A stretch of DNA of 62,628 bases, the filler included, from Sphacelaria rigidula (lineage: Eukaryota): NCBI GenBank assembly GCA_964200075.2. It is 7 parts of 7 records of this genome, joined end to end, with 100 filler letters (N's around TTAATTAATTAA, not from the genome) between each part and the next. Parts side by side here need not be neighbours in the genome. Positions count along the whole stretch, not along the records: positions 35,848 to 44,708 come from CAXNAA020009913.1; 6 more parts are not named here. The stretch is one strand, 5' to 3'. The notes beneath the pieces were generated by a model, which saw only the letters and a program-made list of their open reading frames with translations, did not search any database and had not been told where the DNA came from. The position numbers and the translations under genes were made by a program. This document shows positions 1 to 62,628 of the stretch, in pieces. Numbering within the stretch: the first letter of the stretch is position 1; every line of letters starts with the position of its first letter.

Positions 1-459
1 CTTCTCGCCCGGCCCCCCGCGCGCGGGGGGGGGGGGGGGGGGGGGGGCTCAACAGCCACGGACAAAAGTCCCGCGCTAGCCCAACAGTTGGTGCTCCCAA
101 CTGCGACCGGTAACGCGGCGCGCGGGTTGGAGTCATTACTTTTGGTCTCCTCTCTCCTTCTGTTTTATTTTATTTTCAATCTTTGCTTTCTAGATACCCC
201 ATGATTCTCAAGGCGAAAGCGAACAACTTCGAATGCCCCCGAATCGGCATCACAAGGAGGGCTTCGGATCACGGCAGTACAGTCTTGCACGCTCCAGCTT
301 CTACACTGGATGAGTAGGGAACTCATGGTATCCTGTCAACTGGTTACATTCGAGAGTCACGCAGCCGAAACTGCAGGTATTATGCACGCTAGTACGCAAT
401 CATCTCGGCTTCTACAGCATTTCGCGCACGAGGGACGTAAGGTAGGCGATGTCGCGCAG

Positions 460-3400
460 CTAACCCCGTCTCCTCATCTCCCACAGTAGCAGCTACAACA
501 ATAACAACAACAACAACAACCGCAAACTGTGTAACCACCCCGGATAATAGAAACAAGAGAAACAAATATTACCCACCTCATCAAGGCTCGACCGCGAGGT
601 GGAGCACGGTGTGGAGTACTGGCTAGCGGCGTCGGAGCCGTCACTACTTTGCGGCAAGTCCGGGTCCAACACAATAGTCCCGTCACCATCGCCGTCATCA
701 TCTGTTCTGCTCTCCAGATATCTCTCTCGTTCTCGCTTATCTCCCCACAGACCGCTCCTCTCCCGAATACTGCACATACCCCCTCGCGCCGCCGGCGAAG
801 ACCCGTCACACTGTTGTCGTTGGGGCACCCGGCTCATACTAGTCCCCAGATTTTCGTCTTCCTCTGAGAGATCGCTCTCGCCTTCACTTCCTGACTCGGA
901 TTCGCTCTCGCTCTCGCTGCCCGTTTCGAATCCGCTCTCTCCGCTCTCTCCGCTGTCGTCCTCGTCATCGTCGTCATCATCGTCTTCACTCTCTCCGGAG
1001 ATCTGGGAGATCTCGATGGGGATTTTGCCGGCGATGTGAGAGATCTCTGTGGGAGCAGTGCTAGAGGGCAGGACACGAGAAGCATCGCCGACAGCAGCAA
1101 GGGCAACAGGAGAAGAGGACGATGGGGAGAAGGGGAGCGGAGAAGAATCCAGAGAACGATCCCCGTCGAAACTTCCCGTTTCGCGGTCATCGCCACGTAG
1201 TTCTTTCGCTTCCACAAACGTTTCGCCAGCTGCAAGCGCGGCGGTCATTCTTCCTCTACGACGATTTCTGCCCTGAACAAACGCTCCCGACTGTCTCTTC
1301 GACTGGTCTTCGTCATCGGCGGCATCCGTGGACCTTCCCTCGGGTGCTTCGTCGGCGGGAACTTCCTCCGACTGTTTCGTGGACTCTCCCGTGGTACCTT
1401 CTTCTTTCATCAAACAAGGAGTTTCGTTTTTCGGAGAAAGGGAAGGGAAGGAAGGAGCGCGGGAGCTGGCGTCTTCGTTGTTTTCGTTGGCCGTTTTCGT
1501 AGATTCCACTTCAGGTCGGGACGGTGGGTTCGAGCTTGGTGTACACGCTAGCCCGTTGACCCCGTATCGCTCCGCGCATCGTTTCGCGTACCGTCCGGTG
1601 TCCATCTCTGGGCGCCGTTCCTCATCCGCAATCTCCACTGCGACGTCAATACTACAGCCGCCTAGCGGCAAACCCGGAAAGGGTGCGTCCGCGCCCGTAT
1701 CATCTCGTCCTGGCGATAACTCCACGTCGGCGGCTTGATCAGGCAGCGGCAGCGCCTCCAGGAAGCCTGCGTCTCCTCCAGCTCTACACAGGCGTTCACT
1801 ACCGGCGCCAATGCTGCTTGTTTTCGGCGCGCTCTGAGAACACTTTTCTGCCGACTGCGTCTCTTTGGAGGGCAACGTCTCAGCCGTCACCTCGGCAGTC
1901 AACAGCCGCCGCTGGTCAACCATTGCAACCGGCGCTCGACGGCCGTCGTCACTACTGCAGCTACTCTCCACTGTGCCTGAGTTATGACTTTGTACAAAAC
2001 TTTGCTTGTGCGTCGAGGAACGCGGAGGTTCACGCGGCGCCACCGGCGCTACCGTGGCCGAGGTCGTCGTTGCCGGTGCCACGGCCGCTGACCTCCTTTG
2101 GCTTGCAGCTTCAACCGGACCATGCACAGCATCGGCCGCCGGGGTGACCACTGGTAAGCCGGCGTCCCTGTCCATAGACGAGGGCGAGAACGTCAACCTT
2201 TTCCGACGGCCGTCCGCTCCCATGCGAATGGGCACGCGCCCGGTACCGCATGCCGGGGGGGACAAGGTCCTCGCAGAACCACCACCATCCGACGACGGCT
2301 TATCCGCCGCAACCTCGGGCACCAACGGCTTTGGATCGGATATTGTGTCTTCGCGGCTGAGGCGGCTCGACTGTGCGAGTTTTGTATCGCGGCGGGTGCC
2401 GGTGAGGCCCCTGTCTCCCGGACTACCAAACCGTCTTCTCAATTGGCCATGCTCCGGCGACATCGAATTTCGGCTCGATTGCCAGCCATACCGCGGCGGG
2501 CTGTGCCTCCTCGCTTGTGGAGGGATATTGCTGTCGTTTCGCTCACCGGTAGCAGAGGCGGCGGTAGCAGCAGGAGGCTGAACGCTCGTAGCCGCCCCCA
2601 TTGCCGCGGGACTACCATTCACAAGACCCTTTGACTTAGGTTTCGGCGGCGACCTTGCCACCGCCGCTTCTGCCGTCTGTTTTACACTGTTCCCAGAAGT
2701 CGAGACCGGTGCATCATTGGAAACCGCTCTGGGGCGTGGCGGAGAGCGCGATTGACTTCGAGATGTGCGTTGCGTTCCGATCCCGGCAGCGGCGGCGGCA
2801 GCCGCCGTGGACACTATTTCCGGCTGGGATGCCTGCGTTGTGGCTCCACTGCCGCCGTAGTGCGACTTGTGGGCCAAAGGCGGGCCCGAGAGGCTGCTCC
2901 GACGATATTGCGGCGCAGCCAGAGACCTTCTTCGATCCTTACGCTTCTCGTGCTGCGCCGCAGTCGAAGGCGCGGCGGTAATCGTCGCCGCCTCGGCGTC
3001 CCTTGTCGCCTCTGTTTGTAAGTACGCCCCCCCGCTCGACGCTGCCGCGACGGCAGCCGTTATCTTGTCGACTACTGAGCTGCTATTTACCGCAGCCACC
3101 GCAGACGTCGCCAGTGGGGTTGGTGAAGGTGGCCGTTGATCGTTTGAAGGATGTTCCTCGGATCTTTCCTTAGTCTGTCCTGCCTCGTCCCGGAGGACAT
3201 CAACGGTTGCTTCAGAATCGCTTGCTCTATTATCCCCCGATGCCTTGTATGATGCTGCATTTGGAACGGTAGCCCCGGGTTCCGCTTCGCGACATGGGCG
3301 CTGGTAATGAAGCCTAGGTCGGGGGACCGCGGTCGACGACGTCCGGGTGGGAGTAGTGACGACGCGCGGTGCTTGTAAGCGGGAGGGCGTCGCGGGTTTC

Positions 3401-4825
3401 GTTTTCGCAACGCCGTCTCTGCGGACAACTGGTGATGCTGGTGCAGGTAACGGTCGTCTGGGCCACCCGTGCGCACCATAAAAGCAGGAAAAATCGAACG
3501 AAGACGCGAATACGGAGAGAAATGACAAGAGACAGATGAAAGGAATCCTGGTTTGTCTGCACAACGCGGAATTCATCGAGCGAAACAGCAGAATGCAAAC
3601 CTCGGAACCACGGAAACCCCCAAAATAATGAGGGGGAGGGGAGGGGAAAGCTACTCATGTTCTCTGGAGGAACCAAACACACGATAATACCAAAAAGTTA
3701 CAGCCAATCGGTTGAAAACATCGGAATATCCCCCTCCGTTTTCCTCGTCCCCAGCTAGATAGCACTCTCCCAACATTTTACCCGTCGTTATCGGGCACAG
3801 CCATACTCCCGCCAGATCTTGCTGAAGGAGTTCGCGCAGGCCGCAGCCTTGCTGGTGACACCACCATGGCCGCCGCAGAAGCAACACAAGCCACGCCGCC
3901 ATCATCACCATCGCCACTTCCATTGCTATCATCACAAACACCACCGCTGCCACCACCATCCACACCACTACTTCCACTATTCTTCGGAACAGAGGCCACG
4001 CTCGCTGCTGCGACTGCATTTCCCTTCTTGAGATCTTCCCCTTCACAAAACGCGCTGTCATTGTCGCCTGTCGCTGCAGACCCCCCCGCCAGAGGATTCC
4101 CATCAGAGAGCAGCGGCTGCCCCGACGGTGGTAGCCGGGGGCGATTTGCGCGTTGCTGCTGCGCCCCTCCGGCCGGTCGGGGCGTGCCTGCCATAGGATT
4201 TACGTTGGCGTTATCTTCTATTCTAGCCCTCACCGGCGTTTCTTTGCGCATTTTGCCGTAGGAGGATGCGGTCGGGCGAAGGAGGCCGGACATGCGAGAC
4301 GGAACCGGGGTGGAGGTGGTGCTCGTTGTGCTCCGCGCAGTAGCGGAGTTGATCGAGATGGAGTGATTTGCCGCTGTTGGCGTTGATGCGGAGAAGTGTG
4401 ACACCTGTTTAGTTCAACACGATAGCAATGAGAAAAAGTTAAATGAATTGCGCAAATGGCAAGCCAGTTGTGAGGGAAGCAACGAACGGGTGGGCGGAGC
4501 GCGAGCGGGCGCGCATGCGCCCGGGGGGGATGGGGGGGGGAGAAGGACTCTCTCTAGACATCATGGTTGCAAAAACCACGAAAATGTACATTTCAGCGGA
4601 GCGCAGAACTTTGTCAGGTGTGGATCTGGCTGTGGTGCACCCAAATCAAACTAACAAAGCAAGTTTAACTCAAGAGAAGCGGGAAAAAAAAAAACGTGAC
4701 CGCACGACCACCCTGTGGTTGAATCATAATCAGCGTTTGCAATATATACAGACCGGGCCGCCCAAGTAGCCCACTTTCCTTCAGCGTGTTGTAACTGACG
4801 TTGCATCGCGAGTTGTGCCTACCAT
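460..4825 (-). CDS. Multi-exon gene for a ~1179-aa low-complexity Ser/Ala/Pro/Arg-rich protein with an acidic C-terminal tract, function unknown
   Basis: Phase-consistent model on the minus strand: 4823-4825 (ATG|GTAGGC), 3782-4404 (CAG|VSHF...GG|GTAAAA), 577-3457 (CCCAG|A CGA...LDE|GTGGGT), 460-492 (TTGTAG|LLLWEMRRRG*). The two large exons correspond to ORFs 3778-4404 and 493-3576. The first and last exons are less certain. Confidence 0.75.
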
Positions 4826-5747
4826 GTCACATCGTGATCATCTGCGAATCAACGCGCGTCTTTCAATCCACGTAGCACTGCGATCCGACAAGTTCCCATC
4901 GAACGAAATACCAAACTGTAGTTAGCTGCGAAGTGTAGAGAGTAGAGGGTGACATGTGCGGCGGGATTAGGGAAAAAAAACGCCTGAAATCGAATTTTCA
5001 TTTACAGTCGGTTGTGCCGCGGCCGCCGCAAACTTGAAATTGAACAGTATAACCGCAGTTCAGAGTGTCCTGCTCGCGTCGTGGCTGGTCCATCTCCACG
5101 CCGGAACCGGTTTTCGACACGACAACGCGATCTTGATGCTCAATTTTGGGTCGTTTACTATGATATTTGGACACGATGTACATACAGGTCGTGTGTGCGT
5201 ACATCCTATTTTTCCTCCCCTGCACTTCTTTTCCGCGATTTTTTTTGGCGACGGAAAATTTCAGAACATTTTTCCAGAACCAAATCGCGAAGAAGTCGCG
5301 AAAAATAAAAAAACTGTACAGTAGGAAAGATGGGGTCTTCGCACAAACGTCCTACACATCGTCCGTCAAAAATTTCATTCAAAACGACCTAAAGTGGAGC
5401 AGTGAAATCGCGTGTCGACATTCCTGTTTGCATCTCGGGCGGCCCAGCCTGTCATTCGGTACAAATGATGCGTCACCCCGCGATAATAGTGCGCAGTCTT
5501 TCGAGTACTTTTCTTCCATAGCTTGGTGGATGACGGGCTGCGGGATCATCTCGTACCTTTCCTCCGCCAGACTGACACCGACGTGTTGATGCGGTAGGAG
5601 TTACGGCCGTCACGGTGGTGTGACGAAGGTGCGACGACGATATGTGTCTTCCACCGCCGTTTCCGGCCAACCCCTGCTCGATTGGACGCATAACAAAATA
5701 ATATCGATGGCACTCTTGAAATTCACGCAAACACAATGGAGGAGGCG

Positions 5748-5774
5748 CGTTGTTGTTGTTGTTGTTGTTGTTGT
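5748..5774. repeat. (GTT)n microsatellite
   Basis: Directly visible run of gtt units. Confidence 0.9.
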
Positions 5775-7659
5775 TACTTGTGGACAAACGTATACCAACC
5801 AAACAGGGTCAAAACAAGAAGAAAAAACGCACCGACGAGTGATGTCCACAAAACGTCGTTGGACACTGTGCATGACGGTGGGTGGGCCGTTTCCAATGAG
5901 GTGCAATCGCCCAGGCTGGATTTCTGGTGCCCCCCCCCCCTGTGTGTGCCTCAGACCTTCTCGAGCATCGTTGGTCAGAACGACCGGTTACGTGGCTGTT
6001 TTCGCGACCACGGTTTGCTGTTTTTGTCGCACCAGTCTTTGCCTCGCTGGCTAATGTGTGCGACCGAGATTATTATTCCTGTGCAGCGGAAGCCCCCGCT
6101 TGCTTGCTCTCGGGGTCGAGGCGAATGAATCCATACAAACAAGTACCTCTCCACGCCGAACAAGAAAAAAGAAATGCGCGGAACGTTCATGAAATCCTTT
6201 GATAGCGCTCATATTTTGATATCATTACTGAAAAACACACACACACACACATCCACACATGCACACACTGAGATCAAATTGAAATGAATAAAAAATGCGC
6301 ATTAGGGGGTACATAACGACTCGATGGAAAAACGACCACTACTATTTACTTTTGCAGTCAAAGCATCAACACGCACCTGAGTAGTACCGTCAGTTACTTT
6401 TCAAGTTTTATAAGGGCTAGATCGGGGTGCCCCCGAAACCGGGCAATGGATGACATCCTCTATGGTGACCGGCCTTTCAACTCTTTTGAAACCGTTGATG
6501 GAAAAGTGACGATTTACAACTGACGTTTTCTTGAGCAAGATATGTTTTTTTTTTGCAACTGTTGATGATGCAGCCCACCCAAACGGTGCACTAGTTTAAT
6601 TCCAAGTACACTAATGTGACAGATTCGTGCACCGAACTCGAAGTGACGTTTTTCTGGTGACGAAAGCTCACATACGGGAGTTTGTACTGTTTCTCGCGAG
6701 TTCCAAAAACGGTCAATTCACGTGACCATGATCAATTAAGGTGCTGCTGCCAATTGTGTCTGAGAGTGAGCCGGGGGGTGCACAGTTTTCCTTGACGCGG
6801 TTTTGGTGAATTGCGTACAAGACAAGCTATATCCAAGGCCTCCACCGGATACAACAGGGATTTTCGACACACATTTCTGTGCTGCCCCTTCAAGGGGGAA
6901 GGAGGGGACGTTTCGGCAAGAGGCCTTTCGTGTACGGCTTTGCGCAGTTCTCCTCAAGAGGGAGCGGCGGTGATATTCTTCTCCTTCAAAGGCGCGTTCG
7001 GCCGAAAGAAAGCCGGCCGACCCTTCGTTTTCTTCACATCTTCCATAACGGATAACACCCTAATGAATACTCGTATGTCTTTTGAGCGTACAAAAAACGC
7101 CTGCAGTGTAAAACAGCAAAAGCTTCGGGGTAAGAGCCACGACAAAGCAGTACGTTCGCCGTCAGAGTGTAGTACAACACGAACAGTAGTGGTGGTCGTA
7201 CCAGCATCTCGCACATGTGGTCATCATGCATGCGAAGAAAATGTCACCACAACACCACAACGTCGAAACGGAGGGATAAAAAATGTGTCGCCCCGTCAAC
7301 TCCGGCAGTAGGGCTTCCACTCGCCTATTGGCCAAACGAAATGAACGCAGACGGTCAGCAGGAGCGATCTATTAAAATTAACCACAACATGGAGCCACCA
7401 GGTGTGCAGCAGCGTTTCGGCATGAGCTCAGAGGAGGGAGAGCACCTTTTCTGTTGGTTTTTCGGGCACCATTTTGCTGCTCTGTGTGGGGACGTCTTCC
7501 CACATGGATAATAACCACATGTGCTCGTGGCGAGACCAGTTTCATACTGTATTGGTGTACGGCGAGGGCAATAATACAGTGCTGGCCGCGGTTTATGCAC
7601 GAATAATCATCACGCGCGGCACGGAGCTGGCAATAGTTTTCTCCATATGTAGGCGTCGT

Positions 7660-7884
7660 CCCGCTCACCGGGCACTACTTCCACCACTATTCCGAATGCC
7701 CCGCTTGCAGGATAAGGGTTCATTAATGATGTTCTTTCCTTCCTGAGGCCGTTGCTTCTGTCGTTTTCTGTTCCTTTCTTTCTTTATTTCATTTTTCATC
7801 ATGTTCTATTTTTGCTGCTCCTGACCACGGGCTGAATTGTTGCAATCAGCTAATGTGAGATAATCAATCAATCAATCAATCAAT
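7660..7884 (+). mobile_element. 3' end of a non-LTR retroposon (LINE/SINE) with an (AATC)n tail
   Basis: Ends TGTTGCAATCAGCTAATGTGAGAT(AATC)n. The same end occurs inverted at 57096-57154. The 5' boundary is approximate. Confidence 0.6.
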
Positions 7885-8862
7885 GAAGTAAGAGAGTGGT
7901 GAAACGAGCCAGATTCAAAAATACACCAGAGTCACGTGAGGGAGGGGTTGGTATAGTCACAGAATAGTAGTGATTGTGCACTGGGCTATTATATAAAACT
8001 TTCCATGTTCCTTTGCCCCCCTCCCCTGCGGCCGTAGCCCGTCCGCGTGGCATTCACCGAGGGGGTCTGGCGTTCAGAGGTAACCCTTTGACAGCCAAGG
8101 CGGGGTCCTCTGGGGTCTTATATTCATATTTCAAGAGAACATGATACCCAGGCAGCAGATGACTGACCTCCGCGGTCAAAGGCCTGACCGTTTGCGCTCA
8201 CCAAGATGAGCACCATGGTGCGTGTCTCATCACACATAAATTGGCCAGCGGAAAAAAAAATGCAACGCAGTCGATTCTGTGAATTTTTGCTCGTTTTACG
8301 TGGTTTGGGACGAGCAAATTTCGCGAACGCAAAGGCTACGCACATGAAGAAAAGTACTGCGAGTGCTACGAGCCAACGGTAGAGTAGCCCCTCCCACCCC
8401 AACGTCGTTCATACGGCAATCACGAGACAATACCCTGCGCCCGACACAGCGCCCGGTAGGCCAGGGTGTAGTTATCCATCAACTCAACATTCTTGACTCA
8501 CATAAGCTGGTTTTACATCGATCGGTCGGTCACGACCTGAAGCAGCTTTACATGTGTCGAACAAACGCGTCACATAAAAACTTGAAACGTGATGAACTCT
8601 CACGCAGACAATCGGCCGCTGCTTGCCCAGTATGCCACACACGCCACTGAAAATGTGTGTTTTTATGCTATGCCGGACTGCGGCCACCTCTGAAGGTGGC
8701 AGGTGGTGAGCGCGTGTATGTATCTGTACAGTAGGTACCGGCCGTGGCATGCACTGCGATGCCGGGCACACGTTTGACGTTTCGAAGCGTGGAACATAAC
8801 AAACGTTCGTATGTTGTTGGTACTGTACGAGCTGGGCCAGCCCAGAAACGGATTTACCCTCG

Positions 8863-8962
8863 NNNNNNNNNNNNNNNNNNNNNNNNNNNNNNNNNNNNNN
8901 NNNNNNTTAATTAATTAANNNNNNNNNNNNNNNNNNNNNNNNNNNNNNNNNNNNNNNNNNNN
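8863..8962. other. Assembly spacer (N run with TTAATTAATTAA linker); also at 17825-17924, 26787-26886, 35748-35847, 44709-44808 and 53669-53768
   Basis: Six 100-nt spacers, each containing a linker with stop codons in all six frames. Confidence 0.97.
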
Positions 8963-9340
8963 CTTGGACCAGCGGTCAACTTTTTCCTCCCTCTCGGGCA
9001 ATCAGGCAGAAGAAATCGAGAATTTGGTGATTTTGAGTCGTGATGAGTTGTCCTAACCGTGCAAGATTTATTTCAAGGTTTCGCCGTCCTCTACCGGCTT
9101 CCGGGGATCCCAGCATCAAGACTCCAGGAAACCGGTACAGAATGCCCCAGCACCAAAATTTTGACATCTTCTTCTCATGGTTGGGTGGTATCCCAAGGAA
9201 CATGTGTACCAGTTTTCGTTGCTCAACTCGAAAAACTGAATCGGCTGGGTCTTTTACCGTGGAAACAACCCCCCCAAAAGGGGCGATTCTGTACTTGAAT
9301 CAGGTAATTACAGACATTTTTATACTTCAGCGCACGTTTT

Positions 9341-9623
9341 GGCATTTCCTCGCGCCGTTTTTTCGACTTGGACCGCGAAATTTTGCACACATATTCTGGA
9401 AGGCTGTGTCTAAAAGTCGAAGAGTTTTTATTTTATTTTTTGTCTTGGTGGCCGATTATTCGGGATCCTGGCTGGAGTACTTGACCGGGGGAGGTCAGAT
9501 CCTGGCTATCTCGACACCAAAAAATAAAATAAAATAAAACTCCTCGAGTTTTAGATACTGCCTTCCAGAATATGTGAGCAAATTTTCGTGGTCTTAACTC
9601 GAAAAAACAGCGTGAGGAATTCC
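9341..9623. mobile_element. Foldback/MITE-like long imperfect palindrome
   Basis: Arms of ~100 bp (ATTTCCTCGCGCCGTTTTTTCG...CATATTCTGGAAGGC vs GCCTTCCAGAATATG...CGAAAAAACAGCGTGAGGAAT). Confidence 0.75.
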
Positions 9624-12600
9624 CGGGGTCAAAATTTTGTGCGTTCAATCTGAACTAGCCTGTAGTAGTAACCGCAAGTAAGTGAAGAAATGGAAGCATA
9701 CTTCGAATATTTTGTGTGGATACGAAAATTTTGATCCTCCGGGTTTTCATCCCCGATAAACGATCCATCCCCAAGTTGTCAAATCCCGTGTTACATGCCT
9801 AGCTGTGAACGAAGCGGCCATTCATGTGGTCCACCCTACCGCCGCTGTAGCTGCAGCAACCCTACTGATGGCTTCTTCATCAGCTCTTCTTGTTGACTTG
9901 CACGCTTAGCTTGCGCCTAGTTATGGTATATGTCATCTAAAAACAGGTCGGGGATTAGTGGCTTGGCGCGGCAGCCGATGGTACGTTTGCCGCGTGTATT
10001 GCAGCTCGAGGATGCACACGGTGGCGTGCATTGAGCACAATCAGTGGTATACGGCCGGCCGCCGTGTTAGTGAGGTTAACTGTGTGCCTATGGCGGGATG
10101 GCGTGTCTAGGGCAGTAGACAGGGTGTTTGTTTGTAGCATGCCGCATGTACGGGGTTTCGGGCAGCCGTCTGCAGTCCTCCCCTTCCGCACTGTTAGTTG
10201 ATGGGATGGATGTCGAAGGAGTGTGCAGGACTACACCTTCCTTGACGTGGTTCGACGAGCAGGAGAGCGTACATTTTCTCCCCTTCACGCCATACCTAGC
10301 CACTTCATCACAACCAATCCTCGTCGGCATATATGCCTCACGATGATATCTTGACCGTGCCCTCGGTCGTATCCGCCGCACTGTATACAACACTTTCTTC
10401 TCTCCTCCACACCGAACCTATAATATTTCCCGCACGCATTGTATCAACACCGCGCGCTTGGCGACGCCTCTTCTAGACGTTGGCCACACACTCGGCCGCA
10501 TTCGCGGCACAGCAGGCCCCACGGTGACGGCTTTCTGTGCCGAAGCTGGGCCTCCTGCTTCAATCCACAACATCACGACATGGTACATGATCTTGGTCGA
10601 CTCATCAAGGTCGATTCCAAATCTGTTGTAAGCCAGGCCTCGTCCTGGTACTCTGGGTCACGGTTGGCGTTGACTTTGGTACGCCCCCAACACATGCGGA
10701 GGACAGCACACTAGACACGTTTTGTATGGATTGATCGCTTGTCGCACATCAGTCAGCTTTACAGTTTTACTGTACAGTATCGTGGAGTAGCTGATCGTTA
10801 CGAATCCAGCCATCGTCGCGATATGCCGTAGGAATGCGTGCTGCGTTCAACCCATCCTATCTCTCGCTCTTGTTCAGAACGACGAAGGTTACGAAAACAC
10901 AGCACTCCGTGTTCTAACCCTTTGGTTCACAGCTGCTGTCGCCTCTTGCCAATTAACTGTTGCTGCTATGCGGGGTGATGCGCACTCGCAGCTACTGAGG
11001 ACGATGCAATCAAATACCACAGAGACTCTCCTCCACGCTGCAATATTTTGCCTGTTTCATTTCACTCCTTGCTGTACTACAGACAGTAGTTGTACTATAT
11101 GGTCGCCGGAACTGGTCGACGATTTTCATGGTTGAGCACATCCTGTCTTTGCGAAGCTATGACTAACCGTGACCCCAACTCCCACCCAAGGCATACTGTG
11201 AACCCTCAGGTATAGGGAGTACACATGATAACCTTGGCAAAGTGTGTATTGGCAGAACAAAAATACGTCCTGCGTACGCATACTGGCGGGCACCTGGGAC
11301 GGTCGTTACCTCCCACCCCCACCCCCACCCCCACCCCCTCCTCACCATATAAAAAAGATCCGCAGGTGATGAAGGATCAAGACCCATGAGAGCAGTTATT
11401 TTTTTACTTTATTTTCAACCATGGCATTTGTCTATGAGATTCATGACCATTTTCTTTGAACAAAATTATTGGAACATGACCAGAGTGTAAGGTGAAGGCT
11501 GTGGCTGATTGTTGGCTAACTGATCCCGTTCCTCTGCTGTACAACCCAAAAAACCCTTGGCACGCCCTTCGTTCCCAAGCACCCCTCTTGAAGCAGAGAA
11601 GCTGATAGTACTCTCATGAACGTTCCCTTTCGTTTCCATCTCTAGCTACATCGCGCCGCTTTCTTCACAAGTGATCGCACAAGTAGGCGGCCAGGTGAGC
11701 AGTACAAGGGGGCAGCACCTGAATATCGGAACGTTGGCGCATTCCATCACAGCACAGTACCACCCCTTAGCCCCAGCAACGGGTGTTCTCATGCTCAGCT
11801 ATACCGTCACGGTTTACTGAAAGAGAGGGGCAGATCGAGGCCTTCCCCGCTTGTAGAGTTGACTTCGATTGTGCATCGAAGAAACCGAATCCCGTGCCGA
11901 TAACGATAGTTGGGCCGTTGTGCGGAGGATTGCAGCTGGAGGATTGCGTGACAACGGCGTGAGGGTCGAGAGTGTGTGGAACAAGCAGACGCTTTAGCCA
12001 CATCTCCGTGGAGTGCAAGGTACAAATTGACACGGAGAGAGCGTGGAACTGGAGATTCTCTACGAGGGACCATGGGGATCTTGGCAGATGTGAGTCACTA
12101 TCGTTGCTCTTGCTTTGCTGCTAGGTTGTGTGCAATACTGTTCGTACTGCACGGTCTGGACAGACAGTACCGGCTGTATGCTCCGAGCAAATTTCGGCAT
12201 TTAGGCTGATCCAGACATGCTGTCTGTAGCATCGCACGCCTGCGGGTGAAGACGTTGTCAAACCTTGATTTTCACGATCCAAACGCTGAACATTGCTGAA
12301 CGTTGCTGCACTCCTGAAGTAGGCCCGTTCATGTCGAGATGTACATGATATCTTCGAGCCGACGCGGATTCCGGCGGAGGGATGAACGGTGTTTCAGAAA
12401 ATATCGTTGAAGGACCAATCACCCGTTACATGTCGTACACTGTACTAAAAATCTCCGTTACCCGCGAAAAAACGTTACTAGTGTCGAGGAATGTTGCGCG
12501 TACATGTTGCGTTTACCGTATTCAGGAGTAGGTTCCCACTGCACTGTAGAAATTACTGTCACCATGTAATTGAGGAACCAAGTCTCGGTGACACGTGCTA

Positions 12601-12817
12601 TTGTCTCCCTTGCACCGGTACGTTCCCCGCACATTGAAGATATTCAAAACTCGAGGTCAGTAAGGGGCCTCGAGTTTGGGATACTTGTCTATTTGAATGA
12701 ATTGAAGTAGGTACGAGTAGATGGCGAGAGTAGTCCATCTGCATCGTGCATAATATTTTCAAGTGAAATTGATGCCGATTCAAGAGGTGACCTATACCCT
12801 CCCTGTCGAAGGGTTAA

Positions 12818-12915
12818 CCCGTAGACCGCGAGGTTAGTCTTCTGCTGAATCGACATCAATTTCAAGTGAAAAAAAGTATGCATGATCCAGAAAGTCTAAT
12901 CTCGCGGTCTAAGGG
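12818..12915. mobile_element. 98-bp piggyBac-type miniature element
   Basis: TTAA|CCCGTAGACCGCGAGGTTAGTCTTCTG...CAGAAAGTCTAATCTCGCGGTCTAAGGG|TTGA: CCC/GGG termini, ~27-bp TIRs and a TTAA-like target site. Confidence 0.65.
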
Positions 12916-15127
12916 TTGACGCGTCGATGGGCCAACATTTGACAAAGAACAACAAATTGTGCGATTTGAGGTTAAACTAACTTGATCGCCCGTGTGGGTC
13001 ATCTCGGTGTTACATTTTTTTTTCATGATGCCGATTCGACAGATGACCCGCCCTATCGGGCAAAGGGGCACCAACCCTTTGATTATCACCACCGTGAGCT
13101 GTCTGGGTGTAGCAGCGATGTTTCACGTCAAAATGATACCCGTTAAACGGATGACCTACCCTGACGGTCAAAGTTATCCCTTTGGCCGCCAGGTAGGTAA
13201 TCAGGGTCCACATTTACGTACGTACACACTTACACAAGCGGAAATGAACCGAGTGGGCAGATGCGCTACCGTGGTATTTCAAAACGGCCTGGGCGGTCCA
13301 CCTGCTGAATTGGCATAAAATTCACTCGCAAAAACGGCTGAGACGCAGGTGTCCATTTTGTGTGCCCTCAAAAGGACGGCGTCAGAATTTCACGGGTAAC
13401 GACAACCTGCCGAGCCACAATGAAACGACTTCTTCTGTCAAACGGCAGACTGCTTGCTGCGGGTGGAGGAAGGATCCACGACCTCTGGAGATTCCTGGAA
13501 TGAACATGCATTTCCTCACGACCTCTTTTCGTGGGTGAAGCAGCAGCGTGGCTCGTGAGTCGTCGATGTCGGTCCACGAGCACGAGTGGACGGATGCTAT
13601 TCATCCCAAATGGCCCGTTGCGTCTTCTGATTGGCTTCCGCACATTGATCGACCCGCTACAAACTCGACCGTGTTCACAAGATAGACGAACCCAGGCGAA
13701 ACAAACGGAAACACTTGCTGAAGTCTGTGATGGGTGTGGTGGTGGTGGTGGTGAGGGGGGGTTGCTATTGCACTCGTCTGTTCCTGGAGACAGAGCTCGT
13801 ATGATCTACGCGGTTGGCCTTACTGATGAACCTTGACATATTGATATGATGCACAGGTAGTGACTGTACTGTTGTTGTAGCCTCGCGCGCGGCAACCAAC
13901 ACGAAATTGTCACATACTGGTTGTACCCAGTGAAAACCTTGCAAAAAGTGTGCAATATATCGTCGTTGCCCACCGGGTATGTTTTCAGCAGCGCGAGCGA
14001 ACGCGATCAGCTGCAACCAGTGCCTCTACAAATGATTACATCTCCCTTGATGGGGTACCGTACGCATCGAGGGGGGTGAAACTACTGTTGTACGGACGTG
14101 TGCTCTGCATCCGCGGTTCATGGTAAGGTACATGTCGTAGGCAATACACTTAGAAGGGCATTCATGTATATGTAGTGGTCACTTCCAACCGGAGTAAAGC
14201 GTCTGTTGTATCGACGACTCGAAGGAAATCCTACGCAAAGAGATCAGTCAGTGGTGGGCACCATTTTCATGCCGGGAAGTAAGCGTAAATAAAAAAATTA
14301 TAGACAAAAAAACTTCGATGGCGTTACTTCGAAGCGCCTAGAAACGCCATCGGTCGCCAGACCTTGTACCGATCGGCATGAAATCCGTTGAATCGCAAAA
14401 TCACGACGGCGAGCTAGGAACACACCCGACCGAACTGAAAATGACTGAGGCTGGTCCCCCACTATTTGAGGCAAGAAAGTGTCTCCGTGGCAAGCAGCTC
14501 GAGCAGCAGCACGTTATTTCAAGGGTCGGACGAATAGCCATTCGTCTGAAAACTATCTGCTTTTGGTTTAATTGATTCGTACCGTGCAGATCACTCCTCC
14601 GGCTTTGTTTCGCATTGCACCCCACGGACGCGCAACCCCGGGCGCGTGTAATTATAATAGCGCGAAAATTGCTGAAAGACATCATCGACCCGATGTCAAC
14701 GTTTTTTGCTCTCTCGAGCAATCAAGCCTCAGAATTGTGGATTGGGTGGTTCGATTCGATTTGACTTGATTTAATTTGATTCGATTCGATTGATTTGATT
14801 GATTCATGCGATCTTTGAAATATTGATATTGCCCAGGATGTAGGTTACCTGCCACCGCACAACCGCCCCCGAATAGCACTACATCGTCTGATCAGTCGTC
14901 CACTTGCACCGCTTCCCACGATGGGATGATGTACCTGATACGACCTGGTGACAACACTTTGGGGGCGAATTGATGCAAGAATCAGCATTTGCTATTTCTC
15001 GATTATCGTGAAATGTTGTGTGCGCGTTTCTGACACCGAGCGGAGGACAACGACACCTGTTTCGACGCCCAACTCGTCGTCGTTCGAAAGGTATGCCCTC
15101 ATTACTGTACAGGTTTGCCATGCTTTC

Positions 15128-15384
15128 CAAGGGTCGGACAAATAACGATTCGTCTGAAAATTACGTGGTTTTAGGATGATGAGTCGACTCGTGATGAGTC
15201 AATCCCTAGGCTTTCTTTTCAGCGTTGCAACCCAGGTACACGCAGCCTAGACACGTGGCATGGCGCACAAGTTGCGGGGATACCCCTTGGACCAGCGTTC
15301 AACTTTTTTCTCCCTTTTGGGCAATCAGGCCGGAGAAATCGTGAATTTGGTGATTTTGATTCGTGATGATTCGTCCTAACCGTG
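15128..15384. repeat. Dispersed repeat family R1; other copies at ~8963-9070, 14520-14648 and 30785-31045
   Basis: Shared blocks CAAGGGT(C/T)GGAC, TTTCAGCGTTGCAACCCAGGTAC, ACCAGCG-TCAACTTTTT, AATCAGGC and C(C/G/T)AACCGTG. Confidence 0.75.
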
Positions 15385-15618
15385 ATGCTTTCCAAAAGGA
15401 TTGTAGCGCACTTTCCCGATCTTTCGTGCGCACAGTTTACCTTTACGCCGGATTCCCAATTTTTTCAGTAGCCCCCAAAATGTGCCAAGATACGCCCTGA
15501 CTTTTTGCTGACAACTCGTAAATTTTGGGGGCTACTAAAAAATCGAGGAATCCGGCCACAAGTAAAACTCGGCGCACAAAAGATCGGGAAAGTGCGCTAG
15601 AATCCTCTTGGAAAGCAT
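15385..15618. mobile_element. Foldback MITE inserted in an R1 copy
   Basis: ATGCTTTCCAAAAGGATTGTAGCGCACTTTCCCGATCTTT...AAAGATCGGGAAAGTGCGCTAGAATCCTCTTGGAAAGCAT, with ~95-bp arms. Confidence 0.8.
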
Positions 15619-16373
15619 AGCAAAAGTTTTAGAGGAAGCCCAATCCGCCACGGCCCGTATCTCCGCCAAAAATCCGCAATGAAAGGCTGATGAGGGGGAT
15701 TTCTCGGAGAGTCTGTTTTCTGCCTACATGAAGCGGTCTAATGTAAGTATAATTTTTTTCCGGGCGTTGGGAACGAACGTCCATATCTTATGTTTCCCAA
15801 GCAAGGTATGAAAGTTAGGTTAAAAAGAGTCAGAGCGTGTCTTCGCACACTTTTTTCCATCAAAAAAGTGGGCTGGAAAAAAAAAAAACGTTCTGAAAAT
15901 TCTATTGCATTTTTGTTCCTAGCTGGCTCAACTATCTATAACTAGTTGCGTGTGGACAGGAAGAAAGGTACGAAGAGGCACTTGACTCTCCTATCCTGCA
16001 GATCACCACGCCAGATACCACCCCGTTCACAAAACCATGCACACCCCCACACAATTCCTTCTGAGCTACCATCGCAATCCTGCGCCATGGAGCATGAGTT
16101 GAGCACAGGAAGAGATATACTGCAGGAGTTGAGCATGTCGTACTCACTTCTCGTCGGCGAAAACTTGAGCATCTTTTTTCATGGTAGGGGTTGGCGACGG
16201 AATCACGTGGTAGGGTGGGCGACCAACTTGCGTGCACGGTCATGGCCAGTGCAAGCAGTGCAAACTGCACGTTGTTCAAGTCCTTCTCACGTTGCATTGT
16301 ATCAGAGAGTACAGATAGTCCTGCGCTGTCTGCACTGCACGTTGCCCGCTTCTTTTTCGCACCTTACTGTGCG

Positions 16374-16375
<2 letters not shown>

Positions 16376-16425
<50 letters not shown>
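16376..16425. repeat. (CA)n microsatellite
   Basis: Directly visible. Confidence 0.95.
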
Positions 16426-16430
<5 letters not shown>

Positions 16431-17159
16431 GCAGATGGTGCAGACGGTACAAACAGTACAGAACTGTCGTGTACTACTGTAGACGAGCAAACGAGTACCG
16501 CTTCACGATTTCCACCATTTTTTTTCGATTGAAAGCTTGCAAATTCGCTTGTACCCGCGTCGTGAAAAACGAACGAATTCGCTCAAATCGATTCCACCGC
16601 ACTTTTTTTTTCGATTAAAAAGAAACATGGGCCAAGACATGGCGTCAGGACGTTAAATTTTGAGGAGAGACACGCACCGACCATTTCAAGGCCATCAGTA
16701 GCGCTATTTTTATACTAATTTTGTTCCAAGAGTTTGGGGTGGATTTGTTCTTGGGAATTCAGTCAAATGGACCCACCTATGGAGAAAACTGACGAAGACG
16801 GCGCCATCATCGTGATTTGTGGCCTTCTTGAAATGGCTGATGCGCACCTCTTCCCAAAGTTCCGGGCCCAGATTATCAAGCCTCAAGGCGAGACTCGCCA
16901 GCGATATTTTGTTTTGATCTCTCTAGTAGTGCAACCAGCCTATGTAGAGAGAGCACGCGTGCATGCTGAATGGAGAACATTTGATACACAAGCTTTTTGT
17001 ATTCCAATGATGAAAAACGTATGACATCATGTACTGTCTGTATCGCGTACTTATTTGCACGAAGATAGTCAAAATGCAAGGAAATCACAGCAATGGAGTG
17101 CTGCACAGAGTATTTGCTCCACCATGGCAGAAATATCGCCGCCCCCCCCCCCCCCCTCC

Positions 17160-17824
17160 CGGACCCCGTATGGGGTCTGCGTCGGTTGGCAATGACGCTG
17201 TAAAACACGCCACTCACTGCGTGAGGTAGGCAACCAGGTTGCCGTGCTTTTTGCGCGCGCTTGCGTTTTTGTTGCGGTGGCCATTATGTTGTGCGGGATG
17301 GGAGAACCTCGATTCCGCGCACAAGGGATTATCATACTACGTGGTGTTGGCATGGTGAGACACCAATGAGGCAGTACGGAACCCGTGGTTTCTCGCTAGG
17401 AGTGGCGATACCAGAAAATAAAGCAGCTCATTGGAGGCTGTCATCTATTTGTAAGATGATCAGTATGGTTCGGACCGAACAATCTTGGCAGGATGCACCT
17501 CACCCTTCATGTGACTCGCCGAACACATCGCGGCTCTTCGCGCTCGGTGATCGATTGCGAGCCTGGTCCGGCGAAAACCCGGCGTGCACCGTCCCGGCTT
17601 TGTGGGGATGCGCGGTCAACGGTCCGATGAGAATGACATGCATGATCATGAGTACACCCCCCCCCCCCTAGGGTAGACACCCATGAGGCAGTGTAAAAGC
17701 TGTGGCTGTCTCTAATAGTGGCGATACCAGAAAATAAAGTAACTCATTGTAGGCTGTCATTCATATTCAAGATAATCAGTGGGCTTGGGGCCGAACAATC
17801 TGAGCAGGGTGCAGCTCACCCTTC
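17160..17824. repeat. Dispersed repeat family R2 with an internal tandem duplication; inverted copy at ~55530-56050
   Basis: ATGACGCTGTAAAACACGCCACTCAC and CACCCTTCATG-GACTCGCCGAACACATC match the reverse complement of 55660-56020. Segment ~17358-17508 recurs at ~17676-17824. Confidence 0.75.
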
Positions 17825-17943
17825 NNNNNNNNNNNNNNNNNNNNNNNNNNNNNNNNNNNNNNNNNNNNTTAATTAATTAANNNNNNNNNNNNNNNNNNNN
17901 NNNNNNNNNNNNNNNNNNNNNNNNTGTCTAGTAATTCCTACAC

Positions 17944-18607
17944 CTGAGGGGAATAGCGCCAATACTAAAATCTCCATGAAACTACCGATCGATGCATTGA
18001 GCAGATGGCAACGAATTTTGGTGCGGAAAACCACAAAAGAGGGCCGAATGAAAAAAAAGCGGGCCTTCCATTTTTTTTTTCATGAAGGTTAGGGCGTTCT
18101 CGTGAAATATCGTCTTTACCATAGTTGAACGCCCTAAACCACTGGGAAAAATTGGAAAACATTAACCTGACCCACTTTGTTTTCTTAATAATGCCTTAAA
18201 GAGCGCCCACACAAGATTTCAATACACAAACACCAAACGTGGGCCGGTAAATGGCCTGCAAAATACTGTTCCGAATTTATTCTGATCCTGCTCTATACGG
18301 CCAATATTTGGAGTTGGACCCTGAAATTTGGTATGGACAATGACTAAAGCATAATAAAAAAAAAGCTGGCGTACACGATAAATATTTTTTTCATGAGTAT
18401 GAGTTCAGTTGAGTTGAGGGCAATAATCAGTTTTCATATCGGTAAAATGCCCCTAACTCATGAAAAAAAAAAAATCTTGTGTACGCCAGTATTGTTTTTT
18501 ATTATGCCCTACTCATTGTCCATACCAAATTTCAGGGTCCAACTCCAAGTATTGGCCGTATAATGGGCCTGCAAACTGCAGAATCGCTTCTCGGCCGGCC
18601 CAGCTCG
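17944..18607. mobile_element. Partial TIR element of the CGAGCTGGGCCAGC family, with an internal foldback at 18293-18562
   Basis: Ends GGCCCAGCTCG|TA. The interior is homologous to 58857-59350 and 45000-45400. Confidence 0.7.
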
Positions 18608-19055
18608 TAAGGAAACACTCTGAAGAGGAGTAAGGAGAGAACAAACACCGTAAAGTGCAAACGCAGACTGGAAGGAAGATGAAGAACGACAAACATCCTG
18701 CCGCATGGCTTCCGGTAAACGGGCCTTACCAAATCTAACGGTAGATCGAAGAGCAGTGTCGAATATTTGGGATTGTAACTTAGTGTAACCGAAGTATGGA
18801 TACGTAGGGAGGCCTATGCAAACAGCGTCATCGGCTGCAGGAGTGATAATTAACACACGTAGACACATCGTTGGGTGATTTCTTCTTCCCCCATACACAC
18901 TCTCAACCGGATGCGGGGCGGTCTCAAGGTAACCCCAAACTCGAAGCCGCGTCGTCACTTATCTTCATGAAGACGTCACTTGGACGCATTTGACTCGAGG
19001 TGAACTCGTACCAATATCTTCACAACCGTGCACGTCCTTACTCCCGAGTCTTGTA

Positions 19056-19670
19056 CGAGCTGGGCCAGCTTAGAAGCTGCTAAAAGTCCCTCACACCACA
19101 GCTTCCCCAGTTTCGCGAATGAACCCGATGAAAGCATATCACTGTGAACCGCTGATCCACCTGATGACAAAGGACTGCGTCGCTGTTCGATTGGCGTCGC
19201 ATTGCCGATGAAGTTATTGTACTGCATAGAGTACAGGGTGAGTCTGATATCGTTGAGCGATAGCGTGTCGGAGTGCTTTTTTTTATCGCGGCGGGTTCAC
19301 GTCAGCAATCACCCCGCACTGGGCATTAGTGAGGTGCAGCAGCGTCAGGGAAAATGTCGAACGCACGGCCCAATTCGACGAGTCTTGAGCTGAAATTTCA
19401 GGAAGACCTTCTGCACCCAAGGAACTGATACTTCACGAGTCCAGCTGCAGATTCTACTTTTTTTCCTGGTCTTGAAGCATCATGTAGTTTTTTTCTGAAA
19501 TTTCGAATCCCCGTAACTCCCCTGATATCTATTTTTTTCGTAGCTGCTCACGTGATCTTCTGCATTTCGATCATAAAAAGCTGCTGTCAAAACTTCAGCG
19601 TCCAACTCCTAATACCTTGCCGTGCGTCGCCTGAGCTAGGTTCGTGCCTACTCTTGGCTGGCCCAGCTCC
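19056..19670. mobile_element. Non-autonomous DNA transposon (Tc1/mariner-like, TA target)
   Basis: TA|CGAGCTGGGCCAGC...GCTGGCCCAGCTCC|TA. Confidence 0.75.
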
Positions 19671-19982
19671 TAATGTACCCTTGATACTCGGACCAACTTG
19701 CGTTTGAGATGAGCATGTCTGACAGCTTGATCAGATGGGATTTGAAGTGCCCCTCCACCCCCCCTCCCCGTCCAAGATGAAAGTGCTGTGTAATGTTCAA
19801 GCATGTGCATGTGCCATCCCTCTGCTTACGAATCTTGTGGGTTTTTCCAGTGAGCGAAACGCTCTCACCTCTTGATTTCATATCCATATTGTTTTGGTCG
19901 GTGAATGTTTGTGCGCCGCTAAAGAGCGCTTCATTCATGTTTGTCTACGTTTCGTTTGGATAATTGCGTTCGTTTGACACAG

Positions 19983-22900
19983 GTGAACAACGTGATCGAT
20001 CCCTTCAAGTACACCGAGGTACCCTTCGGCAGCAAGGCGGAGTTCAGGGACTACCTCAAGGTGAAGAATGGGGGAGAAATGATGAACAATTTTTTTTGGC
20101 TCGTTTCTTTCTCTGGGAGGACATGTGAAAATTGGTACCTGATCAAAACGTGTTCACCACAGCGGGCATGAACTGAAATGTTGAGAAGAGAAAAAAAAAC
20201 ATTTTTTTGCACTACACGTACAAGGCGCTCTTGTAGAAACACTGTGCACTCTCACTGAAGGTTCATTAGGACGAAGGTAGTTGGTGCATCTTTGACGGGT
20301 GAACCATTTATCAAGCGAAGCTGCCGACAAATCGCTGAACAAAGGTATGGATGAAAGCCGTCACGGGCACTCTTTACTGCCTCGAGCAATGTCTCGAAGT
20401 GGTTACGAAAAGTGCGTCTTTTTTTCGGTTCTTTGCCGACGCATTTGGGGGTGAAAAACTGTCAGTCCGTTGGATTGCGCCACGTTTGGAATTGAAGCTG
20501 TAAATTGCTCGATTTTGGGACAGCATTTCGGGGTACAACCAATGTGCGAGGACGCACATGAGTTGTAGAAACACGCATTGAAAGCTGTGATTGACAGCTG
20601 CCGGGCGGCGGGAATGCCCCCCCCCCCCAGTACTGGCTGAATGATACGTCAACACGCTGGTCATTAATTAAAGGCCACGGGGTTTGGAGAAGGCGAGGAT
20701 GCAGGCGTGTATGAACTGACAGATCCGCAGTCAAAATTCAACACCCCTGTATTGAGTTTCCACGTAAGTAGATTTTGTTCTGTATTGAGGTCTGGCCCTG
20801 GGGTCAAGGGTTTGACGGGAATGAAGCGGAGTGTGTGGGCACGGGGACTGTATTTTTGGCTATTTTTTCTTCAATTGGATAGCCTTCGATCGTGGACCTC
20901 ACTGTGACGTCTGCTACAAAAGAACTTTCGATTTCAAGTTAGTTCTTCCTTCCTTGTCAGTTCCGTTTCCGAAATTGAAATTTTGGCTATAGGAAATGTT
21001 GGTTCCAGCGCGTCGATGTCAAAGACGGGGCTCTTTTGTCAAGTTGTTGCGACGAACAGCGCACTGACGAGCAAAGCAAGAGCGCATGGCACGCGCCAGA
21101 AGAGAACCGTAGCATCGGCATGCGTACAGTTCTCAGTAGTACGACTCAAGTGATGGCTTTCCTCAGCATGCTCACTCCCCGACGGACCGGTGCACCATGT
21201 TCCGTCGGTGATGACTTATGACGAGTACACAGCCGGTATCTACAGTCCAGCGTATGATGCCATTTTTCACCTAGAAGTATATCCATTTGTGTCTTCTCCC
21301 TTCAGCGGTCATGCGCTCACTTACTTCTGGTTGCGGTTGTACCGGTCTCGTCGTGATCATCTTGAAAGCTCTGCGTGAGAGGAGGAATAAAGCCCTGTTT
21401 CGCGAACTCGGTATCGTCTAATCCCTTGGGAACCAGAATACCGCTGTTCGGTTCTGGACGGATGGACCGCTGGTGACTTGGTGGAATATATAAGGGTTAG
21501 TCCGGCAACATCGTGAATGAAGTGATCGACAGTCGTCGTTGGGTGATGTGGCCCGAGAGAAGGGTGGCACAGGCGCTGTTGAAGAGATTTCCGGCGTTGG
21601 AGATCAGGCGATGATACTATTCCGATTGGAGGTCTAGCACCCACGAGTCACAAACAAAATGTGCACACGCAACACAACGTTGTGACGACGGGTATGATTG
21701 ATGTGCAAGTAGATGTGTTGTATAATTTGACGGTAAAAAAAGAATAAATTATGTCTGAATGTATCCCTCTCTTCTCCAGGAATACGTGAGGAGTGTACGT
21801 CAGAAGCTGAAGGCGAACGGGGTTGAGCAGCCGAAAATCAAGGAGTTCATGGCGCAGGCGCCGGCGATTGTAAAGTGAGATGAAGCGTTCTCCCGTTACA
21901 GTATTACATGTACGATTATGCGGCTTGTCTCGGATTTTTCAGCGAAGCGAAATCGATTTTCCCAGGCTAACATTATTCACGTTGTAATCATGTATCAGTC
22001 AACTGCTTAGTTTGGTATTTTTCGCCAGAAGTTCATGGGTATTTCGGGTATTTTGTCTCATCTCCCTTCGTTGACTCGTAATGACCTTCTGGCCACCTAC
22101 GGCGGTGTTGAAAAAATGCGTGGTTCGCACAGAACTCTGTTGGAGTTATATATATATATATATATTCGTATGTATTTGTTACACTTCCTCGGGACGAGTC
22201 CGGGGCCTGACAGGATCAACCCATCTCTCTCCGGTACACGCCTTGCATTTTGGTATCGCGGAGTGGATCCTTTTAATGATGAAAAACGGATACTTGTAAA
22301 AAAAACGATGGGTAGTCGAACCTGGGGTGTCTCCACCCCAGAGGGTGGCAGTCAGATTATTGCACAACCGCGTCTTGCTTTCCTTATCCAGTGTTTCTTG
22401 GACTTTGAGTGTGGCGTTTTGCTTTTTTTGGTTTGCCCTTCACCCTTCCTTCGACTGCACAGGAATATCAATTTGCTGAACTGGCATTATTCCTTGTGGA
22501 TATTTTTTCACATTTTGAAGGAGGTGGACTCGTCGATCGCCGAGTATTGTTCATATTTTGATGAAGTTTGCTCCCCCCCCTCCCCGTGCGCTCTGTTCCC
22601 GGGGCAGGTTCCTTTTGAGTAAGTACGCCGATATGCAGACCTTCGCAGGGGAGTCCATGACGGCTGAGGGGGGAATGGCATTCGGTTACTACAAGGAGGG
22701 TGCTCATAATCCGACATTTGCGTACATCAGCATCGCGCTTATTGAGGAGAAGGTACGCACGGCACACAAATCTCCATGCCTGCACAAGTCTTGAAGGGCA
22801 AGACAGTATAATAGATGAGGAAGGGCTCAATCCTGATCCCCACTCCGAAGCGGTCAAGTTTGGCTTACAACAATCTCACCGTAAAGTGCCCCCTGCCCGT

Positions 22901-23208
22901 CTATGTTGTCACGGTACGGGTCAGTCGTATCACTGTTTCGAAACGGCGTGATTCCCTCGCAAAATGTTTTCTGTAAGGGCGGTATACCACGCACCCCGAT
23001 GAAGTACCGTAGGTGATGACGTGGTGCTAGACATGGCCGAATATGAACGCACTCATGAGAGTAGTGTCGGGCGCGCGGCTGGTGATGCTGTCACAGACGG
23101 TAGCATGCGATGCAAGTGACACCATGAGGAAAGATCCTAACCCTCCGCCCTGTACCCTCTCCGATTTATTTGTCTGTCCCTCTTTTTTTCTTCCGCTGAT
23201 AGTTCTGA
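19983..23208 (+). CDS. TCTP: Translationally controlled tumor protein (TCTP), 3' four exons; 5' exons not on this contig
   Basis: Exons 19983-20060 (VNNVIDPFKYTEVPFGSKAEFRDYLK), 21780-21874 (EYVRSVRQKLKANGVEQPKIKEFMAQAPAIVK), 22608-22752 (FLLSKYADMQTFAGESMTAEGGMAFGYYKEGAHNPTFAYISIALIEEK) and 23203-23208 (F*). All have AG/GT sites in consistent phase. The F-x-GESM motif and the EEK-x C-terminus are typical of TCTP. Confidence 0.9.
22190..22266. repeat. Short dispersed repeat; second copy at ~24629-24711
   Basis: CGGGA(C/T)GAGTCCG...ATCAACCCATCTCTC..CCGG(T/C)ACACGCCTTGCATTTTGG..TCGCGGA in both places. Confidence 0.75.
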
Positions 23209-24964
23209 AGTGGTTGGGTTCATGGGTGTTGCAGCAGGGTGGAATGTGCAGAGAACATTCTCGCCGAGAGGCGAAAATTGGGTCCTTTCGTTGCGGGGCA
23301 ACCATCGGAGCAAAGCGGGGCGATGGAGCGGTTGCGGCATAAAAGTCGTCCCGTCTGGGGAGAAAACGCAATGGCCGAGACGGTCGGCAGGGAAAGGGCG
23401 TGGCAAGTCGAGTGTTGAACGGGATGGTCCCGGGGTGCTCAAGATATGTAGCGCCAGCGGAAGTTTAGTCGCCGGAAGGTTTCCGGGCTCTCGGGCGGGG
23501 GTCAAGAGCCCCCCTTGCTGTTCGAGTGGGGTCGCGGTTGGCGGGCGACGATCATGACAACAACACTGTTTAGCCGCCCTGGGTAGGAGCCTGGGCACTG
23601 CGCTCTCTGCCTGCAGTACTTTACTTTGGCTACTTATTCCATCTCTTTCCCCTCAAGTTTCTCGAGGATGTGGGCGTCTGGCTCGTGTCTCTTCGTGTTT
23701 GCGCGTTGTGTGCCGTCTTATTTTTGTTTTCCCTTGGCCTTGGGTGCTTCACGGGGTATAGTGCCCGGGTAAACATGGTTGTGTGCTCCTCGTCGCTTGT
23801 TGTGTGCATATGGAAACCTGCGGCTTTCATGTGTCGTCGACAGTGCGACGGTGCATCCGTGTATACTGTGTCCGGAGTACTCTACAGTGTTGGATTCCCC
23901 GTCTTCCTGTGTGCTGGAGTGGTGTTGACTTTCCTAATGAAAACCCCTTGATCGACCGTTTCCTCAAGAGAGGATGAGTGAAAGCTGGAGCAGTGAAGAG
24001 ATGCATTGCTCCATCGTACCGCCGTACATGCTGTATGCAGGTATAGTCATCCACGCGTTCCAAGTCGAAAGGTCAGACGTTCTCTATTTTGTCGCAGGGT
24101 ATCGCTGCAGAGGGTGCGCCACCCTTTCATTTTCTGTTGAGCATCCAAGGGGTATCCGCCCTCCGTTGAGCGTTCGCTTCTGATCGTGTCGAAACGGTCG
24201 ACGCTTTTTCCCTGTTCGCCGTCAAGTTGACACTCGATTATCCATCTCCAGCAGGAGTCCCTCGTCAAGGAAATGGGGGCATATACTCCTGTGCCACAAA
24301 ACACGGTTTTCGAGTGAGTCGGCCTTGTTTCCCCTTAACCTTTCCGGCATTCAAACAACTAGGTATCGGGATGTGGGAAATGAAACCCAGGAAGTGAGTG
24401 GGCGAGAAAAGATGTCCTCGTCTCCCGTTCTTGGACACACGGCGTACAAGCTATTAATTCGGCTTGATGAAACCCTGAAGCGCCCATCTATCTACGGGCG
24501 GTGTGTGAGAGCGACTCATGTGTCATTCATGTTGTGCACAAAGCTTGAAAATGTATGTCGCAGGACACTGGACTCTGTCGGCGGCGTGCTTGTGTTTTTT
24601 TTTGTCGCACTTGGAACCCCTCCCCTTCGTCGGGATGAGTCCGTGGTCTTGAGGCATCAATCAACCCATCTCTCCTCCGGCACACGCCTTGCATTTTGGA
24701 CTCGCGGATTGAATCGGCGCTCTCGCACCGTGTCAACTCGGGTTAAACAAACTCAGTCGCCTACTTTGTTCATTCACGTTTTCACGCTTTCCACGGTGGA
24801 AATCATATATTACGAAGAAAGAACCGAACACATGGAGAATCAAACCCTCGTTCTCTCCACCCCGATGGCGACAGCGGGACCATTACACCACCGGGGCGCG
24901 GCAGTGTATCACTCGTGTTTTTCGTGGTGCACAGCGCCGACGATTTCGGAAAAATTCTCCAGTG

Positions 24965-25846
24965 CGAGCTGGGCCAGTAGTAAATACCGCATTGCATGTC
25001 ACCCCATAATTTATCAAATAAATATCCACCAAATCAACCCGTCTTGCGCATATCGGTGTTAACTGCAGACCCACGTGGCAACGCACGGCGCCGCCGCTGA
25101 ATAAATGAAAACTCGAAGTATAATAACAGTGTTTTCTCGAGATTGAGAGTAGATCTTCGATTGAGAGTGGCTTTGATCATTCGTTTCATGTGAGTCATTT
25201 TTTTATTCCACGTGTGCTTCTCTTTACCTCCATCACTTGCGCGTGCTTACAGCTACACGTCGATATCCTACCCAAGGATATCAAGGGCCTCAGTGGCCNN
25301 NNNNNNNNAGAAAGCATGTTGGGCCTCGTGGAAGTGCACTTCGGAACTAAAACGATTAATTAACTGATTGGCCGCTTTTCACTCTCAATCTTACGAAAAC
25401 ACTGTTGAATGTATCATGTATGTATGACCTTACCCACGGAACGAAAGAAAGTGAAAGTCGGGATTCGAACTCGTGACCTCCATAATTGGAGTCTCCTGTA
25501 TCACTTGGATGAAAGGGGCGCAGTGGTGTTACAAGAAAGGTGGCCGCCAGGGCGGAATTTCAGGAAGTTTTGGCCGAAATTGCGCCGGAATCTCCTGCAC
25601 GTCATTACGCACAACAGGAGGGATACCGATGCACTTATTCGCTGTCACGGAGTTGAAGCATTTTCCCAGTTTTTGCCGAAACATCAAATCGCTCCAACTT
25701 TCTGCTTGTTTTTTATCGTGGCATCGCGCGTAGTGTCGTGCGTATTGATAATAAAATGCCGTGTCCTTATTTCAGCGCTCAACTTCTCGGATACCCCCAA
25801 CCGAGGACGGAAACATTCAAAATTCACTTTCAGCTGGCCCAGCTCG
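24965..25846. mobile_element. CGAGCTGGGCCAG-TIR element containing a nested MITE
   Basis: TG|CGAGCTGGGCCAG...CTGGCCCAGCTCG|TG. Confidence 0.65.
25126..25405. mobile_element. MITE with ACAGTGTTTTC-GAGATTGAGAGT TIRs; partial second copy at 35661-35747
   Basis: Left end ACAGTGTTTTCTCGAGATTGAGAGT, right end ACTCTCAATCTTACGAAAACACTGT. The copy at 35661 directly follows a (TA)n run. Confidence 0.7.
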
Positions 25847-26438
25847 TGGCCAAAGTTAGAATAAATATCATTTTCACCCAATCGTCGCGATTTTTTCGAA
25901 GACGATTGGTCAGGTTCGCTCGAGAGTTTGAGAGTCGGTAGGACTTGGAAAAAGAAGCAGGTCGTGCGCAGGACACATTTCCCATTTTTTTGTCGGGATG
26001 ATACAGAACCAAATCTCGTCCAGCAAGGGGGTGTTATTCACCGCATACAACCCAAAAACACGGTAGTTCGGCTGTTGTTGTAGCGCAATGACTGTTGGGA
26101 AAACAGAAGAAAGCCATTGGATTTTTTATTGTAACGATTCGGACTGGGAGGTCGAGTGAAATTATCAAAGAGGGGGAACCGGGGGCTGTGAACTTGTAGG
26201 ACCTCAAGACTCGTGATGAACATTTTCAACGAGATACGGGTTCGTAGGACCACTTTGACGATGTGTGCGGTTTTTAAGGATCAAGGGCTGCCATGCCTAT
26301 TTGCGGCGCATGGTTCGCTGAATAGTCCGCCGTTCAGGCCGACACTCCATGGTGAAGCAGTTCAGTCATTTATCAGCACCGTATCTGTGATCCTTTGTCG
26401 TCACGAAAGAACGATTCCCTCGCCCAATAATTCCTCCA

Positions 26439-26486
26439 AGACTGGGACCTCGCATACCATTTAGACTGGGACCTCGCATACCATTT
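26439..26486. repeat. Exact 24-bp tandem duplication
   Basis: AGACTGGGACCTCGCATACCATTT x2. Confidence 0.85.
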
Positions 26487-26886
26487 ATTTGAACCTCCCC
26501 ACCCCCCTCGAAACCACCAATCTCTAGCTTTTATTCAGGGGCTACATATACAGCGTGCATTTTTCTTTTCTTGGAGGAACTGGCATCCTTGCCTCGCTTT
26601 CCATTGAAGTATCGAGTATCGTGAAGGGGCGATTTTCTACTCGCCGCCGCGCTCCGGTGGCTTTCCAGCAGAGTTCCTGATATACTCCGGAGTGTATAAT
26701 ATAATTAAGAGCGATGGCCTAGGAAAGGTATACCCTCTCGTTTTTTGCCCAAGAAAGGTACGAAAAATGGCCAGAAACGCGAAAACNNNNNNNNNNNNNN
26801 NNNNNNNNNNNNNNNNNNNNNNNNNNNNNNTTAATTAATTAANNNNNNNNNNNNNNNNNNNNNNNNNNNNNNNNNNNNNNNNNNNN

Positions 26887-29800
26887 ACGACGATCTGACT
26901 CGAAATTTCGAGCAACAAATGGCCCAAATCTCCCCCCCCTGTCGTAGGATGACTCTTGGGTTGGAAGGAGCACGTCGCTCCGTTGTTGACCGGAGCTGGT
27001 TACTTCACCGAGCAAGCTTCAGTCTCCGCCGTGCAAGTGGGCGTCCCGTATCGAAAGAGACGGACCTATGTGGTCACTTTGAAGGCTGATCATCAGGGGC
27101 AGGGGCCGCTGCGAGCGTGGAAGCAGCGAGTTAAAGCGTACACCGTGGCTTGCCCCATGTTGGGTCAGCTATTAGGGCGGACCGGCCCCTACTTCCTGGA
27201 GCCGACGGGATAGGGCAAGGCTATTCACGATTTCAAGTATCCGATACCCAGGTTATCGCGTTCCCGACTGACGAAGAGTAAACCTAGGTGTGAAGAATTC
27301 AAATTCCACAAGGCGGACGCAGGGGGATGGGAGGAAGCCGTCGAGCCGGAGAGAGACGATTTCGTCATAGTCGCGACTACCCTCGACCGCTACGCGACAC
27401 CACCCACGGTGAACAACGATTCCATGCCGGACAATGTGCCTATTTTCGTCCACCCCGTGGATGATGAAGGCGATTTTATCAAGCCTGGAAGCGGAAGGTT
27501 TGTTTAGCCTGACTCAGATTTGGAGCGAGGATGTAGGTTTCAGCGCGATCGCAGCGACGTGGTCTGGTGAGGAAGCAGAGTTACCAGAAACTTGGAGAGC
27601 CGCTGTAACGCGCTCGTCGGTCCCCGAGGCGGAGACTAAGTCAGACCAAGACCCTGGTGGGGGATGGCTTCAACTGAGGAGCCACTGGTACCAGGTAAGG
27701 GCAACACTAGGACCGTTCTCGAGCAGACGAGAGCGATCTTGATGGATGGACCGCGACTCGTTCTACTACAAGAGCGGAATTCCCGGCTTAGAAACATCAA
27801 GGAGAGGTAAAAAGAGGAACATCAGGATGAACGGACCAATAAGGAGCAGTATGCGTACGTTCTAGATGAGGATAATCTTCTATGGTATACCTCACCTAGG
27901 GCGCCGGCTAAGCTAGATATTCCCCGCAGTCTACCGCCAGGCTTGTTGGCGTTGGTGCACACTACGCACGGGCATGCCGGAGTAATGAGATCGACAGCAG
28001 TGATCAACGCACGTTACGAATGGCCAGGGCTTTTCACCGATACTCGCAGATACGTGCTGTCTTGGGGGTGTCGCCGTCGCAAGCGTACTAACAGTCACAC
28101 AATAGCGATGCCACCCGCCCGATTCTTGCGGGCGTGGGAGGTGCTAGAAATGGACATATTAGACATGGAGCAGGTTTCCATTTCGGGTTATAGGTACTTG
28201 TTGATCGTTGTGGATCGAGCGACCAAGTTTCTCTTTGCCTTCCCGCTTGCTGCCAAGACCACTTTTCCCGTAGCCAAATGTCTATTGAATCTCTTCTTGA
28301 CGTTCGGAGTACCCTATTTCCTTAGAAGTGACGCTGGGGGGAATTCACTCCAGAGGTATTAAGCCATGTATGCCCGTGGATGAAGGTGAAACTGGATCAT
28401 GGTCCAGCAGAGCACCCTCGCGGTCAGGGCGCGGTGGAAAGGTACGGTGGATGGTTGCACGACGTTTTGGCCGAGTTATGTGAGCAGTGGCCGAAAAGGT
28501 GGAATGAGTACGTAGATCCCGCTGCATGGATTCAGCATACCACCCCCGCATTGCCTGATAGCCCGACGCCATTCAAGCTGCTTTTTGGGCGCGAGCCGCG
28601 CACCCAAATCGACGCTGTGTGACTGGAAGTGGGGTCTCCACCTTTGAGTAGCACGGTGGAACAACAGCGACAGAATTTAAAGGATGTTCACGAGCTACTA
28701 ACCCAGCGCCACAAGCGGAGGGAGGAGGTAAGATCAGCTAGAAATGCCGAGATGACTCGCCAGTCGGCAGGATCGCGAGCTCAGGTAAGGGATCTGATGT
28801 TGGTCAAGGAGTCGGACAGCTCCCTTCTACACGAAGGTGTGCCGGCCAAACTGGTACACGAGTTGTGGACTGGACCGTGGATGGTGCGGCAGGTGGTGAT
28901 ACCAGGTCTCAGCCTCAAAGTCAACATGCAACGACGTAAAGTACGAGAACGGACGGTGTCCGCGGCCAATGTAAAGACATTTTATGTGCGCCCAGAACAG
29001 CTGCGGCATTCATTTCCAGACGAGTACTCTCAGTCAGCTTGAGGAGTTGACTTGAGGTTGGCTGAGGACATCGCGTCCATCCCACAACTGTATACGTTGA
29101 CGGACAGGAAAGTGGTAGTAGGCTCAGAGGCGTCGTGGGAATGGGAATATCGGGGGTTATTTCACGATAGGGCCGAGTCGCACTGGCTGTCAGAGGAGGA
29201 AGTTTTAGATAGCTTCACTGGGTTGCAGTTAGACATGTTTCATGCGTTGTGGAACTGTATCACCCACAGAGCAAACCGCGCCCATCTGTCACACCATCTC
29301 GAGCAGAAAGGGACTCGATTGCTCGGGATGAAGCGTTACGGCAGATTGCCCGAGGGACCAAAACCCGTGAACACTTTTCGGACCGCCAAGGTGAGCGCAA
29401 CAGGAATTCGAAGGGGTGCTTTTCGATTTCCGTCAACCATATTACCGTATCAAGTATGAGGATGGAGATTGGGAAGATGACACAACTGCAGGTACGAAAA
29501 TACTCGGTGGATGGAGGAGATACCGGAACAGTGCCTGGGTCAAGATGAACTACGAGGGAGACCGCTTCTGCACGGTGTCTAAATTCCCAACGTGACCTAA
29601 TCCGGCAGAGCGGTCAACACAGCGGGAACCTCTTCCGGACTAGATGGGGTCGCTCTGCACAATGTTTCAATTCCCTGCGTGGTCTACCTCGGCAGAACGG
29701 TTATCAAGATCGACGGCTACACGAACACAACGTTGAATACTCGAGGACGAGGAACCTGGTAACGCGGCGATCCATCGTCGAACCACGTTCAGCCCTAGGG

Positions 29801-30218
29801 TTTGTCAACTCTAGGTCTGAGGGGGGGTGTTATGGATCGCGGTATGCATGGAGAAAGGGCAGTACAATGATGGGCCCGTCTTTCTGATGGAACAGTCCCA
29901 GAGGGCCGACTGCGGGAACTGGCATTGTGCCGCAGTCAGGGTTGCCGCAGTCAGGGTTGAGGATGTTTGAGGCCGTATGCAGACATTGACATCAACATGC
30001 CTCTTTACATCCGACTTGAACTCGACTCCTGAGAATCGATGACGGCCGGCACCCTGGTTTTGCAATCCTTTCTGGAACGAGCTAAAAACCACCATTGAAA
30101 AAGAGAAACTGAATCGGCCCTGAAACTGTGATCAAGATACCCTGACGTTCAACGTTGCTCTGTTCTGCGTTGGATTTTCCACTCGTGCGGTGCGTTAATT
30201 GGTTGATTAGCGGATACA
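26887..30218 (+). mobile_element. Decayed Ty3/gypsy LTR retrotransposon, 3' half (integrase, chromo-like, Tudor-like, PPT, 3' LTR)
   Basis: Zn-finger HTTHGHAG (27943), core MDILD...LIVVDRATKF...LRSDAG, HPRGQGAVER, LWTGPW. Purine tract GAGGGGGGG is followed by TGTTATGG at 29828 (LTR start). The LTR end is approximate. Frameshifts and stops are present. Confidence 0.9.
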
Positions 30219-31058
30219 CGGTGAGTGCGTAAGGATGAAATGATCATGAGGGGTGGATCTAGATAACGTGTGTCGACACGATAATAGAAAATGCGGATTC
30301 GTGAACAAACAGTATGATGTTCGACCTGGAGACTTTATTTCCAGGGGGTGTGATTAGGTTGCGAAATGAGCAATGCTATCTGAACGTGTATAGAATAACG
30401 AAACTTCGGTACTGGTGTGACTGAATTCATTGCACGGGAAAGACATGTAGCGTTGACCACAGCCCTGCACAACCCATTCTGTTTGCAACACCCCCGCATG
30501 CTGCGTGTTTTACCGAATAGTATATGACGTACCAATTCCAAAACGAATATGCATTATATATAGGCCACCGACATGCTCTGGTTATCATTAACTATGTATG
30601 AGGCGCGGGGAGCGTAGGTTTTGTCAAGGAATGCAAGGACGCAACCATACTGCAGTACAGGCAGTATGAACCAAGTGATTCGAACGAGACACAAGACGAA
30701 GCATTTACATTATGATAAATACCTGGGCGTTTTGGTACTGGAACGAGTCCACCAGTCCCTCCACTACTTACCGTACGAAGATAGCAAGGGTTGGACGAAT
30801 CAGTGCTTCGTCCGGAAAATATTCGATTTCCAGTGTAATTGATTCGTACCGTACGAATCAATCCCTCGGCTTTGTTTTCAGCGTTGCAACCCAGGTACGC
30901 GTACCCCAGGCACGTGGGATGGCGCAAACGTTGCGTGGAGATCTGTTTGACTAGCGGTCGACATTTTTCTCCCTTTTGAGTAAATCAGGCCTAAGAAATC
31001 GTGGCTTTGGTCATTCGAATCGGCGATGATTCGTCCGAACCGTGGAAGATAGATACCA

Positions 31059-31367
31059 CGTGTAAATTACTCAATGAGTTACGGGCACACCTTCTCACTT
31101 TAGAGTAGAAGGGCCCAGCCGAGACTACTCCAGTTTCCCCGCCGAAATCCGAGACGGCAACGTCACGAACACCGGAATGAATTGAAATTGGAAGCGCCCT
31201 GGACACAGGGCAATCTATCAAGACTACTCGGGCCAGTCCCCACATGGACCGCGTCCCTAATCCCAACCCTAGTCCTAACCCTAGCCCTAACACTAACCCT
31301 AACTGTAGGGGGGGTTTGAACTTCGATTTGGTCCAAAATGCACGCGGCCAGCTCACGCATTAGACAC
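31059..31367. mobile_element. TIR element with an internal telomere-like (CCCTAA)n core; same family as 51010-51208
   Basis: About 8 degenerate CCCTAA units at 31255-31303. Flanks CGGGCCAG-CCC...GGACC and GCACGCGG..CTCACGCAT match the reverse complement of the 51010 copy. The left end is uncertain. Confidence 0.65.
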
Positions 31368-33489
31368 GCAACGCTCCAAACGTTCTTTTGTTTACTGCAC
31401 AATACTCCTGATTGTGAACACGTGATGTCTCAGTACCGTCTCTCCTGTTTGTAACCAGCGGAGCGTGTGCACTCTGATCCTATGAGAACCCGAATGAGCG
31501 AGATAACGGAGACCAAAATTACGCCGCTGTCCAAGAATCGAGGACCAAAGGGTTGATCTCCAGGTTGCGCGAAATCCGCGGCTTCTGGAACTGGACCAGT
31601 TTGGGCTACAACGTTCAATAATCCGAGCGCGTAACTCCATGTCACACACGAGGCGTACGTGGCAAAAACCTTCAACCAGTGGACAAAAGAGAAAACAAAG
31701 TATTGAGGCTGCCATTGCGAGCGTGGCCCAACCGTCCAAGGAGACACGAAATCGATCTCGACAAAACGAAGGCGTGTCCGAACGCTGATCGTTATCAGTG
31801 CTTTGCGAAAACGCCTCCAAGAATGCTACACGACAACGGTGGAAGAAGTCTGCAAACACGTACGCTGTGACAGGAAGGCTTTCGGCCTCTCGCGTTACGG
31901 TAAAAAAGCACACGTACGTCCGGATGAGTTTGCGAGAAATCCTGATGGCGTGGTCCTTACACCCATTAGCCATTCTTGTCGACCGCATCTACACAGCGTG
32001 CCCGCATATCTGCACTGTGTATGCTTGTAAAATTCGAAGGCTACCCGTAGGTTCTGCATCGATCCTCTAATTCACGTGCAGCGACCCTGGAGAACCCCAG
32101 GACTTCAACGGGCCAGGTCTTCCGGCCTTGTCTTGGCAAAGAAGTGACGTTTCCTCAGCGTACTACTGACTTTGCGTGAGTCTGCCCACCCGTGCGATAC
32201 AGCCAGAGAGAGCGGTTCCTGCATCGTGAGGTCCGTTCTTCGCGGTGGGGTACCTTTTGAAAATTCCCACCAGTGTTTCTACTTTCCCACTGAAAAATGG
32301 GGAATACGACAGGTTCATACTCCAAGGTGTGGGGCTACGTCCTACATGCGACATTTCACGTTGCAGTGTGATACCAGCTGCGCAGGCGTCCACTATCATC
32401 TCGATCGTTCCCTAGAACGACAAAATCGTATATACCTGCAGTGCACCCACGAGTTGTGCAGTACTAGGGTGGTGAATTTCCCAAGGTGCTTGAAAGAGAC
32501 AGTAGCGCTGGCTGCCATGGGTGCCCACTTTCCAAGTCTCGGAAGGTAAGTGGACATCGCGACGGACAACAGTCATTGTAAGTCCCCAAACACGAGCAAT
32601 GGAAAATGGAAACCCTGCAAGGAAAAATATCGCAAGGTCGGGGACTGGCTACCATTTCCATTGTTGAAAAGGGGTCCTCAGAGACTGTAGTCCACGGTAC
32701 GTGTTACAGGGTGGATAATGACCCTGTATAGTAGGCGATAGAGCAATTGGATCATGGCTACACCTTCTTCAGTCTAATGATGACTTGATGGGAAACATAT
32801 CGTGCAACTCTGTCCCCCACCGGGCCACAAGAGAAAACCGAAAGCAAACCAATTCTGAAGGCAAAACTGATAATCGTCGCCCGACTATTGTATTGCACTT
32901 CGCATCTGCTGACCACTGCTAACAGCACGCATCATCCACCAAGGATCGACCCACATGCTGAGCAAGGTGCTTGCACACATCTTCACTTCTGCACTGGGAC
33001 TGAGAGAGGCAAGATCTAATCAGTGTTGCGTGGTTTCTACCGTAGGTTGGACCGTATCGGAATGAAAGTGTCACGGTAATTAGGTAGCCAGCGAAGTCTG
33101 GTGTGAAACGTGTCCCCGATCGGTAGAGGTCCCTGCGTTCCTAACACTGATACATCTTTGCGTCTGCGACATACGCACCGAGATAGGTGGTGAAGATTTG
33201 ACGAGTTGCTTTGTCAAGATATGCGCGTGCTTCCCCAGCGCGAGGAAGAGAAGGCATGTCGCTTCCGTCATCCTTTCGGTTACTCCGACCCAGAGGGCGC
33301 TCTCCAGCCGCCGTATCGCTGCGTCGGCGGCGCGCTCGAAATACCCCTGTTGTTCACAGTACGAGACAAACGTTGGGTCAGAGTGGTTCTACAGTAGGTG
33401 TGCACATTTCTTTTCTCAGGCTCTGTACTATTGGAGCCTCCGGATGACAAACATCCGGGCTATAGTGCGCAGCCTCAGAAAACGTTTGG

Positions 33490-33527
33490 AGTAAAAAGTA
33501 AGTGCACCAGTAAAAAGTAAGTGCACC
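33490..33527. repeat. Exact 19-bp tandem duplication
   Basis: AGTAAAAAGTAAGTGCACC x2. Confidence 0.85.
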
Positions 33528-35176
33528 TCTACCCTAGAATTCGTCCTTATCCATCTTGCCACCCGTTGTTTCTATTCCGAGAATTCGTCCACAGGCAGTC
33601 TACCTCGAGAATTTGGGGGGAGCGGGTTCTGAACGGGTTCCGTAGTAGTAGATGTAGGCTGAACAGACAGGAGTAGTAGCTACAACAGCAAGATTGATGC
33701 AAACTGAAACCGTCTATTTTCGATAAAGTGCGCGTGCAGCAATCTGTTCTCACACGATATCCAACATGGAAGACGAAGGTGGGAGCAACGACGTGTATGG
33801 TCGAATGAATAATTCACTCATCAAATGACCCTCTAGAAATCCAGTCGTGTTTACAACAGACGTACCCGGCGTGAGTAAACACGAACACACCTGACCAAGG
33901 AAGCTCGAGGAAGAGGGAATATGAAGATAAAATGTTATGGTATTTGAAGGGTCTAGCGTTGATAAGGTACCGCAGCGCTCTGGACATACAGATGTCGGAG
34001 TAAACGAACGCTTGGATATGATCTTGGTTAGCCGTCGAGGGATGTCAGCTTGTTGAAAGATCCAACTCGATGTTCTGGGTAGTCGATGGGAGATACAGTA
34101 TGGTTGATGTCTGCACATCGAATGATCATGTGCACAACGGATAGTATTCCCGAAAAGTTCGTTGGATGGAGGATATGTGATCTTTGGTCATTGTATCATG
34201 ATTAGTTACGGATATAATTCCTGCGTAAGGTAATCACGCTGGCGCCCCGAGCGATCATCTGAACTCACTCCATTTTGGGCCCAGGATATCATCAGCCTTG
34301 CCGCCGTTGCTCTGAGTTCCAAGTGATTCCTTACCAGAGAGTTTTGTGGTCGTTGGAAAACTACTGGCTCTGGTTCGTATTGTAAAGTATAAGAAGATAA
34401 CGAATCTCTGGGAACACCTGATTCAATTGCTACTACTGTGATTGGGTCTGTATTGGTTTGCTGCACCCAGCTGTGCGCATTGCAACCTGGTACACACGGC
34501 CTCTGTTAGTGAGAATATATCAGGGCAAACGTGTACTGAGGCTGCCTTCTCCAAGGCGATTAGCCATAAGCTCATAATATATGGGGTTTCAGCTTACAGC
34601 GATCAAGCTCTCGTTGTGTGCTGCGTACCGTGTTGCAAAGTGTTCTCCTGTGCTTCCCTGAGGGAATCTCCCACATTTTGTTTCCGTGTGAGGGCCTGTT
34701 TTCAGCGCGGCGCAATTTCGCTTTTCCCTGTCGCGCTCCTGTACGCTGGTTTGTCCTGGTCTGCCGCCCGCAGCAGTAACACTTGTAGTATAAGCGCGCA
34801 CCACTGTGCCGCCTGCATTGAGCGTTTTCTGGTGTGTCGTGTCGACTGTATCACTAGCCGTTCCTATGTGCGCATTTTGCGCGTGCTATAACAGTCAGTC
34901 GCACTTTTTGGTACCAAGCATTTTTCGTTTTCCCGCCTGCGGGAGTGCTGTTGTTACAGCTGCACGTTTTCTTTTCTCCTCGGAACTCCTTCCTGTGCGC
35001 ACATTCGCCCCTGGCTGCCGCCGACACAAGTAACGATCGTAGCATCAGCGTGCACCTCCGTGCTCGCTATTGTATATAGTTTGCTATGGCTTTGTGAATT
35101 CTGTACATGCTGCGATCGTTCCCTTGCTGTCTACCCCGTTTCCGGCGTAAAGCAGTACGTGTACAATTGGTTTCAG

Positions 35177-35590
35177 GTCCGAACAAAGAAGCCCCGAGCG
35201 GGCTGCGTCGAGGTTTGTGTGTACAGAGCACCGAGGTTCAGCACCGTTTACTGCACAACTTTGCTGACGATGCGCACCCTACAACACTCTCGACGTTCCA
35301 TTTTTATATCAGCACCGGCCATAATCCCTTTCGCCTGCACTTCGTCTACGCACGCCTGGATAACCCATGTGTGCAGCACAAAAACGGTCAGTGTTGCACC
35401 CCGATGTCGCCCTCTGTGCGTGCTGAACAATATGTAGTACAGTTTGCTTACTGTGCATTGTTGTTGTTGTCTTCACATTGAAACTATTTTGCATGATTGC
35501 TTTTGTGATGCCCCGACACCAGAGTATCGCTTTACCCCGGTGATGGTTCGTGGTTGGAAGAACATCCACCACTACGCCGAGAACGCCAAG
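35177..35590 (+). CDS. Two probable exons of an unidentified small protein (PNKEAPSGLRR-EYRFTPVMVRGWKNIHHYAENAK), partial
   Basis: TTTCAG|35177-35212|GTTTGT and CCAG|35523-35590|GTCAGT, phase consistent, with strongly C/G-ending codons in the second exon. An alternative reading frame is also open. Confidence 0.45.
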
Positions 35591-36266
35591 GTCAGTCTGT
35601 GTACGGCACTCTTTAGCGGCAGCGACTCGATGCCGTGCGATATATATATATATATATATAACAGTGTTTTCGTGAGATTGAAAGTAGATGACACGATTGA
35701 GAGTGGCTTTGATCACTCACTTTAAGTGAGTCATTTTTTTATTCCACNNNNNNNNNNNNNNNNNNNNNNNNNNNNNNNNNNNNNNNNNNNNTTAATTAAT
35801 TAANNNNNNNNNNNNNNNNNNNNNNNNNNNNNNNNNNNNNNNNNNNNCCCCGGTCGCCCAGAATGAGGTTTTCGGGAAATTGGGGGGGTGAACACCGTTT
35901 TCCAGTCTGTAGGGCCCCTTGCCCCCCCAACCCTCCTCGGGACTGCTCGATATTCTCAAGGGATTCACTCATTTCCTCCCCGGGTGCCTGCCTTGAAATT
36001 ATTATGCAGCATCGAATCAGCACGTCCGCAGGCTGTCACATTTTATGGGGAAATGTCACAGTATTCTCCCGGTTATTTTGCAACAATATGGCTCTCCCAT
36101 GTGCTCGGGTACGTGCGTTATCTAACATGTGTCGAGTACGAAGCCGAACGCCGAAAGGGGTACAATATTCTGGCGAAGCTCAACACCTAAATCCTCTAGT
36201 GGGATGACCATTCGCACGCGCGTGTAGGCGGATATGCGATTTTATCACTCCAGTGACCGGCTTCAG

Positions 36267-38205
36267 TACAAGACTGGTGGCCGATATCACGGCGAGTGGA
36301 GAGACAACAACAAGCACGGCTACGGTACCAACACCTGGGTCAACGGAAACAAGTACGAGGGAGTGAGTGGCGTACATGAGCACGTATGGCCGGTATCAGC
36401 GGCATAGTGCGTACGTATGGTCCAACACAGCACAGAAAACTCGTGCATAAAAGGTGTGACCCAGAAGCCGCCGCATGGTGGATGGGATTTGACATTTTTC
36501 AAGTCGTGCCGGGTCAAACGTTCGAGTAGGGGGTCACTTTCCCACGGTCTTGTAGTATCAACACGGGATTTTACAAACTGGGCAGGGATCATTTATTGGG
36601 GATGAAAACCCGCAGAATTCAAATCTTTGTATCCACACCAAATCTTTGAAGTATGCTTCCATTTCTTCACTTGCTGGTAGCTATTGACAACTGCTACACG
36701 CCATACAAATTTGGATTTATATATCCGAAATGTCGGGGTTCTCGGTGTAAAACCAATTTTAGGGGATTTTAGGTGTCCGATCGGACCCCCAAAATTTGTT
36801 TTTCACCGAGGACCCCGACATTCCGATTGTATAAATCCAAATTTGTATGGCGTGTAGCAGTTGTCAATAGCTACCATCAAGTGAAGAAATGCATACTTCG
36901 AAGATTTGACGTGGATACGAAGATTTGACTTCTCAGGGTTTGCATCCCCAATGAAAGACGCATCTCCAATTTGTAAAATCCCGTGTTTATCATAGATACG
37001 GATATCCATCGCTGACATCCATCTTTTGCATTAGGATCAGGATTAGTATTCGGGTTCGGGTGAGGCTTAGGGCTTGGGTTCGGGCTCGGCTGAGGCCAAG
37101 GGATATATATGATTGATGGACGCGGATATCCACAAGAATATCCCAGTTGGATGTATATATATATATATACATACATATTTGGATATTCACCATGGATGTT
37201 AGATCCATCATGGATGTCCCAGAGATAAGCCCCGGATCGATATCCATATCCATGACAGATATTATATGTTAATTCAAGCCTCCTCGCTTTCGCATTACCG
37301 CCACTTCATAAGCGCTCAGGCGATCGGTGAATGGCTGTGCTTTCGTGCGCCAGTGTACGCGGACTAGTAGTCGAAATTTTAATCACTGTTGGGTCGGCAT
37401 GGAGGTTTATCTAAACAAAAAAAGCTGCACGCCATGTCAAACTGATTAATCAACCCAACGCAGGAGTGGGAAGATGGCAAGCGGCACGGGAAAGGCACAT
37501 TCTGGGTGAAGGAGGGGACAAAGCTCCGGAAACAATATGCGGGTTGCTGGGAAGGTAAGGAATATCGCAACTGCTGCCCAGGATGGTGTTCGAATACTTG
37601 AATGACTCAATGTAAAGCGTCCCTAAATGCCGTGCTGCAGTCAGCCGCGATGGATTGATTTGTGAAACCGAGGTCGCAGATACATATGCCGACCGGAAGA
37701 AGACCATACACCGTAGATATTTATCTCATGGCGAGTCATCCGTATCCTGCTCACAAGCTTGACGGGCGACTTTAAGCCTTTTACCTATGGCGTTGACATC
37801 GTTATCGTATCAGGGTCGATGATATGAGTGATTGACACAGAACGCTGTCAAGTCAAGCTCTTCTAGACGTACTTCAAGAAGCGGCAGGGTACATGATGCC
37901 AGCAGCGGAGCCTTCCCGCTCTTGAAAAGCGCTAGCGCCTTGCCCCATTCATCTCTCTCTGGTAACGACGTACCTGTCGTTAGTTTAAATATATGTGTGA
38001 CCACTGACTTTTCCCCATGTTCCATGACTCATGCTTAACCGTCAGACGAAAAACTCGTGCACCCTTCTTCGTTTTTGTGCAACTAAAAGACGACCAACGC
38101 CATGGACAAGGGGTGTTCTTCTATTCGGATGGGGCAAGATACGACGGTGGTTGGGAAAATAATCGCCGTAGCGGACACGGTGTGATGATGTACGAGAATG
38201 GGGAG
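36267..38205 (+). CDS. MORN-repeat protein (MORN3-like), three internal exons, partial
   Basis: Exons 36267 (or 36254)-36362 (YKTGGRYHGEWRDNNKHGYGTNTWVNGNKYEG), 37464-37554 (EWEDGKRHGKGTFWVKEGTKLRKQYAGCWE) and 38090-38205 (DDQRHGQGVFFYSDGARYDGGWENNRRSGHGVMMYENGE). Phases are consistent and the Y-x-G-x-W-x4-H-G-x-G MORN pattern repeats. Confidence 0.88.
36560..36987. mobile_element. Long foldback element in a MORN intron; related arm at ~9675-9792
   Basis: AACACGGGATTTTACAAA...TTTGTAAAATCCCGTGTT. Arms of ~200 bp include a long perfect block (GGTAGCTATTGACAACTGCTACACGCCATACAAATTTGGATTTATA and its reverse complement). Confidence 0.85.
36990..37255. mobile_element. MITE with TCAT(A/G)GATA-GGATATC TIRs, a degenerate TTAGGG-like core and (TA)n
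   Basis: Left TCATAGATACGGATATC, right GATATCCATATCCATGA. Hexamer array at 37031-37084. Confidence 0.65.
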
Positions 38206-38463
38206 GTGAGAAAATGTATTTAACCTATACACGTCGCCTTGGTCACTTTTAGGACGAAATGTATGAGGAACGTTCGGCAATGAGTGGTCAAATGTAGTAA
38301 GGATAGGTATGGACAGACTCCACACACCTTCCTCGATAGATCGATGTGCAATAAGCTATGCACGAGGTGCAATGATGTGTCCGAAAGCTACATGATTCAC
38401 AGGTAGGCTCACGTGACCGATGGTCAACAGTAGCAAGCAGGCAGAAGAAGCTCGAAGGCTTAA

Positions 38464-38813
38464 TGTCTTGTAACTCTCACTTATTATTCCCTTGCTCGCC
38501 TAGCACACTGTTCTCACCAAAGGTAAACAGTAGAAGCAGATGTCCGGCTCGAAGGGCAGCTCGAGAGTGAGCGAGTGTGCATGGAACGCAACCTACCCGA
38601 CCTCGGCCCGAGAAGGCGTTTCGCCTCCTCGGAACTAGGGCATATCAGCCTGTACACTAACCTTCCCCAGATAGGGTACACCAGTCTGTACATCAAACTT
38701 CCCCAGAACTATGGGAGCATTCCCATGGATGGATCGAGTGATCTGTGAGCCAACCTGACCCAAAGTTGTCTGTGGGAACAAATGACGCCTCTCTATCTTC
38801 CTTCCTCATGACA
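38464..38813 (-). repeat. 3' LTR of the minus-strand gypsy element
   Basis: Minus strand reads GGGTGGGTGAG (PPT-like), then TGTCATG...CAAGACA (near-inverted termini). Confidence 0.7.
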
Positions 38814-41800
38814 CTCACCCACCCAGACGAACCTCTATTTGAGTTGCGATGAAATCTCAAGAGCAACTAAAGTTGAGGCCTGTCTCACCCATCAAGTCAT
38901 GAGGAGACAACGTGAAAAAAATACAAGAGGGCAATGACCAGCCCGGTGCCCGATCCTCCCACACCTCGACAAGAAAACCCAAAGGTGCCTCAAAAAGCGC
39001 AATTACGCGATTGCGGTTGACTGCGCAGTAGCACACAATGCTGCTGCGAGCTAGCGAACAGACCGAAAAAAAGCACACAATGCTTTGACGCGCTATCTAG
39101 ATAAAAATCAAAGGAAAACCTCGCAAAGGACACAGTGGCAATCTCAAGCAGGAAAGCAAAACCTCAAGGACCCGAATAGGGTCGAGTGCCAGCCAGACAA
39201 AGTGGCGGCAGCGTAGAGGCCAATGGAAGGGGGCAAAGGGGGTCCAGAGGAAGTCGTCGAAGGGGCTGATGAAGGTAGAGACGAGCCGCGATAGGAGAGC
39301 CATCGTAGGTGAAGCAGTGAAGAGGAGAGCGTACTTGAATGGGAACAAGGGAAGTACCAGAACCAAACCGGGAGGGGAGATAAAAATCGCGATAAAGGGA
39401 GTGCGAAGAGATAGGACTCAAGATGGTGTATTGATGTCGTGTGTACGATCGATATTGCGCTGAAGACCTCGTCGTAGGCCGTGTGACTTGAAGCGTTTTA
39501 GGCACTAGGAGCCATGGGGTGCGGAGGGGCTGGTCGTGTAAAAATCGGGGCGAAGCTTGAGCTGAACGGGCCCAGGATCGTCGAGGAAACGCACGATGTA
39601 CGTGTCGGCCGCGGGGGCATCGACGGAGTGGGTCTGACCTAGCCACCAGAGGTAATCGCTGTCCTTATACCACAAGTAGGCATCTTTAGGGAGCGATTTT
39701 TGTTTTGCGCAAATATTTTCGTCCCATTGCTTGGTGGGTACGAGTTTGTAACCATCGGCTACAAAACGTAGTCCTTTGTCGCGGTGGAGTTCACGGGCTG
39801 CGGCGCCGCGTCTCATGTTGCGATATCCCTTGTTGTCAGCGAGCTGTTGCTGTGGGGATTGTGTCCAATGGAGAAGGATAGCACGACGGTGCAGTTGAAT
39901 CTCGGACTCGCGTTCCCAAGACGCACGCCGAAGACCTTGCCAGTGTGTCTTGTACATAACGGCAATTTTGCAGCCAGGGCCTCGAGTGATTTGGTGGCCG
40001 GAAATGTGGGACACGGCCAAGCGGAGAGGTTGTTCAGTCACGTCATCGGTGGTGACGTGGTACGGTGGAGATTTTGTTGAGTAGCTGTTGAGCACGTATT
40101 GGGTGAGACCTGCAGGCAGGTATTGAGGCATGTCCGTAGTGTCATGCGGGTTCGTGCAAGGCTTGCAACGATGCACAGAAACGCGAGATATAGCGTCGTG
40201 CCCCTGGAGATCACGAGGTAAAACGAGGTAGAGGATTTTGTTGCCAACAGGCTTGCCGTCAGGAGACGTCGGCGAGGGTCCGACTATGAGAATCTTGAAC
40301 GGGCCCGTCCGATTGAGGGACAGTTTGGTCTCCAAGACTGCTGCCTAGGCAGTGCGGTCAGCGCCTTGACGGATGGTGGACAAACTGTCGTAGATCTAGA
40401 CCCAATCGCCGATTTTCCAAGTAAGGCGTTTGTGCATCAAGTTGTAGAGGGCGGTGTTGGATCTTTCAAGGCGTGAGGCGTTGATAGCGTGTTGTTCGCG
40501 CACCAAAGTGAAAGCCTTGCGTTGACGAGCCCGGGCGAGGTCGTGGTAGGACAGCTGATCCTGGTCCAGACCTTGGTGACCATTGAAGGTATGTCTTTCG
40601 AAAACGGTGATGGGCAGACGAGGGTAGCGTCCAAGATGTAGCTCGTTGGGCGAGAGGCCCGTAGCCGCGTTAACCGAATTGTTGTAAGACAGCATGACAT
40701 GCGAAAGACGAAGGTCCCAGTCATTCTGGCGATCGTTTACGACCATGGATAGTATTTGAGCCATCGTGTGGTTCACACCTTCGGTTCCACCGTTACCGTT
40801 AGGGTGGTAGGCGCTCGTGGCAATTTTGCGAATGCCGAGGAGCTTGTACAAAGCATCCGAGAGTTCGGAGCAAAAATGTTGACCATTGTCGGAGAGGAGC
40901 CGTTTCGGGCAGCCATAGTGCTTAATGTAGTCATGCACGAGAATGTCCACTGTGCCAGCAGCAGTGAAATCGCTAGCAGTAACAGCATACATAGCCGCGT
41001 GACGGCTGAAGCAATCGGTGAAAAGCAGAATGTAGATATTACCACGGTCAGTGGTGGGGAAAGGGCCGAAGTAGTCAAACGAGACGAAGTGACCAGGAGC
41101 GTTTGGAAGCTCTATGGAAATCACCGGCCATCGTACATTCTGATGAGAGGTTTTGCGAGCCTGACATTGGAAACATCGTCAGATCGAAAAACGCGTGGAT
41201 GCTTCCATGCCGATCCACCAATAAAAGCGTTCAAGGAGCGCTTACGTGCGCGTGACGCCTAAATGGCAGGACAAATCAGAGTGACAGCCTTTCATGACCC
41301 ACGGACGCATCATGACGCATACGTGCCGCAGCGGCAGTTGTCACTGCGGCAGCCGTGTCCAAAGGGGAGTTGGGTCGGCGAACAAGCAAATGGACGTCGT
41401 CATCAGTCGCGAAGATAAAACCTTTGCGTGCCAGCTCGAGCACTTCAGAGGCGGTGGGGGCGGGTAGAGTGCCCACGGGGGTCAGGATCTCAGCCGGGAA
41501 AGGGGTGGGGCAGTTAAGCCGTAAGTACCGCATTGTCGTACGACAGAGCGATTCCTGTTGTTGGTCGCGAGCCTAATCGCAGTGAGAGTAGCCAGCGAGA
41601 AATTCTCGAAGTTGTCCTTCAGCCGGAGAGCCAACCAAACATGGTGGCTCAGGAGGGGGTGGCACAGGCGAAGAAGCAGGGGTGCCGACGTCAATATTTT
41701 GGTCCGGAAGCGGATCTGACGCATGCGGATCGCGAGTCAGAGGCGCAGGTGTAGGGAGATTCCCAGAAGGCTGCGGGGGGGTAGCGCGAACTGGTGAACG

Positions 41801-44708
41801 TGATCGACGCGTCGGGCGCGCAAGGGGCGTGGACTTGGCCGGTACAACAGTGGGCGCGTGGCCGGTTGTGGTAGGTGTTGTACGGCTCGTGGGGGCACGA
41901 GGCGGCGGCGGCGACGCATCGCGATAAGCGGCCGGCGGCGGTGGTGGCATCACGGCACGCGAAGAATTTGCGCGAGCTGCCGACCGAGAACGCGTGTTGT
42001 CGGAGATGAGGTGAACAGCTGGTGGTAGCGGCGCAGAGATGTTCGCACGAGGGTCGAAAGTGTGGAAGTCAGCAAAATCAGCAGCTGTTGGCGCTAAGCC
42101 ATCCAAAACTGCATCAGGGGGCAGAGGGCGGGGGCCCCCCATGTGCAGACCTGCCTCAGGGCATTGCAGGTCAAGCGCGTAGATGGGCGTAGAAAAACGC
42201 TGAATGGGGTAGACGCCTGGTTTATCAGGTTCAGTCAAGCGGCAAGCGGGACTGAAATCTACCGCTGTAGGGGGCAGAAGCAATCGCGAAAGAAGGTCAG
42301 CATTGCCGTTGGTTTTGCCCGGACGGTGTTTAACAGTGTACTGGTAGGACGTCAAGAACTCCAGCCACCGTTGTACGCGGGGGTTATGTTCTCCAACCTT
42401 AGCGAGTTGTTCAAGAGCTCCGTGATCTGTATAGACGTGGAAAGACACGTGGAACAAGTACTGTCGAAGCCTTTTAATAGCCCAAGTTATGACTCCGTCT
42501 TCGAGTTCCAGTGGACTCCAGTTTGCCTCGTTTGGGAGGGTTGCGCGGCTGATGTAGAAAATAGGTCGGACAGAGCCATCCAGTTGCGGCTGATTCAGAA
42601 CGGCGCCGAACCCATCTGTGCTAGCATCGGTGTGTAGTTGGAAAAGACGTGAGCCGTCTTGTACCGCATCCCAATCCGGGAAACATAGAACCGGTTTTTC
42701 GGTCAGTGTTTTTCAGCAGTTCGCGGACGGTGGCTTCCATGTCTTTAGTGAAGACAAACGGGACGTTTTTCTTCAAAACATCTATGATGGGCCGGATCCG
42801 CTTGGACAAATTGGGCAAAAGTTTGCGATAATATGAAAGTCCGCCCAACAGCGAGCGAAGCTGCGAAATATTGGTGGGCATGGGCATATCAGTCATAGCC
42901 TTGACTTTGTTCGTGTCTGGTGCAATCCAGCAGGAGAAACAGAGTGTCCCAAAAAATCCAATTCAGTGACTCCGAGTCGAGCTTCGGATGGAGAAAAATT
43001 TAAGTCGTGTGTACGCAAGCGGAAGAGGAATTCCGGTAGAGTGTGAACATGCGTCTTGGGGGAGGCATCAAAAGCGATAGCATCGTCTAGATACATGATA
43101 ACATGCTCGAGACCGTCAGTAACGCGTTGCATGAGGCGTTGAAAGCAGCCGGGTGCTATGGCATACGAAGCCATTCGAAAAGCCCTGAACATGTACAGAA
43201 CGCTGTCAAGGGAACTGTATCCGGGTGAATTGCATTTTGGAAAAATCCACATGCCAGATCGAAAGTGCTGAATATTTTTCCTTCGCCGAGAGAGTCGAAG
43301 ACCTCGTCGATGCGAGGTATGTGGATTTTTCCCACGACAGTGACGCGATTCAGCCGTTTGTAATTCACGATGATGAGTATGTTGCCATTTTGGGGGGGGA
43401 CAACCACGAGGGGTGAGGCCCATGGCGAAGACGAGTGTTGAATCAGAGCAGCTCCTAAGTATGCATCCAAAATGGCATTGACTTTTTTGGTGAGGAGGGG
43501 ATTCGTTCGATATGGTCGAGATGAGATAAGGTTGACGAAACGCCAGGTTGCAATGTTATCTCAAATGGCAACGTTTTACAATGCCCGAGATCCGTTTTGG
43601 ATCGGAAAAATCTGTCCTGATATTCCAGGAGAACATCTTGAAGCTCTTGGATGACGGCGGGCTCCCAGCCCGGACCATGTAGGTCAAAATGGACATTACG
43701 CAAATGAGGTGGAAGTTGGTGCCACATTTGCAGGAAATATTCCCGAGACTCGACCGATAAGCGTTGAAGCCGTCATCAGAAGGTTCAGCAGGGGGTCGGT
43801 CGGGTTCCACCGCAGAAATCCGAGTCGGGGGTGAGGCGGATAGATTGAAGTATGGCTCATCGACGCAGTGAACAAAACCATCAGTCAGCGGCGTGAGATC
43901 AGGCGCCGGAGGGTCGGCTACACAGGTTTCCAGAGGAATGTGCATAAGAGGAGCCGCGGCGATGCCCAAGACATCGCCAGGTTCGAAATTAGCATGCCTG
44001 TGAGAAGCAGGAGTTGTTCGCCGTCCGAGACAAAATGCTCGGGGCCAGCGGGCGCGCCAACTTTAGGCAGCGATTCCGCAAGGTAGTGGCCGGTGAGGGC
44101 AGGCATACCGTTGCGGCGAACCAGTGAAACTTCCAAGAGTTGAGGCTCGTCGGAAAGGGTGACGCTAGAACTGCCATTGTACCGAAGATAGTAAGTCGCT
44201 CCGGTAGCCTGCTCGTTCTTTTTGTAGGCTAAGGCACCATTGAGGGTACCAAAGTTTTCTAATTTGGGTTCTCCACGAGGCGCCGACTAAGGCGATAATG
44301 GTGGGAGGGTGCGGTACGTACGTTGGTCGAACCGCATGTAGCTATCTCTGCCAAGAAGGAGAGCATGATGCATGGTGCTATCAGGGATGATGTAAGCCCA
44401 AACTGCGAGACTAGCCGAACGTGTATCATTGTGGAAAAATTGTACACTAAGACGAACAGATTTTCGTGTCGTCAAGGGTGTTTCGGAGTCGCCGAAACCG
44501 CCCCAAACGCGAGGTTGGGTGATGGTTTCGCAGACATCGGAAGCAGCGCTAGTCTGCTTCATATGATTCCACATGGATTCGTTGATGAATGTCTGTGGAC
44601 TACCGCTGTCTAACAACGAGACGCACTTGGCGCGCGCGGTGGCGTAAGGGCCGCAGTGTAATGCTACGCGGGTAGTGAAGGTGGCAGGATCAACGGATAC
44701 CTTACCAC
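38464..44708 (-). mobile_element. Decayed Ty3/gypsy (chromovirus-like) LTR retrotransposon: protease-RT-RNaseH-integrase-chromo, PPT and 3' LTR
   Basis: Minus strand: protease LDSGS (~44610), RT SSSPWASP...FDLACGFFQ...MYLDD (~42900-43470), RNase H VYTDH...RVQRW (~42300-42640), integrase FDYFGP...LLSDNG...YHPNGNGGTE (40396-41124), GPF motif (~40300). Many frameshifts. Truncated by the contig end. Confidence 0.93.
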
Positions 44709-44989
44709 NNNNNNNNNNNNNNNNNNNNNNNNNNNNNNNNNNNNNNNNNNNNTTAATTAATTAANNNNNNNNNNNNNNNNNNNNNNNNNNNNNNNNNNNN
44801 NNNNNNNNCAACAATCCCCGCGCTGGTCGTTCGGGTCTGGTCGATGATTTTTGCCTCCCTGTGATTGGGTAGTCGCTCGAAGACTTATTTTTTATTGTTC
44901 CACTAACACAGGGTCAACCCTGTGTTAGGGGGGGTCCGGTCCCAAAAGAGTTAAGGGTATTTTCCTCATACCCCCAGACCGGTTTATGC

Positions 44990-45652
44990 CCTTAATTCAT
45001 GAAAAATAAATATTGGGGAACGCCAAGACAGCTTTTCATTATGCCCTATTCATTGTCCATACCAAATTTCAGGATCTACCTCTAATTTTTTAATGGCGAA
45101 TGGACCGTTCAAAAACCGGGCCGGCATAAATTCGGAACAGCATTTAGGAGGACGCTCACGCGCCCACGTTTGGTAGTTAGAGGTTGAAGTTTTGTGGGGA
45201 ACCTCGCAAGGGCATGTTTGACCGAAAAAAAGTGGGGCGACTCAATTTGAATTCTTTTTTTCACTGGTTTCAGGCGGTATAGTGTCGTCAACACCATTTT
45301 TTCAGGAGAATGCCCAAACCTCTACATTGATATATATATATATATGTATATATATGGGCCCATTTTTTTATTTTTCAGCGGACCTCTGTGGGTCTTCATT
45401 CTAAGTTTCAAATCACCACTGTAATTGGGGTTAAATACAGATTTTAGTATGGACGCCATCTCCGTACGGTATAGGAATAACTACACATGGGGCTTAATCA
45501 ACGACGAAAAAGTTGGCCCAAAAGTTTGAGTACATGGCCACCTTCCCCTTGATTCGACGATCAGTTTGATATGCGGATCACGGCCTAACTCGTTTCCGGT
45601 GATGAGATATTGCTCCTACAGTTTAAATCCACTTTCCGGCCGGCTCAGCTCG
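44990..45652. mobile_element. Partial CGAGCTG(G/A)GCC-TIR family element
   Basis: Ends GGCTCAGCTCG. Segment 45440-45650 aligns with 59822-60041 (GATTTTAGTATGGACGC-ATCTCCGTACGGTATA). Confidence 0.7.
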
Positions 45653-46724
45653 TCGTGTATGTACGAAGTAAGATACGCGTTCAAGCCACGCAACGGGAAA
45701 AACTGTTTTGTGGGTACCACCGCACGTACAAAAGCGCCCAGCGTATCCACAGAGGGATAATTCAATCCCCTATCGCCCGAGCTTTTCAACATTGATAAAT
45801 CATCAAACCCAGTTGCAGAAGAAGCAGTGAAGTGTGGATCTACTAACGTGATCGAAAAAATGCGCCCAGAATACCCGATATTTCAATGAAGACACGCTTG
45901 ACGCGACAGTTAATATGTCGCGATCGTGGACGTTTCAGACCTTCCCCTTCTGAACAAAGCTTTATGAGATGAGTCTGGTCCGGTTTGTCAAGAAAAAAAA
46001 AAATTCCAATCCGGGGATGATAATGTCTCATCCCCTTTCTTTCGGAACTAATTTACCCATGAAATCTGTGCGTCGCAACGCCATTTTCAACGAAAACTAT
46101 TGTTGTATATTTTTTTGTCGAACCCATTGAAGCACGTTCCGACAGCTATCTCCCAAATGTTGGTGTTCATCAGTGACGACGGAGGAAGTATGACGGGCGT
46201 TTGTTTCTGTCCCCTCATTCCCACTATATCTTATGATCACAAATGGACAAAAACAATGAAAACGGAACAATGTGGGGCGTTTCAGACCTTTTCCTTTGGC
46301 ACAAATCTTCATGAGGTAAGTGCGGTCCGTTTCGAAGGAAACATTTAAAAAACAAAAATGCAGGGACGAAATCGCCTATCCCCTGGTTTGCGGCACAAAT
46401 TTGGTCATGAGCGCTTTGAGTCTGTGTTTGGCTCTGACCTTCTCCACGAAAACTGTCGTTTTCCCCCTATTTTCTTTTACAAGCCATTGTAATATGTTTC
46501 GACGGGTATCTCCTTCATCGCTCACGATTACGATATCATGACGCACGACGAGTGACGGCCCCCAATCACTCATTGTCCTTCAAAAATCGCCGGTATACAG
46601 CGCCTGCGGCAACTCTTCCACCTATGCACGCGCTAACACTGACACGCTCCCGCAGCAAACGAATAATGGATATGTCAGACGTATTCGCAGCAGCACTATA
46701 GCCTCTGTTTGCTGCGCGATGTTG

Positions 46725-46980
46725 TACTCGGTTCTCGAAGTGCGTGGCGGTCTCACTAACCCACACACGCCGCACCCCCAAAGTCTTGCACAATTGCAAC
46801 AAATACTCAGCCGTAACCTCGGCAGTGCAATCCTCGGTTGGTTCTCACCAAACGAAATTTGACAAATCATCCGGGATAACAAACATACAGCAAACCATTA
46901 GGCAGTTAGTACCGTCAAGTTCGCTACTTCCAACGTACAAAAATCAAGGTGAACAACCTCACCTGGCGCGATACCTTAAA
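46725..46980 (-). mobile_element. Fragment of a gypsy-type integrase core
   Basis: Minus-strand translation: PGEVVHLDF...FVIPDDLSNFVW*EPTEDCTAEVTAEYLLQLCKTLGVRRVWVSETATHFENRV. Confidence 0.7.
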
Positions 46981-46999
46981 CACTCTTAAACCGTCACAG

Positions 47000-48784
47000 C
47001 ATCCCTGCTTCCATTTGTCCAAATGGCGTACAACACTCTATATCACAATACAGTACAAGATACACCGTATTTTGTGCTGTTCGGAAGACAGCCCAGATTA
47101 CTAATTGACATTATACTCGGAATACCTGAAGAGAGCCAAGCAGCAACACCAGAAACATTTTCCAAAGAAACACGGGAAGGCCTACAGTTTGGATTTGAAA
47201 TTGCGAGACAAGCCCTACGAGAAAGAGCGAACGAGAAAGAAAACAAGAACGAATTCAAATATTTCCCAGTGTTCAAACCGGGGCAAAAAGTACTTTTGTA
47301 CCGACCATACCAAGATTCAGAAGGGCTGAACGCGAAACTCCAATTACCATGGAGAGGACCATTCACGATAACCGAGAGACGATCGCCGGTTGTATACAGA
47401 ATCAAAATAGGCGACGGCCCTCAAGAGACGTATGTCAGTACATCTCGCTCATTTGATATCACCCGCGAGAAACAGCGCCAGCACCGGATTTTGACACGTT
47501 GAGCGAGTTGTTCCTGGGTAAACAGATATCCCTATCAGAGATAAACCAACCAGACGGAACGTTGCCCACAACAGAAAGCTACGCCGTCGAAAAAGTGATA
47601 AGTCATGCGCCAGGTCTAGGTAGGAAGAGTCGTCATAATTATAAATATCGGTTGAGACTTAAAGGCTACGGCCCAGCGGCTGACCTGACCTACCGCGCGG
47701 ACGAAAGACCACAATGTAAACATCTCATCGATAAATACTGTCATGACAAGGGATAAGTTGAATTCTCACATCCGGACTCGAAATCCAAAACTACAGGGAA
47801 ACGGAAACGGATGTGGCTGTTCAACAGACTGTTTGAGCGTCCTAGCAAAACGCTCAGGGGTTGAGCAGTACCCTGACGTCAAAATTCGGAGATTAATGGG
47901 AGCCAAGAACGATCTTAGAACAATACAGACATGAACCGAAGAAGATCTGACATATCAGCGGTGACGGAGGTGCAACCTCCCAAGGTAGATAACTCATCAG
48001 CAATGAGGGTAGTTGCTGACGACAAGGTTTATTTTGACGATGTTTAGACAAAAAAGCACAATGCTCATAGGCCGAAAAACTCGTGTCCACCGCTTTGTTA
48101 CTAACGCGAGGACGTAGTCCCACGTCGATCTCAGAGGAACCGAAGGCATCCCAGAACCCGGGTATGAATAACCCAGGCGCCCGTAGACCAATCAGTGTCC
48201 CAGTTCCCAGGCATACATACCAGCAGATGCAACCAGCACCCAAGTGTAAATACATCTGATGAAACAGCTACACGACAGAGAAAACCAAAATTAAAAGGGT
48301 TTGCAATACATGCACTGCTACTGACCACAAGTAGCTAAAATGTACTGGAGGTGCTTACTCAATACTGGAGTATAGAGAAGGGCTACCTTTGCGATCAGTG
48401 GTGGCGTGACTTAATCAATGATAGTCACTCAAAGAAACTTCCACAATTATATCATCAGCAAATCTGATCATCGCCTCGTCCCACCAGCCATAGCCTCGAT
48501 GGGCTTGAGGCGCATAGAGGAGGGGAAATGTGGAGGATACTTCTTTGCAGTGACATATCAGAGACCGATGCGAAGCATGTATGAAGAGCCAGCGCAAGCA
48601 GGTACAAGGTAGGAACGGTCCGGGTAGACCAGATTACCGAGGACCCTGTAATGACAACGAAACTAGACAACTCGGGGTGATGCCAGGAAGAGCCTAATAT
48701 TAGGACGGTCCAACATCCCTCGAGGAACTGGTCGCCTCTGTCGACCACTCCCTGTCTGACCCAACTTGTTGCCTACATCTCACA
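47000..48784 (+). mobile_element. Ty3/gypsy chromovirus 3' remnant (integrase C-terminus, GPF, chromodomain, probable PPT and LTR)
   Basis: MAYNT...TPYFVLFGRQPRL, KLQLPWRGPF, chromodomain YAVEKVISH...YRLRLKGYGPAAD (~47580-47730). AGAGGAGGGGAAA is followed by TGTGGAGG (48529)...ATCTCACA (48784). Confidence 0.82.
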
Positions 48785-49173
48785 AGAGGGAATCACCGTC
48801 CTCGGAGTCCCTTCGGCATGAGGACGGCATCTCTCAAAACAGGCTCCTCCTTAGTCTGTCTCCCGTTGCGATACGTATTCCTTACATTGTGTCCTTTATT
48901 GTTTTTTCTCTTCTTTTCGGTTTACATTATTTGCAGATCTGGCGTTTGTTGTTTGTTTGTTTATTTTTCTTCTTTTCTTTTCTCTCCCCGTTGAACTCGT
49001 GGGAGCTACCTTTCACCGGTTTTCGTGGCGTCTCTCTTCTTCTTCTTCTTATTTTTGGTGATATGTCTTATGAGGAATAGCAGGGGCGGCATTGGAAAGG
49101 CGTGCCTACGTCTGTGACCACAGGTTCGCGAGATCGGACTAATGGACGGAAACAATAATAAATAGTAATAAAT
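48785..49173 (+). mobile_element. Probable retroposon 3' end with an (AAT)-rich tail
   Basis: T-rich UTR-like tract, then a GC-richer terminal segment ending AACAATAATAAATAGTAATAAAT. Only one copy is in the window. Confidence 0.4.
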
Positions 49174-51009
49174 GAAAAGTGGGGGATTCGCACGGGTGAC
49201 TTTTCTAGCGACTTCTAGACGTCGAGAGATAGGACGAGAACTACGCAGGCAAATCAGCCCCCTCCTTTTTTTACTTCCTTCCAACTTCCTTCTGACAGCT
49301 AACTCACTGCTGTCCACGTTTACTTCCCGGCACAGCATAGTACGCCGACTGTGTATCCTTGTGCGAGTTGAGAATTGAGAGTGACAGGGGACCATAACAG
49401 CTCTTCGATAATGATAAGAAGTTCCTAGCATCATCATCTATACACGCTCGACTGCCGTCTGAGCTATCAACTGCTCCAGCGTCTGAAACTGGGAAGACGT
49501 GTTCACATCCATGAACCTCATCGAATTAGATTACTTTAGCAGTCTGGTCGTCACTTGGAGGCAAGGCACGGCAGCGACATAGTAGCTGCGAATATAAGAG
49601 CCAGGCAAATGCTGGTGGCGAGACTGGACAGTCAGAAGGACCGGGATATTTTCCTAAATATTGCTCCTTTGGCCGTGTGGCGTGAGTTGAAAGTGTCTGA
49701 CAGCCTCAAGACCACCGGAGCTACATTAGCGCTGCTGGAGCAGATTTATGGATAAGGGTACCAGGAGAGCGGGAAACGAAGGAAGTGTTAGTATGGAATA
49801 TTTATATGCCCCCAGAATCGAAGAGTAATAGGGTGGACGGTATCCAGCGGAGGTTTAGAGAGATAGCAGCAGATATACAAAGGTATAAAAGGCAAGGGAA
49901 AGAAATGGTCGTCGGAGATTTCAATGCAGGGTTTGGAAGACCAGGTTAACCAAATCGTATCATTGAACAAAACAGGGATTCGAGGACAAACACGAATGGT
50001 GCAACGAGATAAACACGCTGCACAATAGTGCACCAAAGCGAGAGGCAAAATGGGCATGGACTAGAAAATGCAAAGGCGAGAGAGAACGCTCCGTTCTTGA
50101 CCATGTAGTGGTAAAATATGGAAATGGCACGGAAATAGAAGTACATGAATGCACACAGGACGTGGGAACTACAGATCATTGCCTAATATAGACAAGAAGC
50201 CAAACAACGAGAACCAAAAGGAATGGGTGGGGTGGGAAATTGTACAATGGAGAATGAAAAACCTGGGAATGGAAGAAAAACAGCAAGAATCGCAAGAAGA
50301 GATGACCAAAAATGCAGTGAAAGTTTCCGCGCTGTTGGAAAGAGTAGGTACATTTGATACCGGAACGGAAAGGAATCGGGCAGGACCAAAGATTGTAGAA
50401 GGATGGGAGCAGTTGCCATTGGGAAGAAACTGATCGTACGTAACAGAGCAGTAAAATGGTGGAATGAGGAAGTAAAAGAAGCAATGAGAGCAAGGAGAGA
50501 GACGCACGCAAGGTACATATCGAGTAAACCCATCGTTGGCTGGAAGGAGTATACTCAACTTTCGAAAGGAAGTGCAAAAATATGATGGAGAAGAAAGAGC
50601 AGGAATATTGGTAAGATGAAGCGAATGAAACGAATGAAGACTCCGATAGTGGGGTGAAACAAATGTGGGTAGGGATGAAGGGAATGATGAGGAAGGCAGC
50701 AAGGTCAGACGGAATGAGGGGAAAGCTAAACAAATTTGGGCACAGAACGGCAAAATAGTGAGTAGTTCGACAGGAGATATAGCAGCAGTAGTAGAGCTCT
50801 ACCGTAAATCAGGAACACCGAAAACTGACAATATGTTCGACACTGAATTCGTAACAGATATCAACGCGTGGGCAGAGGCAAATGTCAAGGCATTATAGCG
50901 AAAGGATAGGGGCTCAAAAGGGTAGTAGAGAGAGTGTACCAGAGATGAAAGTAAAGGAGTGTGTAGTTCAACTGAAGAGCAGGAAGGCAGCAAGGTCAGA
51001 CGAAATAGG

Positions 51010-51208
51010 TGTGATGCGTGAGAGGACCGCGTGCTTAGAGGACCTCATCGGAATTCGAATATCCCCATGGTTAGGGTTAGTGTTGGGGTTAGGGTCACGG
51101 GCGTGGTCCCTGCAGGGGCTGGCCCGATCGGTTATGAAAAACACCGATCCTGAGGTGTTTTGAACTATGGTGCGGTCCCCTAAGCACGCGGTTCTCTCGC
51201 GCATTACA
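51010..51208. mobile_element. MITE with ~35-bp TIRs and an internal (TTAGGG)-like core, inserted in the LINE RT
   Basis: TGTGATGCGTGAGAGGACCGCGTGCTTAGAGGACC...GGTCCCCTAAGCACGCGGTTCTCTCGCGCATTACA. TA(G) is duplicated on the flanks, and removing the element restores DEIVND. Confidence 0.85.
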
Positions 51209-51972
51209 TAGTGAATGACGTCCCAAAGTACGCGGGGGAGAAGTCGTGACTACCATTGTGGTTACGTTATATACTCAGATCTGGGAAAGTGAGTACACAC
51301 CCGAAAGATTGAGAGAAGGAGCAGTAATCAGGATTTTCAATGAAGGAGACAAGGCTGACCCAGGGGCTTGTAGAGGGATAGCGTTACTAAGCATCGTAGG
51401 AAAAATATTATGTACGACTCAGGATAATAGAGTGGAACGGTGCTCAAAAGGAAAGAAAAAACCAGCGAGGGGCAAGCAGGTTTTAGACCAAACCGTGGTT
51501 GCGTCGATGATGTGTACACATGAGGTATGATTATTCTAGGTAGGAAAGACGCCGGGCGGACAACGTACTGTTTCTTTCAGGACGTACAAAAATGCCCATG
51601 ATACATTATGAAGATATGGGCTATGAGACCATTAGTGGGAAGCTGGGACAAGAGGAAGGGGTGGAGAGCGGTGAAGAAGATGACAGAATGTACACAAAGT
51701 GCTATGATGCTAGACGTGAAAGTATCGAAATATTGTGATGTTTCACAACGAAGTGCACAAGGATGAACCCTATCACCCACTTCATTTTATATATTTAGGA
51801 TTGATCTGATCAGAACAATAGAAGCAGCAAAGCAAGGAGTCATGGTGGAGGGAGATGCAGTATTAGGATTGACATTAGCGGATGATTCCGTGGGGATACC
51901 AGAAACACCAGAAGGATTGCAGAAGCAAATAGAGAAGGTGCTAGGATACACAAGCAAATGGAAAGCGACATC

Positions 51973-52216
51973 GGGTTGATGCTACGGTAGGGGTTGCACG
52001 TTTCTGGCAAAAATGTTTCTCGGGGCGTTGGACGGGTCATTTTGAGAATCGGTGACGATTGAAAATTGTGCACGAAGAGGTCCCTACGTGCAAACTCCGT
52101 CTTTCTGGGAGTCCGGTCCCCGGAAATTTGGGTTGCACAGTAAGCCCCGTACATTTGGACTTCTACAAAAAAGAGAGCCAGAAACCAAACATGCAACTCC
52201 TATCGTAGCATTGCTC
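51973..52216. mobile_element. MITE inserted in the LINE RT
   Basis: ATGCTACGGTAGGGGTTGCACGTTT...AAACATGCAACTCCTATCGTAGCAT. It interrupts KWKAT|ANV. Confidence 0.75.
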
Positions 52217-55200
52217 AGCGAACGTACACAAACGCGCGGTACTAGCATGTAACAAAGACAGGAACCCGGTAAAGTTTAAATGGAAATCGAGAAAAGAGGA
52301 ACTGTCGATCGTAGACCAATATACATACCTTGGAATAGAGATCTCCATAAACTGGTTTTGGGATACAAATATAAACGAAGACATAGAAAAGGGTGAGGCA
52401 CAGGTAGGTGGAATGGACGTGATCCTCAGAGACCCGCGCGTAGGCACGAGGATCAAGAGATATATCCTGATGAACTTGATCGTACCAAAGCTGGAATATG
52501 CAGGAGAAGTATGAGAGGGGAACGAGAAGTCGGTGAAAATAGGGGGACTGTGTTGAAAATATCCCCTAAATGTACTGTACTATCAGTTTACCAGCACACC
52601 ATGTCTTCAACGAGCCATCAGCAATTTCGCACAGCACGCTTGTCAAACTCAGCAAAGCATACTAGCCTAGCTGCCGGATCAACAATCAATCATGTTGTTC
52701 TTGCTCTGGCATAACAGTTCAGCGCATAGAGTCGTGCAGGTGTCATCAAGGTCAGCACACCGTGGCCACACCAGGTGGTCAAATTATCACTTAACCATCC
52801 TGCAACGAAACATGAGTCACATCCTACAGATCGTGTATGAACGTGTGCATCATCTCCATCGACACTGCATACCTGTCGTACGGTACACTTCTTACATTAT
52901 ACATGTGCCAATGAATGTTTGCCTCTTCCGGAAGGTAATGCGTATCCCTTTCCTCCGCTTCACTCGTCCACGGCATACCCCACTTGTGTCTATTGTACAT
53001 GATACAACGCAGGTTTTCCTCTATACCGACTCGTCCGATCCAAAGGATACTGATCCATCAGAGTACATTGTATCTGTAAAAAGCGAAAAGCCCGCCCTGA
53101 GTCTTCCGGTCTACTGTTCGTGCGTCTCATCTGACATGCGCACGTAATTGGTGAGTGTGGAAGCCTGCTCATTTCAACCCTGTTTTGTTTCAGTCAACCC
53201 TAGTGAAGCCCCACTGGGCAAACATACACTGTCACCTAAAATCCCTTTACTAGCCACGATGACATGCTTGACTTCATGCACCATAAAAATCAGCACAAAA
53301 TGACTTCTCATCATCCTCGAAGACAAGCGCCATCACACGCGGCTCAACCGGACTAGTATCCCAGCAGCCCTTTGTCCTCGTCTACCCCATCAGAGCCATG
53401 TTTACCTTCAGCCGAACCCACCACGAGATCCCTGCGAGACTCAGCACCTGCACAATTCATCACATTCTACTGCCTCCTCGCAGGAGGACCTTCCTGTGAG
53501 GAGGCATTGAAAATTCATCATTCCCGGTCGGAAATCTTACAGTACCGTGCGCACGTTATCCCTGTGTCCCATAGTCACAGTGGGCACATTGTGTACGAAG
53601 TGCTTCGTAGGGAGGAGGTAAGTGCTGTTGATCCACTACTAGAGAGTGAAGTGTCCCGACACGGAAACNNNNNNNNNNNNNNNNNNNNNNNNNNNNNNNN
53701 NNNNNNNNNNNNTTAATTAATTAANNNNNNNNNNNNNNNNNNNNNNNNNNNNNNNNNNNNNNNNNNNNCCTGATAGAGACACCTTCAACGTTCGGGAGGG
53801 GGGGGGGGGGGCGTACCGAGCGGAATCACGAGTTGACACGAGTTGTTGTATCTAAAAGTACGTGCCGTCCGTGTGCTTGTGAGTGCAGGACCGGCTCGCT
53901 ATGAAGAACGGGCCCGTAAAGCTTCGAAGAAGCGTTTTATTTTTGGAAAGGGGGAGAAACAAAGGAGGGAAAAGTTAGAATAATTATTTGGGCTAACAGG
54001 AATTCTGTGGGAACACCACGCGCTAAGTCCTACTCCTAGTCCATATATTTAGATACCACGTCGTCTAATATCTTCTTGTTCAACACGGTAGTAAGCCTAG
54101 ATCTAACTGAGCGTGACCTCATGTCAGGTCGAGTCTGGGTCTGCACATGTCGTACGACGCCTCTACTGTGCCAGTTGTTGAGATACTCAATGGTGGACGA
54201 CATCCGTACGTTATTCGGGTATGAAACGTTACGAAAGGTATCATGGTACGATGCAGCACAACAGTGCAACAGAGCGCCTTGAAACAACACTGCCCTACCT
54301 TGGTCATAATCCAGTCGGCACTCGTGATCTCGATCCAAAATCTCAGCGATTGCTTTCTATGCGTAATCGCTCAAATCTGCCGGTCGAAGTGACTTCACTG
54401 TACATCTCCCTATTCGTTCTTTTGAGAACGCGTCCCCCCTTCCCCCTCCACCTCCTCCTTCTTCCGTCCCCCACCGGACGCGGGTGATGACTTCGATTCT
54501 GTCATCGTGCTTGGCATATTCTGGCTGACGGTGCATGGATAGGAGGGCCCTTGTTTCGAGCATGGGTATCCCGAGACACTTCTGCGAGCGCACGGTGCAT
54601 CCATGCGTAACATCGTTGCGAAGGAACCCCAGGTGTGATTCAGTGAAGAGCAGGGTGAAGTAGATAGACCGCGCCCGACATAATAGAGTCAGAAAAAATT
54701 CACAACAGTCGACACTATGTCAAATGAGATCAAGCATAACCGGCAAATCCACAGCGGGTGTTGTGCACGGCGATGACTCGTTCCCCTTATGTTTTTTCTG
54801 TCGTCATTCTTCGGTGCGTTCGGCTACGTGTAATGACTCGCTGTGGTTGTCGCGTGTGGTTTAATAGGAGTGTTTTTTCATCACATGTCCCCTCGGCACC
54901 CCAACTTCCCACCGTAGCCAGATGTTAGCCTTTTGGCGTTGCGTGTACATCTCATTCAGTATGTATTCTGTCAACGACCGCGTCTCGGTGGTCGGAGTCA
55001 TACCTCGTGGGCGAGTTCGAGCGGAGTAATAGTAGTGGATTCGAATGCCGACATACTGTAAATTAGTTATTGGATTTGGTTTTCCGTCGTGGAAAGCTTG
55101 AAAACGTGAACGCGTGAGTAAATGAGAAAAAAAAACACACGACGGAAGTCGACGAGCTGCGGGGATACCGATAGTCATGATCCAACATTCGAAAGAAAGT

Positions 55201-55529
55201 TACAAGGCAGGTACCGGGGAAGAGATGCATCGATTGGTCCCTCGATACTACGGACACATTCCGAGGGAAGGACGAGGGGTAAAAACTATGACGGGGGGGG
55301 AAAAATGGAGGAAAATATGGTGGTGTCGTCAGCGTATCCCTACGGAATTAATATTTCCCAGGGTTGCCCTGAATATTATCCGCGACGAATCCTTTGCGCC
55401 CCGAGTAAAGATATAGACAGCGGTAATGACATGTGATTTCGAGGACGTGAGACTCTAAACACGGGAGCGAGCCACGAATTACCGTGGCGCATCAAGCTCA
55501 AAGCCCCATGCTGTTGCAGAACGCCGGAG

Positions 55530-56050
55530 AGGGGGTTGTACTCATGGTCCTGCATACGGTAATCATATGACCGTTGATCTCGCGTCCCTATAAAGTCGGG
55601 ACGTAGCACGCCGGGTTTTCGCCGGACCAGGCTCGTAATCAATCACCCAGCGCGAAGCGCCGTGATGTGTTCGGCGAGTCGCATGAAGGGTGAGTTGCAT
55701 CCTCCCAAGATTTTTCGGCCCGAAACGTATTGATTATCTTGCGTATGCATGATAGCCTCGAACGAGTTGCTTCATTCTCTGGTATCGCCACTTCCAGAGA
55801 CAGTCATGGCTTACACATCGCCTCATGGATGTCTCACCATTTAAACACTACGAAGTATGACCATCCCCTTTGCGCGGAATTGAAGTTTTCCTACCCCGCG
55901 CAATATGATCTGGCTTGACCACCATTATGGCTACCGCAAAACGAACGCACCGTGCAAAAACATCGGTAACCTGGTTGCCTAGCTTACGGAGTGAGTGGCG
56001 TGTTTTACAGCGTCATCTCCAACCGACGCCAACCCCATAGGGGGTCCGTC
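55530..56050. repeat. Repeat family R2 (inverted relative to 17160-17660)
   Basis: Extended reverse-complement similarity to the 17160 copy. Confidence 0.75.
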
Positions 56051-57094
56051 CCTACAAAGCGGGGACGGAGCACGTCGGGCTTTCGTCGGACCAAGCTGGG
56101 GGGGGGGGAAGGGGGGGGGAGCAAGGAGTGCTTTGAGAAAACCATCCCTCCTTCCAAGCACAGTCTATATAGTACATGCTCCGGTGCACACAAAATACGA
56201 GTCACTCTTGACGTGCCCGAAGAACGCGTATATATGTGTTCAACCAGATTGTTCAAATCTCATACAGTACAACCACCATTTTTTTGTTCTTATTTCTCGC
56301 TATTGCCCCCCCCCTGCTCCGTCTCGAAAGGGATGCGTGGTCAATGGTCAAACGACTAAGGCAAGCAACAAATGNNNNNNNNNNCCCCCCCCCCCCCCCC
56401 TCGAAAAGGAAGCGGTGGCAAAAGGCAAACACCCAAAGCAAACAACAAAAGAGTACCCCCCCCCCCCCCCCCCCCTCTCCCTGTCACCTCCTGTGCGCTA
56501 ACTGATGACCAACTGACTAGCTGAACTAAACACCCCCGATTATTGAACGCGTATGTATGAATATGGAGCAGGGGACAACGAGTTCCAACAGCAAAGATAA
56601 GAAGGGACGGCGGTACCTTTTGCTATCCCCCGGTCGTCTTACCCCGAAGAAAAACCGGGCCGGTTCCGTCTACGGCAGCTCCAGCCCGGTCCGCACCAAG
56701 GGCGGGTCCGCTTCGAACGACATACGTACATGTACATCCTCTCCACGTCACCAAGAAAAACAAATGGCACAAGAGCAGGAGCAAGATGATTGAGGGGGAG
56801 CGAGGGGGGCAGACGTGGGGTTGTGTGCACACAAGGGCAAAGAACGTGATGAGGATAGGGAGAGTTTCTGCTGAGTGACGGCGCGATAGCCCCCCCCGCA
56901 AGGGCGAAACACTGCCACGAAGAAATGACCATGGAATACAGCGCATCGAGATGATGGGTGGTTCTCGAAATCAGGTCTTGGAATTTATATTGAAGAATGC
57001 AGATGGCTGATTTCAGACGCCAATCATTCTTGAACACGATTTTGAAGAATGCACATGAAGCTGGTTTCATAAATCAGTTCTTGAAATGAGTGTG

Positions 57095-57095
<1 letters not shown>

Positions 57096-57130
<35 letters not shown>

Positions 57131-57154
57131 ATCTCACATTAGCTGATTGCAACA
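57096..57154 (-). mobile_element. Very short retroposon 3' end with an (AATC)n tail
   Basis: Reverse complement of 7838-7884. Confidence 0.7.
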
Positions 57155-57159
57155 ATGTT

Positions 57160-57496
57160 GTGTTGTCACCCCATCTATTCCGGACGCCAGTCTACACTTT
57201 TTTTGGCATATGTTGGCGCGCCAGCCGGGGTCACACAGGAGGGAGGCCAAAACAGGAGTTTTTTTAGCTCTCCACCTTCCTTCTGCGGTGCTTGCTTTAT
57301 TTTTTATCGCGAGAGGGGTTCAGCAGTCCCTTTCCCTCATCGACAGTGAGGTCGAATTTTGGGTAACCACGACATGATCGCTCTCCACTGTTGGGCATTG
57401 TATGAGAAATATCCCAGATCATGTAACTGCACCGAGATTCGAACCCACGACTCAACCGTCAGAAGGTTGCGAGGTTACCAAGTGAGCCACCGGGGC
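57160..57496 (-). mobile_element. tRNA-derived SINE
   Basis: Minus strand begins GCCCCGGTGGCTCACTTGG (A box)...GGTTCGAATCT (B box), followed by a ~270-nt non-tRNA body shared with the copy at 57770. Confidence 0.75.
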
Positions 57497-57769
57497 GGCC
57501 GGTGACCCGAATGTTCCAATCTTTCAGGAACCAGTGTGCTGTACGTATGCTCCTCTCTCTAGGTTGTGTGCGATATCGGTTTGGCCGTTACATCCGGCCC
57601 TAGTAACCAGAGCAACAATAATCATAGCGTATAGTCCTCGTCGTAAGCGTGTTTCTCGAAGCACGTATATGCCGAGACTTGAGTAGCCGGGCTCCTCGTC
57701 TAGTTGGGGCGTACATCAGACGCCAAAGATGGCCTGATTGATGTGATCATACGCGATACCTGAGTGTGT

Positions 57770-58078
57770 GTGCTGTCATCCCATCTATTCTGGACGCCAG
57801 TCTACAGCTTTCGGTGTATGTGGGCGAATATTTTTTTTAGTTCCTTCTTAGTTCTTTGTTCAAGTACTCCGCCTTCCTTCTGCGGTGCTTGCCTATTTTT
57901 TTTTATCGTGAGAGGGGTTCAGCGGTCCCTTCCCCTTGTCGACCGTGAAGTCGAACTTTGTCTACCCACGACGTAGTCGCTTCTTCACTGTTGGGCATGG
58001 TGTTAGGAAACGCCAGATTGTGTGACTGCACCAAGATTGGAACCCACGACCTGCCCGTCAGATGGTTTCGAGGTTACT
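57770..58078 (-). mobile_element. Second copy of the same SINE, lacking the A box
   Basis: CCATCTATTC-GGACGCCAGTCTACA...CCTTCTGCGGTGCTTGC...GAACCCACGAC matches the first copy. Confidence 0.75.
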
Positions 58079-58856
58079 ACGTGATATACGATTTATAAGA
58101 GTGTAGTGTAGTAATTCCAATAATGATACGCCCCCCCAACGAAAAAATTGAATGATGTCAGGTGTCACACATACATGTATTTATATATATATATACAAAG
58201 TCTGAAATCCTCTATACAATGGAGAGAGGTATCTCAAACTCGAGGTTCCAGACATATATATATATATATATGTTTAGCAGAAAATTAATGTTCAATGTAT
58301 CGGTAAACTAATACTGTCAAATATGTCGGGAACCCCGAGTAAGAGATGCGTGTGCAGTATGATACAGGTATCAGCAGACAGCATATAGTATGTTCTACCT
58401 AATGGTGCATGAAATAGTTTAATTGCGATTGGAGTATTGTACAAACACAGACAACGGTATATATACGGCTCCACGCCCGTATGTAGGATATAACATGTGC
58501 ATTGAGTGCTCAACTTGATTAAGGTATACAGGACAGGACCCTTATTTGTTCGAGGTTCATGGCCTGTATAACGCCTCGCAAAAATAAAGTAAAATGAAGT
58601 CGCCGATGTGCATGACGGCGCGGAGGATCAGGGAACAAGGATAGCACAAAGCTGCCGCGGGGCGGTTGATTGTTTTCCGTGACGGAAGGGGGAAACCTAA
58701 CCCAACATTCACTTCCCCGCAAGCGGGGTCGTGTGCCGATTGATTACTCGGAGGCTCGATCTGCCTCCCTCGTGGCAGTCATGTGGGGTAGGCGCCTGGG
58801 GCGTTTGCAAGCTTCGCTCAAGGCAGTTTGGAGGTCGCGCCCACTAAAACCCCCTA

Positions 58857-60041
58857 CGAGCTGAGCCAGCCTAAAAAAGGTGAATTTGTAGTTTGCAGGC
58901 CCATTCGCCGGCCAATATTTAGAGTGAAGCCATAACTTTGGTATGGACAATGAATAGGGCATAATATATTTTTTCACGACGCGTGAAATGCCCTGAACTC
59001 ATGAAAAAAAAACTCTTTGAGTGCACTCGTATTTTATTTTTATTTTGCTCTATTCAATGTCCACTCCAAATTTCAGGCTCCAACTCTGAATAATGTTGGC
59101 CGGCGAATGGGCCGTTTGTTTAGAAACCGGATCGGTAGAAAATCGGAACAGTATTTGCAGACCACTTACCGACCCACATTTGTTTGGTGTTTGTGTATAT
59201 TGAAATTTCGTGTGGGACCTCGGTAGGGCATAGTGCACAAAAAAAGTTGGTCAAGTTGATATTCATTTATTTTCTCCACTGGTTTAGGGTGTTTTAGTAT
59301 GCGTTTCAGTATGGTAACGACCATTTTTTTACGAGAACGCCCAACACCCCCCCCCCCAAAAAAAAAAAAAAAAAAAAATCATTTTTCTTTTTTTTTAGTA
59401 AAAATTATTGTGTTTCCCTCGCCCTAGTTTCAAATCACATTTCTAAAAATTGAGCTAAAAAATTGAGAGATGGCCCAAGTGCAATGTCCATTTCTCCTCA
59501 AAACTACCCTGAAAGAAGAAGAAGAAAAATGACGAAACTGTGTCTTTTTAAAACATTATTGCACTGCTAGCGGTTCTCCATACGAAATTTCATAGCACAA
59601 CTCTCGAAAACTGAGACGCGATATTATCCAGATTTGGTTCATCAAGTGCCTCTGCTCGTAATATATTGATTTCAGTTTTGAACTCCATGTGCGCCATACC
59701 TCGAGATAGATAACGAGTTAGGTGAAGGTGAGGGTATCTATCGTCTCCCCGCGTGCTCTAGGGAATGTCCACACCAAAAATCGTCATCATCCGCTGACTG
59801 TGTCATTCGGGGTTTTATATCGATTTTAGTATGGACGCTATCTCCGTACGGTATACTCGTAGGAATTACGAGACATGTGGTTTGATCAACGAAAAAGTAT
59901 TTTGGCTCGGACTTTTGAGCAGATGGGCACCTTACCGTTGATTAGACGATTAATACGATATGCAGATCACGGCCCAACTCGTCTGTGTCGATGCGATATT
60001 GCTTCGAGAGCTCAAACCCGTTTCTAGGCTGGCCCAGCTCG
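58857..60041. mobile_element. ~1.2-kb non-autonomous TIR element (CGAGCTG(A/G)GCCAGCCTA family)
   Basis: TA|CGAGCTGAGCCAGCCTAAAAA...TTTCTAGGCTGGCCCAGCTCG|CA, with internal inverted repeats. Confidence 0.78.
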
Positions 60042-62560
60042 CATCAACTTGGCGCAGTGCCCGCGCCATCATGCTCTTATGAGCGGCGCTGGAATCTTGT
60101 GAGCCGCCGCGCGGTTGGATGGAGATTAGTTTTGTCGTCCGTTAGGAGAGATACATCACTACCGTATCCACTGCAGGCAACATATCGGCGCTACACCGAA
60201 CAACAGAGTAAGCTCCTTCACACAAAGCCCCTGATTACCCTTCGAAAAGTCCTCGGTGTGTGTCGACAGCGATGGTTATTGTGCTGTTAGGGTCAAGTGC
60301 GGTCGCCGTTTGCGGGCGTACGCAGGAAAATTTGACTAGCCTTTTTTGAATTAAAGACTTGTTGAAGAGCAGAAGAAATCCAGCACGACCTACCTAGTTG
60401 CCGGCTGTGCTGGTACGAGCGTACGCTACCGCACCGTCCATACGGTAGGTAATATCTACAGCTTGTGGTGTGGTGGCGGGTGTATCTGAGAATACAGCTG
60501 ACAAAAAGCATGCTGGAAACTTCATACTGGGCTTTCGAGTATGCCTCTTGTTTCGTTCGACAGCGTTTTATTGCCGCCGATGACCCCCGCAACAGCAAAT
60601 ATCCCAGAGGGCGATAAACCTGAGCGATTATCAAACACAACGTATACAGCAAGCGCTGCGTGGCCAGGCCGGGTACGCACCACAGAATTGTGCGCTCCGC
60701 GCTGAGGCCCTAGGCGCGTGCGCCCCCCCCGCCAGGGGCCCGGGTGCGCGCGCTGCAGGGAGAAGCGGGTTAGCAGCCCCCCCCGTTGGTGGATACTCTA
60801 ATGAGCTCACATGCCGCACTTTCAATAGTAATATATTAATTGTAGTAGGAGTGGTACCCACTCGGAAACCTCACCAGCCTAAACGCGTCGGCACTTTTAG
60901 ATGCAGCATCTCTTTCTCCCCCTGCCTCCCCCCCCCCCACCTGCTATACAATATATTATACAGCCACGCACTCGTAGTAGAAATTGTGATCAGTATTACA
61001 GATAATCATGATGTATACCTCCCCCTCCCCCCCCCCTTCCTCCCCTCGCGTGCCTGATCGTGCAGTGAGCGTTATTCTAGTGACCTCTCCTTCATTTTCT
61101 ATGTTGATCATAATATCCCTTTCCCCCCGTTGTTAGGTCACGAAGCCTCAATCAGCGCCCTTTCTCTCTCACCCGACACCTGCTACTTACTGTCACTATA
61201 ACATATATATGACTAAACTCACTTCTTGGACAACGCTCTATTATGATCGGCGGTGGTTAACAGTATTATCGTGATAATCGTAGTAGTAGGTGCTGCTGCT
61301 GTCACCGGTGGGACTCGGGGATATTCTTTCCTCTCCGCTGCTGCGCACCCTTATTTTCTGTCTCCACTCACCATTTTCTTGTTTTTTTCTGTCCTCGTGA
61401 TTGGTCTCTCGCTCTTGGTGTTTGCACCTCACACTGCTCTCGCTCGTCGTGCCGCGTGGATCCCTTTGCGGCGGTCGTCATGAACGATGCTGTTTTTTTC
61501 TCGTTCAGTTGTCTCTTGCCTACTTCTATTATAGTAATCCATTAATTTAACATTCTTTCTAGTATTGTATGGTCTGGTTGAATATAGTCATATTTATTAG
61601 TAGTTACTACAGTATTAACGACGACCGCAACCGCCCCGCCCCCCGGCTTCGTTCGGATCTTATCCACGTCGCCTGCGCTCGGGCACGGCATACGGGCATG
61701 CATGCGTTATACTATGTCACTTATAATAATATACTGTCTCTGCTCGCCTCGGGTCCATTTTTATTTGTTCATTTTGGGTCGGCTGCAGGCCACCGCACCT
61801 GATGACAGCTACATAAACTTGCATCAAAGATGATGTTATTTATGCCACAGCGTAAACCGAAAATAAACGGTGCATGGCAACATGAACATACACCCGCATA
61901 CGATTATTATACTCGTGCATGATAATAATGACTCGAAATTATATTATTTTTTGTGGACGATATACCCGCCGCGCACGCGGTCCGCAGTCAGTCGTCGTGG
62001 TGCAATATACTCCTCGGCATCATCATCGTGCATGCATGCATAATCATAGCAATCTGGAGTTCCGCTGGTCTTTGTCTGCCGCAACTGTATGCTGTTTCGG
62101 TATCTTGCGGCCGTTTCAGGTGGTGGTGGGATCCCTCCGAGCTCGTCGGCTCCTCTTAGTACAGTATTAGTAGTACAGTATAACATTATAGTATACAAAA
62201 ACGTGCTACTACCCGCCCGCCTTGGGATTTTTGACTTCTGACATGTATATGCAACAGTACTATACACATATTACATATATCTTGTCAGCCAGCCATCTTC
62301 TTTCTTGTCTTGTCAACACAAAAAAAAGCGTTCGAACATACAACACTCGAGTTCATGAGCGACTTGGTTGTCCACGGACGGGGAGAGTACAGTATAGTGT
62401 AGTTATATTTTTTCTATATGAAATTATCTTACCTTTCCTTGATTTTTCAGATAACATGCGTAAGTATTTGTGTATTATTACTACGTGGTACTTGCGTGGT
62501 ATATAATATATTCACAACCAATCGCTGAAAAGTCAGACGGAAAAAAAGCGCATGGAGATG

Positions 62561-62561
<1 letters not shown>

Positions 62562-62591
<30 letters not shown>
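62562..62591. repeat. (TTG)n microsatellite
   Basis: Directly visible. Confidence 0.9.
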
Positions 62592-62628
62592 CTTCACATT
62601 AAAAACCGTTCCGATATCTGCGCGGTAC

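Follow-up and report, generated by a model that had tools for sequence, protein, structure and literature searches.

A degraded Gypsy integrase of Sphacelaria rigidula ends in a chromodomain followed by a predicted Tudor-like barrel

Introduction

Nature's clearest cases of targeted integration are those in which the integrase is fused to a reader domain. According to the sections of a 2025 Genome Biology paper that treat this point (PMC12477816), brown algae lack H3K9me1/2/3, H3K27me3 and nearly all 5mC, which raises the question of what the chromodomain of a transposon integrase reads there. Chromatin-reader domains fused to Ectocarpus Gypsy integrases are described in the same sections, with targeting proposed as their function.

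The locus considered here lies in a window of 62,628 nucleotides (filler included), made up of seven parts of the Sphacelaria rigidula genome (GCA_964200075.2), in the part that comes from CAXNAA020009913.1. An earlier reading, made from the sequence alone, had suggested that a minus-strand open frame encodes the end of a gypsy integrase, with a chromodomain followed by a PWWP-like domain. What is this tail, is its second domain a PWWP, and what might the two domains do on an integrase?

Results

A dead element with an integrase tail

The frame is free of stops for 279 codons at 39505-40344 (minus) and does carry, as had been claimed, the GPF motif, the chromo-like string and the "PWWP-like" string (39553-39684, minus). 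A length of 279 codons is by itself little above chance expectation in 62 kb; the frame is regarded as a real coding remnant because of its homology, with 837 proteins matching the tail at E<=1e-3, 46 at E<=1e-30 and a best E of 3e-81. Judged by sequence similarity, it encodes the tail at the C-terminal end of a Ty3/gypsy integrase. The element can be divided as follows, from its 3' end upwards:

38330..39417, minus: non-coding 3' end region, perhaps with an LTR (read depth; boundaries approximate)
39418..41334, minus: degraded reading frame of the integrase and its tail (aligned to intact relatives in one tblastn HSP)
39418..39504, minus: tail remainder after the premature stop, with the strand-5 equivalent and then short helices (comparison with P0158, model strands)
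39505..39507, minus: premature stop, through which the window copy loses strand 5 of the barrel and the short helices that follow (relatives read through)
39508..39684, minus: predicted Tudor-like SH3-type barrel, strands 1-4 and the loop ahead of strand 5 (models, fold searches)
39685..39855, minus: predicted helical linker with an arginine-rich helix (models, alignment of tails)
39856..40029, minus: predicted chromodomain, three strands and a helix (P0158 model residues 35-92)
40279..40305, minus: GPF motif, integrase C-terminal SH3-like module (frame reading)
40801..41103, minus: integrase catalytic core, rve (PF00665, E 1.1e-9, residues 26-126 of frame 40396-41178)
41573..42712, minus: RNase H region (PF17917, E 1e-27), then a Pro-rich spacer down to the integrase
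42893..43560, minus: reverse transcriptase, spread over different frames (PF00078, E 6.3e-6 and 0.052)
43996..44706, minus: protease-like region (P0205 residues 500-734, 50% identity; Peptidase_A2B weak, E 0.14)

The integrase and tail frame is 54% identical to the intact relative P0162 and 56% identical to P0205, and is interrupted by five premature in-frame stops (41242-44, 41179-81, 40396-98, 40345-47 and 39505-07). The last of these closes the open frame given in the earlier reading. The open frame itself stands, but its end at 39505 is not the true terminus: P0158, 85% identical to the window over the region searched, and other intact relatives extend about 30 residues past this position, and the frame is kept open from 39505 to a natural stop at 39418-39420.

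Further upstream, successive HSPs of the reverse transcriptase region to P0205 begin in differing frames, and the protease-like region is the last part alignable to relatives ahead of the N mask at 44709. Neither NADAR nor any match to P0205 residues 1-499 was found for this copy in the window; the copy is either 5'-truncated or concealed in this part by the N mask that begins at 44709. With five premature stops, frame changes at several points and a 5' part that could not be detected, it is dead and non-functional, and it has no functional importance of its own. Searched by tblastn, the window yielded only this one copy of the tail.

Insertion context

None of the sequencing runs is recorded as RNA. 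Runs X1-X3 are treated as RNA-like because they contain spliced GT..AG joints that X5 lacks; X5 is DNA-like by its behaviour. One contig of X5 differs at the base at position 39506. A single-copy X5 contig stops at 38327, from where bin depths climb from 67 to 4,667-77,719, and 38330..39417 is highly repeated in the organism. No LTR pair or direct-repeat partner was found around the element, nor a 5' LTR matching 38330..39417. In X1-X3 the element is covered by contigs that are 95-99% alike, in which transcription of the family and carry-over of repeated DNA are inseparable.

The element lies antisense to a gene encoding MORN repeats, downstream of a splice donor of that gene that is in use:

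36226-36362 and 37464-37551, plus: upstream exons of the MORN gene (spliced contigs)
38087..38206, plus: exon of the MORN-repeat gene, with a GT donor at 38207 (spliced contigs)

The earlier suggestion that the element sits "probably in an intron" is partly supported, as regards the donor at 38206/7, which is used in RNA-like contigs that run on into sequence absent from the window; the matching acceptor was not located in the window, where two 30-letter consensus strings of the loose ends remained unmatched at <=3 mismatches. One insertion is too small a sample to show gene-body targeting.

A brown-algal family with a jointly conserved tail

Every named source among the relatives of the tail is a brown alga. 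In the 29 full tails aligned, conservation extends over both domains and the linker together. The last 75 residues are matched at E<=1e-3 by 26 of the 150 hits listed, and a word-indexed search with residues 150-279 alone returned six proteins. Uninterrupted polyproteins bearing the tail are 2075-2338 aa long, and full-length relatives have the order NADAR, protease, reverse transcriptase, RNase H, integrase, tail. The N-terminal NADAR domain was found in five of ten long relatives scanned (P0176, P0182, P0205, P0196 and P0211); the gene models of the other five begin further downstream. P0176 and P0182 are Ectocarpus sp. proteins, and P0176 has the tail as well as NADAR.

The original proposal of a second gypsy family is supported in so far as these relatives share an integrase tail of gypsy type in which a chromodomain precedes a Royal-family-type beta-barrel. 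It is also distinct from the other element of interest in the window, near 29 kb: their integrases are 20-29% identical and their second domains show no detectable similarity (hhalign probability of 0.15% between the Tudor-like piece of the 29-kb element and the family barrel).

Predicted structure of the tail

AlphaFold2 models were built from two intact relatives, 47-88% identical to the window, rather than from the window copy itself. Both are confident (P0158: pLDDT 86.4, pTM 0.77; P0160: pLDDT 85.2, pTM 0.78). The sequence-only reading had named AlphaFold as a check on its second domain, and a Royal-family-type beta-barrel is indeed predicted with confidence (pLDDT 85-86) in the two relatives. 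In the models, the tail beyond the GPF module probably forms one compact unit of a chromodomain, an arginine-rich helical linker and a five-stranded Tudor-like barrel. Searched with Foldseek as a whole, the tail gave no matches at E<=1e-3, the two-domain query producing long, poor Spindlin alignments (rmsd 17-19). Likewise, no Pfam family matched the tail of the window copy at E<=1; its sole PDB match, a BED-finger (E 0.85), was judged to be due to chance.

The first domain is confidently predicted to have a true chromodomain fold. In the P0158 model, strands 40-50, 56-64 and 71-74 form a three-stranded antiparallel sheet, followed by a C-terminal helix (75-90). A VIA search aligned 53 residues to the 55-residue chain of the Chp1 chromodomain 3g7l_A (Z 8.4, rmsd 1.6), and 28 of the first 30 VIA rows were chromo or chromoshadow proteins by name. 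The Pfam Chromo family (PF00385) was detected at E<=0.1 in 10 of 76 relatives, with a best E of 2e-4. At the positions that, by motif, we take to correspond to the HP1-type aromatic cage (Y-W-Y), aromatics occur in 3/29, 29/29 and 1/29 tails; the middle position alone is kept, and the three-residue HP1 cage is incomplete.

The linker contains a strongly conserved arginine-rich helix at 39772-39825 (minus), in which one arginine is invariant in all 29 tails and two others are present in 26 of 29. A resemblance of linker plus barrel to extended Tudor domains (Z 5.1-5.4 over 75-89 residues) was judged too weak.

Roughly 80 residues separate the GPF motif from the chromodomain downstream of it, and roughly 200 separate it from the barrel; the barrel is thus an extra domain, not the integrase's own SH3-like C-terminal domain. 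It is predicted as an SH3-like barrel of around 60 residues with five strands, which in P0160 span residues 75-79, 85-93, 99-104, 110-114 and 131-136, with a block pLDDT of 88-97 over residues 71-140. The window copy retains the equivalents of the first four (all minus):

39664-81: barrel strand 1
39625-51: barrel strand 2
39586-603: barrel strand 3
39553-70: barrel strand 4

A probable Tudor-like rather than PWWP-like barrel

Tudor-type domains predominate among the structures listed closest to the barrel, none of them at a statistically strong score. The 13 Foldseek matches displayed down to rank 17 are all PHF1 or PHF19 Tudor domains, with 25-27% identity, a target TM of 0.60-0.67 and an rmsd of about 2 over 45-48 columns, albeit at E 9e-3 or worse; there are none at E<=1e-3. 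A profile of the 76 relatives, compared with the PDB, has the PHF19 Tudor domain as its three best matches, weakly (E 0.33-0.45), and the nearest solved structures also include the Tudor-type domain of TDRD3. In a second look with VIA, 41 of 50 rows are Royal-family domains, 37 of them Tudor-type (Spindlin, Tudor and the UHRF1 tandem Tudor among these, Z 5.1-6.5). Atlas searches gave Royal-family leads only, with all scores <0.9. Among the eight families that Pfam lists for the 76 relatives at E<=0.1, Agenet appears in three relatives and TUDOR is absent. From the models and these searches, the barrel is probably Tudor-like (Royal-family, SH3-type), with no statistically strong match, a judgement made jointly with the targeting explanation discussed below.

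The barrel keeps part of a possible aromatic cage. The positions aligned to the PHF19 cage residues, which we take to be W50, Y56 and F74 in agreement with the numbering in the alignments, are aromatic in 0/29, 19/29 and 22/29 tails. Further strand-1 aromatics, each kept in 25 of 29 tails, might take their place. The check on aromatic-cage conservation proposed earlier thus has a mixed outcome for both domains, in which some aromatics are kept and the cages are incomplete.

These cages bear on a different account of the barrel, which is unlikely but has evidence of its own: a generic SH3-like module with no part in reading histone methylation. Such a module could have nucleic acid, a host protein or some component of the integration complex as its ligand. 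It could also serve as no more than a scaffold for the chromodomain and the arginine-rich helix, leaving the binding to these two. Not only is the canonical cage incomplete, but six divergent tails have neither of the last two cage aromatics. The Z values of the barrel in VIA are all <8 and tied within about 1, with the unrelated SH3-like domain of TraI equal at 6.1-6.3 and Spt5 KOW also level with the Tudor domains; the linker-helix arginines (29/29 and 26/29) are the most conserved positions of the tail outside the chromodomain. However, the structural neighbours are mostly histone readers (the 41 of 50 rows above), the 25-27% identity to Polycomb-like Tudor domains is high for this fold, and the barrel adjoins a chromodomain on an integrase, a known place of targeting modules.

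The original assignment of the second domain as a PWWP, which would make it an element-encoded equivalent of the LEDGF PWWP reading H3K36me3 and DNA, is now improbable. It had some appeal, since an L-W-W-L motif at the start of strand 2 occupies the place of the P-W-W-P of PWWP domains; its first W is present in 28/29 tails and its second in 19/29, and the preceding position is variable. PWWP chains do appear in the searches, at Z 5.1-5.5 in VIA (the Shuguo PWWP at Z 5.5, rmsd 2.5, 56 aligned) and at Foldseek rank 37 (DNMT3B, E 0.074), and two short helices follow the barrel. These helices are, however, predicted with lower confidence (P0158 block pLDDT falling from 77 to 47), PWWP accounts for only 2 of the 50 VIA rows against 37 that are Tudor-type, and the best matches by both sequence profile and Foldseek are Polycomb-like Tudor domains of PHF19 and PHF1. 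Pfam reported no PWWP, either for the window tail at E<=1 or among the eight families listed for the 76 relatives at E<=0.1.

The reading in which the frame is open by chance, within decayed repeat DNA, and the second domain is not a conserved one can point to the pseudogene state of the window copy and the empty Pfam result of its tail, but is next to impossible given the 837 relatives with a best E of 3e-81, the intact polyproteins of 2075-2338 aa that end in the same tail, the conserved columns spanning both domains and the confident models.

Discussion

A proposed role in chromatin tethering

The explanation we favour, with a probability of about 0.7, is that of a brown-algal Ty3/gypsy integrase tail with a chromodomain, a linker and a Tudor-like barrel, likely involved in chromatin tethering. 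Held by the tail to nucleosomes, or to a host factor that is itself bound to chromatin, the integration complex would insert new copies preferentially at some sites. Such tethering and insertion bias are the most likely role of the tail by analogy with chromovirus chromodomains; the binding to chromatin, as well as the identity of the ligand, we infer. Of the earlier notion of an element-encoded reader, the Royal-family-type fold is borne out by the models, while the word "reader" stays conditional, since neither domain has its full canonical aromatic cage.

More speculatively, and doubtful at present, the chromodomain, the arginine-rich helix and the barrel might act as a single fused "supradomain", recognising a composite feature of the nucleosome and steering integration into a chromatin state specific to brown algae. 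Methylation of H3K36, H4K20 or H3K79, together with a second contact, would be a candidate for this feature. If this were true, it would be the first bivalent reader inside a retrotransposon integrase and a natural probe of the unusual histone code of brown algae. A cage-reduced chromodomain joined to a Tudor-like barrel in any case provides a concrete, testable handle on the mark or factor that is bound, on the cooperation between the domains and on the sites where these abundant elements accumulate.

Comparison with known systems

The N-terminal NADAR domain of full-length relatives probably places the family, compared by description and on sequence features, in the NADAR/chromodomain Gypsy lineage of Ectocarpus. 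In the sections of PMC12477816 on this lineage (Gypsy-12_Ec32, for example), the host is likewise a brown alga and the curated NADAR elements are 13.5-14.5 kb long, a length judged compatible with Pol proteins of 2075-2338 aa. These sections give the lineage "putative C-terminal chromodomains" and mention no Tudor-like barrel following them.

A Tudor-type reader on a brown-algal Gypsy integrase does have a precedent in Gypsy-10_Ec32, where, according to the corresponding part of PMC12477816, a Tudor domain was seen in a transposable element for the first time. It belongs there to a separate Gypsy lineage, for which that part mentions no NADAR, whereas the family described here has one. The element near 29 kb, with a weak PTM/DIR17-type Tudor match (E 1.3e-4, under the Pfam cut-off), may, on sequence grounds, be of the Gypsy-10_Ec32 kind. 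The earlier suggestion that algal retrotransposons acquired such modules repeatedly agrees with what PMC12477816, as far as the relevant passage goes, states for stramenopile Gypsy elements; its passage on the Ectocarpus chromodomain lineages regards them as unrelated to, and outside, the chromoviruses.

Chromoviruses carry the chromodomain alone, while in the family presented here it is combined with a barrel. Gao et al. in 2008 reportedly divided the integrase chromodomains of chromoviruses into group I and group II. Those of group II lack the first and third cage aromatics, according to the portion of PMC3605345 that describes them, and the same two are missing here.

For the barrel, the closest solved structures, by Foldseek and by sequence profile, are the Polycomb-like Tudor domains of PHF1, PHF19 and MTF2, which are H3K36me3 readers. 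They share with the family barrel a G-L-aromatic-aromatic-L-G-K-I pattern in strand 2 and an F-x-D-D after strand 3. Neither match reaches significance (E 9e-3 and 0.33), the position of PHF19 W50 is never aromatic here (0/29) and, unlike the Polycomb-like Tudor domains, the family barrel has helices on both sides and is joined to a chromodomain.

LEDGF/p75 is a host protein that tethers lentiviral integrase in trans through its integrase-binding domain, while its PWWP domain reads chromatin. The concept proposed for the tail is the same, a Royal-family reader linking an integrase to marked chromatin. The difference is that LEDGF is a separate host protein, whereas here, where PWWP membership is unsupported, the integrase has the reader-type domains in its own chain. 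Compared with the reader fusions of Ectocarpus Gypsy elements, in so far as these are set out in the relevant sections of PMC12477816, the family extends the principle from single domains to a tandem arrangement.

Integrase frame and decay of the element

The 279 codons without a stop at 39505-40344 (minus strand), read by inspection of the frame, contain all the strings quoted in the sequence-only reading and carry on the frame of the upstream integrase. That frame extends to a natural stop at 39418-39420; therefore, the stop at 39505, where the previously described frame ended, is premature. The element has the following parts:

41334 down to 39418, minus strand: single frame with zinc-binding region, rve core, GPF motif and tail (frame reading)
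Within this frame, minus strand: rve core, PF00665 (Pfam E 1.1e-9)
40279-40305, minus strand: GPF motif (frame reading)
In the tail, minus strand: barrel strands AYLWYK, LWWLGQTHS, TYIVRF and PVQLKL (model and frame)
39418-39420, minus strand: natural stop of the frame
Upstream of the integrase, same strand (minus): RNase H (E 1e-27)
Upstream of the integrase, same strand (minus): reverse transcriptase, in pieces
Upstream of the integrase, same strand (minus): protease-like region

Five premature stops (41242, 41179, 40396, 40345 and 39505, minus strand) break the frame, and at two of these sites (places 39506 and 40397) contigs of the sequencing runs have another letter, which fits copy-specific decay. 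Residues 500-2333 of the 2338-residue relative P0205 align to 44706-39421 in six pieces, the starting frame differing from each piece to the next. Its first 499 residues have no counterpart anywhere in the window; therefore, judging by this alignment, the copy is either 5'-truncated or has its 5' part concealed or missing where the N mask starts at 44709. No LTR pair was found around the element in the window. The copy is a pseudogene in decay. Bin depth in the DNA-like run X5 is 67 in single-copy flanks versus 6,465-77,719 across 38.5-44.7 kb; depth is not copy number, and we read it only as showing that the organism of that run has the element sequence in a highly repeated state, at an identity of 95% or above.

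Between RNase H and integrase lies a proline-rich low-complexity spacer (41363-42050, minus strand); pieces spanning it are 34-37% identical to relatives, versus 54-56% for integrase and tail. Paired 44-base N runs recur about every 8,945 bases (8863 ... 53768), accompanied by two 10-base N runs in the window, and the pair at 44709-44808 covers the place where the aligned portion of the element begins on its 5' side. Contigs of the RNA-like runs X1 and X2 connect 39070 with 38698 through four additional letters; this joint lies inside the 3' part of the element, which is repeated.

Structure of the tail

An AlphaFold2 model of the relative P0158, calculated with 76 aligned relatives, has a mean pLDDT of 86.4, a pTM of 0.77 and a pLDDT of at least 90 at 167 of 237 residues. 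Residues 35-92 are modelled as three strands and a helix. Among 48,161 PDB representatives, the Chp1 chromodomain matches this part best (Z 8.4, rmsd 1.6, 53 residues aligned of a 55-residue chain). Named chromodomain or chromoshadow proteins fill 28 of the first 30 rows, the other two being GEN-1 and ribosome-bound New1. The chromodomain proposed from the sequence is supported by this predicted fold, and the assignment is sound. At the HP1-type cage positions, with columns that we assigned from the HP1 motif pattern, aromatic residues occur in 3, 29 and 1 of the 29 full tails, respectively; the cage is reduced.

After the chromodomain, the P0158 model has two helices and a short strand, then five strands, the fifth of which falls past the premature stop in the window copy. 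The natural fragment P0160 (chromodomain C-terminal helix, linker and barrel), modelled with 49 sequences, gave a pLDDT of 85.2 and a pTM of 0.78. A Foldseek search with the barrel returned no match at E<=1e-3, and Tudor domains of PHF1 or PHF19 fill all 13 rows shown to rank 17 (E 9e-3 to 3e-2, probability 0.99-1.00, identity 25-27%, rmsd about 2 over 45-49 columns, target TM 0.60-0.67 except for the 301-residue PHF1 chain 5xfn, TM 0.14); the DNMT3B PWWP domain is at rank 37. With an all-against-all aligner, matches reach Z 5.0-6.1, none Z 8, and include TraI SH3-like, Spindlin-4, UHRF1 tandem Tudor, Shuguo PWWP, TDRD3, AGDP3, RDM15 and PHF19. A second structural look, restricted to Foldseek's 995 chains, showed 50 rows (20 Spindlin, 14 single Tudor, 8 TraI, 3 UHRF1, 2 Agenet, 2 PWWP and 1 Spt5) with Z spread over only about 1.4. 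The three best PDB matches to a profile of the 76 relatives are PHF19 Tudor domains (E 0.33-0.45, strand 1-3 region), and the member-by-member Pfam scan of these relatives listed Chromo (10/76), myosin SH3 (4/76) and Agenet (3/76).

Each match alone is non-significant; because the searches agree, we read the modelled domain as a small Royal-family barrel of SH3 type, best called Tudor-like, a label that stops short of a subfamily. The second Royal-type domain proposed earlier thus stands, as an SH3-type barrel in the models, but its PWWP identity, the weaker rival, is not favoured, with PWWP in just two of the 50 rows and no PWWP family among the Pfam families listed for the 76 relatives, where TUDOR is absent too. 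With the GPF module some 200 residues upstream of it, the barrel cannot be the SH3-like C-terminal domain of the integrase itself. The high pTM of the whole tail suggests that chromodomain, linker and barrel pack as one unit.

Relatives and lineage

Among 1.84 billion representative proteins, 837 match the tail at E<=1e-3; of these, 427 reach E<=1e-10 and 46 reach E<=1e-30 (best 3e-81). Its last 75 residues are matched by 26 of 150 listed relatives, and of 160 other proteins compared, 91 cover 60 or more of the final 185. The named relatives, a minority of all, are without exception from brown algae: Ectocarpus sp. CCAP 1310/34, Nemacystus decipiens and what we take to be Undaria (a single record labelled JGI Undpi1). 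P0158 shares 85% identity with the window copy over residues 150-279 and extends about 30 residues beyond the premature stop of that copy. The same tail ends uninterrupted polyproteins of 2075, 2184 and 2338 residues, in which NADAR is the first domain (E 1e-45 to 1e-49); two Ectocarpus proteins have NADAR too. Because its full-length relatives carry NADAR, the tail family probably belongs to the published NADAR Gypsy lineage.

In two public gene models, P0111 and P0179, the transposon tail is fused to unrelated domains. WSC and TIMP were each found in one member of the 76-member Pfam scan, presumably P0111 (Nemacystus), which was among those scanned; P0179 (Undpi1 label) has kinase and cyclic-nucleotide-binding domains. 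Both are probably annotation chimeras, not host genes using the barrel.

Location relative to the MORN gene

The MORN-repeat gene lies on the plus strand. In contigs of the RNA-like runs X1-X3, GT..AG joints link 36362 with 37464 and 37551 with 38087; in X5 these joints are absent and an unspliced contig spans 36862-38327. On this basis the exons are:

36226-36362, plus strand: MORN exon (X1-X3 joints)
37464-37551, plus strand: MORN exon (X1-X3 joints)
38087-38206, plus strand: MORN exon (X1-X3 joints)

The donor at 38206/7 is used. Past it, contigs run on for 107-255 letters found nowhere in 35900-44700, the first 30 of which match nowhere in the window, and repeated sequence starts about 130-340 bases past the donor. 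The element is antisense, in sequence skipped by the MORN transcript. The proposed intronic location is likely, although the acceptor was not found in the window.

At 38206-38207 (plus strand) the RNA-like runs have two different continuations: a single X1 contig leaves at 38206, and each run has two contigs that leave at 38207 and agree at only 0.68. This points to alternative exons downstream or to transcripts of paralogues. Within the first MORN intron seen, 36488-37075 is a short, extremely repeated sequence (X5 bin depths 139,947 and 58,992 versus 67 in flanks), with several internal-deletion joints in X5.

Other elements and published lineages

A second gypsy-type element, whose integrase has a GPW motif, lies at 27811-29595 (plus strand). 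Its chromo-like stretch (29043-29459, plus) has no Pfam match at E<=1, and a short frame (29395-29595, plus) has a PTM/DIR17-type Tudor match (E 1.3e-4) below the Pfam cut-off. Compared with the barrel of the family studied here, it showed no similarity; this element is possibly a member of the Gypsy-10 lineage, published as Tudor-carrying. A third integrase is present as its C-terminal end (46990-47756, plus), with a GPF motif, weak Integrase_p58_C and SH3_Tf2-1 matches and, following these, a chromo-like string undetected by Pfam.

Text passages of PMC12477816 describe four Ectocarpus Gypsy lineages with reader domains: three have "putative C-terminal chromodomains", Gypsy-12_Ec32 being an example from the NADAR-carrying lineage among them, and in the fourth, Gypsy-10_Ec32, the C-terminal domain is a Tudor domain, for which it is called the first Tudor-carrying transposable element. 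They also state that reader domains were gained independently several times, that Ectocarpus lacks H3K9me1/2/3 and H3K27me3, and that H3K79me2 and H4K20me3 are associated with repeats. A barrel after the NADAR-lineage chromodomain is not mentioned in these passages. In a full-text literature search for Tudor domains on LTR-retrotransposon integrases, this article was the sole relevant case among the matches listed. Chromo and PHD fusions with transposable elements appear in passages of bioRxiv 10.1101/2021.11.30.470311, and a further preprint consulted was bioRxiv 10.64898/2025.12.07.692804. The feature is real and its family already known; as far as these text passages show, the tandem of chromodomain and Tudor-like barrel is an undescribed variant.

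Proposed role and comparison with known systems

In the best-supported reading, the tail would be a cis-encoded chromatin-tethering module of the integrase. The tail is conserved and its fold predicted; chromatin binding, the ligand and targeting are what we infer for it. Likeness to the H3K36me3-reading PCL Tudor domains and the gene-body location of this single copy are no more than suggestive. The cage residues of PHF19 are W50, Y56 and F74, numbers that agree with the chain numbering of the matches. In a profile-to-PHF19 alignment, the positions facing them are aromatic in 0, 19 and 22 of the 29 tails, respectively, which leaves the canonical cage incomplete. In strand 1, two aromatic positions are conserved in 25 of the 29 tails; a divergent subgroup of six tails (26-33% identical) lacks aromatics at both the Y56- and F74-facing positions. 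Outside the chromodomain, the best-conserved tail positions are in the linker helix, with one arginine in 29/29 and two more in 26/29. The main rival gives the barrel a non-histone role and leaves the binding to these arginines or to the chromodomain.

As a tethering module, the tail would act on chromatin as the chromovirus chromodomain does. Its own chromodomain is alike in cage-aromatic pattern to the group II chromodomains of plant chromoviruses, which have the same reduced pattern in passages of PMC3605345; the ECR-1 chromodomain, in passages of PMC11541908, retains all three cage aromatics. The proposed tethering also resembles that of lentiviruses by LEDGF, with the difference that the tail is built into the integrase.
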